Shown: positions 1 through 64,000 of the stretch, in pieces | Position numbering within the stretch: position 1 is the stretch's first letter | How the letters are laid out: every line of letters starts with the position of its first letter | Assembly (NCBI GenBank): GCA_964016885.1 | Contig: OZ024745.1 | Span: forward strand, 39,060,001 to 39,124,000 | Length of the DNA stretch: 64,000 nt | Source: Eledone cirrhosa | Lineage: Eukaryota | Direction: 5' to 3' | The notes under the pieces: generated by a model | What the model saw: the letters and a program-made list of their open reading frames with translations, nothing else | Databases searched by the model: none | Told to the model about the DNA's origin: nothing | Position numbers and translations under genes: made by a program

Positions 1-1654
1 GACGATCAAGACAGAGGGTGCTACGATAATCTAAACTATAATAAAGTAAGAAGCGCGGGATTGCGTACGGTTTATAATTGTTTATCCCATTAGTAAAATA
101 AGTTGGATTACTTTCAATAAATAATTGTTTCTACTTTTGGCACAAGGCCTGCAATTATTCCAGTGTATTTCTGGTACTTTATATTATCGACCCCGCAAGG
201 ATGAACAGCAAGTTAACCTCGGCGGGATTTGAATTCAGTCCCTTTACGGACTTTGAATAAATAATAAATGAATATTACATAATTTATCTACTAAATGTTG
301 TGGCTGTTCATTAAATATATTTTATTATTTATTTAAAGATTCACTTCTTTAAAATTTCCAAATGTCAACACTTCCGGTGGCGATTGTTTAAATAAACATA
401 CTAATTTTCTCCTAATGAGAATATATTTATATATAATATCATCTTTTTTTTAACGTATCATGGATTACTTTACTGATTACATAAGAGAGTCTAACACAGT
501 CTTCGTTCAATTTCTATGTATATTGTCAATTACGATTTTATATGATGTATCATATCTACATGTACATATACTTGCCTATAATATCAATGTGCACAATACA
601 AAAGCGAGCAGAAAACCACCCGAAGAGTGGTTTTTCTGCTAGTTACATATACATTTAATGAGCAGAAATATTCAGAACAAAATGACATGTGCATTCGCGC
701 GTTCCACTTTCAAAGTTGGTCTATGTTGATGAGATAGGTGCATTTAAATAACTCCTTATTTTGGGGTGCATTGTCTGTTTTCTTCCTCTAAAGGATCCCT
801 CGATTTCAGCTTCGAAATCATTTTAAACTCACCAACGTTCATTTGAAATTTCTTCATCTTAGCTCTATGTCAAAGTTTCCTCTATTCCACAAGAACATTT
901 TCATTTTAATTACATTTTTTAAAAAATGATTTTAGGAAATCTGTCAAATCCTAGCTAATGTAGCAAATATCAATTAATTTCGAAGTCATTTGTTTTTATG
1001 TATATTGCTCTTGTGTACGTTGTTACTGCGGTCGCTGTCGTGAGTGTTGGTTATGTTACATATGTCATCCGGTAAATCCTTCAAATTCACAGAGAATATA
1101 TTGTTAAATATTTCCTGTTTTAATGATATTTTGCCATTGGTTGCAATCAAAGCGGAATTTTCTCTTTTAACTTTGAAGGAATCCATAAGCATGTCCATAG
1201 TAATTTGATTTACTCTGGCTGCGTTTCTGTAGAAGATGCGCTGTAAGTAGTGTTTCTCAAGAATTCCGTTTTGTTTATAATTCCATCCTAGTTGTTCAAG
1301 GCAATATTGTTGTTTTTGAAGTGTTGAATTTATCATTGATCTTCCCAGGAATTACTAGAAAACAAAATCGTCTGACAGGTTTAGTAACCTCAGTAACTCT
1401 GTGGGAAGCTCGTCGATAGAGTGTATTTGAAAATTATATATCTAGCACAGACACCTGTTGTGCAACGATAACACGGCACGAGCGTTGAGCACTGAAGACA
1501 TAATTCATTACGGAATATTAAACAGTATACTCATCTGCAAATTCCTACAAATACACAGACATGTACACACATCCACATACATATTTTCACACACACACAT
1601 ACACACACACACAACCTATAGACACACACCCACCCACTCACACACATACACACA

Positions 1655-1704
<50 letters not shown>

Positions 1705-2119
1705 GGTGATTGTGATACTATAAAATTGGAAGTTATTGTAGTGAAATAATAAGGAAGAAAGTGGTTATTATGAATTAATATAATACAAATTCATTTCGTT
1801 ATTATTGAAAAATTAAAAACGTAAACAATAAAAGGATAATATAAAAACATTTATATTTTCTAGACAAAGAAAAATTACAAATATAATATTTGTAGATTTT
1901 TTAATAAAGATTCGAAGCATCAAATAATTATAACGTTTTTAGTTGAAATATATTTTGATATTTTATAGTTGAAACGTATTTTATCTATTGGTGTGAGTGT
2001 TATCCGATTACGATGTGTATAACACAAACAATTCAAACATTCAGTTTTTATTTTGTAAATATTTATTTACGTTTATTTTGTTCATCTTTGTATATGTGTA
2101 AATGCATATATATGTACAT

Positions 2120-2683
2120 ATGGTGGCTGCCAACTCGTTGTCGAGTACGGCCACAACTTTCTACCCATGTAGGAGAACCCCTACCGATGCGCTGAACGAG
2201 TGAGAGTTTTTAGTTCAGCCAGCGACTTGAAAACTCTGGTACACACACTACACTTGTGACAATTAGTGACACATAGTGCTGGGCCCATGGTACCATGTGA
2301 CGACTAGTGCAGAGAGATCTCCAGATATAAAGCAATGCCTGTACCGTGAAGCTTTTATAGTGAGCAAGGGCACTGCACAAAGCCAGTACCACTCTCTTAA
2401 CCAAGATGATATTTACCAAAAAGAAGAACAAGTCAACATCATTGGATACCATCAGGGTTGCAGGTGTTATATCTCAGTTTTCCTTCTCCTAGAATCCTGC
2501 CTTGACAAAGGCTAAGGGGTCATCTCTCCCGGTGATTGTGGATGACGATTGACTCTTATGAGCTCCTTTGCCCTTTGACAGGTTTTGTTTTTAGTCCTGC
2601 AGGATGTCCAAAGTCACCCTCCTCACCAAGAAATCTTGGTGGGGTTGCCAGTTTAGTCGCCAACGACGTGACCATGAGCCTGG
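2120..2683 (-). mobile_element. ~560 bp GC-richer non-coding interspersed repeat (SINE-like or non-autonomous LINE derivative); partial copies at 19450-19825 (+) and 50550-50720 (+)
   Basis: All three copies share ggcgacta.actggcaac.ccaccaa..gtgaggagggt..cctgcagg.ctaaaaacaaaacctgtcaaagg. Confidence 0.75.
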
Positions 2684-2858
2684 TATATAGTATATATATA
2701 TATATATATATAATATAGAAACGGCTTCTACAGGAAATCATCATTCCGTCGAAATAATCAGTTCTATTCCTGTAGAAGCCATTTCTATATTAAATACTTA
2801 TGCTATGTATTGAGTACTTTACTTACTGTGGTTACCCCCAATTGAACCTGGGATACAA

Positions 2859-2892
<34 letters not shown>

Positions 2893-3281
2893 ATATACAT
2901 ATTGATTCATTCATTTATATATATAATGTAGTTCAATTTCCTAATGAATTTCCAATTAGGCTGAGCAATAGAATTGGTAATTCCTTTCCCTTGCTGCGAA
3001 ACAGTTTTACCAAAGACTGCCTGGATGTTTGATAGTTTTCACGATTCGGTTTGTACTTTTTCGTAATTTATTCTTTTAATTGAGTCTGGCGAATCGTATT
3101 GTTCATAGTTAGTATCCTATTTATCCTTGCAACTTTGTCCCTTATGATTTAAACACATATTTCTATATATCTGTGTTTACCTCTCTTTATTATATTAAAT
3201 TATATTAAACGGCTAGGAAAATGTTTTCCTTGATGTATTTTAATTGTAAGGGACCATTCTGAGTTTCTGACTCAATATATA

Positions 3282-3348
<67 letters not shown>

Positions 3349-4549
3349 TATATGAAAGGACAACCCCCATGATGAGATATCCGTCAAGCACTTCGTGGTT
3401 TGGATGGCGTGTGTTCATGGCTGAAATGAACATAAGTGTTTCAAAGACTGACACATTCGTCTTGCCAAGGAAGCCTGCGCATTGCTCTCTACGTGTGAGT
3501 GGAGTTCCACTGAAGTAGGTAGGAGATCATGTAGTTAATATGTCTCAAGATGGAATTGCTGGACAGATTTTAGGGGCACGCCAACAGGTCAGATTAGAGA
3601 TCTAGTTGGGTCAGGTTCAGAAGGTTGCTTTAACAGGACCTTCTGTGAAAAGTAATTAATGACCCTGCTTCTATAACGATCTCGGGAATAAGAGTTTGAA
3701 GAAAGCGAAGAACAATATATATGTAAATATATATTTTCTCCTCGCTTGTGTAAGTGTGTGTGTTTGTGCGCATGGTGATAGATAACAGGAACAAGTACGG
3801 GAGCGTGTGGTGGAAATATTTTTTTAAATTCATTTGTCGATTAACATATATCCATTTGGTGTTTTTAGCTATTTTTCTATGTAACTCATATATATTAGTT
3901 GATCAATTACGTAGAGTCTCCATTGCTGGTTCATGTTTATGAATGTACAGAGAGAAATTTATTTTAAAAGCAAAAACAAGGTAGATTGGCAACCTCGTTT
4001 AGATGATGACATATGCAGAGCTGTGATCTTACATCTCCGTGCTGCATCGTTAATGATAAAGAAACATACGACTTCTTCCAAAATTGGTACATTTACTACA
4101 GATAATATCAGCCAATTGAATATACTCGATGTGTTATAAGTAGGCAATTAGTTTATTTGAAATGACTAATGATCGAAGCAACAAATGAATTACTACGTAA
4201 TTAGGTAAACTTACAATGTTCTAAACTTTCAAAGACGATCTGTTAATTATTAATGGGAAGCCTTCCTAAATATTTAATATACAAACGTTATAACCAGCTA
4301 GCGCTATGCTGTAGGCATAAACTTTTGAGTAACGTAGAGAGAAGTAGCGTTTACATTAAACATTGGAGTCATTCATTTAATTTCTTCGTTTGCTTTGAAC
4401 ATTCAATCAGCATAGAGGTAGAATGAGGTATATTATCATTTCAGGGCTCTAATATGTGCACGCACGCACACACACACACACACATACACACATACACACA
4501 CACACACACACACACATACACACACACACATACACACACACGCACGAAC

Positions 4550-4580
<31 letters not shown>

Positions 4581-4628
4581 AATATACATAAATTTCAATA
4601 TAGATTTAACCGGGTACTCTCTCTCTCT

Positions 4629-4659
<31 letters not shown>

Positions 4660-4743
4660 CCTCTTACTCTCTCTCACACACCCACACACATATATGCATA
4701 CATATATACATATATATATACAGTATATATACATATAGATATA

Positions 4744-5031
4744 TAACGAAGGAAATGTGGTAAGGAACCAGATGGACCATAACGCACCAAAGTACTCAAT
4801 ACTTAGGGTAGTAGAGTGGGTAATACGAACGAGTAGGGCCCCGACGGCTGAGCTCAAGCTGTTTCGACTGCTAATTCTGGACTGAATTAGCCGTCCAGGA
4901 TTAGCCGTCGAAACGGCTTCAGTTCAGCCGTCGGCGTCCCACTCGTTCCTATTACCCACTCTACTACCCTACGTATAGAGTACTTTGGTGCGTTATGGTC
5001 CACCTGGTTCCTTACCACATTTCCTTCGTTA
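4744..5031. mobile_element. Fold-back element carrying the 3' half of an HHR; family copies at 8916-9036, 21773-21890, 46220-46380, 48572-48775 and 62605-62731
   Basis: Palindrome centred at ~4885. Arm consensus is GAAA-CGGC-t-TGAGCTCA-GCCG-TC-GGGGT. Confidence 0.85.
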
Positions 5032-5050
5032 TATATATATATATATACAC

Positions 5051-5081
<31 letters not shown>

Positions 5082-5292
5082 TAATTTTCTCTTATGCACG
5101 GGGAGATTATATGAAATAAATTATAAAATAAAGTGGATACCCTTAAAGACGGAAAACTTTACCATAAGCATGTGTGTACCACATTTTTGGTTTTCTTTCT
5201 CTCTTCAAAGTTTCGTGGAGTTCCGAGAGATTTTCTCTGTATACACACACACAGACACACGTGCCTGCGCGCACACACACACACGCACATAT

Positions 5293-5326
<34 letters not shown>

Positions 5327-5526
5327 CGGGCTTAGCCTGATATATATTCCTTTTGGAACTTTTCCCCCGTTGATGGGCGTGAGCCCGAAATATTGGGATT
5401 AAATCTCCTCTACGGTAACCCTTCTACCTTTGTTTTGTTTTCATTTTCATTTTCACTTTTCTCCTATTTCTCACTCACTTCTTACCTCGAGATTTCCCAT
5501 CTGCATTGTTGTGGCTTTCTAAACTA

Positions 5527-5596
<70 letters not shown>

Positions 5597-5598
<2 letters not shown>

Positions 5599-6030
5599 GA
5601 TATTAACAAATGGAAACTATATTTATAAAACCATATTTATTTCATTATACATATTTGAAGGACACCAAGTTAAATTATGGTGTGCTTTCATCAAATAAAA
5701 CATAATATATAGCAGTTTTATAAATAAATATTGACATACCCTTAAATAATGCAACCATTACTGTTGGAAGCCCCCAGCAGTAATGGTTGCATTATTTAAG
5801 GGTATATCAATATTTATTTATAAAACTGCTCTATAATATATTTTATCTGATTAAAGCACACCATCATTTAACTTGGTGTCCTTGAAATATGTATAATGAA
5901 ATAAATATGGTTTTATAAATATAGTTTCCATTTGTTAATATTATATTTTTACTCCAATTAATTGTTGAGTGCTTTATATCAGTTATAAACATAGTTGCTT
6001 GTTGTATCCCAATAAAGTAAATAGAACTTT
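5597..6030. mobile_element. Fold-back element with degenerate HHRs; family copies at 14277-14468 and 44573-44906
   Basis: Palindrome centred at ~5771 and flanked by (TA)n. Confidence 0.85.
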
Positions 6031-6033
6031 TAC

Positions 6034-6066
<33 letters not shown>

Positions 6067-6439
6067 ATTCATGAAAAAGGAGTGACATGGCTCGCTATAC
6101 AATAAGGTCTTTATTCACATTGCTGGCAATTGTTTCTTCGATCTGGTAGGTCTAGAGTTCGCTACCAGCCTGATTTTGCGTCAATCGTATCCAATACTTT
6201 GTTTATAACCAGTCGTTTTCATCGGAGCAATGTGAATAAAGCCCTTATTGTATAGCGAACCATGTCACTCTTTTTTCTTGAATTATTATTACTCCAAGTA
6301 TAAACTACATAGAAATCACCGCGAACTCGCGGCATCACTATGGAAACGTCTTGTATATATATATAAATATATATATTTTTTTTGTTTATTTTTTTGTTGA
6401 TCGATCGACTTTCGTCAAATCGAACCTAGGAAACGATGT

Positions 6440-6612
6440 TTCCGTTGGTCTTTCCAATTGCTATTACTATATATCGGTCGCGACTCCAGGTAGACGGAGC
6501 AACGTGAAATAAAGTGTCTTGCTCAAGGACATAAAGCATCGACCTGTCCAGGAATCGAACTCACAACCTCAATATTGTGAATCCAATTCTCTAACCACTC
6601 AGCCACACACCT
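6440..6612 (-). mobile_element. tRNA-derived CORE-like SINE
   Basis: The minus strand reads GTGGCTGAGTGGTTAG...GAGTTCGATTCCTGG..TGTCCTTGAGCAAGACACTT. Confidence 0.75.
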
Positions 6613-6615
6613 TCA

Positions 6616-6650
<35 letters not shown>

Positions 6651-6659
6651 CATATATAT

Positions 6660-7428
6660 ATATATTCGTTTCTGAATTTGTTTAGCAAGATTCTTTATCT
6701 GAAAACGTGTGTTGAAACCGATATTGTTATGCTTCGGGAGGGTCATGTTGCCAATAAGGAACACACGCACCATCTGTTTCACTTCAATTTATTATAAATT
6801 AAATTTATAAATTTAGGAATTTATAAATTTCCGGTTGGTTGGTTGGTTCCACACCCAGACGATTGTTCATAAATTGTCAAAGTTCTTTCGTCACACATTC
6901 TGTGAACTCTTCAGTGACTGGGAATTCTTTTCTTTGTTTTTTTGCCTCACCTTTGTTCTGTCCTACGCCATCTTGTTTTTGTTGTGTGCTTCGTTTGCGC
7001 ATGTGTTACATCCGGGTGTCTGTGTGTGTTTATATTTGTTTATTGATTTGTTTAATTACATGTTACTGGTTGGTTGTTTGTTCTATGTGTTGTGTGTGTT
7101 TTCATTTTGTCCTTAATTGTAAGATTTGATGTTGCTTTTCCATTCATGTTTTCTATTTAATTTTGGTCGGAGTTCATTTATGTTTATTGCCTCTGTGAAT
7201 TGTCTAAACATTGCGTCTTTTCTGTGTGTAGATTCTATTTTATTTCTATGTTCTCTGATTTGTCTAAACATTGCGTATTTTCTGTGTAGATTCTATTTTT
7301 ATTTCTATGTTCTCTTAGAGGACATAGAAATAAAAATAGAATCTACACACAGAAAAGACGCAATGTTTAGACAAATCACAGAGGCAATAAACATAAATGA
7401 ACTCCAACCAAAATTAAATAGAAAATAA
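6660..7428 (-). mobile_element. PLE 3' fragment (GIY-YIG C-terminus and pLTR) with fold-back at ~7316
   Basis: IEIKIESTHRKDAMFRQITEAININELQPKLNRK resembles the 15501 ORF C-terminus. The pLTR is shared with 37765-38165, and there is an HHR at 6876-6918. Confidence 0.82.
6876..6918 (-). ncRNA. Minimal type I hammerhead-like motif in a PLE pLTR
   Basis: GTCA-CTGAAGA-g-tTCACA gaatg TGTGAc-GAAA-GAAC-TT-TGAC. Helix III is only 2 bp. Confidence 0.7.
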
Positions 7429-8591
7429 AATTAAATAGATGTGTTCTGATGCTGTAAACACGGCAACTTTGAAACGAGTGCAACATGCTGAAAAAATGTT
7501 TTCATTTAAAAGATAATACATTTGAAATGTTGGATCGATACGAACACATAGCGAAGTATGTGAATTTGAGAGTTTTCTATTTTAATATAGAAAGACAAAA
7601 AATGTTTACGGTAGATTTTGATGGTATGTGTTTAATATTATTATAATATATAAAATCTATAAGGACAGATTGTTAAGAAAACGACCTCCATTTCTGGTCA
7701 AAGTATTTAGCTGTTACCTAAATACGAACCAGGTGTAACATATCTGAATTACTGAACTACGAATTGCAGTCATTTGCCTTGTTGTGACGTGGTTCACACA
7801 ATAACGAACACAGTGACACGTAACTGCAATAATACACTTCATCGATATTTTCTTTCATCAATAAGGAAGCAGCAGCCAAGAATTTGTATACTCTGATATT
7901 ATGGTAATGTATGCTTATTGTTGGTACACAAAAATAAATAATAATATCACTCTTTTTATGAGAGATATTTTTCATTAAATTCTAGTTTTTTTTTGTTTTC
8001 TCTTTTCCTCTGAAGAAAAAGATAAGGAATGCAGAAAAAAAGAAGTGCATCTGAGAAAATAGTATAATATTGAACTCTTTTCTATTTTAGCAAATGGAAT
8101 TACAGTGAATATTTTTGTGTATATTTATATCTGTGCCTTTCCGTACATGCGTCTGTTGAGCGCAGTGATAAATGTGTCATTGAGTACAGTAATAGAAATC
8201 CTGGCAAATGTTTAGCGGCCGTTTCTGCTCAATTTAGCTTGGTCAATGTCCAGAAGATATATTTCAATGATTCAATAATTTCGGGAAAGTATATGCATTT
8301 TTTTACAACGATTCCAGTTGTGTTTAGGAATCATTCCATTGTGTATCTCACTCCACGATACTACCATTCATTTATCACATCACACAACCTATCTATATAA
8401 GTATATTTCTAGTTTGAGCATTATACATCTTCGTCTATCATTTATGAGGAATCAATTTGAATCGCAATGCTCCGTCACAATTAATTTGTATAATCTACTA
8501 TATATAACCATGTATTTGACTCTAGATTTATATCAAGATATAAAGAAATACATCCCCAAATCAGCCTATATGCGAATGTATATATACATAT

Positions 8592-8660
<69 letters not shown>

Positions 8661-8865
8661 TATATGTGTGTGTGCGTGTGTATAAGGTCGTGAGAAATCT
8701 TGGAAGCAAAGATGTTGATATTCAAAATTTCTTTCATTTACAGAAATATGCTTTTGCCCTATGAGATCTGATTTGTTACGTAAAATATTATTCCATACAT
8801 CGCCAAATACAGTGTTGCTGAGCTTATTCGCAGAGAAAGAAAAACATGTACACATGTATATATAT

Positions 8866-8918
<53 letters not shown>

Positions 8919-9034
8919 AACAAGTATGACCCCGACGGCAGATATCAAGCCATTTCGACAGCTATTTCTACTATCATAAGTACTTAGTACTTTGCTGAGT
9001 TATGGTCCATTTGGTTTCTTACCACAATTCCTTC

Positions 9035-9074
<40 letters not shown>

Positions 9075-9220
9075 TATATGGTAGTTGTTTACCGACACCT
9101 CAGTATGCAGATTGGAGCACTCGACGAGGTAGGCAGGCTGGTTTGTTTACTACGGAATAATGTAAAGTAATTAAGTCAAATATGTAAAATTTGGCTTTGT
9201 TTATTATATATTATAGATAT

Positions 9221-9275
9221 ACTGCTATATATATTTCGGTGACAGCCATCATTAGCTGTGACCTCTTCAGGCTGT
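9221..9275 (-). ncRNA. Type I hammerhead ribozyme (same family as 39693); a degenerate + strand partner lies at 9419-9470
   Basis: ACAGC-CTGAAGA-GGTCACAGC..GCTGTCACC-GAAA-TATATA-TA-GCAGT, inside fold-back 9169-9525. Confidence 0.8.
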
Positions 9276-10106
9276 TCGAATTGGTGTGGAATCATATCCA
9301 TATGATTGCAGTTTCTCAGAGTAATAACAAAGCAACCAGGAGCTGGATATATCGGAGTATTGACGGAGTAAAACACACTTCAACAACATCTGTACCTGTC
9401 TCTCCCACACCAATTCGGACTGCCTGAAGAGGTCACATCCAATGGTGGCTGTCCCGGAAATATATCTATCAATATATCTATAATTTATAATAAAGAAAGC
9501 CAAATTTTACATATTTGACTTAATTTTTTTATATATTTATATATACACTATCTATAAAAGATCTAAATGTATTGATACACATTTGTACATGATTTTTTCA
9601 CCCTAATGCGTGTGCTTGCTATGTTTTAGGGTTTGTATGCTTGTGGAGATGATTGAGGATCATATAGTTAGTCATAATAAACAAGATAGCGGTAGAACTC
9701 TTTGACAGTAAGCCTACTTAGAGCTAGATGTAGACATTTCCGAACCCATGGGCATTGATCGTGCTAGGGCACCACTATATATATATATCTTTCTTTTTTC
9801 TGTTTCTCACACTTACAGAAACATACAAATATATGCACGTGCAGATGCGCACCAAAACCTTCACAAAAAGTCTCACATCTTAACATGCACACACACATGA
9901 TCTTACACAGACGTACATACACATAAACACATACGTTCATATATATATATATGCGCAAAACAATCGACTTAATAGACACATACACAAAAATGTAAATGGC
10001 TTACATACGTGTTCATATACTAACACGCACAAACACACAGAAGCAATAATAATGCACACCTACGAATTTCACCCTAAAGACCATTCTCCTGACCAAAGTA
10101 CCGTGT

Positions 10107-10385
10107 ATTGCTCCTACATGGTCAATTCAGGTGGCATAGTGCCATGCAGCATGCAGAGAAACGCAGGAGCCGCGTCCACAATAGACTAACAATGCTGGAG
10201 TTTTACAGATACCGTATAGCAGATTGTGGAGGATTTCGTGTAAAAGCGTTGGTCAGGAAAATCATTTAATCAGTATTTAGTGGATGCCTAATTGAAAGTA
10301 AAGGGATGTAGGTTTCTGTATTAGAGGAACAATCAAGTACAATTCAGAGTGGATGAGTTGAATGGATTATCAAAACAATGGAGAA
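10107..10385 (+). mobile_element. Helitron Rep-helicase N-terminal fragment (pseudogenic)
   Basis: GQFRWH..RRSRVHNRLTMLEFYRYRIA../FNQYLVDA*LKVKGCR../RNNQVQFRVDELNGL resembles Helitron_like_N, with frameshifts. Confidence 0.75.
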
Positions 10386-11371
10386 AAGAATGACACTGTG
10401 TGTGGTACCAATTATTTTGCGATCAATCTTCACTGGCAGCCCGAGAACGATGCATCAGTACTTCAGGTTTATATTTATATAAACGAATTATATCCCCTAT
10501 ATTAAATAAGAAATAATACAATACACAATCTATTAAATATTTTCAATCACCTTTTGTTTACCCGACTAAATTCATGTATTACATTTCAGGTATTTTCATT
10601 ACCTTGCATGGGTAATATATTTTAGAAAAACCTCACTACCTTAACATTCCATCAACACTCATTCCAATAATAATAAATAAATTCAAAAGCAATCGGCATC
10701 TAGTTCTATTCAGTTATATATTTGTGTTCTTGTCACACCAGAATCGTGTCTGAAATAAATGTCTGGGGCTCATCAGAAGATAAAATGTGTAAGAGTAATA
10801 TACTCTGACTGGATTTACTAAACGTAATTATTCAGAGTTGAAATATAGTTATTAATAATCTAATGGAAAATTCATTTAACTAATAATAGTCTCGTATGAT
10901 TAGTTAGTATTAATCGATACGTAATACTTAAGGCATTATTGGATTGTATATTTATCTCACTGTCTAGCGAATATATTGTCAATTATCGCTTCTGGTGTCT
11001 AACATATATTATATCATCCCAACTCTTTCACACTAATTATTTCTCCCACACACATACACATAAACGTATGCGTGAAAGTCTGGTTATCTCTATGCATATG
11101 AATGTACAGAATGTACAGTCAATATGTATAAATATATATAATTATGTATGTATATGTATATATATTTACTTCTGTAAATGAGAATATATTACCGACCACT
11201 TTTCATGGATATGTTATGTATATTCATAACTAATTTACTTATGCTCCCTACACAGCCCTTATTGATTACTATTTCTAGTGTCAGTTTATACTCGTCACGC
11301 TTTCAGTATGTACAAATATTTATGTAAAATAAATTGTTAGTAGATCTACGCATGTGTGCAATATTATTATG

Positions 11372-11560
11372 GATTGGCAGTGCCGGTAGAGAGTCGGTCT
11401 CCATGCTTTGGAGCAAAGAGTTACGGCGCTTGCCATTCTGAGTTCAAATCCCGCCAAGGTTAACTTTGCCTTTCATCCTTACGGGGTCGATAAAATAAAG
11501 TACCAGTAATAGACTGGGTAATTGCTGTGGCTTTGTCCCAAAAGTAGAAACAATTATTTT
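11372..11560 (+). mobile_element. tRNA-derived SINE with a Meta-domain-like core; other copies at 122-240 (-) and 58880-59040 (-)
   Basis: A-box-like TGGCAGTGCCGG, B-box GAGTTCAAATCC and core GCCTTTCATCCTT.CGGGGTCGATAAAATAAAGTACCAG. Confidence 0.8.
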
Positions 11561-12259
11561 TATTACACCATGTCGGGTCGATGAAAAATGGAGACAATTC
11601 TCTGAATGGTTATTTATTTATATTTCATATGTCGTACGCGGTTTAAAATATAGGCAACATTTGAATAGTCTTTAATAATGTATAACTTAACCATTTAAAC
11701 AGGTTTCATGATTTTTGAAAGTTTAGAAAAAAGAAGCGTCTATACACTCCGAATCATTTAAAAAGAAATATAGCTTCACGTTCGGCATGTATATTGAGCC
11801 TAAAAACAAGACCGTAGCTAAATCTAGATCTTAAAACGACAATAGAAAACATTTGAATTGTTGTGCTGTTGAAGCCATTGAAATACTTTATGCCAAAAGC
11901 TATATTTCCAACAAAAATCAAAACATAAACTATATAAAATCATTCTGCATTACAACACAACCTTTTGTCCAAGTGGATAACTATTCAGCAGAATGCAGAT
12001 GATATTCCAATGACACGGTAGTTATGAATAACAAACTTTTATACCTAATTTTATGTGTAATGTTGTACTGTATATTTTCATATATGTATAGCCGCGAGGG
12101 TCACACTTGTATGCTCACAATTACATATAGATATTTATGACAAACCAGCATTACTTCTAACTTATAACTTATGTACTTTGATTATTATTTGCTTTACTTT
12201 AACGGTGCCCATATGTGTTCACGAGACACATGATCCCCCCCCCCCCGCTCGTCTCCTTG

Positions 12260-13135
12260 ATCGAATTGCAGTCCTGGGTAAAGAGGAGACCGAAGGGAAG
12301 CTCTTTTAAACTGGAATGTCTTTATGCGCTCACAGTCCTTAGACTATTGAGCAGTATGATCGGTGGAAACTCAATCGTGGCGTTTCTATAAAGGGTTAGT
12401 TTCCAGAAAACCTTTTTCGGGTCCCTTAGATATCTTCCAGAAATCCCTTGCCTGGCAGTGTTACCGACAAGCGTTGCCAGTTCGAGCTAAACTCCACAGG
12501 CTTGGAGGTGCAGTTAGCCGGGCCTGCCCGAGGTTCGCGGAGGGCTACGAAGCCGTCCTGCATTCATTCATTGACGAGTCGGGGGAAAACGTGCTTTGGG
12601 AAATGCAATCGCAACTGTTCACAGTTGATGAAAAGCTGGAGAAGTCGTAGACACAGAATATGTCTGCGCCTCATCAGTCATGGCAAGCCCAGTATTCTAC
12701 ACCGCGTGGGTTGATCATTGGAGCGTATCCCTTCCAAAAATGCGAAAGAGCAAACGATCTAGTGTAGTCATACGAAGCTTAGGACAAGGTTCCAGCGTCA
12801 GGTGGAGGTAGTAAATGATGAACGCACTGTACGCGTTCACCACATCCATTTGACATGTCAAGGATACCTTCCTCGCGGCCCGTTTCTGGATGAGGATTGC
12901 CATCCTGTCATCACTTCGTTCACGTTGTTGTCCGACAGGATTTCCGGAAGGAATCAGACTCTGAGGAATTTAAACAGTCCGTACGTCAAACACCCAACGC
13001 TGTTGTTGGACGGTATGTACGTGCCACACTAGCTGCAGTGCCGCAGGCCCATCCTCTTTTCCTGATTAATTTCTGTTCCTGTCTCAGCCTCATATTCTCT
13101 CAGAACAGAGTCAATCGCTTGGATAGGTTTTAACT
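12260..13135. mobile_element. Tx1/L1-clade LINE fragments in convergent orientation
   Basis: + strand: FQKSLAWQCYRQALPVRAKLHRLG...CPR..E...H (zf-RVT-like). - strand: post-RT region YEAETGTEINQEK...RKVSL...VVNAY..IIYY..LDRLLFR. Confidence 0.75.
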
Positions 13136-13695
13136 ACCTCAATTTATATATATATATGCCTGTATATATGTGTGCGTGTGTATGTGTCTGTGTGTAGTAT
13201 GTGTCTGTGAGTTTGTGCGTATGTAAACCTGATTAGAATATAAAAGTCAGACATTTTAAATGTAAATGCAGACTTATCTTGTACGACATCGCGCACACGT
13301 GACTTATATGTGGAACAATCGCTTTTTTTGTTTAATTTTTTTATCTTTGCTACTTCACTCGGGGGGCGGTTGTCGTCTATTTAATATCATAGGCTATCAT
13401 TTTTTTTTTATTATATAAGTAAAAGTTGGACCGCTATTTTCCTTAATCTCAAATATTTTTCTAGAATGTTATAGTAATGTATAATTTCTGTATTTTTGTA
13501 GACTATTGCTTATAGCAGATTATTCCTATTTATGTTACAATGTAAATCAGATCAATATTTCACGTGCTCCGTATATATTTATATCTTTCATTCATAATCG
13601 ATTGTATTCTATGATATATATTTATTAGATCGTGAATATATGCAGAAATGTGTCCACAAACACAGAGAGGACAGCCAGACTAAAGACACAGACAG

Positions 13696-13737
<42 letters not shown>

Positions 13738-13749
13738 GTGTGTACGTAC

Positions 13750-13781
<32 letters not shown>

Positions 13782-13914
13782 GTACGTACACACATATATA
13801 TATATATATATGTGTGTACGTACATATATATATATATATATATATAATTATAATAAAATAACCGGAGGCTGGACTTGTGTAAATCCTTGAAAGGTATATA
13901 TATATATATATAAG

Positions 13915-14111
13915 TTATTCCGTCTTCAATCGGCGGTAACTACAGTAAGTAAGGTACTCAATACATAGCAGAGTATAAATGTTTTGATATAGAAAAGCTT
14001 CTACAGGACTAGAACTCTTTCATTCGTGAGAAATCATCATGATGATTTCTCACGAATAAAACAGTTCTAATCCTGTAGAAGCTTTTCTATATTAAAACAT
14101 TTATACTCTGC

Positions 14112-14115
<4 letters not shown>
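13915..14115. mobile_element. Fold-back element centred on an HHR core; family copies at 2712-2860 and 43220-43385
   Basis: Axis at ..tcatcat|gatga.. (~14040). Arm consensus is TGATGA-tTTC tcac GAAt-GAAA-CAG ttctagtc CTG-TA-GAAGC. Confidence 0.8.
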
Positions 14116-14201
<86 letters not shown>

Positions 14202-14321
14202 TATAAACATATATATATATATATATATACATATATACATATATATATACACATATATATATATATATATATGTATACGATATTAAACAAATGGAAACTA
14301 CATTTATAAAACCATATTTAT

Positions 14322-14380
14322 TTCATTATATATATTTCAGGGATATCATATTAAAATATGGTATGCCCTCTTCAGACAAA
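14322..14380 (-). ncRNA. Type I hammerhead ribozyme
   Basis: TTTGT-CTGAAGA-GGGcATAcCATATT tt AATATGaTATcCCT-GAAA-TATATA-TA-ATGAA. Relatives at 5641-5698, 5842-5900 and ~44617-44676 each carry different core mutations. Confidence 0.75.
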
Positions 14381-14467
14381 ATACAATATATAAACAGTTT
14401 TATAAATAAATTTGACATACCTTAAAACTTAACAACTTCCATTTAAAAAAGTTGTTACTACCATAAC

Positions 14468-14618
<151 letters not shown>

Positions 14619-14623
14619 CATAC

Positions 14624-14656
<33 letters not shown>

Positions 14657-14673
14657 GATACATATATATATAA

Positions 14674-14930
<257 letters not shown>

Positions 14931-15500
14931 GTTTTGCGAGGTTTTTTATATGAAATCGTGTGTCGAAACAGATATTGTTATATTTGGGGAGGGTCATATT
15001 TGCGTAATATTGCCAGAATTAATAACAGAACACACTCACTGTTTGGTTGGTTTTCGCTTCTCGCTGTCTTTTATATATATATATCTGCGATCTAACTTAC
15101 TCGGTCCTCAATGTTGCCATTGACTGACCGGCGGTCAAAAATAATACAGATACAATATAGACACAAACACATATATATAGTTTACATAATTTACATAAAT
15201 CTTTCGTTGCACATCTGCAACATCGTCAGTGGTTTATATTCATTGTTCCTCCTGTTGTGTTGTATGTTTACGCCATTTTTTTTTTTTGTTCAGTCTGTCT
15301 ATATATTTATTTATTTATTTGCTTGTTTGTTTATCTTTTTTTATTTTGTCTTCTTTGCGCATGCGTTTGCGTGTGTGTATAGTGTTATGTGTGATGTGTG
15401 ACTAGTGTGTATAGTGTTGTGTCTGCTGGGTGACTAGTGTGTGTTTATGTGCTTGTGTATGTATTTGTTTATCTTATTTTATTTAATTTTATCTACTTAT

Positions 15501-16355
15501 TTATACTTCTCTTAGGTCAGTGTTGTTTGTTTGGGTGTTCTTGTTGTTCCACTCATTCTTTCTGTTTAGCTTTGGTCTTCTAATTTCTATTTCACTGGCC
15601 TCTCTGATTTGCCTATCTGCTGGGTCATTCCTATGTTTAGATATTATTCTAATTTCTATGTTGTCTATGTTACCGTCATGTTGTTGTCTAGCATGTTCGT
15701 ATAGTACTGATCCGTTTTTTCGTCCTTTTAGTTCCCCCCAGTGTTGGTCTATCCTTTCACCTATGCTACGAGCTGTCTCACCTATGTATGTTGTTGTCAT
15801 GTTTCTGCAAGTACCCTCTGTACATTTTATGCTATAGACTACGTTTCTAGTTTTACAGTTTATCCGGGGGTTCACCTTACATATGATACATTTCCTATTG
15901 GTACAGTGGGTTTGCTTAAAAGGGTAGATTTTGCTGATCAGGGATTTTATGGTGGTTCCTGGCTTTTCTACCACCTTTATTTTTAAGTGGGTCTTTCTCA
16001 GGGCCTTTCTACACTGGTTAGCTAATTTCCCTCCAGGGGTGGCGTCCACAAACATGACACTCTGATATCTCTGGTTGTCGTACCATGATGTGGCCTTCCC
16101 TATCTTATGTCTAGCCCTATCTAAGCTATTCCATGATTTGCTCCTGTATAGTGGGCAAATTCCTTTCATGTCCAGTTCTATGAGGGTCTTATACTTTTCC
16201 ATGGCTCCTTCGTATACTCTGACTAAGTCTCTTTGGTTGTAGCCAGAGAACTGCATGCGGTTGATGAAGTGTTGGATGTGTCCTTCCATTTCTGTTGGGT
16301 CGCACATGCTGGACACATTCTTCATCACTCGTACCAAATCTGCGGAGCAAATCAT
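15501..16355 (-). CDS. PLE ORF C-terminal fragment: RT thumb/linker, Cys-rich motif and GIY-YIG endonuclease
   Basis: CTNRKCIIC..C, NVVYSIKC...TYIGETARSIGERIDQH, RQIREASEI...PKLN match the PLE GIY-YIG (Uri) domain. The RT core is absent. Confidence 0.9.
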   Translation of the reverse strand: MICSADLVRVMKNVSSMCDPTEMEGHIQHFINRMQFSGYNQRDLVRVYEGAMEKYKTLIELDMKGICPLYRSKSWNSLDRARHKIGKATSWYDNQRYQSVMFVDATPGGKLANQCRKALRKTHLKIKVVEKPGTTIKSLISKIYPFKQTHCTNRKCIICKVNPRINCKTRNVVYSIKCTEGTCRNMTTTYIGETARSIGERIDQHWGELKGRKNGSVLYEHARQQHDGNIDNIEIRIISKHRNDPADRQIREASEIEIRRPKLNRKNEWNNKNTQTNNTDLREV

Positions 16356-16987
16356 GGAATAGCTTAGATAGGGCTAGACATAAGATAGGGAAGGCCACAT
16401 CATGGTACGACAACCAGAGATATCAGAGTGTCATGTTTGTGGACGCCACCCCTGGAGGGAAATTAGCTAACCAGTGTAGAAAGGCCCTGAGAAAGACCCA
16501 CTTAAAAATAAAGGTAGTAGAAAAGCCAGGAACCACCATAAAATCCCTGATCAGCAAAACCTACCCTTTTAAGAAAACCCACTGTACCAATAGGAAATGT
16601 ATCATATGTAAGGTGAACCCCCGGATAAACTGTAAAACTAGAAACGTAGTCTATAGCATAAGATGTACAGAGGGTACTTGCAGAAACATGACAACAACAT
16701 ACATAGGTGAGACAGCTCGTAGCATAGGTGAAAGGATAGACCAACACTGGGGGGAACTAAAAGGACGAAAAAACTGGTCAGTACTATACGAACATGCTAG
16801 ACAACAACATGACGGTAACATAGACAACATAGAAATTAGAATAATATCTAAACATAGGAATGACCCAGCAGATAGGCAAATCAGAGAGGCCAGTGAAATA
16901 GAAATTAGAAGACCAAAGCTAAACAGAAAGAATGAGTGGAACAACAACAACACCCAAACAAACAACACTGACCTAAGAGAAGTATAA
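16344..16987 (+). CDS. Inverted duplicate of the PLE GIY-YIG ORF fragment
   Basis: ORF 16295-16987 matches 15501-16144 from RSKSWNSLDR onward, with only a few substitutions. Confidence 0.9.
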
Positions 16988-17570
16988 ATAAGTAAATAAA
17001 ATTAAATAAAATAAGATAAACAAATACATACACAAGCACATAAACACACACTAGTCCCCCAGCAGACACAACACTATACACACTAGTCACACATCACACA
17101 TAACACTATACACACACGCAAACGCATGCGCAAAGAAGACAAAATAAAATAAGATAAACAAACAAGCAAATAAATAAATAAATATATAGACAGACTGAAC
17201 AAAAAAAAAAATGGCGTAGACATACAACACAACAGGAGGAACAATGAATATAACACCAGTGACGATGTTGCAGATGTGCAACGAAAGATTTATGTAAATT
17301 ATGTAAACTATATATATGTGTTTGTGTCTATATTGTATCTGTATTATTTTTGACCGTCGGTCAGTCAATGGCAACATTGAGGACCGAGTAAGTTAGATCG
17401 CAGATATATATATATAAAAGACAGCGAGAAGCGAAAACCAACCAAACAGTGAGTGTGTTCTGTTATTAATTCTGGCAATATTACGCAAATATGACCCTCC
17501 CCAAATATAACAATATATATATATACATATATATATATTCATATATATATATATACATATATATATATAC

Positions 17571-17846
<276 letters not shown>

Positions 17847-18628
17847 ACAAAGATGAAATCGAAAATGCAACTGGAGTCTTATTTAAAAAAAAAATATATA
17901 TATATGTTTCATTTACCGGTTACGCAGTTCTTATGCTTTTCAAAAGTAGAGTTGAGATGGAGGGTTTGTGTTTTTTCTCACATGTGAGAAAAAGCACACA
18001 CCCTCTATCTTAACTCTACTTTTAAAAAGCAGAAGAAATGCGAAACCGGTCAAGGAACCAAATAAATATATATATATATTTTAAAAATAAGACTCCAGTT
18101 GCATTTTAGATTTCATCTTTTTTTCTTTATACTTTCACTCGTGTAGGACACTTCGGATATTTTTCATTTTGTAAAAAAAACCTCACGTTCTAATATATAT
18201 ATATATATATACATATTTATATATATGTACAAATCTATATCTATATACATATATGTATGTATATAAATATATATATGTGTGTGTGCCTTTGTGTGTGTGT
18301 GTGTGTGCATGTATGTCTCAGTGTGAGTGTTTTTGTGTGTGTGTATCTCATATGTGGTATGGCATTTAGATGGGGTTTTTTCCTACCAGTTTTAGTGAAT
18401 AATGTTATTTATATAGACCATAAACAAGGATCCCCATGTTTATGATATTGTGAATTGTCGTACTTTGGATTCGCACAGAATTTCAAAGAATGAAGAATAT
18501 TAGAATAACACGTCTCAACATAAATAAGAGACAAATTATAACATAAAGTGTTCTGGAAGAAATAAAAATTCACGTTTTAAATAATATTGAGATTTTCATA
18601 TAACATATGAATTCTATCTCCGAAATTC

Positions 18629-18690
<62 letters not shown>

Positions 18691-18762
18691 CGGAGAAATT
18701 CATATTTTATATGAAAAGTTCAATATTATTTAAAACGTATATTTTTATTTCTTCTAGAGCAC

Positions 18763-18803
<41 letters not shown>

Positions 18804-20467
18804 AGAGGGAGAGAGAGATAGAGAAAGAGAGAGATAGACATTTATATACACACACTCAATGACACACATACACATATATATATTTAAATATACTTTTTAT
18901 TTTATGTATGTACACACACATGTTTGGCTTTTGTTTTTAACTTTTATATCATGGTGAAAAGATACATTTATGGGAAGATGGAAAATGCATTTAAATATAA
19001 TGATATGTGGAACGTAGGATTTTATTTCTAAAATATATAAAACGTATTGAAAAGTTCTTAGCTATTCACCGAAATGAGTTATGAAAAAAAGAGAGAAAAT
19101 GCAAAAACAAATAAATGCACATCTAACGACTACGAAGAAATCATTGTTAATATTTCGACCAGGATATAGTGAAGTATTTATTTTAATGTTTTCTATCTGT
19201 AGTATTTTTTTTTATTTCTTCATGAATGAATTTTCAGTTGAAGTATTACTCTTTAAAATGTTTGTATCTGGAAAAATTTGAGATTTCAGAAATATGTATA
19301 AACACACCAGTGTGCACAATTACATGCACGTACAGACAAGCACACACAAAACAAGCATAAACACACGCGCAAACAGTAAAGTGTATATATATATATATAT
19401 ATATATATAGGGGGTGTCTGTGTGTATAAATAAATATAAATACATATATGGTAACATGTATCCCAGTACAACCTGTCTTATGGTCGGTTCGTAGGCGACT
19501 AAACTGGCAACCCCACCAAGGTTTCTTTGTGAGGAGGGTTACTTTGGGCATCCTGCAGGGCTAAAAACAAAACCTGTCAAAGGACTAGGGAGCTCTTAAG
19601 AGTCAATGGCCATCCAAAATCACCGGGACAGATGACACCTTAGCATTTGTCAAGGCAGAATTCTAGGAGAAGGTAAGCTCTTATATAGCACCTGCAACCC
19701 TGATGGTAACCAATGATGTTGACTTGTTCTTCTTTTCGGTAAATATCATCTTTGTTAAGAGAGCGGGACTGGCTTTGTTCAGTGCCTTTGCTCACTATAA
19801 AAGCTTCACGGCACAGGCATTGCTTTATACATATACACACACATATATACACACACACATATATATACACGTATATATATGCATATATACGTAGAAAACG
19901 TAAAGGGAAAGAGAGTGCTCTGTGTAGGCTACAGGGCTTCTTCGTTACGTAATAAACAACATAAGATAGTTATTTCATTTACCAGTCGTTTCTTGAAGAC
20001 AGATATTTATGTCTGTCATCATTCATCAGAGAAATATTTATTTATCAAGTAGCAATATGGATTTGAAAACAGAGTATAGGATAAATGATAAGTGAGGCTG
20101 AAATTGAGGGCAACAATTAATAAATAAATATTCAAATACATAAACATGCACATACACAAACTCACGCATATACGTAATAGTACGTAAACATATACATTCC
20201 CACATAAGTATATGTGCGTCTGCATGGAAATACAAAAACACCTATGCACGCACGTATACACAGGCATACATAAGTACACACACACGCGCGCATGCTTGCA
20301 CGTACGTGTGCACATAGACGTAATCGTATATATATATATATATGTATATATATATACACACACACATAAATGTGGATATGTAAATGTGCGCACACAAACT
20401 TCTATTCCCCATGCATAGATCCACTCAGAAACTCTGCCACTCAGTAACTCGATCCTTGATGTCAATA

Positions 20468-20503
<36 letters not shown>

Positions 20504-20638
20504 CTCTACGATTACATCTATGTGCACAGATAAGTGTAAGTGTGCGCGCCTGTGTGTCATGTGAGTATGTATATATATATATATCAAGACAACGAACAGC
20601 GGAGGACACGTTTCGCACCTTTCCGACAGAACCCAAAG

Positions 20639-20670
<32 letters not shown>

Positions 20671-20938
20671 AAAAATTGATGTATGTGAATCCGAAATATA
20701 TAGTGACAATTAAATCTCTCCCAAGTTAACTCCATCTCGTGTTATTATTTTTATCCTTTACGATCTTTCCTACATTCTTCTACACACTACACATCTCAAC
20801 CTACATTCACTTACATCTCTCTCTCCACCACCGGATCTTGCTACCCGGATATTTATCCATCTGCATTGTTGAGGCTTCCAAAACGGCCGACAGAAATATA
20901 CCTTATTATTCCACAATGCTTCAAGCAAACTTCAATAT

Positions 20939-20990
<52 letters not shown>

Positions 20991-21594
20991 TCACAAGACA
21001 CATATTTAGATGAAACTAAATTGCAAATAGCACAACCACTTTATTAATTTTGCAACCAAAGAGGACACGTAGCCTGCTCCCAGCTTCAGTAAAATCAGTT
21101 AAACGCTAACCCTGTTAATTATCGATACACAACAGGTGGAGCTTTAAGCACAGAAGTCGTTTTCTAATTATAGGTTTAACCGTGATTGATAAAGGACATT
21201 AAGCCCTTTGCTATATATTAGTGGATTGAAGAAGTTTTTGAATTGTTCAAGACTATATCTATTCCAAAAGGGTAATTCTCTGGAACCGCTTACATATCAA
21301 GAAAAATAATATTTAATCACACCTTGCAAATACTGAGCATCAGGCTACAGCCATCACATCTAAACGGACAAAACCCATTAGCAATACACTAACAATATCA
21401 CGATACCACATAACATCATGATGAGTTCCATTATACTTTTGACATGAAGGCCGCACACATTCTCATATGAACACATCACATTTCCTCGTCAATCAGAACG
21501 TCCTTTCACATGCTACTACATTTATATTGTCTCTCTGGCCATGAACATATCTCTATATTCTGATGATTTCATAAGCAGTCATCTCTCTCTCTCA

Positions 21595-21676
<82 letters not shown>

Positions 21677-21690
21677 ATACTCATACGCAC

Positions 21691-21775
<85 letters not shown>

Positions 21776-21888
21776 AACAAATAAAACCCCGACGGCTGAG
21801 CTCAAGCCGTTTCGACGGCTAATTCGCTAAGTATGGTGTGTACTTTGGTTTTTATGGTCCACTTGGTTCCTTACCACATTTCCCTCGT

Positions 21889-21938
<50 letters not shown>

Positions 21939-21979
21939 CGAAACATAAGTCAATTTCATGAACTCATAATCCTTTATTT

Positions 21980-22035
21980 ACTGCTATATATATTTCGATG
22001 ATAGCCATTGAATGGCTATGACCTCATCAGGCAGT
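21980..22035 (-). ncRNA. Type I hammerhead ribozyme in the PLE 3' pLTR
   Basis: ACTGC-CTGATGA-GGTcATAGCCA ttcaa TGGCTATcATC-GAAA-TATATA-TA-GCAGT, followed by AATAAA. Confidence 0.88.
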
Positions 22036-22094
22036 TACTCAGTTCTTAGATATGCCAGATCTGTGTGTATAGTGTTGATGGTATCAGAGCCTTG

Positions 22095-22197
<103 letters not shown>

Positions 22198-22366
22198 AAT
22201 AAAATAAAATATAGAGTTAATAACTCATATAGATACCCTGCAATTAACAAGCTCAAATTATAAATACTGAGCATTATAATATTAATATGTGTAGAAGTAA
22301 ACACAGTAAACCCGTGTTTGTGGTGTAATCTACCCTCGTAATTTTAGGCACGGGTTTACTGTGTTT

Positions 22367-22468
<102 letters not shown>

Positions 22469-23450
22469 GGATTTAAATGGATACAGTTTAGTTAAAAAGA
22501 ATTTATTGACACGTGTTTCAATAACAGTTACATAACCTGAAAACAGCTGGTATCTACAAAGTATTATTATGCAGACATTCAATATTTCAATGTTATTATC
22601 AACTGTCATTTCATCAGTATAATTTTACTGAGGACCTGTTTGGTTTTTATAGAGAATATTAGGAGGGAAGGTTGAAGTTGTTAGAAGAATAGTTGAGGGA
22701 GTGGTTTTTTGATAGCAGTGAGAATTTTTGGTGGCAGTGAGTAATTAGATTCCCATCTGTTGTTTTGACATTTTTATAGAATATATTATTGGTTATTTTT
22801 CTAAATCTATAGAAGGATTAGAGATAGTATAGATATGCATGGTTGGTTTTGTGTTTGCACTTAATTAACATTCAGACTTAAATTTATCTTTCAAGTCTAC
22901 GTATCCTTTCGCCCACGTATTCACACACAAACATATATGCACACCTCTACAAAATACATATACTCACATACACATATTTACATGCTCATATTTACATACA
23001 TATACACATGCACACATATATATACATATATATACACATATATACATGTACATACCTACGCATCCATGTGTATACATTTTCATACTCAACACATCTTTAT
23101 ATACACACGTATAGACACACACATATATACATACATACTCCAGTCTATGTGTGTATATATATATATATATAAACACTTTAATACATGAATACACTTACAT
23201 CCAACTATACACATCAAACATATATATACATATTTACTTATTTATATACATTTTCACATATATATACATACATATGGTCGTTTTTAGACACATTCATTAT
23301 AGCATATTTGCACCTATTGTCCTCAGCATATCTTTCCATTATTAGTGTGGTAATTTAAGGTTATTAATATACATATATATGTTGAGAAGAGATTGTTTTT
23401 ATATTTTTCTAACTAGATTGAGGTTTATATAGTTGGGGGATGTCCCTCTT

Positions 23451-23900
23451 TTATGTAATATTCAGCTTGTAGTGGGAAAAAAGGGTTTTAGTTCGGTGAC
23501 GGCAGAATAATGTTCGTTCAATTCTGTTATTCAGCAATTTCTTCTTGTGTGTGATTATGTAATAAATCTCAAGATTACACAATTTGCAGACATTTTGGCT
23601 CCTGGAAAAGCTTTGGGTTTTAGCTAATTTCTCCCATTTTAGGGTAAACTTTTGATCGCTATCCCTGAGCGTCCAAGCTTTTTCTGCTAAAGTTGTTACA
23701 TTTCTTTGGCTCTGGTATTTTATTGAGTAAGAATGCCTATATAATCGAGATTTAAACGATGTTGCCGTTGATCCCACTTAATACCACTCGTTGCCTCCGG
23801 ATTTAATGGTTCACTTATAAATAATATTTTTTTCCAGGCAGTTATTGCCGAGAGGGCAGTTGTCAGGATCGGTGCAGTTACAGTTGTGTACGTTGGGTTT
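23451..23900 (-). pseudogene. PLE GIY-YIG endonuclease with in-frame stops
   Basis: Cys cluster, then NIIYK*..WY*VGSTATSFKSRLYRH and C-terminal CKLCNLE..LLNNR..CRH. Confidence 0.85.
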
Positions 23901-23937
23901 TCTCTGGAGTAGTATTGCGGACGAACTTAGGCGTGGT

Positions 23938-24818
23938 TTATTTATGTTCTGTAGTGTATTGTCTACTGTTTTTTTTTGTATTCTTTGTACTTAAGTTTTT
24001 AGTGTTTTCGTTTAACCTTCTAGTATTGATCTTTTTTATGTGTTGTTCAAGGTTTAACACTGTAGAGTATGACAGTCTTATAGTGGTAGGGTTTAGAATT
24101 GTGTGGTATTTGTGTGATGTAGGAAAATGTCTCTTAATTATTTTAAAGAAGAGTACTGGTAGAATTGTACTAATGGAAATATTGTATTCAGGGTTATACC
24201 ATAAGTACTCTTTGCATCGCTTTCTATTATTTTTATTTGTTGCTTTACTAGTGTGTATACTATGGTAGTAAGTGTGGTTTGGTGTTGTGTTATTATATCT
24301 ACCTATGTGGGATTTATTTTGGGTGTTTTGATTGTTCTCATCTATATACTCTATTTTGTTGAGGTAGCCTGCTTTACTAAGGGCGTTATCGTAGTACTCG
24401 GCATGTTCCTTAAATACTTGTATGTAAGAAGATAGACCCGAGATTCTAAGGGAAATATTTTTAGGGATAGATTTAATTATAGAGATGGGGTGGTTAGACC
24501 CAACATTTACGTACTTGAGATTTTCATTCAACTTATGAAACGGTTTAATCAGACCAGAGTTTAAATTGAGTGTGACATCCAGGAAGTTAACTACTTTAAG
24601 GTTGTATTCATATGTTATAGTTAGTCCTATTTCGAGTAGTAGTTTTCTTATATCTTTGCGTAGTTTTTCTAGTTTTTGGTTATTTATGTTTTTAACTAGG
24701 AGGAGAACATCGTCGCGGTATATTCCGCCGTGGAGATTGCTGAATGTTTCCTGGAGTCTAAAGGCGATAAATAACCACACAATATCAGTTATTTCCGCCG
24801 AAACATTAGAGCACATTG

Positions 24819-24820
<2 letters not shown>
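23938..24820 (-). pseudogene. PLE reverse transcriptase fragment
   Basis: YRDD catalytic motif, FLDV thumb motif and WYNPEY..LSYSTVLNL linker. The N-terminal part of the called ORF is (TA)n-derived. Confidence 0.88.
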
Positions 24821-24874
<54 letters not shown>

Positions 24875-25047
24875 GGATATGTGTTCCTACACGCAGAAGG
24901 CGCTAAGGGACACATGTATTGTCAAACCATATGCCAATGTGGTTCAATGGCAGGTTAATAAATTAACGACCCAGAACATATATAATGAAGGTTTAGCAAA
25001 TCAGTTTCAAAATGAATTTTAAAAAATTAACTGTACTTACTATGGTT

Positions 25048-25131
25048 ACCGTTACCGAGTCGGTTTCGATTCTCAAAAATAAACGGAGTCCATACGGCCT
25101 ACGTTGCAAAGACAGAATCTCGTCAGAAGGT
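25048..25131 (-). ncRNA. Type I hammerhead ribozyme (left arm of fold-back 24985-25437)
   Basis: ACCTT-CTGACGA-GATTCT..AGAATC-GAAA-CCGACTCGG-TA-ACGGT. Confidence 0.82.
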
Positions 25132-25280
25132 TCTTTTCATTCGGAGAATATAAATTTATCTTTACACTCGGCCCTTGAAAAAATTGATTCCACTTCATTT
25201 ACTCTCATCTCGGGAACAATTTTGAATAGCGCCAGTTCGTAATTTGAATTCGAGAATTTTATATTCTCCGAATGAAAAGA

Positions 25281-25364
25281 ACCTTCTGACGAGATTCTTT
25301 CTTTGCAACGTAGGCCGTATGGAATCCGTTTATTTTTGAGAATCGAAACTGACTCGGTAAAGGT
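25281..25364 (+). ncRNA. Type I hammerhead ribozyme with a ~40 nt helix II loop
   Basis: ACCTT-CTGACGA-GATTCT..AGAATC-GAAA-CTGACTCGG-TA-AAGGT. Confidence 0.85.
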
Positions 25365-25592
25365 AACCAAAGTAAGTACAGTTAATTTTTTAAAATTTAT
25401 TTTGAAACTTTATCTTATTTGCTAAACATTCATTGTAAATATATATATACATATTAGAAAGTGAGGTTTTTTTTTACAAAATGAAAAATAACCGAAGTGT
25501 CCTACACGAGTGGAAGTATAAAGAAAAAGGGATGAAATCGAAAATGCAACTGAAGTCTTATTTTTTAAAAAAATATATATATTTATTTGGTT

Positions 25593-25630
25593 CCTTTACC
25601 GGTTTCGCAGTTCTTCTGCTTTTCAAAAGG
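25593..25630 (-). ncRNA. Minimal type I hammerhead ribozyme, U3:A8 variant (mirror copy)
   Basis: Exact reverse complement of 25700-25737. Confidence 0.78.
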
Positions 25631-25699
25631 TGAGTTGAGATGGAGGGTCTGTGGTTTTTCTTACTGTGAGAAAAACCACAGACCCTCCATCTCAACTCA

Positions 25700-25737
25700 C
25701 CTTTTGAAAAGCAGAAGAACTGCGAAACCGGTAAAGG
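25700..25737 (+). ncRNA. Minimal type I hammerhead ribozyme, U3:A8 core variant
   Basis: CCTT-TTGAAAA-GCAG aagaa CTGC-GAAA-CCGG-TA-AAGG, with palindromic helix III ACCGGT. Confidence 0.78.
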
Positions 25738-25806
25738 AACCAAATAAATATATATATTTTAAAAAAAAATAAGACTTCAGTTGCATTTTCGATTTCATCC
25801 CTTTTT

Positions 25807-27333
<1,527 letters not shown>

Positions 27334-28140
27334 GGCGTTTATTTATATTGCTACGTAATAACCAAACAAAGAACTCTATGCGTAAAATAGATTTCAATAT
27401 TTACTTCGCAGATTGCATATTGTTTTCATGTGGTTATGCGAATATTGTCGTTAGTACAAATACGATGCATTAGGTGGTGTAGTATAATCAATATGGAAAA
27501 ACGGAAAGATAATTGGTACAAGAAACTTAGTCTTGTTTCTTTGAATCACGCATTATTGTCATATAACTGCCTTTCCAATCAAGGATTGAGTTACTGAGTG
27601 GCAGAGTTTCTGAGTGGATCTATGCATGGGGATTAGAAGTAATATTGAAAACATCCAATGATGAATTCTGTGTTTCTGTAGATGTGTTCATGATACTAGT
27701 GTGAAAGCTTAAAAACAATTCCTGATAAGATAAAACCGTAAAAATTTGGGATTTTGAAGAAGGTAAAATTTAAAATGAAATAATGTCATGAATAAATTAT
27801 GAGGCATTATAAAAAACTATGTTCAGAATTAAACTATAGTTTACAAAAAAAAATAATTCTACTAATAAAAGAAAATGTTCGATATACATGAGAAAATGCA
27901 AAAAATAAATTATATTTTATGTTAAGGCTATAAATAATTTGGAGACGAATTTAATTAAAGGAAAAATGGACCTATAAATATTATATATGATACAAATATT
28001 AAATTCAAATAAAGGTGATTTATCACCAGAATAGATACAAGTAATAAAAATTAATATTCAGTGAGACGTTATTACTATTTCAAGTTAGAACATGAACATC
28101 TTAAAATAACGGACATTAGATAGCCAACCCAACACTTATA

Positions 28141-28216
<76 letters not shown>

Positions 28217-28397
28217 CATTTATTTATTTATTTATTTATTTATTTATATATAGAATTGTGAATGAAAAAATAAAATTTAAGGTAAATTTAATAGAAACAA
28301 TATCTCAATATCTCATAATATGCAAAATATACATAATGTATAGTGAAAATATACACACACATGTCTATTCGTCACTCCCTGTCTCGATCTCTTTCCA

Positions 28398-28486
<89 letters not shown>

Positions 28487-28627
28487 AAATATAAAAAGAG
28501 AGAGAGGTGAAAATTCGGAACAAGTTCTTGCTTCATCGAATGTTTAAACTATGGCAAATTAGTCTCAACAATACGGCATATAAGCTACATTTACAGAACA
28601 AAATTGTCATTAGCACATTCACTCCGT

Positions 28628-28960
28628 CTTCTTCTTCTTCTTCTTCTTCTTCTTTTTCTTCTTCTTCTTCTTCTTCTTCTTCTTCTTCTTCTTCTTCTTC
28701 TTCTTCTTCTTCCTGAGAGGAAGATTCCTCAAACATTTCCTCCATGGGTCTTTTCACAAACAACCGCCTCTTAGTGATCCGGCTGGATCACTAAGCGAGA
28801 CGAGCCAAGATCATGGATGTTATCCAACCATCTTGCTCTGGATCTAAACCTGGGTCTCTTGTCGACTTATCTTGCCCATAAAATATGTTCAGCTATGCTA
28901 CCTGAGCCATTATAATCACATGCCTGTAGTATCTTTCAATTCGAATTGGAATCGAATAAT
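28628..28960 (-). mobile_element. RTE-type LINE 3' end with a (GAA)n tail
   Basis: The minus strand reads ..YRHVIIM..ILWA..KRPRFRSRARWLDNIHDLG, immediately followed by (GAA)n at 28628-28712. Confidence 0.72.
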
Positions 28961-30374
28961 TCTCATATTTTGAACAAATACGAAATCAGTTCATCCGGAA
29001 TGATTAAGAGTAAGCCAATTTACCACCTTTATAGTAGTGTGTAACATACTATATGGTAATTTATGTCATTGTATACATAATATATAATAGGTTGTACGAG
29101 AAACGATACCTCTTGCTATAATTTAGTGAAATATTTAAACATATATATTATTTTATCTACTCTTGGTAAAATAATTCTACGTCGGCAACAAAGCATAATA
29201 TATGGGACATTTAAATAGATATTGTGATTAGGTTTGACACACATGAAGATTTAACTGCAATGAGAGCGGACTGTAACGCGGTATTTAATATGCACTATGG
29301 TAATTCGGTCGCATCTAAGATAATAGATGTCTCATGAGACGAATAAAAAATAGGGGTCGTAAAAATAAAAACCGATCCATTAAACGCTAGAAGACTGAAC
29401 ATTAACTATAAAAATCATTAATATCATATATATACCATGTGTGTGTAATTATGTATATATATATATATTCTCATCTTTGGTGAAGATGTCAGAGTTAAAC
29501 TTGTAGAATTTCAATTTAAGATTATTATCTAGTATGTCTTGTGCTGTGTTAACCCTTTAAGTCGTGCGTGTTTTTATTCTCTGTAATATAGTTTATATAC
29601 CTATAATTACAATTTCGTTTTTAATGTATCATTGTTATATTGTGATACACATTTAGAGGTTTTTTCATTGTTATATTTAACATTTAATTTTGGTATGATT
29701 CCTTTAGCTATTCCATAAATATATCGCGTACTTTAAGAGACAGCGCTGCTTTAGGCATGTATGTTTGACCTACTAAATTCATATCTCAACATATCTGGAA
29801 CGACACATTTATTCACTTTCTGCCAATAATAATATCCTAAATCCGTAAGCGACGCACAGGATGGTATATTTTGGTTTGTCATAAGTATATCCCCAGTGAC
29901 AAATACATCATCTCGCCGCTTGCAATTTATCAAAGTGTCCATGAGAGCATCTGAGTATCACATGAAATTAATACAATACTTTACACACATTATCTGGTAT
30001 TTTAGAGATAAATAAAAGAAACAAAAAGTATAAAGTTTAATTATCGTGTTCCGCTTTTAAATATTACATCTTGCTTTAATTCTCTTTAATTTGTAAGTGA
30101 GATGGAAATCTACGACCAATCTCTATTCAAATCTAAAACAATAAGGAAATAACTATCAATAATATTTCTTGATGTAGCGATTACCAAGTCTATTCGTAAT
30201 CATATCTCACACGATATTTCAATTATTTTGTTTAAATCAGTTTGAAATACGAAAGAGAAATGTTTCCAGTCTTTTATATAAATAAGTATATAAAATAAAA
30301 TGGACATGCCTAATTTAATCGTTTAAATGAGAATTTTTGTCGGTCAAAAGGTTTGCTCGTTAAATATATATATA

Positions 30375-32682
30375 TATAGGAATTGGTATTCGTCTTCGCA
30401 TTAATATTGCAAAACAGTATTATCAAAATTGTCCGGGTGATTGGTAGTTACCACAATGCTGGTTTGTATTTATTTTCTTGATTTATTCTTAAATTGAGTT
30501 TGGCAAATCCTATTGTCTATAGTTAGTATGCTCTTCACCTTAGCGAATCTGGTATCTTACGATTTGAACACATATATGTATATATCTGTGTTCGCTTTTC
30601 CTTTTTGTTCAGTTATATGTATATATTCATTGTTTTTATTAATATATATATATATATATATATATAAATTAATAAAAACAATGAATACAAACAAAGAACA
30701 AGTTCCTTATATAAAAAAATCATCATTTTACGATGGTTTCTAGGACTACACCCAAAAATACCAATCTAAAACTTAATTTCTCTACCTCTTCTCACATAAA
30801 ATATAATGACTTTCAAAAAAACATCCATCCTATTACTTCAATATATGTTAACAACATTACTAACACAATTCCTAATAATCAAACTAAAACACCTAAATCA
30901 GTTAATCTAACTAAACCTATATATAATAAATTCACTAATAGCATCTCTCTTAATAAACATGCTGATACATCGTATAAATGTAAAAATCAATATCGAAACC
31001 GTAATACACGGGTTACTTGGTATAATGCTCCATTTAATCAACAAATTAAAGATAATATCCCTAAACAATTGTTTACTATGCTAGAGAAAAACTTCCCGCC
31101 AAACCGTAAATACCATCAAATTTTAAATAGATCAACTGTCAAATGTTCGTACTGCACTACCAAAGATATACAATAAAATATAAGTGCGTACAGCGCATAT
31201 AAATGTAAAAAAAACTCTAATATACCACCAACACATCAAACCAACCATAATACTAAAATAAACCGCAACAAAACACCATCTCCTTCACATATAATAAGTC
31301 GAGTAAATTCCACACTAAATTTGACTAACTCCCTTGATATAATATTATAAACCTAATTAATATACACCGTACACTTATATTTTACATATTATTATAATTA
31401 GTTTTTTTAATTTAGTTAACCTATAATTAGTACTTTACTACAGATAACTTCTTAATTTTATTTCCCTTATTACAGCTCTCTTTTCCTAAAATTAATACCT
31501 AAAAGTATACATATAAATTAATTTAATTTCCTGTTATGAATCCAGATTACTAGTAGTTCATATAAGATTGGTATTTCTCACTACTACCCTTATCCCAACA
31601 TTTTATTTTCCTTCGTTTTTAACAACATTCTTTAATAACATGTAATTCTTATTTATCACATCCATATGAATTAATATAAATTTATCCCTATAAGTAAACC
31701 TATCAATTAATTTAATTTCTTGTTATAGATCTAGATTCCCTGTGGTTTAAAGAAGATTGGTAGTTCTCACTAATAACCTTACCCTAAAATTTTACTTTCC
31801 TTCGATTTTAACATTATTCTTTAATAACATCAAATTTTCGTGTACTGGCCTGAGCTGTTTTCATCCCCAAATATTATTTTCATTCAAAGTATTATTTCCA
31901 ATCAAAACATAAGTCTGCACTCCTCTACCCCTAAATTAAATTTCTACTACTATAATTCTATCAACTTTTTTTCAATCTAGCTAACTTAGTCATTTACAAT
32001 ACAAACATGGATATGTTGGTATTTGTGTTTATCAAATATATTGATTTATATTAACTTGTATTACACGACTCAGAAATACTTCTTTCTTTGAGCTATTTCA
32101 TTGTAAAGGACTACCTGAGATTTGAACTCATTATTAATAGTATCACTGCTCCTTACGTAGAGCTAAATTTAACCCCATATAAACGGCTGTTATTTCTAGC
32201 AGCACGAGTATGCGGTAGCTAGACACTGGATAATCATGTGTGAAAAACCATGTGCGTTAAACAGTCTTTTTAAATATTTTGAAGTGAAACATACCAATTT
32301 TTCTGGTGCTTGCTGAGGAGATAGAAATGCGGTATTCTTTCACTTTCATTTTTCGAAACTTATTTGGATTTTATCGTTTAAACCAATCTACGGAACAGGT
32401 TTGATTTTGAAATTTAAATTTGTCCAAGCACCACGGCTATTTGCCAATATACTTTGTTTTTATTGATTTATTATTTTAAATCGAGACAGGCAAACATTAT
32501 TATTATAATTAGTATTTTTCAATCTAGCTAACTTAGTCATTTACAATACAAACATGGATATGTTGGTATTTGTGTTTATCAAATATATTGATTTATATTA
32601 ACTTGTATTACACGGCTCAGAAATACTTCTTTCTTTGAGCTATTTCATTGTAAAGGACTACCTGAGATTTGAACTCATTATT

Positions 32683-32690
<8 letters not shown>
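30375..32690 (+). mobile_element. Internally deleted PLE derivative: pLTR fragment, linker ORF remnant and partially tandem pLTR
   Basis: ORF 30733-31176 has VTWYNAPFN..NFPPNRKYHQILNRSTVKCSY (PLE linker). A direct repeat at 31974/32521 gives a 547 bp period. A degenerate HHR core CTGAGGA..GAAA lies at ~32313-32358. Confidence 0.7.
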
Positions 32691-32736
<46 letters not shown>

Positions 32737-34076
32737 ATACGTACATACATATATGTATACAGACGTACAGTAGTATGTATATATATATACATACATGCGC
32801 ACATATATATATATGCACCTATGGATTTACCGAACATTTATTATAATGCTCGGTTTGTTTGTAAACAAACATCCTGAATTAAGCCGTACAGTGTTAGCAA
32901 CCATCGTTGCCCTTTTGTTAAACATCGACAAAGGAACGATGTACTAGCTTCAAACTTATTAGCTATCGTCAGCACCGCACACCTGCCTGCCAGATGATTG
33001 AACGTATGAACGAATATACTTTCCTTATGCATATTAACGGCTGATCAGCCTAATTTGTATGTCATGTGAGTTAATCGGATGGGCGCACCGAAAACGATAA
33101 ATGGAAACATTGAAACGAAATTTCATTTCTCACTGTTGGTACGGCTGTTACTTAAATATAAGTATGTATACGTACATACATATATGTATCCAGAGATACA
33201 GTAGTATGTATATATATACATACATGCATACATATATATATATGTACGTATGGATTTACCGAACATTTATTATAATACTCGGTTTGTTTGTAAACAAACA
33301 TCCTGAATTAAGCCGTACAATGTTTAACAACCATCGTTACCCTTTTGTTCAGCGCTGACAAAGGAACGATGTACTAGTTTCAAGCTTATTACCTATCGTC
33401 AGCACCGTATACCTTCCTGCCAGATGATTGAACGTCTGAAAGCATATACTTTCCTTAAGCATATTAACGGCTGAGCAGCCTAATTTGCATATATTAAATG
33501 TTCGGTAAATCCATAAGTACCTATATATATACATGTGTGCATGTATGTATATATATACATACTATTGTACGTCTGTATACATATATGTATGTACGTATAC
33601 ATACTTATATTTAAGTAACAGCCGTACTAAGAGTGAGAAATGAAATTTCGTTTAATTTTTTCCATTTATCGTTTTCGGTGCGCCCGGCCGATTAACTCAC
33701 TCGATATACAAATTAGGCTGCTCAGCCGTTAATATGCATAAGGAAAGTATATACTTTCAGACTTCAATCATCTGGCAGAAAGTTATACCGTGCTGACGAT
33801 AGCTAATAAGCTTGAAACAGTACACCGTTCCTTTGTCAGTGTTGAACAAAAGGGCAACGATGGTTGCTAAACACTTTACGGCTTAATTTTTATAAGAAAT
33901 GTTCGGTTTAATAAATGTTCGGTAAATCAATACTTACATATATACATGTGTGCCAGTATGTATATATATATACATACTACTGTATGTCTGTATACATATA
34001 TGTATGTACGTATACATATTTATATTTAAGTGACAGCCGTACTAAGAGTGAGAAATGAAATTTCCTTTCATTTTTT

Positions 34077-34080
<4 letters not shown>
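32737..34080. repeat. Tandem and inverted array of the ~430 bp HHR-bearing monomer
   Basis: HHR motif at 32937 and 33367 (430 bp apart); orientation flips at ~33495. Confidence 0.88.
33367..33407 (-). ncRNA. Minimal type I hammerhead ribozyme (same family); further copies at 32937 (-), 33788 (+), ~61990 (-) and ~62417 (-) are more degenerate
   Basis: CGGTG-CTGACGA-taggt aata agctt-GAAA-CTAG-TA-CATCG. Confidence 0.78.
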
Positions 34081-34133
<53 letters not shown>

Positions 34134-36244
34134 TATATTTCAAGACCGACGATAGGAAAAAGTACTCAATACTTAGTTTTGTTACTTTGAAGTTCCGCAT
34201 GGGTGTGCGTATGTGTATGTGTGTATGTGTGTGTGTGCGCGTGTGTGTGTATGCGTGTGTGTGTGTGTGTGTGCGTACGCGAGTGTGTGCGTGTATGTGT
34301 AGCACAACAAATTACAAAGTATTTACAAGTCGTAGATGATGGATATAATACTATGCTAAGTAGGTTAATGAGAGAGTTATTCGCTAATTATACTGAGATT
34401 TCCTATACGAATGTAAGTATGTTGGCATGTGCAATGGACAAACCAATGTTATTTTATGCACTAAAGATTTTTCCTTAAACGCCTTATATGTTATATGATA
34501 TTGAGTTTCGTTTCTCCACTGCATCAAATGAGAGGAAGTTATTTATGTTACTGATGCTAAACTGAAGCTTGAGGTGCTTCAAATACGGCTGGATAAACAA
34601 TCTAAAATGTCTGAGAGTAGCAGCTAACAGCAGAGTAGCAGCAAGCAACAGCATACCCAGCATCCACAGGAGAATAGTAGATGATATTTGTTAATTCTGA
34701 CAAAGCATTAGAAATCCACACATCCACAGCATTGGAGCAAACCAGATCCTACGAGAAGGAGGAACTAGAAATAGGGGGATCTATATGCTCACCAATAAAA
34801 TGGTGATTCCATCTTCCATGTAGCTCTTCTGATCCTTCAAATTCCGGAGATGTGGATGATATATTTTCTCGAAAAAATGGAAATACATTTGGGCCGAAAA
34901 GAAAAATATCGTGCAGTTTCCGGGAACGGTTCAAGGCCAATTACATTTTCACAATTCCTCTGTCCTCAGTAAGAATTATAAAGGCTGGAGAAGCTGAAGC
35001 AGGGGAAATTTCGTAGTATACTTGTTGTGTCTTACTTGCAGATAAATTAAATGATAGACTGGTGAAGAAAACTAACACAGATACTCCAAAAAAGCACATA
35101 TACGATATAGTCAGACACACTAATACAGTTACTTCTTAATTAGAAACCATAATTTACATCCTCCTTGTTGTTTGTAAACAGAAAAAAACAGTGTGTGCTT
35201 GCAGACATCTCAATCTCCAGTTATCCCATTTCTTCAACTGGTTTCGGTTTCTCACTTCTTTGAAAATGTATCTCATTGTTATTTCAAGAATTTTTTAACC
35301 TGTTCATTCAATCTTTTCCTCCGGGCTCAATGAATGAAAATGTGTCTCCTGGTGTGTTCTGTATTCTTCCTTTATGAAATCTTTTCTGTTATATTGTTTG
35401 AGATACTTATCTAAAATACAGCTAGATATTTAGACAGGTAGCACTTAATTATCAAATATATAATAGAGTGTTGAACTGTCAGTAATAACAAAAACACAAA
35501 TATTTAAATGACAGAGCCCATTCATTTGAATAAAATATTTGAGTTTATTATGAAATATATTTCTTGTAACATACAGATATACCACACACTGACGCACCTA
35601 TATATGCTTCTGCATAATTCAGTAATAACAGATTTCGAGAAACCAAGTAAATTGTATAAATAGAAGAGAAATATACAATAGATAACGGAAAAAAATGATA
35701 CTTCTAAGTATTTATTAGTTTTTATTACACATGATCAAAGAACATTTATCACGAGTAATAACCGTAAATGGAGCCAAACATTATTTCATTATTTTTAACG
35801 TACATTCGATTCTTTTTTCCACCTATTCCCATGGGTATAGTTCCAAGCTAGTGGAATCAAACCACTATAATTTATTTCATCAAGCCCAGAGGATTTCATC
35901 AACCCCAGAGTACATAATAGTAATTCGGATGGAACCATGATTACAAATCTAGTATATATATATACACACACTTATATATATATATATAATATAAGATCAA
36001 AAGATGGGTAAAGGAGTTCCATGTATTTTATTATGCGCATTTCAAAAACAAACATCATCATGCAATAATATTTGTGTTTTCATCAGATAAAACAGGAGAA
36101 CATGATATGAAGGCTAAAAAAAACACTTGTGGATAGTGCAGTTTTAAATCAACATTATATTATGTATACTCCAGTCCTACAAAATGTAGAGTGCTTCTTA
36201 TCCGATATCTGCATTGCTTTATTGTACTACAATAAAACTCACCT

Positions 36245-36359
<115 letters not shown>

Positions 36360-36801
36360 TGTGTGACTGGAAATAGCACGGAACATATATTTAAGGCCTG
36401 TTATTCTTGTTTCCTTTCTATGTTTCGTCAACGTGACATTATTGAAAAACAATTCTTTTAAAAAAGAGTTTTATAACGTATATAAAGTATATAAAGTATA
36501 ACCGGTTGTATTAGTAAAATTCATCTTTATCAAATTTGAGTATTACAATTATAGATAATTGATAAGAATTAAAAAGTAAAAATTAAAGATTTAAAATTGT
36601 GTGTTGAGGTATGTTATTTTTCATCTTCCTTGTTGAGAAGGAGATTGGAAAATGAACTCTTGTGTATATAGAGAGAGGTGTAGTCATAAAGTAGCATCAG
36701 CAGTGATGGTAGGTTGTTGTTTTTTCACATAGAACTAGATTAATTTTATGGACAAAAGATATATTCTGTAAATATGTGTGTATCTCAATGTTGTTAATGG
36801 A

Positions 36802-36860
<59 letters not shown>

Positions 36861-37764
36861 GGCTGTAGATGTGCAAGATAATTGCGTCTGTAGGCGGTAT
36901 GTTGGGTGAAGTTTCGATGCTCTCGCAGAGCATAGTATCAATAGTATACGAATAAAGGAACAACGAATCAGTGCTGCATCATAACATATTTAATGACATA
37001 TTGTATATGTTTCCGTGTCGAACAGCTCGTGAACGATCTATTATTGATCGAACCTTAATGTGGATTAGAAAGATATGCTTCAATATGTAAGCTCGACTCT
37101 GATGGTGTATGAATATCGCCCAATCCCTTGTTATATTCACCACATTCCTTCACCTGCCATTGGTGCGTTATCAATCATATAATTGATTTAGTTACCAAAC
37201 AACGTCTATCCTCCATGCGTCTATCCTTCATCGAGCTGGCGCGTTAGCCTCCCAAATATATATTGTTTGATTGACCCTTTTCGTACATTGAAGTTATTCT
37301 GTTCTTTTGTATATATCATGCACAATTGAATTTCGCTCTATCTATGTATACATATCGGCAGGTAAATATTCTTTTTGTGCTATGACCGTCTATAATAATA
37401 CTTAAACATTTTGTTGATAAATGCAGTTGTGTTATTGCATTTCGTGTAATACATTTGAACGAGAATCGTACTTTGATATTATGTTGGACAATATTTGAGA
37501 AACCCCCTGCGTTGAACGTATATGTTTAAGATAATCAACTACCAATTTGAATCGGGTGTTTGTCATTCAGTTTTGTGTCAATTCTATTTGAAAACGGTAT
37601 GTAATAATATTCTGATCGTTGGCTTCCCTTAACGATCAATATTTTACAGCATGTCGTTATGGGTTACAATGTATAATTGTAGTAAATCGGTATAACATGT
37701 GTTATGGAAGCTAGTTGAAGGTAGCAAGGCGGGATGATAAATCCAAATGAATTGTAGATAAAAC

Positions 37765-38160
37765 TTCAGTGACTGGGGATTCTTTCCTTTGTTGTTGTGC
37801 CTACGCCATCTTGTTTCTGTGTTTGTGTTGTGACAAAACACACACACAGAAACAAGAGGCGTAGGACCGAACAAAGAAGAGGCACAAAAACAAAGAACAT
37901 AATCCCCAGTCATTGAAGAGGTCACATAATGTGTGACGAAAGAATGTTGACAATATATAAACAACGATCTGGTTGTGGAACCTACGAACCAACCGGAAAT
38001 TTATAAATTCCTAAATTTATAAATTTATTATAATAAATGGAAGTGGAATCAACTGGTGCGTATGTTTCTTATTGGCAACATGACCCTCCCAAAGTATAAC
38101 AATATCGGTTTCAACACACGTTTTCAGATAAAGAATCTTGCTAAACAAATTCAGAAACGA

Positions 38161-38165
<5 letters not shown>
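37765..38165 (+). mobile_element. PLE pLTR copy (same family as 6660-7000) with a short 5' fold-back
   Basis: Reverse complement of 6660-6990, with an HHR-like motif at 37909-37951. Confidence 0.8.
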
Positions 38166-38218
<53 letters not shown>

Positions 38219-38415
38219 GTGTATTTAAATTCAAGTGCCACTGTCTTGATCGGAGAGTGGATGCGTCAATCTAATAATTCTTTCAGTGAATACTCGATAT
38301 TTTTTCAGGATTTAACAATTGTTTAAAACAACATAAACACATAAATACACACACAATATATGTATATATATATGTGTGTGTGTATGTGTGTGTGTGTGTG
38401 CGTGTGTGTGTGTGT

Positions 38416-38458
<43 letters not shown>

Positions 38459-39578
38459 TTTGCGTGTGAGTGTGTGTGTGTGAATGTGTGTGTATGCATG
38501 TATGCATGTATAACGACGAGAGTTGTTTGAGAATTAAAATAGAAATAGAAAGTTAACCGTAACGGTTTACTAAATATAGTAATCTAATAACGGGGCGTAT
38601 AAACCCACTGAATGGAAAAAAATGATTGATATGCACTCATATATATGCATAAAATTACGTATAGATATGTACATTAACTGGTAGGGAGATAGACCATGTT
38701 TTTGACATTAAATAATATTTGGGGCATGAGAACGTTGGTCTGTAATTAGGCAATATTAAGGGTAGGTAAAACAACAACCAACTGAAATAAAGTAAGGAGA
38801 AAACTCTCGCACTATAACTGAAACCGGAATCGCTAGAATCGAAAGATAAAAAAATATTCATTAATACCTGTTGGAATGGCTATACTTGCTAATATCCTTA
38901 ATACAATTGGCAAATAAAAAAATACATATAAAATCGAGGGATCCTTAGTAACCTGATATATCATGTATTATACGAAGCTAAATACCAGGCACAAAATCAA
39001 CTATACTATTAGCATTTCCGATACTATCATTAACGTTTACGATGAATCATTTGCATTGTCGCCATATCTGAGAAAAATACCATGTTATATATCAAGAAAC
39101 ACCTCAATGTTTTAAACAAGACGTAGTGCCTATTAGAATTGTTTCTAGAAAATTCTGAAACAGTCATAGATGGTCATAGATGAGTAAATTTGACCACAGT
39201 CTACTCAACAATGATTGTCAGCAAACGAGCAGATATTATGAGTAGCCACTCTATCTGTTGCAAACAGCCACCAAATTTTCATCGAGTATACATTTAATTG
39301 TTTAGACAATGTCTGACACGAAGAGAAAGTTAAACCACAATAACAAAACATATAAATATGTGAAAATAAAGCAAAAGATTTGTTCCAAATAATATCTGAA
39401 CACCAATGTCACACTATACAAACAGCTACAAAAAAGATAAAATGAAATACGGAATACAAAAAAAAAAATAAATAAAATAGTAAATATTAATGTACTTAAA
39501 TGTTAAAACCTAATTTAAGTAATGGTGATAAGGTGTGCTAAAAACACATACTATATAATAAAGGAAATAAATATGGTA

Positions 39579-39648
<70 letters not shown>

Positions 39649-39692
39649 AGTTAAATAAAAAGTCAAATGTTTAAAATTTAGCTTCGTTTATT

Positions 39693-39747
39693 ACTGCTAT
39701 ATATATTTCAGTGACAGCCATCTTTGGCTGTGACCTCTTCAGGCAGT
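39693..39747 (-). ncRNA. Type I hammerhead ribozyme
   Basis: ACTGC-CTGAAGA-GGTcACAGCC aaagat GGCTGTcACT-GAAA-TATATA-TA-GCAGT, followed by AATAAA. Confidence 0.88.
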
Positions 39748-40238
39748 CCGAATTAGTGTGGTATAGACAAGTACATATGTTGTTGAGGTGTATAATTTGG
39801 TCAATACTCTGATATGTCCAGTTCCTGGTTAGGTTGTTATTTATGTGAGGAACTGGAACATATGAATTCAAACAAACGAATGTCAGTGTCAAAGGGCCTC
39901 TTCTCCTCTCATTGGTCAGTTGTTAGAACATTCCTCATTCTAAGTGTTGTTATTGTTGGAGTTAGCCTAAAAAATTGATAAAGTGGTAGAAGGAACAAGG
40001 TGGTAAAGGAAGAAAATAACAAAAAAAGTGTCAAACTTCCCATTGGTCGGTTTTGAGAGCATTCCTCAGTCAGAAGTCTATAGAATTCTTTCTGATGTGA
40101 GGCTCCCTATAGTGTTTGTGTTTGCTATTAACTTTATTTTACATTACTCCGGAGTAACCAACCTGCGCACTTCGTCGAGTGCTCCAGCCTGCATACTGAG
40201 GTGTTGGTATACAACCAACATATACTCAAAATCTCTCT

Positions 40239-40300
<62 letters not shown>

Positions 40301-42772
40301 TGAAAGTGTGTAAGCGTGCATGTGTGTAGATATCGATCCTATGAGAGAAAAGAAAAATAATGATCAGGAAAATAAAATAAAATCCCTTGGCAAATGAAGA
40401 CTTTCAAATGTTGCGAAGGATGCGTCTAGGGGAAATATAACCTAGGCTTCACATAATTAGTTGAGCTTTGAATGTAAACAGTAGCGATAAGTAAATAAGT
40501 AAATATTGTAGATAATGTTAGAGAAAGTGTGGCATGAAGTATTCATTCGGGAAAGCCGTTTAACAAAGAGGGAAGCGTCTGCAATGTCTGTAGATTATTT
40601 CCGGGAGCTGCGGAGAATTTTCGGCGATGAAAAACAATTAGAGAATATTAATGTTTCTTATAGAAGTCATGTGTGAAATGTTGTTTTCGTTTTCGACGAA
40701 ATGCTGCAGTTAATAAAATAATATCCCTAACGCCTACCAGTTCTCTGCAAAAAATTCAAAGTATAAATACGAAAAATAATGGTTTCTTTATTTATGAATA
40801 CGAAAGATAATTTTAAAAATGTCATTGTTTATATACATACAGTATTATTGTTTTAATTCTTATTTCACCACTTGTGGAAATCAAATTTTCCACCCGATAA
40901 ACGATGTACACAATCTATTGCGGGTATCCAGAAAATCGATAGGCATGTAAAGTAGATGCATGTTGGTAATTATTCCGGCACTAAGGTTTTGAGTTCATAT
41001 CGCACCCTGTCTCACTGTTTAGCAGTTTGACACTATTTAGTGGAGTCCACTTTGTTGAAAGCGTATGGATCACGTTATATTTAGCACCAGTCTTGGAAGT
41101 TCTGCCCGTTTACTATTTAAGGAATAATAAACACCCCAGAATATTAATTATAATTTATACATCTATAGGGAACCACACTTACATCTACGTACTTCGCACA
41201 TTGAGACTTACCTGAAATATTCGGTGAAATTCAATAACCATTGTGGAAATTTTCTTTATATTTTGATATGGACCGACGACATTATAATGCTTATTTCACC
41301 AATATAATAAAAAATATAAACAGAGAACTGAAACACCCAATCCGCAAACTAATAACTGTTAGAAATACAAAGATAATCTCTTACATGTCACAGTCTACCT
41401 TTTATACAAAGTCAACATATTGAATAAAGTACTGTTATATAAGCTATGCCCGAAGTGATGTGAGGAGCATGAATGGATCTAACGCCAAGATGTGCCTGCT
41501 GGGTAACATCTGACCAAGTATATCAACAATAACAGAATCAACATCCTCATCTGCACATTGCATCTAACGTTGTGTACTCTACCAGGGCCACCGGAATGCA
41601 TCTTTCTTTTCAGAGGAGGAGGATACTAAATCAACCCATAGGTTGACAAACAATTATTGTGATGCACCCAGAAGAATGGAGGGAATATAATCTTTGAATA
41701 TGTTTGAAATATATTTCAATATATTTGACCATAGCTCTACTAATCATGCAATTCAGTATAGCCAGTCTCCTATATATGACATTTCAGTTCATCTAGGAAT
41801 ATTATTCATATTACTTTGCTAAAAATATTGCCGTTCAGAATTAATATAACACCCTGGGTGAGTTTGATATTCAATCTACAGTGTGACGATAAATTGAAAT
41901 GTTCGTTGTCGTCTTTGTTGCTATGGTTTAATCAGGAAGCCAATTCGGATTTAGTGTACATAACACAAAATCCATGATAGTCCTACCGTATTATCTATTT
42001 AATATTTTCGTGTACATATTCTGGATAATATACACCAAGTTACGTTATCCAATTAACGTTGTTTTATTAAGACAGGAGCATATAGTTTTGGGGAGAGATG
42101 GGCTGATATTTTAGCTGGACATATGGGTGAATTACATGGGTGAATTATTTTTCACATAAAATACTGTATTCTATGTACTTTTGTATTATAAAAAGCTATA
42201 AAATCACCAGCCTAATATTTCTAGCCTTCGGGCTCTGCTTGAAATCAATATCAAATGTAAAACAAATGAAAATAAAACAACATCCTTCAAAATGTGAAAT
42301 TATCAACTTCATTAAATCTGGAAATTTATAGCTAGGCAATAAGGAAGTCGTTCAAATATATGAAATTATTTCTAATGGTGATTGAATGTTCTCTAGAATA
42401 ATTATATATCATTTTTGTTTTATTACAGTCTCATAATATAATGTCAATGCATAATTTTCTAGTATTGCTATACGGATAATTTCATAGTTTTTTATCAGGC
42501 AAATAATAAATATATATAAAGCTTTTAATAGCTGAAATAGTCTTTATTATTATATCTTCCTCGGGAAATGGATGAGGTAGACCATAAGCTTTGGATAGAT
42601 TCAACTGTTTATGAATGCCATAAACTCTGTAAGACACGGATTATGAATAAGAGGGTGTGTGAGAAATGAATAAAGAAAACGGATAAACGTTGAAGCGAAT
42701 TGATATATACCATGAGGCAGTTGAGAAGAAAAGTATAAACATCATATTATATATGTACACCCACCTCCCAAC

Positions 42773-42824
<52 letters not shown>

Positions 42825-43181
42825 TAAAGAAAAAAGAGATGAAATCGAAAATGCAACTGAAGTCTTATTTTTTTTTTAAATATATATATTTATTTGGTTC
42901 CTTTACCGGTTTCGCAGTTCTTCTGCTTTTCCAAAGGTGAGTCGTGATGGAGGGTCTGTGGTTTTTCTCGCATCAGATGTGAGAAAAACCACAGACCCTC
43001 CATCTCAACTCACCATTTGAAAAGCCGAAGAACTGCGAAACCGGTAAAGGAACCAAATAAATATATATATTTAAAAAAAAAATAAGACTTCAGTTGCATT
43101 TTCGATTTCATCTCTTTTTCTTTATACTTCCACTCGTGTAGGACACCTCGGTTATTTTTCATTTTGTAAAAAAAACCTCAC

Positions 43182-43227
<46 letters not shown>

Positions 43228-43396
43228 GAAAAACTTCGACAGAACTAGAACTGTTTCATTCATGCGTGAATAAATGAAGCAGTTTTAGTCCTGCAGAAGC
43301 TTTTCTATATTAAAACTTTATACTCTCTCTGCTATGTATTGAGTACCTTACTACTGTGGTTACCTCCGATTGAACCCGGATTAACTTATATATATA

Positions 43397-43433
<37 letters not shown>

Positions 43434-43463
43434 GCATATATATATATAAATATATATATACAA

Positions 43464-43536
<73 letters not shown>

Positions 43537-43558
43537 AGCATATATATATATATATATT

Positions 43559-43633
<75 letters not shown>

Positions 43634-44215
43634 TGGGCTTTCTAGCAAAAAAACCTACCAGCCGTAAGCAACTAATCCCATCCTTTCTAACTTGACCGCT
43701 GCCACGTCACGATTCTTAGCCATTTTTGAATGTATTCTTGGCGCGATCACTTTGGAAAATTAATTGTCTAAATTTGAGCTAACTTCCTGAAGAATCCGAA
43801 GCTCTAGATATCCAATGTTATCGGATGTCTTAAAATGCGGATGAAACCATGCTAGAGGTATTTAAATATGTACACTTTTCTTTTAGTTTATTTTACACCT
43901 AATTCTGTTTAGTTGACTGTATATCTAATCGATTTATACATGGTGTAGAAATATTCGATAAATAATCCATCGTAAACGCCGCGAAGGGGTTGCTTTCGGT
44001 TATTTGTCGGAGATTTCTTCATAGGAGCCTTTATTCTTATAGCTTGTCTAATTGATTTTTTATGGGGTTAATTATGCTAATTGGGAGAGGAAATGGCATA
44101 TATTTTATCTGGTGATTCTATAGACATGTTTTATGATATATAGCTCTGATTATTTAATTTATTAATTGTTGATTGAGCCACAAAGTGACCCGTTGCAATA
44201 CACATATATATTTAT

Positions 44216-44261
<46 letters not shown>

Positions 44262-44297
44262 GTATATATATATTTATTTATATATGTATATATATAT

Positions 44298-44374
<77 letters not shown>

Positions 44375-44394
44375 AATATATATATATACATATA

Positions 44395-44575
<181 letters not shown>

Positions 44576-44903
44576 GATATTAACAAATGGAAACTATATT
44601 TATGAAACTATATTTATTTCATATACATATTTCAAGGACATCAAGTTAAATTATGGTGTGCTTTCATGAGATAAAATATAATATAGAGCAGTTTTATAAA
44701 TAAATATTGACATACCCTTAAAGAATGCAACCATTACTGTTGGAAACTCCCGGACTTGAAATATGTATAATGAAATAAATATGGTTTTATAAATATAGTT
44801 TCCATTTGTTAATATCGTATTTTTCTCCAATGATTTGTTGAGTGCTTTATATCAGTTATAAAAATATTAGCTTGTTGTATCCCAACAATTTGAATAGAAC
44901 TGC

Positions 44904-44959
<56 letters not shown>

Positions 44960-46377
44960 CGTCTGTCCGTGCTTGCATGCGGGTTTGGGACTTTGATATA
45001 CACCAAACATACATAATGTTCTTTAGCACTGAGGTAATTTTCGAATATTAAATATTTAGGTTTTTTATTGACGATAAAATACATAATAAAGCCTATTTAT
45101 ATTTGAATTAAATAAATCATTAATTATATAATATGATTACTTTATGTTTGAGGTGTCTAGTTATTCAATCATATTTTCAATTTATATTCTCAATAAAATT
45201 ATTTTCCTGAACATCTTTTAAAAATATTTCTTTCTCTCTGATGCAATAGCCATTTCAAATTTCAAATGACCTTTGCAATTCGTATTTGATTTGTATTTAC
45301 AAATAACATGATCGGTACACCTTTCTATACATTTCTGAGCATATATTGATGAGGTGTCTCTATAGAAAAGTGAATCTTCGGATTTGTTTGGCATAACGAT
45401 CGATAAGAGTCCTTTGTATGTGCCCTTTGTCAGATCTATTTCTTCACAGTGATTATCTTTTCAAGACATCGAGTTAGCTCTTAATATCTGTATGTGATTA
45501 ACGCCTACCAGTTATATTTTGATTGAGGCGTACAGGGCAGATTATTTGTGTCAGAAAGTCAATCATGATAGCAGACCTAAAATGACTGAGGTTAATTTCG
45601 TAATTACGTTGAAATAGATGTAGTTATAAGGATATTCTCTACCTTACAGCTGCTGATTTCATTAGATGTTATCTGTCTTTTATTGATTACAGGTTAATTA
45701 AATAAGGAATGTATCCTAATTGGAACTGTTACATTTGAAATAAAACGCAATATATACATAAGTAAATGACTTCGTTATAGTTTATATTTGTCAGAGAAGT
45801 TTGGGACTATTTTTCTAATTGAGTGAGTTTTGTTTTCACTATAGTGAACCAGAACTTCGGAATACTTAATAGATTGTCCTCACATGTGGATAGGTGATGA
45901 TCGAACAGGTATAATTTTATATGGATCATTCATTAAAGAAACGAATAGTACAATGCGTTAAAACATAACGGATGATTATTAAATTTTGCGGTACAATGAA
46001 ATTTGCTGTCTTCATACGAACGCAACCAACTTCATGTCAGAGATGCATCACAATTGTCTTCACAAATTAGATTTACGAGTGTATTATTATTCCTTGAGAC
46101 GAACAAAACTGCATATTCTAAGTGAAGGGTGAAGCAGGGTAAACATGCCAACTTGGGTTTTAACTTACTTGATAATATATCATAATAACGAATGAAGTGT
46201 GGTAAGGAGCCAGAGAGACCATAAGAAACCAGAGTACTCATTATTTAGGGTAGTAGACTGGGTAATAGGAAAATGTTTAACACCGACGGTAGATCTCAAG
46301 CCGTTTCGACGGCTATTTCTGGACTCAGAAAGAGCCGTTGAAACGGCTTGAGCTGTGCCATCGGGGTTAAAAATGTT

Positions 46378-46413
<36 letters not shown>

Positions 46414-46597
46414 AAGAACAAAGTGGAGGTGTTATATAGAAGATTTATTGGTTACAAATGTTTGCCAAGCAGTTGTCTTGTGATCTGGGCAGCCACCCCT
46501 GAGCAGGCTCCAAGACAGCCTGATCCTCAGCCCAGTGGTAAAGCAACAAAAATCACATCAACTATCCTATATTATATTATGGGTGTTTGTGTACTAA

Positions 46598-47265
46598 ATA
46601 GCTGTTACTTAAATATAAGTATGTATACGTACATACATATATGTATACAGACGTACAGTAGTATGTATATATATATATATACATACATGCAAACATATAT
46701 ATATATGTACGTATCGATTTACCGAACATTTATTATAATGCTCCGAATTAAACCGTACAGTATTTAGCAACCATCGTTGCTCTTATGTTAAACATTGACA
46801 AAGGAACGATGTACTAGTTTCAAGCCTATTAGCTATCGTCAGCACCGTATACCATCCCACCAGATGATTGAACGTCTGAAAGTATATACTTCCTTATGCC
46901 TATTAACGGCTGATCAGCCTAATTTGCATATCGAGTGAGTTAATCGGCCGGGCGCACCGAAAACGATAAACGGAAAAAATGAAACGAAATTTCATTTCTC
47001 ACTCTTAGTACGGCTGTTACTTAAATATAAGTATGTATACGTACATACATATATGTATACAGATGTACAGTAGTATGTATATATATATATATACATACAT
47101 GCACACACATATTTATATATGTACGTATGGATTTACCGAACATTTATTATAATGCTCGGTATGTTTGTAAACAAACATCCCGAATTAAGCCGTACAGCAA
47201 GCATCGTTGCTCTTTTGTAACAGCCGTACTAAGAGTGAGAAATGAAATTTCGTTTGATTTTTTCC

Positions 47266-47270
<5 letters not shown>
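46598..47270. repeat. 1.5 tandem copies of the same monomer plus a short inverted end
   Basis: gctgttacttaaatataag at 46601 and 47013 (412 bp). Confidence 0.88.
46807..46847 (-). ncRNA. Minimal type I hammerhead ribozyme in the ~410-430 bp tandem repeat family
   Basis: CGGTG-CTGACGA-tAGCT aata GGCTt-GAAA-CTAG-TA-CATCG, with palindromic helix III ACTAGT. Confidence 0.82.
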
Positions 47271-47307
<37 letters not shown>

Positions 47308-48206
47308 GCGTGTATATGTTTATGTGTATTCGTATGTATAACTAAAATGCATTGAATTCACATATTTGAAGTTTGGCAATCATAGTCAACTTTTATTTAC
47401 ACAGACAGAGTGACAGACACACATACACAGACACACACATACATCCACTCTCACGAGCACCTGCCCCCCACCACATACACATACACACACATACACCCGC
47501 ACGCACACGCAGAGGGAGGTAGAAACTAGTAGAGAAAACATTGAAATATTGCAGAAACTTTTAACAAGAATCCAAGTAAACCATTTTCCCATAGTTCCTC
47601 AGAATATTTATAATTCTTTAAATAAGTTTTATCATTTTGGAAGCAGTACAACTTAACTGAATTATCTATCTATTCTTCAAACTCTACTAACGTGGAATAA
47701 GGATGGTGTTGTAAGATGACTTAATTAAACATTCAATGAAATTTGCCATGAACTGATTTCGTCTGGAGATATATGTTTGACCAACGCTTTTTACGCCTGG
47801 TCAACAATTATTCAGTAAGTTAATATACCAACATGATATTATCTGTCGAATTAGACGCTGCACTTTATCTCGCTCATCAGCAGATATCTCTATTTTGGTT
47901 AGCTTATGTCAACGTCTGAGTAAATATTTATGCACGCTTACGATCAAAACGTTACATACGTGCATACACCCCCCCCTCTCACACACACACATGTATATGT
48001 ATGTACATACACACATACACAAACATATATATATATATATATACTGTATATATATATATATATATTTATGGGGGGGGGGGGCGTGTGTGGTGGTAGCTAA
48101 TATGCTTCCATATGCGGTAAGCTGGTTGAGCACTCTATGTTCTCACAGAGCAGAGTATGATATAATATAAAACGTAAAATCAGATGCATCACTGAATTTT
48201 CGTTTT

Positions 48207-48239
<33 letters not shown>

Positions 48240-48241
<2 letters not shown>

Positions 48242-48560
48242 TGTTATACTTGGGGAGGGTCATATTTGTGTAATATTGCCAGAATTAATAACAGAACACA
48301 CTCACTATTTGGTTGGTTTACGCTTTTCGCTTCTGTGTCTTTTATATCGGTAATCTAATTTATTCGGTCCTCAATGTTGCCATTGACTGATCAACGGTCA
48401 AAAATAATACAGATACAATATAGACACAAACACATATATATAGTTTATCAAAGTTCTTTCGTTGCACATCTGCAACATCGTCAGTGGTGCTATTGTTTCC
48501 TCCCGTTACATTGTATTTTCTACGACACACGATTTCATATAAAAAACCTCGCACAACTAT
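48240..48560 (-). mobile_element. Solo pLTR copy of the 14930-17516 PLE family
   Basis: Matches 14973-15260 and ends in an inverted tail (cgacacacgatttcatataaaaaacctcgc). Confidence 0.85.
48447..48488 (-). ncRNA. Minimal type I hammerhead-like motif in a PLE pLTR (cores also at ~15200-15233 and ~17255-17290)
   Basis: ACCA-CTGACGA-t-GTTGCA gatg TGCAAC-GAAA-GAAC-TT-TGAT. Confidence 0.68.
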
Positions 48561-48772
48561 ATATATATATATAACGAAGGATGTGTGGTAAGGAACCAGT
48601 TGAACCATAACGCACCAGAGTACTCAATACTTAGGGTAGTAGAATGGGTAATAGGAAAACATTTAACCCCGACGGCAGAGCTAAAGCCGTTTAGACGACT
48701 ATTTCTGGACAACAGTAGTCCAGAAATAGCCGTCGAAATGGCTTGATGTCTGCCGTCGGGGTTAAACTGTTT

Positions 48773-48867
<95 letters not shown>

Positions 48868-50784
48868 TTATCTATCTACATATATATATATATATATGTG
48901 TGTGTGTATATGCGCGTGTGTGTGTGCGTGTATTTATAAATATAAGTCAGAGTATACACCTATGTGAGCATGTGTGTGTATATAAACAAATATGAAAATG
49001 TTCATACAGCAAGCAAGCATTGCTAATCCAAATGATTAAGCTGCATCTATGCTGGATGGTAAAATAAAGCCTGATACATGTTTATATACAAAGAGTATGA
49101 ATGTTATAGAGACACATGTGTGTGTGAATGTATGTATGTGTATTTGTGTGAACGTGAAAGCGAGCTAATATGTGTGTGTAGCTAGATCATCTCACAATGT
49201 CGTCCTCACTCTAATTTTTGCTGTGGAAGCCAGTTACATTTTATAATTTCATAATTCTTTGATATATAACATATCACGGAATTGATTGAATTTGGACTAG
49301 AAAATGTGGCATTGCTCTTAATTATTGTAGATAATGGCACAAATTATACACGAGGCCGAACACCATGAAATATTCTACCATTGTCTTACAAATAAGACAT
49401 TGAATTATTTGAATATATGTCTCTTATATCTACGTTTCATGGTCGTGTATACAAAACATTTGACTACCGGTTTACTCCATCAGAGAATATCTGATGCTAG
49501 ACATTAATGCAAAAATCTAGACCACACTTGTTTTAGGGGTATATGTTGCAGAGGCATGCCTTCCCAATAGTCTTATGACGGATTATGATGCAACGATAAG
49601 CAACATTTGTGTATGTGAATAGATTATTGCCTTCCGTATTAAAGTCACGACTATGAATTGGGATAGTTATTTTGGCAGGTCATACTGCCACTTAGAACAT
49701 ATTCGGTTAGTCTGTTGTATTAATATTTTTGGGGCTCATCAAATAAACCATTTAATGAAGTTTGTATAATAAGATATTACATATATATATACAAACGGAA
49801 AGACTTACGTCAGGAAAGAATCATTAAAGGTGAAGGGAATTTAGAATTTAAAGTGTTTCATTACTGTATTTCGAACGGTAGTCAGAACATTTTGAAATTT
49901 AAGCAAATTCTTTTTCTTTAAGTTGGTGGAATGAAGTTTACATTTTTTAACATAGAATTGTAACTGAATACCTCCAGGTACATGTAATATATATATTTTA
50001 AAATAATTAGTTTGTATTATGGAAATAATGGTGGTTTCAGAAAATTTAGTGTCATAACTGCTAAAACATATTACCTGATAGTCTATCTTTTTCAAAAATA
50101 ACAAAATCAGAGACACATTTTTTCTGGCATGGAGTTTTTTCCGATAAAAATCAATAATATGGCATCTACGTAGTTAATCAATATTTGCTCTATTATATTG
50201 GCAAGATATTTTAAACAAGGTTTGACCTTTAAGAAAATTTGCTTAGTTTACTGCTCCCACTTTTTTCTCCTTTCTGTAACTGCAAATATTTGAGAGAAAA
50301 ATTAACAACATAGAAATACTACCAACATATTTTGGTTTTTAAAAAAATCTATTTTTATATCCCTAACGGTACAGATTATTTTTGTATTTTACTTACATTT
50401 AAGAGGTTATCACGAGAATTTCATCAATGAAGTTTTTGAAAGATCAAATAAGGCCTGCTGTTGCCTTCGGGTTGCCGCAATAAGTAATATGTATACAAAG
50501 CTTTTTGGTGATCATTAGATTAGATATGTCAGGTCACGTTTGAGTGCTACTGGTAACATGTAAACCAATACAGCCTGTCGCATGGTCGATTCTTCGGCGA
50601 CTAGTCTGGCAACGCCACCAATTTTATGTGGTGAGGAGGGTGATTTTGGACACCCTGCAGGGCAAAAATCAAAACCTGACAAAGGGCGGAGAACTCTTAA
50701 GTGTCAACGGCCATCCAAAAATATGTAAATATGTATATGCACATGTACATATTTATGTGTATATATATGCGTGTGTATATGCCT

Positions 50785-53700
50785 AAGGTGTCAGGGAGGG
50801 GCATGTACCTATGTATGGGGGCTAGCCATGCCCTTTTCAAGTCAGCTCGTACTGTATTGGGTCCCACCTGAAACTCAGCTCTCACCTGTGACCCGATAAG
50901 TTGTAGCATGCGATAGCGGCAAATCTCCGTAAACCGCTTTGGCTGGTGGGCCGAACCAGGTTGTGGGTAGCCGGACGGGTCTGAAACCCTCCGATGAGTT
51001 AGATAGGGGATGCTTACCCCTGCATGCGAAGTCTGAACCCGGTGGAGTGAGTGGAGGAGGATAACATCGCCCCAAAGCTCACGAGGGCGGCGATAGCAGC
51101 GGTGTGGAGCGCTAGGGCACGGCAAGGCACTACAGACGTCGTGGCCATCCACTGCAGACAAGTAAGTCCCTGGTCGTGACGGTCCTCCATACCACCGGAT
51201 TCTGGCTTCTGCAGCCGAGTAAGTGGGACCGTCACTGTGCACTGGCTCTCCCACTATAAACCTTTCCCGCACAGGTTCTTCTTTAGCGTGCACTGCCAAA
51301 GCCGCGCGGCGATGGGCGAGAGGCGGAGGTAACAGGTGGAGGTATCCTTTGGGAGTTTCCAGTGTCAAACCCGCCTGTAGGTGGCCTGGATACGCAAGTC
51401 GTTCTCTTCCTGACCCTGGGATGACAGAGGAGTCAGGCCTTCCACCGGGCGACTGAGCAGCCCTTTTCTGGGGAGCACTACTCACCCACGCACGAGTGGA
51501 GGGGCGATACAAGGAGCCCTAATGCTCGCCCCACACAAAGCCGGCCAGTCTACCGCGGCTAGCGGTTTTATCCTTCCAACGGTCTAAACCAATATAATAT
51601 AAACAAGAACTTGATTCTTGGCGCATGGAATGTGCGCACCCTCATCGATAGGGAAACCTCCTTGAGGCCAGAGAAGAGAACTGCCCTCATAGCGAGGGAA
51701 TTAGCTCGCTACCAGATCGACATAGTCGCCCTCAGCGAGACCAGACTCGCCGAACAAGGATCAGTTGCACAACCGAAAGGTGGCTACACCTTCTGGAATG
51801 GTAATGCAGAGGACGAGGATAGAATCCATGGGGTAGCCCCGGCCATCAAGACTTCGCTCTGCACACATCTACCAGACCTCTCAGCACCTGTCAATGAGCG
51901 GCTGATGAGGCTCCGCTTCCCCCTCAAACCCATCTCGGCATGTCACATTCATCAGTGCGTACGCTCCCACTCTCACCTGCAGCGTAGAAGCATAGGGCGC
52001 TTCCTACGAGGAACTCAACGCACCCGTGAAAAACATCCCCCGACGCAACAAACTCATCCTACTGCTGGACTTCAACGCAAGAGTTGGCTCTGAAAGCAGC
52101 AACTGGAGAGGCCTGCTGGAACCTCACGGCACAGGGAATCTGAAATCTAACGGCCACATACTGTTGAGTTTCTGCGCCGAGAACGACCTCACCGTCACCA
52201 GCACACTGTCCCGCCTGGCAGACAAGTTCAGGACGACATGGATGCACCCCAGATACACACAGTGGCATCTGATTGACTTTGCCATATGCCGCAGGAGGGA
52301 CATCTGTGACGTCAGAATCACCAGGGCATGCGTGGTGCAGAGTGTTGGACCGACAATCGCCTTGTCAGGACCATCCTGTCACTGCACATCACCCCGATGC
52401 GCCGCACGACTCAATCAGCCAGAGCATCGTGATGCGTTCGTGGAAGACCTGGACGTCCGACTGAGTGCCCATAGACCACTGACCCAACTCAACAGTGGGA
52501 CCAACTAAGGGCGTTGGTGACAGAGTCAGCCAAGGCAACCATCGGACCGAGGAAGAGAGTCCAACAGGACTGGTTTGATGAAAACGATGAGCGTATCAGA
52601 CAACTCCTGGACAAGAAGAGGAGGGCTTTCATTGAGTGGCAGAATGACAGCTCCTCCACCTCGAAGTGTGACCGTTTCAAGCATGTCCAGGGGCAGACCC
52701 AAACAGAATGCAGGATGAGTGGTGGGAGAAGAAAGCCGAAGAAGTCGAGAAATACGATAACACAAATAACTCCAAGATGTTCTTCAGCGCCATCGGGTAC
52801 GTCTACTGAAAAGCCTGTCACCACACCGCTCCTGCCTGTTGACGGCTCGACCCTGCTGAAGGAGAAGAGCAACGTCAACTAGAGGTGGAGAGAGCACTTC
52901 AGCAACCTGGTCAACAGGCACTCCACTGTCAACCCTGCCACCCTCAGAAACCCGTAGACGGCAGTCTCGACCTCTCCCTCCCTCACACACACGTTGGATG
53001 AACTCACGAAAGCAATCAACCGGACCAGCTCAGGAAAAGCCCCTGGTAATGACGGATTCCGAGATCTTCAAGTCGGCCGCTCCAGCTGCTCTGGGGGCCT
53101 TCCACAACCTCCTCGCCAGGATATGGGAAGAAGAGGTGCCCAAAGACTTCAGGGATGCAACAGTTGTCTCGTCTTTTAAGAACAAAGGCCGCAAAACTGA
53201 CTCTGGCAACTATCGGGGCGTATATCTCCTGTCCATCGCTGAGAAGGTACTGGCTCGGGTCACGCTCAACCACTTCATCGCCAACATCTCGGATGACAAC
53301 CTACCTGAGACCCAGTATGGGTTTTGCCCAAACTGCAGCACGATCGCCATGATCTTTTCTGTACACCAAGTGCAGGAGAGGTGTGTCGAGAAGAACATGG
53401 ACCTCTTTGCCGTCTTCATAGACTTGAAGAAATCCTTCGACACTGTCAACAGGGAGGCCCTCTGTCGATTCCGTCGAAGTTTGGATGCCCGACCAAGTTC
53501 GTGAACCTGACACGGCAATTCCATGATGACATGACCGGGCAGGTACGCACGGGCGTCAAGCAAGGATGCGTGCTGGCTCCCGTCCTCTTCAACTTGTTCT
53601 CACCTGCGTGCTCACTCATGCCGTCAGAGACCTCGAGCACGGAGTGTATCTACGCTACAGACAGGACGGCTCCCTGTTTCACCTGAGGCGCTTGACGGCC

Positions 53701-54690
53701 AAGACAAGGACGAGCAGAGGATCCTCCTGGGGGCACTTTTTTGCTGTCATCGTCATCAAGTTCGCAGAGGCCTCCTGCCACTTCGCTCTAACTAGTAACG
53801 TTGGCAAGACTGAGGTCATGTTCCAGCCTGCACGTGCCTCCGTCGCCCACCCTCCTTCCATCTCCATCGGAGTCACCCAACTAAAGACGGTGGTCGACTT
53901 CAAGTAACACGGCACTGTCATCAGCAGCGATGGAAGCCTCGACAAGGAGATAAACGCCAGGATCTGCAAGGTCAGTCAAGCTCTCGGCCGCCTGAGGACA
54001 CGCGTCCTGAACAAGCACAACATCAGGCAGTCCTCCAAGTTCAAGGTGTACAGGGCCGTTGTTCTCACCAGCCCCCATGAGACATGGACTCTGTATAGAA
54101 GGCACCTTAAGCAGCTGGAACGGTTCCACATGTGCAGCCTGAGGTCAATCATGAACATCAAATGGCAGGACAAGGTCTCCAACCTCGAAGTTCTTGGCAT
54201 GGCTGAGACAACCAGTGTCGAAGCCATGATACTGAAGAGCCGACTTCGATGGGTGGGACATGTCATCCGGATGGTCGATCACAGGCTTCCGAAGCTACTG
54301 ATGTATAGGGAACTCTGTTCGAGGAAACGCAATCAGGGTAGGTCTCTCAAGAGGTTCAAAAACTATGTGAAATCCAGCATCAACAACACTGGAATCGCCC
54401 CAAAACAACTCGAGTTCCATGCTCAGGACAGGACTGTGTGGCGAGCCCTTACCATACGTACCAAAGTCTCTTTTGAAGAGAAGAAACGGGCAGAGGTCAC
54501 TGAGTGCCGTGAAAGGAGGAGAAAGGCATCAGCAGCTGCCCCAAGCGACTCCGGTCACTTCCCCTTCTTCCACTGTCCCCGGACCTGTAAGTGAAGCATC
54601 GGCCTCCACAGCCACCTTCGCGCCCACGGCAGAGGGGAACAACAATGAAGAAGATGTCATCATCGTTCACGATGGACAACCAAGACAGTA
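50785..54690 (+). mobile_element. Near full-length degenerate RTE-clade (BovB/RTE-like) LINE
   Basis: APE endonuclease (GAWNVRTL, IVALSETRL, LDFNARVG, WHLIDF), RT (KAPG.D, GNYRGVYLLS, FIDLKKSFDTV, GVKQGCVLAP), C-terminal RLRWVGHV and a decayed CCHH finger, with many frameshifts. Markedly GC-rich relative to the flanks. Confidence 0.95.
51611..54630 (+). pseudogene. RTE EN-RT ORF, frameshifted
   Basis: Split across ORFs 51611, 52026, 52514, 52998, 53324, 53566 and 54046. The FADD catalytic region is damaged near 53740. Confidence 0.92.
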
Positions 54691-55559
54691 TATAAGTTAA
54701 TAGCCCCTTAAGTTGTACATATCACTTTGAGGTATTTTGTGACTACATAGTAACTAAGCGTGGATGCAACAGGCATGTTGATGAAAGTTCATAGGCAGAA
54801 ACTTTGTTAAATTTTGTCGGTGTTTCGGTTCCTGTTCATCTATATATTTTTTCAAACATTACATGTGTATTACTTGCTTCAGGGAGTGCTATGCACATAA
54901 AATTCAACTTTTTGATCTCCTAGTGCCCACATTACGTCACGCCGATTTCCTTGAAATTGTAACTATGTATTAGCCATTCTCTTCTTCATACCGTGAGCAA
55001 AGAAAATCCAACATTTTATGGCATAGAGCCCGCATTAGTTGAACAACTTATACTGATATCGCCTCAAATGTCTTTTACCTATATATGTCTCAGTCGCAGT
55101 TCTATGCCATTGAGAAGACAATACTTAACGTCTATAGTTGTCGAGAATATACTTGCACGTATAATCTGCAGACGGTTCCTAGAGTATGTTGGGATGAGAG
55201 AATATTGAATAAAGCCAATAGTTTCCATTCTCACAGAAACTAGAGAAAGACGAAAATGTACAATTACAGGAATGATAACGTCAGTGATTATTCAGAGGGG
55301 AAACTGAAATATCATCCAACTGATAAGTTTTCACATAACTCAAAACATTAAATTTAGTGCAAAGCAGACACGATGTAAAAAAATAGATATATTGTTGATG
55401 ATATTCTTTCCAAATTCATTATCTATATAATAGTCGAGGAATTTACAGTGTCACATCGACATGTTTATCACACTAACACTAAAATGGCAAGATAGTTTTG
55501 TATATTATATATTTCCTCATTCTATGAGTTTGGCCAGAAAGTTCTCGCTGTTTTTCAGA

Positions 55560-55975
55560 TTCTTATTCACATTGGTGCTTTTAAACATTAGGCCGATATT
55601 CACGATTACGGTCAGTCAGAATGTGGCTCACTCACTCGTCCAACTTAGACACATTCCCTGTTGCATGAATGTGATTGACGATAGTTGTTTTCGATGCCCA
55701 AATCACTTAGGAGAGTTTACGAGATGTCTGATATGGGTTAGCTGCCACCAGCTCAGGCAATTGTTCGTTGTTGGTGTCAGTTAAATGTCCAGCGTGATGT
55801 CGATTATCAAGAATGTAATCAACGGAACTGAAGCTTATGAACCAGTCCGAGGCCCTGTGTTCAAATATGATGTGTGACTAAAATGCGTTGTTAATGCAAC
55901 GATTCGATGATACTCCACTTAGGCCAGTCTTGAAGGCATGAAAGAAATAATCTCGAAAAAACAAATGTTGCCTCA
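55560..55975 (-). mobile_element. mariner transposase N-terminal remnant
   Basis: Frameshifted LFHAFKTG..INNAF..DWF..LVAANPYQTSRKL..TIVNHI..GNVSKLDE(WVPH-like) resembles the Mos1-type HTH region. Confidence 0.7.
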
Positions 55976-56151
55976 CTTTTAATAGCGTAACACAAAATGA
56001 GAAATATATAGACTGCGAATCAACCTCAACTCGTATATATGTGAGCATATAGAACCTTGAACGTTTCCAATAGGCACTACCGAATTATCTCTGTTTGAAA
56101 AACGGCGGGAAAATTGTGTCCCACCCATTATTTTGTTACTCTCTTTTTCTT

Positions 56152-56200
<49 letters not shown>

Positions 56201-56509
56201 GTGTGTGTGTGTATATTATTCAAAAAGTTAACAAATGAAAAATATTCGCATAATAAAAATATTATATATATTTCAAAGGTACTGTGTGGTTTTTTCAGTA
56301 CGTTTTCATCAGACAAAATATATGATGTGATTTATGACATATTGCTACGGTCTTCATTATTCAATAGGCATAATTTTTTGAATAGTATTAAAAATCCCAG
56401 GAAAACTTTTTTGTTGAGTGCTTCTAATCTATTGTAAAATTGTATTCGTTGAGTAATCAACGAACCGTACTAATCTTTGGTTATATATATATATACACAG
56501 CCATACACA

Positions 56510-56595
<86 letters not shown>

Positions 56596-56824
56596 TGTGG
56601 ACCTTAGCAATAGGTCATTTTCCGAAAAGTAAAATTTTGCTGCACCCACACTCTAATCCTTTTCCAATAGTGTACGCAACGATTAATTCTGTTCAAAAGC
56701 GGGATACTGACGACCATTTTCTTTTTTCTTCTTAGAGAAAGTTATGTGGTCACATCCAGGCAAACTCAGCATATATATATATATATATATATATATACAT
56801 TTTATATATAACCACATGCTGTGC

Positions 56825-57380
56825 TGATATATGTATATATGATCCTCTCCTCCTCAATATCAAATTCCTCCCCTTCTGCTTCCACTTCACCCATCTCCGT
56901 CCTCACCTTCTTCACCTTCCCGCCCTTCAACTCCTACCTCCATTTCCACCCTTTCCTCCATTCCCCCTTCCTCCGCTGCCCCACCTTCCCCTCCTCCTCT
57001 CTTCCCTGCTCCTCCTCTTTCTATCTCTCCCTCATCTTCTTTTATCCTTGCTCTCCTTTTCTCCTTCCTACCCTTTTTATCATTGCTCTCATTGCTCTCA
57101 TTTTCTCATTGCTCTCCTTCCTCTCCGTGCTCTCCTTTCTCCTTGCCTTTCTCTCCTTTCTGTCCTTTTTCTCCTTGCTCACCCTTTCTCCCTCCTATCC
57201 TTGCTTTCTTTTTAGCCCCGCTCTCCTTGCTCTCCTTTTCTCATTGCTCTCCTTGCTACTCTTTCTCATTGCTCTCATTACTCTCATTGCTCTCATTGCT
57301 CTCGTTGCTATCTATGCCCTCTTTTTCTTCTGCTCTCATTGCTCTCCTTTTCTCATTGCTCTCCTTGCTCTCCTTTTCTC
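56825..57380. repeat. Polypyrimidine tract with a 9-bp minisatellite (CTCATTGCT/CTCCTTGCT)
   Basis: Directly visible; it explains the Leu/Ser-rich pseudo-ORFs at 56821 and 57083. Confidence 0.85.
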
Positions 57381-57436
57381 AATACCGAGTACTGATTTCT
57401 CTCGGCTGTCAACCACATACAGATACATGTATATTA

Positions 57437-57771
57437 TGGTGGCCCTTAGCAAAATATGTGTTTGCCCTATACCTGCGATATGTCCCCTGCTTTGCAAGTA
57501 ACCTTCCACGTCATAGTTGTTGTCATTTAGCGTTCTAATACCAAGAATAAGTCTGAACATGTGTTTAAAAGAGAAAATTACACAAGAGATAATAAATATG
57601 TATATAAAAAAATGATTTTCCGGGAGAAAAGTTCAAACTTTCACGGTCAAGATGGTTCGCCTTCACTTTGTCCCCTTAAGCAAAACTTTTGCATATATTG
57701 CCTTGTTGTTAATCGGACCAAGATACGGGGTGGGAGCTAAATCTTTAGTAAGTTGAAAAGTAAAGGCCACC

Positions 57772-57772
<1 letters not shown>
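57437..57772. mobile_element. Possible MITE with short terminal inverted repeats
   Basis: GGTGGCCCTTA at ~57438 and TAAAGGCCACC at ~57761. Confidence 0.4.
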
Positions 57773-57835
<63 letters not shown>

Positions 57836-57839
57836 TATA

Positions 57840-57981
<142 letters not shown>

Positions 57982-58013
57982 TATATATACATATATATGT
58001 GTTTATATGTATG

Positions 58014-58065
<52 letters not shown>

Positions 58066-58146
58066 TATATATATATGTATATATACATATATATATATAC
58101 ATATATATGTGTTTATATGTATATATATATATACATATATATGTGT

Positions 58147-58180
<34 letters not shown>

Positions 58181-58196
58181 TTCTTTTGTATATATA

Positions 58197-58238
<42 letters not shown>

Positions 58239-58681
58239 TATATATACAAAACAAATATATGTACATTCAGAAAACGGGAAAGATATCAGAATTCAGTAGT
58301 CTTATTGAATCTAACACGCTGACATTCATGTATATGCTGGTAGAAGATCTTGGCTACACAAACAAATACATAATCAACGGCAAACAATAAACTGTCTACT
58401 ACTGACTGCGATCGACATATATAGAACACAGTATATCTTCGAACATGAGGTATTGACTTAGAAACTTGAGCGTGCGAAATTTTTTGTATATGATGTTAAA
58501 ATTAGTTTTAAAAAAGAAATGGGAAAATAGAATTACGAGACAATGCAACTAGAAAAACACTGCCATTGGAAAATATATGCACACTCGTGAATATATTTCT
58601 CTATCTCTATCTCTCTATATATAGCTCCCTTTTTCTCTCTCTCTCTATCAATCGTTCTCTTCTATCTTTCTACACCTCTCA

Positions 58682-58772
<91 letters not shown>

Positions 58773-60518
58773 GAGATAGTAAGAGAGAGAGAAAGAGAGA
58801 GACGGGTAGAGGAGGAGGGAAGGAAAATAGGGATGAAAGCGATAGAGCAGGACTTGTGGCACTACTTTTTGCACTAGGCCAGCAATTAACTCATTGAATT
58901 ACTGGTATTTTATTTAATCGACCCCTTAAGGATGAAAGGCAAAGTAAGCCTCGGTGGGATTTGAACTCAGACCGTAATAGGGGGTAACTACAAAGCATGG
59001 CGTCCGACCCTCTAGCGATAGTGCCAATCCACTGCTCATTTACTATGTTATACTAAAGTATTTAGTTTTTAATTTGGCTTCTTTACATGAAGTTCAATGA
59101 CCACACGTTAATGTTAATTAACAAGCGCTGTAACAGATTGGAAGAATTATAGGTTCATATACACCTCTATAGTATACCTATGGTTTTAATTGTATCCTAC
59201 TAATATACATATATAAATATATTCATCTCTATTTATTGTTAATCTTCGCTGTCTGTACCTGAAACAAATTGTTTAAAACACCTTAAACACTTCGTTTTAT
59301 CTATCTCAATTATACAGATACCATAATTTTATAATCGCACAAATTTTGCATCATTATCCTATGGTGCACGCCATTATTTACGGAATATGAACAAACATTG
59401 ATGTTAAATCTTGATATTTCACTACTATATATATAAAGACACACACACACAGGCGGACAGACGCCCACCCTCATATATATATATATATATATATGAATAT
59501 AGAATGATATTTCTGAAGTTTGCATTTAGTTGATTCTTTCATCTAATAGAAATTCTGTCATTGTTTACTTGTAGCGTCGATGCTCTTATGTTTCTTAACA
59601 CGTTAACAATACTATCCTACGTTTATCGGTTTTCCTTACAATTTCCACTTTTTTTGAATGCTTATCTTCCTACATTCATTATTCCTATTTAGTTATTTTT
59701 TATCGAAAAGTGTGTCTGTCATTGTTTTTTCAATATACATCTTTCATTTTCAGTAACCTCACAGATTTATTTCTTTAACCCTTTAGCTACATGTTTCTTA
59801 GTGTCGTTTATCTCATTATACTTAATTATGTTTTACTCAGTCTTATGAATTCAGGGTTTTCGATCTTTTCCATCCGTCTCAGATATTTCACGTTCATTTT
59901 CAATCATATATTTGGATTTTTTCATATATCCGTCATATTCTTGTTTCGAAATGGACACAAAAGCACACACAAATATGAAAATATTCATTGGAGTTAATTA
60001 TATATTTTACGTAATTTAAACGATGACGAAAAATTATCACTACAAAACTGTACATTAAAACTTGCAAAAGCTCTTTGGTGCCCTTTGATAATATATATTT
60101 TTGCTATAAAATAATTCGATAACGTATATATAATAAGTGGTTCAGTATATTCTTGGTTAACCAAGGAAGTTACCAAAATCTGCATTCTATGGTAACGCAG
60201 AGCATATATATATTAAATAAAAGCGACTTTACATATTAAGGCCTTTTGTTGATTATAGACAGTTACGATCGTTTCACAGGAGAGCGGCTCATGAACTATG
60301 TACAAGTTATATAACATGCTCATTAGACTTGTTATTCAGGCAAAGCCTAAATATCATCTGATGAGATTCTGGCTTTGCTTTATTAAAAAGCCTGATGAGC
60401 AGATCGGTGTGGAACCAGGTTTACAGCTTTTACGTAGATCTTGATCCACACTACCGTGAAACGGTCGTAATTGTGTATAATCAATAAAGATATGATCGTG
60501 TAACCTCGCTTTGCTTTG

Positions 60519-60568
<50 letters not shown>

Positions 60569-61724
60569 GATATGCACTTGGCCTAGTTTCAATCCGCAGT
60601 CACTGTGAATTCATATTATTCGCCAGAGTAATTGGGTTGTGTTAGACTTCAATGTTACACATTATTAAACACGTAAAATGCTTTAAAATAATTGAAAAGT
60701 AGGGGAAAAGGGAAAACTGTAAAGCGTTAATAGCTGTTAGATATGGTCTTTTGAATTATAAATAGATTAACTTATATTGTCTCATAGAAAGAAGAAAATA
60801 TGATACACTAGCATCATTTCTATCATTATGTAGACATGGATAGGATTTTGTTTCCCTCTAGTTTTAAAATGAAAATATGTATATATTACAGTTACTGAGA
60901 AATGTATTTGAAACGAAAATTAAGACAGAATCAAAAAAAAAAAACACTACGAAACAAAGACATTAATCATTCTTTCATTAAAGAAAACATATATATCTGT
61001 AAAAAGTAAAATTTGACATCCCTTAAAGCTAATATATTTCTTTTAAAAAGAAAAGTAATGTTATATAATTGCAGCTTTTCTCTGAGTATTGATGATTTCA
61101 AAAGCTAAAGGAAGAAATTTAAATCGATTTCTGAACTCTAATGAATATGTTTGCTAATAGCAATAAGATACGGAAAATAAGTAAATAAATGGTTTTAAAA
61201 TCTAAACTAAGAGACAAATTGAAGTGCACATTAAAACAAAAATATCTCGATATATTATGGAAAAGGAGTGTTAGTCTCATCTTATTTGAATCGAAGTAAA
61301 CATTTGTAGATTTGCATGTGTGTGTGTGCTAAGGTTTTACAATATATATGTACGTCGCAATGTAAGTATACCTTGGAAAAACACAAACCGAGACACACAA
61401 ACATACACTCACACGCGCACACAATTATATATATATACAGATATATATATATATATATATATGTGTATGTGTGTGTGTGCGTGCGCGTGTATGAGTGTGT
61501 GTGTTTATGTGTATGTGGGTGTGTGTGTGCGAGAGTCTGAATAGTTTAATATATATATTTTTTCATACAATGATGTAGGCTAATATGCACAAGGCAAATG
61601 TTGTGGACAGATGTAGATAATACTAAAAAGCTATACACACACATTCATACACACACACACACACATATATACATATATGAGGGTGAGTGTGTGTGTGTCT
61701 GTGCGTATATATATATATATATAT

Positions 61725-62600
61725 AAACGGAAAAAATGAAATTTCATTTCCCACTCTTAGTACGGCTGTTACTCAAATATAAGTATCTATACGTACATAC
61801 GTATATGTATACAGACGTACAGTCCTATGTATATATATATACATACATGCACATATATATATATATATGTACGTATGGATTCACCGAACATTTATTATAA
61901 TACTCGGTGTGTTTGTAAACAAACGTCCCGTAATAAGCCGAAGTGTCTAGCAACTATCATTGCTCGTTTGTTCAATACTGACAAAGGTACGCTGTACTAG
62001 GTTCCAGCTTATTAGCTATCGTCAACAACGTATACCTTCTTGCCAGATGATTGAACGTCCGAAACTATATACTTTCCTTATGTATATTAACGGCTGAGCA
62101 GACTAATTTGCATATCGAGTTGGTTAGTCGGCCGGGTGCACCGAAAACGATAAACGAAAAAATGAAACGAAATTTCATTTCCCACTCTTAGTACGGCTGT
62201 TACTTAAATATAAGTATGTGTACGTACATACATATATGTATACAGACGTACAGTAGTATGTATATATATATACATACATGCACACATATATATATGTACG
62301 TATGGATTGACCGAACATTTATTATAATGCTCGGTGTGTTTGCAAACAAACATCCCGTATTAAGCCGTAGTGTCTAGCAACCATCATTGCTCGTTTGTTC
62401 AACACTGACAAAGGAATGCTGTACTAGTTGCAAGCTTATTAGCTATCGTCAGCAACATATACATTCCTGCCAGATGATTGAACGTTGTTTACAAACACAC
62501 CGAGCATTATAATAAATGTTCGTTGAATACATATGTACATATATACATGTGTGCATGTATATATATATATACATACTACTGTACGTCTGTATACATATAT
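61725..62600. repeat. About two tandem copies of the same monomer plus an inverted end
   Basis: tttcatttcccactcttag at 61742 and 62173 (431 bp). Confidence 0.88.
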
Positions 62601-62746
62601 GGTAAGAACCCCACGGCTTGAGCTCAGCCGTCGGGGTCCTACCCGTCCCTATTACCCACTCTACCACCCTAACTATTGAGTACTTTGGTGTGTTATGGTC
62701 CATCTGGTTCCTTACCACATTTCCTTCGTTATATATATATATATAT

Positions 62747-62790
<44 letters not shown>

Positions 62791-62852
62791 CGTAAGATAA
62801 GAAAATATTTTAAAAAATACTTTGAAAAATTTTTTTACTTACTTAAATTTTC

Positions 62853-62934
62853 ACTCCAACTAATTAGTTTCTGCAATGGGATAAAGACAGTTACGTAATC
62901 CAACTGTCGAGAATTTATTGCGTCATCAGGGAGT
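62853..62934 (-). ncRNA. Type I hammerhead ribozyme (inverted copy of 63805-63886)
   Basis: Reverse complement retains CTGATGA, GAAA, CTAATTAG and ACTCC/GGAGT. Confidence 0.83.
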
Positions 62935-63804
62935 CTATTCTCACCTGAGTCTCCAGGCAATGCGCGGACACTGGCGGCTCATATAAAAATAATAATAATT
63001 CGGTAGAAAGAACAGCTGGCGAGGACTGAATTCCATGTACTGAAATTCTCACTGCTTCTAGTCAAATGGCCGATTCTAAAGAATCAATCACGTGACACAG
63101 AGGCTAGTTAGAAGTAATGGGATGGTAAGATGACTGACGCCTCCTAAGACCCCAAAAAAATTTAGAAGTGGTTTTGGCAGGTTTGCTCGACAAATCAGTG
63201 ATTTGGAGATAAATATAGATAATTTAATATATCAACTAACATAGGCGCACAGATGCACGTCCATGCCAGCAAATACACAGGTTATGTCATAATACCTAGG
63301 TGGTTCAATGCATAAGGGTGCAGAACAATAATATAAAAGACGTAAGATAAGAAAAAATTTAAAAAAGATTTTTTAAAAAAGATTTTCTTATCTTACGTCT
63401 TTTATATTGTTGTTCTGCACCCTCCTGCATTGAACCACCTAGGTATTATGACATAACCTGTGTATTTGCTGGCATGGACGTGCATCTGTGCGCCTATGTT
63501 AGTTGATATATTAAATTATCTATATTTATCTCCAAATCACTGATTTGTCGAGCAAACCTGCCAAAACCACTTCTAAATTTTTTTTGGGGTGTTAGTAGGC
63601 GTCAGTCATCTTACCATCCCATTCCTTCTAACTAGCCTCTGTGTCACGTGATTGATTCTTTAGAATCGGCCATTTGACTAGAAGCAGTGAGAATTTCAGT
63701 ACATGGAATCCAGTCCTCGCCAGCTGTTCTTTCTACCGAATTATTATTATTTTTATATGAGCCGCCAGTGTCCGCGCATTGCCTGGAGACTCAGCTGAGA
63801 ATAG

Positions 63805-63886
63805 ACTCCCTGATGACGCAATGAATTCTCGACAGTTGGATTACGTAACTGTCTTTATCCCATTGCAGAAACTAATTAGTTGGAGT
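63805..63886 (+). ncRNA. Type I hammerhead ribozyme with a hairpin insert in helix II
   Basis: ACTCC-CTGATGA-cGCAATG[gacagtt..aactgtc]CATTGCa-GAAA-CTAATTAG-TT-GGAGT: perfect helix I, palindromic helix III, GUU site. Confidence 0.85.
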
Positions 63887-64000
63887 GAAAATTTAAGTAA
63901 GTAAGTAAAAAAAATTAAAAAATTTTTTTTTTAAATATTTTTTTATCTTACGTCTTTTATATTATTGTTCTGCACCCTCCTGCATTGAACCACCTAGGTA

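Follow-up and report, generated by a model that had tools for sequence, protein, structure and literature searches.

Hammerhead-bearing tandem repeats in Eledone cirrhosa as a probable non-autonomous retrozyme family, likely to be copied by a Penelope-like protein from RNA circles

What kind of element leaves tandem copies of a unit of about 430 nt in two opposed arms, and from what template are such copies made? Three insertions of this kind lie in the window, the 64,000-nt stretch of DNA analysed here (G000:C5:39060001-39124000), and we followed them through the 3.0-Gb assembly of 1,796 contigs to which it belongs. The original prediction had read them as retrozymes, reverse-transcribed from a circular RNA by the enzyme of a Penelope-like element (PLE) with a variable starting phase and a final template switch that inverted one segment. 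On our analysis the likely reading is a non-autonomous retrozyme whose copying is carried out in trans by an RT/GIY-YIG protein of Penelope type, the most probable template being a circle of monomeric RNA. It also replaces the proposed account of the inversion with a different one.

The three dispersed insertions of one ~430-nt unit, with two opposed arms each, were found where they had been predicted (32734-34084, 46601-47271 and 61723-62601; Table 1). They are not chance resemblances: a 37-nt core of the unit has 1,169 exact matches in the genome, against none for the reversed control. Phase numbers refer to a 428-nt majority unit, derived from 51 cut-to-cut units, and start at the base that follows the predicted hammerhead cut. 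At all three loci the ribozyme-sense 3' ends of the opposed arms face outward; one arm ends at phase 273 on a (TA)n run and the other at 205, 226 or 191, near the second site, 214, that is seen genome-wide. The variable starting phase of the original prediction was therefore not borne out for the ribozyme-sense 3' ends, the variable ends being the 5' ends at the internal inversion junction. Likewise, the "terminal inverted segment" described at loci 1 and 2 is the tail-bearing arm itself and not an appended end. All six hammerheads in the window closely resemble the motif that had been quoted for each monomer, but none matches it exactly, the motif being a consensus; two of the six retain an intact core (33366-33412 and 46806-46852). 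Given that the passes through the unit differ by 7.5-12% within each of loci 1 and 3, the three window copies are old, and they are mostly decayed.

Table 1. Positions, strands and properties of the retrozyme features in the window
Feature	Position	Strand	Remarks
Locus 1, short-site arm	32734..33492	-	1.76 units; ribozyme-sense 3' end at 32734, phase ~205; 5' end at phase 308
Locus 1, tail-bearing arm	33490..34084	+	1.41 units; phase 98 to 273; final few bases blend into (TA)n
(TA)n target, left of locus 1	32687..32724	.	
(TA)n target, right of locus 1	34079..34130	.	
Type I hammerhead copy, locus 1	32936..32981	-	decayed; A15.1 changed; stem II mismatch
Type I hammerhead copy, locus 1	33366..33412	-	intact core; one stem II mismatch
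Type I hammerhead copy, locus 1	33783..33828	+	decayed; stem I mismatch; stem III short by one base
Predicted initiation platform, read-through form	33625..33712	+	7-bp stem around the phase-273 site, two inner hairpins; from fold, compensatory pair 240/301 and conservation in family B
Locus 2, long arm	46601..47218	-	1.47 units; 3' end at phase 226, without (TA)n, probably eroded; 5' end at phase 24
Locus 2, tail-only arm	47217..47271	+	55 nt, 0.13 unit; phases 219-273
Type I hammerhead copy, locus 2	46806..46852	-	core and stems intact; best preserved within the window
(TA)n target, right of locus 2	47269..47307	.	
Locus 3, tail-bearing arm	61723..62485	-	1.79 units; 3' end at phase 273 on a TA run at ~61706-61724; 5' end at phase 365
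Locus 3, short arm	62485..62601	+	117 nt, 0.27 unit; phases 75-191; another repeat adjoins
Type I hammerhead copy, locus 3	61989..62033	-	broken core
Type I hammerhead copy, locus 3	62416..62462	-	broken core, A13 changed

Other elements share the window with these insertions. Further type I hammerhead-like motifs of at least three other families lie at 9270 (-), 9424 (+), 22030 (-), 39742 (-), 14375 (-) and 20029 (-); those at 9270 and 9424 form an inverted pair, and several more families occur in the loci fetched from the genome. An inverted pair of PLE 3' fragments at 15501-16987, with relatives in many loci, has a Cys-rich linker and a GIY-YIG-like motif, for which Pfam gave no match, and decayed fragments of another PLE type occupy 23938-24921 (-) and 30715-31176 (+). 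At 51563-54594 (+) lies a frameshifted non-LTR retrotransposon with an RVT_1 match and, as read by eye, endonuclease-like frames upstream. A short palindromic repeat found beside (TA)n and retrozyme (46270-46380, 62602-62730 and 34131-34180; also L002, L028 and L133) may be another TA-targeting element, and 63277-63461 is a long, perfect-looking, MITE-like inverted repeat.

Genome-wide, the unit of the window loci belongs to what we call family A. With a GC content of 36% and a longest ATG reading frame of 58 codons the unit is non-coding; it holds no reading frame for RT or GIY-YIG and is thus not an autonomous PLE. Family A arms range from less than one to more than 12 units. Consecutive exact cores about 440 nt apart, as expected of a non-LTR retrozyme, occur in the family, and no window locus shows them. 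A non-coding, tandem unit of ~428 nt with a single type I hammerhead upholds the retrozyme identity first proposed, and the testable criteria of non-LTR retrozymes given in the available parts of PMC7229834 and 10.64898/2026.07.22.740005 describe family A. The arm maps of family A loci contain no LTR-like layout, and both insertion flanks are mostly (TA)n, where any target-site duplication is unreadable. A degenerate motif common to family A and a sister family, B, has 23,351 matches in the genome, and the 13 non-redundant loci mapped from the first 30 of these were all family A-like or B-like repeats. The unit is also present in four sequencing runs of unrecorded kind, read as contigs, which speak to presence only. 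A longer variant of the family has units of ~484-502 nt with an expanded TA-rich tract (L316-L322, L288 and L298). Two further ideas were dropped: a Pol III origin, suggested by a T-run near phase 260-265, was rejected by reasoning alone, read-through past the T-run being common, and long arrays were rejected as proof of many turns of reverse transcription because arrays L096 and L206 have higher-order periods, of five and two units respectively, from recent duplication at the DNA level.

The predicted ribozyme belongs to hammerhead type I: stem I has 6 bp, stem II has 4 bp and a U-U pair at its base, stem III is a 2-bp palindrome, and the cut triplet is GUA. At loci not chosen by exact core match, 120 of 152 passes have an intact core, and minor alleles stay below 10% at all 31 sites of the core, stem II and stem III. 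In stem I the wobble pair across the cut is swapped, being U-G in 55 and G-U in 33 of 99 loci. Covariation in 53 aligned copies lay above all 500 shuffles and all slid controls, a value inflated by kinship among the sequences (50 family A copies chosen by core likeness and three family B rows) and, for stem II, contributed mostly by the family B rows. Free minimum-energy folds, with z-scores of only -2.0 to +0.1, formed stems I and II in some copies and stem III in none, which fits the dimeric hammerheads described in the available text of PMC4209133. Rfam gave no hammerhead among all 63 matches for 32800-33900 or among the 150 of 307 matches listed for the whole window, and its microRNA matches were TA-repeat artefacts below gathering scores. 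Judged from sequence, the unit is predicted to carry one self-cutting hammerhead RNA.

The outer ends of the arms tie this unit to PLEs. The survey took in 104 loci, retrieved either with a DNA query from mid-unit or with the core. Among 193 arm ends, 83 lay at phases 258-275, 81 at 195-221 and 29 elsewhere, so that 164 fell within two windows making up 10.5% of the unit, at sites 273 and 214, which are 59 nt apart. A TA run followed 75 of the 83 ends in the first window and 63 of the 81 in the second, or 138 of the 164 two-site ends, versus 9 of the 29 others. Exact junctions with (TA)n number 3,027 genome-wide at phase 273 and 3,729 at phase 214; exact read-through at phase 273 occurs 3,062 times. 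The start sites match (TA)n over 3-5 nt. A 7-bp stem closes round the 273 site, with a compensatory pair that is A-U in 116 and G-C in 29 of 152 loci, and the stem is retained in family B; the 3' strand of this stem falls outside the inserted sequence, so that the RNA is probably primed internally. Ribozyme-sense 3' ends at two fixed sites, together with variable head-to-head 5' ends, are the two-site "tail" scar of PLEs. This scar, the inverted neighbours and the (TA)n targets support the predicted PLE-type mobilisation. The phase map that had been proposed as a check gave a divided answer: 3' phases are fixed at 214 and 273, while 5' phases do vary and greater-than-unit lengths were found.

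To describe arm lengths we used 93 anchors at the tail, less two duplicates and one unmapped arm (n = 90). The cut site was crossed by 56 of these 90 arms, and copies longer than one unit, as predicted, were plentiful: 31 exceeded one unit by more than 40 nt and six exceeded two units. The passes and both arms of one insertion share one template haplotype. Divergence in family A is 4.3% within an arm, 4.3% from arm to arm and 8.6% between loci, and the two arms agree at 317 of 343 subfamily sites (control 53%), as scored per site after a first subfamily classifier proved uninformative; 6 of 45 well-covered arm pairs differ at two subfamily sites. Rare variants were common to both arms in 5 of 64 cases and to successive passes in 7 of 94, against 0.33% in the control. 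In 5 of 63 insertions, variants unique in the sample (six in all) occurred in every pass, next to two partly shared and 145 single-pass variants. This haplotype evidence is thin in family A and strong in family B.

Family B (L036, L071, L168, L302-L305 and L323-L421) has a 466-nt unit that is younger and homologous to that of family A from end to end, with fully different stem I and stem II sequences. From 90 anchors, 88 arms were mapped; 62 had an inverted neighbour, and 48 of these 62 partners end at the short site. Divergence is 1.1% within and 0.8% between arms, as against 6.5% between loci, and rare variants were shared in 26 of 72 arm-to-arm and 66 of 162 pass-to-pass comparisons (control 0.6%). 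The haplotype test covered 57 insertions, two long arrays and 29 insertions with little overlap having been set aside. Twelve of the 57 showed zero internal difference, and 12 of the 57 carried sample-unique variants in every pass (17 variants), beside five partly shared and 134 single-pass variants. Single-pass variants rise with age (rho 0.83) and all-pass variants do not (rho -0.08). Since a new mutation arises in one unit, a variant in every pass implies that the daughter was copied repeatedly from one monomer, and a circle is the simplest way to do so. Shared variants could alternatively come from gene conversion, assembly polishing, re-priming on a single linear RNA or a large number of recently homogenised arrays. 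The circular template of the original prediction is thus favoured by one haplotype per insertion, but not by variable phase, since the priming phases are fixed. We regard an RNA circle as the probable template.

Greater-than-unit length alone is no proof of a circle, because an uncleaved linear multimer also fits, as the available text of PMC11167929 indicates. The same two-site PLE insertion could then start from multimers transcribed from a few long homogenised arrays, with the hammerhead serving RNA turnover or expression. Such arrays exist, with at least 19 kb of tandem units in family A (L204+L205, G000:C1:51.77-51.79 Mb) and ~30 units in one family B array, and multimers predict the same fixed ends, long arms and absence of stops at the cut site; a few variants are, moreover, common to only some passes, and PAc uses unprocessed RNA in vitro (PMC11167929, in part). 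Few source arrays are nevertheless hard to square with family B, in which 40 of 53 templates are distinct and passes lie ~1% apart versus 6.5% between loci. Among insertions free of internal differences, L389 has sample-unique variants in three or four passes, and L394 nearly so. Rare variants show no register effect in family A (161 vs 153, p 0.69) or family B (71 vs 59), and units in the sampled family A arrays are 3-13% apart, recent duplications and L113 excepted. Copying from linear multimers therefore appears unlikely.

One haplotype per insertion would be expected equally if the template were one linear monomer, terminally redundant or self-cleaved, on which the RT re-primes or jumps back. 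Family A has an excess of tail-anchored arms near one unit in length (18 vs 3 and 3; post hoc scan p 0.004), which fits a template end near phase 250-300, but the pile-up was not replicated in family B tail arms (9 vs 12 and 9). It was also set aside as evidence for a circle, being absent in family B and expected from a structural block as well. Stops do not pile up at the cut site in the 90 family A tail-anchored arms (4 vs 4 and 5) or in family B (3 vs 4 and 2), a pattern that speaks against cleaved linear monomers being the principal template. The seamless read-through at phase 273 counts against a linear monomer too, and the jumps required would have to be repeated and base-precise. We hold this variant to be quite improbable. 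Arm lengths cluster elsewhere as well: 9 of 42 family A short-site arms stop just past the cut site, at 224-263 nt, and 17 of 48 family B short-site arms measure 367-477 nt, five of them equalling one unit plus 3-11 nt.

The genome contains PLEs of its own. PLE-A is young, with a 775-codon open frame, a C-terminal GIY-YIG domain and many near-identical copies, and forms seamless 4,211-bp tandems with one hammerhead per unit (L237+L238, G000:C4:322.58-322.60 Mb; L239-L241). On (TA)n it shows the same layout of a short and a long end as the retrozyme arms. Four PLE-A insertions were chosen for their tandem or inverted arrangement; the copies inside each differ by 0-0.05%, and three of the four have all-copy variants absent from the other three insertions, so that PLE-A shows, in few cases, the same one-haplotype signature as the retrozymes. 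A second long reading frame starts right after the PLE-A tail. The other family searched is one that we take, from its RT motifs, to be Poseidon-like; further PLE families were encountered as fragments, for some of which the label "Naiad-like" was rejected because a C-terminal GIY-YIG is present.

Could the unit be the pseudo-LTR (pLTR) of a coding PLE outside our sample, and the loci its 5'-truncated partial tandems? Xenopus retrozymes resemble PLE pLTRs according to the available part of 10.64898/2026.07.22.740005, and the genome-wide search covered two PLE families only; the unit has no significant similarity to the terminal repeats of either. What lies upstream of each unit, seamlessly and for up to many turns, is another unit, and at the fetched loci no coding PLE body is attached in register there. 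When 107 free 5' ends were compared with 61 PLE reading frames from the fetched loci, three joined a PLE frame directly, one in the same sense (L065) and two inverted (L103 and L177), at unrelated phases and in two PLE types. The family motif occurs in 3 of 65 PLE-anchored loci, each time as a separate insertion beyond (TA)n. The unit as pseudo-LTR is thus very improbable, the same-sense join at L065 notwithstanding, and family A passes both of the refutations that had been named for it: copies exceed one unit and are not always joined to a coding PLE body. As evidence for a particular partner the three junctions are too few and of mixed PLE type, and L077 and L158 are plain neighbours with (TA)n between. 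The chimera at L065:1909-3300 consists of an inverted PLE 3' end and a PLE frame fragment joined by microhomology to a retrozyme arm, possibly one event using two RNAs.

It remains to explain the inversion. Among 62 head-to-head pairs, 37 had one end at each site, three were 273/273, two were 214/214 and 20 involved another phase; one of each site was thus found in 37 of the 42 pairs with both ends at sites. An inverted neighbour was mapped for 48 of the 90 tail-anchored arms, and 42 of these neighbours end at 200-221. Conversely, at 30 loci anchored at 214 the partners mostly end near 273, as read by eye. Opposed arms overlap by 1-5 nt at 24 of 48 junctions, and in 33 of 67 two-arm insertions neither arm lies inside the other. 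A single RT that starts at variable phase on a circle and then switches template, as originally predicted, would account for variable junction phases and for one haplotype in both arms, but it is hardly credible where both outer ends sit at two initiation sites on (TA)n, one of each as a rule, and about half the arm pairs are not nested. Two separately primed cDNAs explain the inversion better.

We accordingly set out the proposed pathway, from a PLE protein acting on a retrozyme circle, in conditional terms. A tandem copy would be transcribed, and two hammerheads would excise one monomer, probably as a dimeric ribozyme, which we propose because stem III is a 2-bp palindrome; the monomer would then be ligated. 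A PLE protein would cut both (TA)n strands and prime at phases 214 and 273, one per DNA end, a step for which the end pattern is observed and the enzymology is borrowed from PAc. Each cDNA would run a variable distance through the ribozyme site, for up to several turns, as the measured lengths suggest. The two cDNA ends would anneal by microhomology, consistent with the short overlaps, and give the head-to-head inversion. Separate priming and joining are suggested by the available text of PMC11167929 and PMC8557442 and by the ends of PLE-A.

That family A is a PLE-mobilised retrozyme seems to us very likely. We lean slightly towards a wider proposal, in which PLE RTs copy RNA circles in vivo: the two ends of cut (TA)n would each prime the same circle, at one of two fixed internal positions, and copying would roll round it, in the 428- and 466-nt retrozymes and in the 4.2-kb PLE-A alike. 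If true, partial tandems and "pseudo-LTRs" would have arisen as traces of such rolling. The circle idea itself is not new, having been put forward for PLEs and retrozymes in the available parts of PMC4209133 and PMC7229834. A survey by titles and the openings of abstracts, which took in few subscription journals or repeat databases, gave no paper on two-site tails or haplotype bottlenecks in retrozymes. What the genome adds is an insertion anatomy that, thousands of times over, ties a retrozyme to PLE enzymology. One haplotype per insertion amounts to a genome-only test of the circle that extends to the young, intact PLE-A, and the genome offers a system in which to test rolling-circle target-primed reverse transcription, with start sites predicted to the base.

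Several known systems bear comparison. In L1 twin priming, two target ends prime separately and joining by microhomology yields an inversion; in family A, unlike L1, the position of the second site does not vary, and the arms, instead of abutting, usually cover much of the same template. PAc and other PLEs are close in mechanism. According to the available parts of PMC11167929, a Poseidon protein acts on AT-rich DNA, where it cuts and extends the two strands, and it starts at two internal sites on the RNA; the genomic tail of PAc is the sequence between them. In this one PLE that has been reconstituted in vitro, hammerhead cleavage was dispensable and most of the substrate was unprocessed RNA. 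PMC8557442, in its available parts, describes tandem copies that are partial, a neighbouring 5'-truncated copy in inverted orientation, and a tail that is often confined to one end. Family A shares with these systems the two internal starts bounding a one-end tail, the AT-rich target, the hammerhead in the repeat, and the 5'-truncated partial tandems with an inverted 5'-truncated neighbour. It differs, as far as those texts go, in encoding no RT or endonuclease, in a tail of 59 nt versus 30-40, and in starts that match (TA)n over 3-5 nt, whereas PAc starts at a non-homologous site. Its haplotypes also point to a monomer bottleneck, in contrast to the unprocessed RNA used by PAc in vitro. Chlamys MRC1 is alike, in the available text of PMC8557442, in comprising non-autonomous PLE dependants with pLTRs and multicopy head-to-tail insertions; Chlamys elements, however, usually look like an autonomous family in their 3' part, and their clades are described there as having no canonical hammerheads, whereas family A has a predicted hammerhead and no match in the families searched.

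Mobilisation by PLEs and a circular template are proposals in the available parts of the retrozyme literature (PMC7229834, PMC4209133 and 10.64898/2026.07.22.740005). With the metazoan non-LTR retrozymes described there (PMC7229834; 10.64898/2026.07.22.740005) family A has in common a low-GC, non-coding tandem unit of a few hundred nt with one type I hammerhead, thousands of dispersed copies beside arrays, and co-existing PLEs; the U-U pair at the base of helix II recurs in axolotl HHR_Amex2. Retrozyme RNAs are given as 170-400 nt, whereas the DNA unit here is 428 nt and its relatives 442-500. Family A is a further non-LTR retrozyme, with genomic evidence useful on an open mechanism. Set beside those retrozyme descriptions, as far as their available text extends, its new features are two fixed start sites, inverted arms of which one has a tail and the other none, and targeting to (TA)n.
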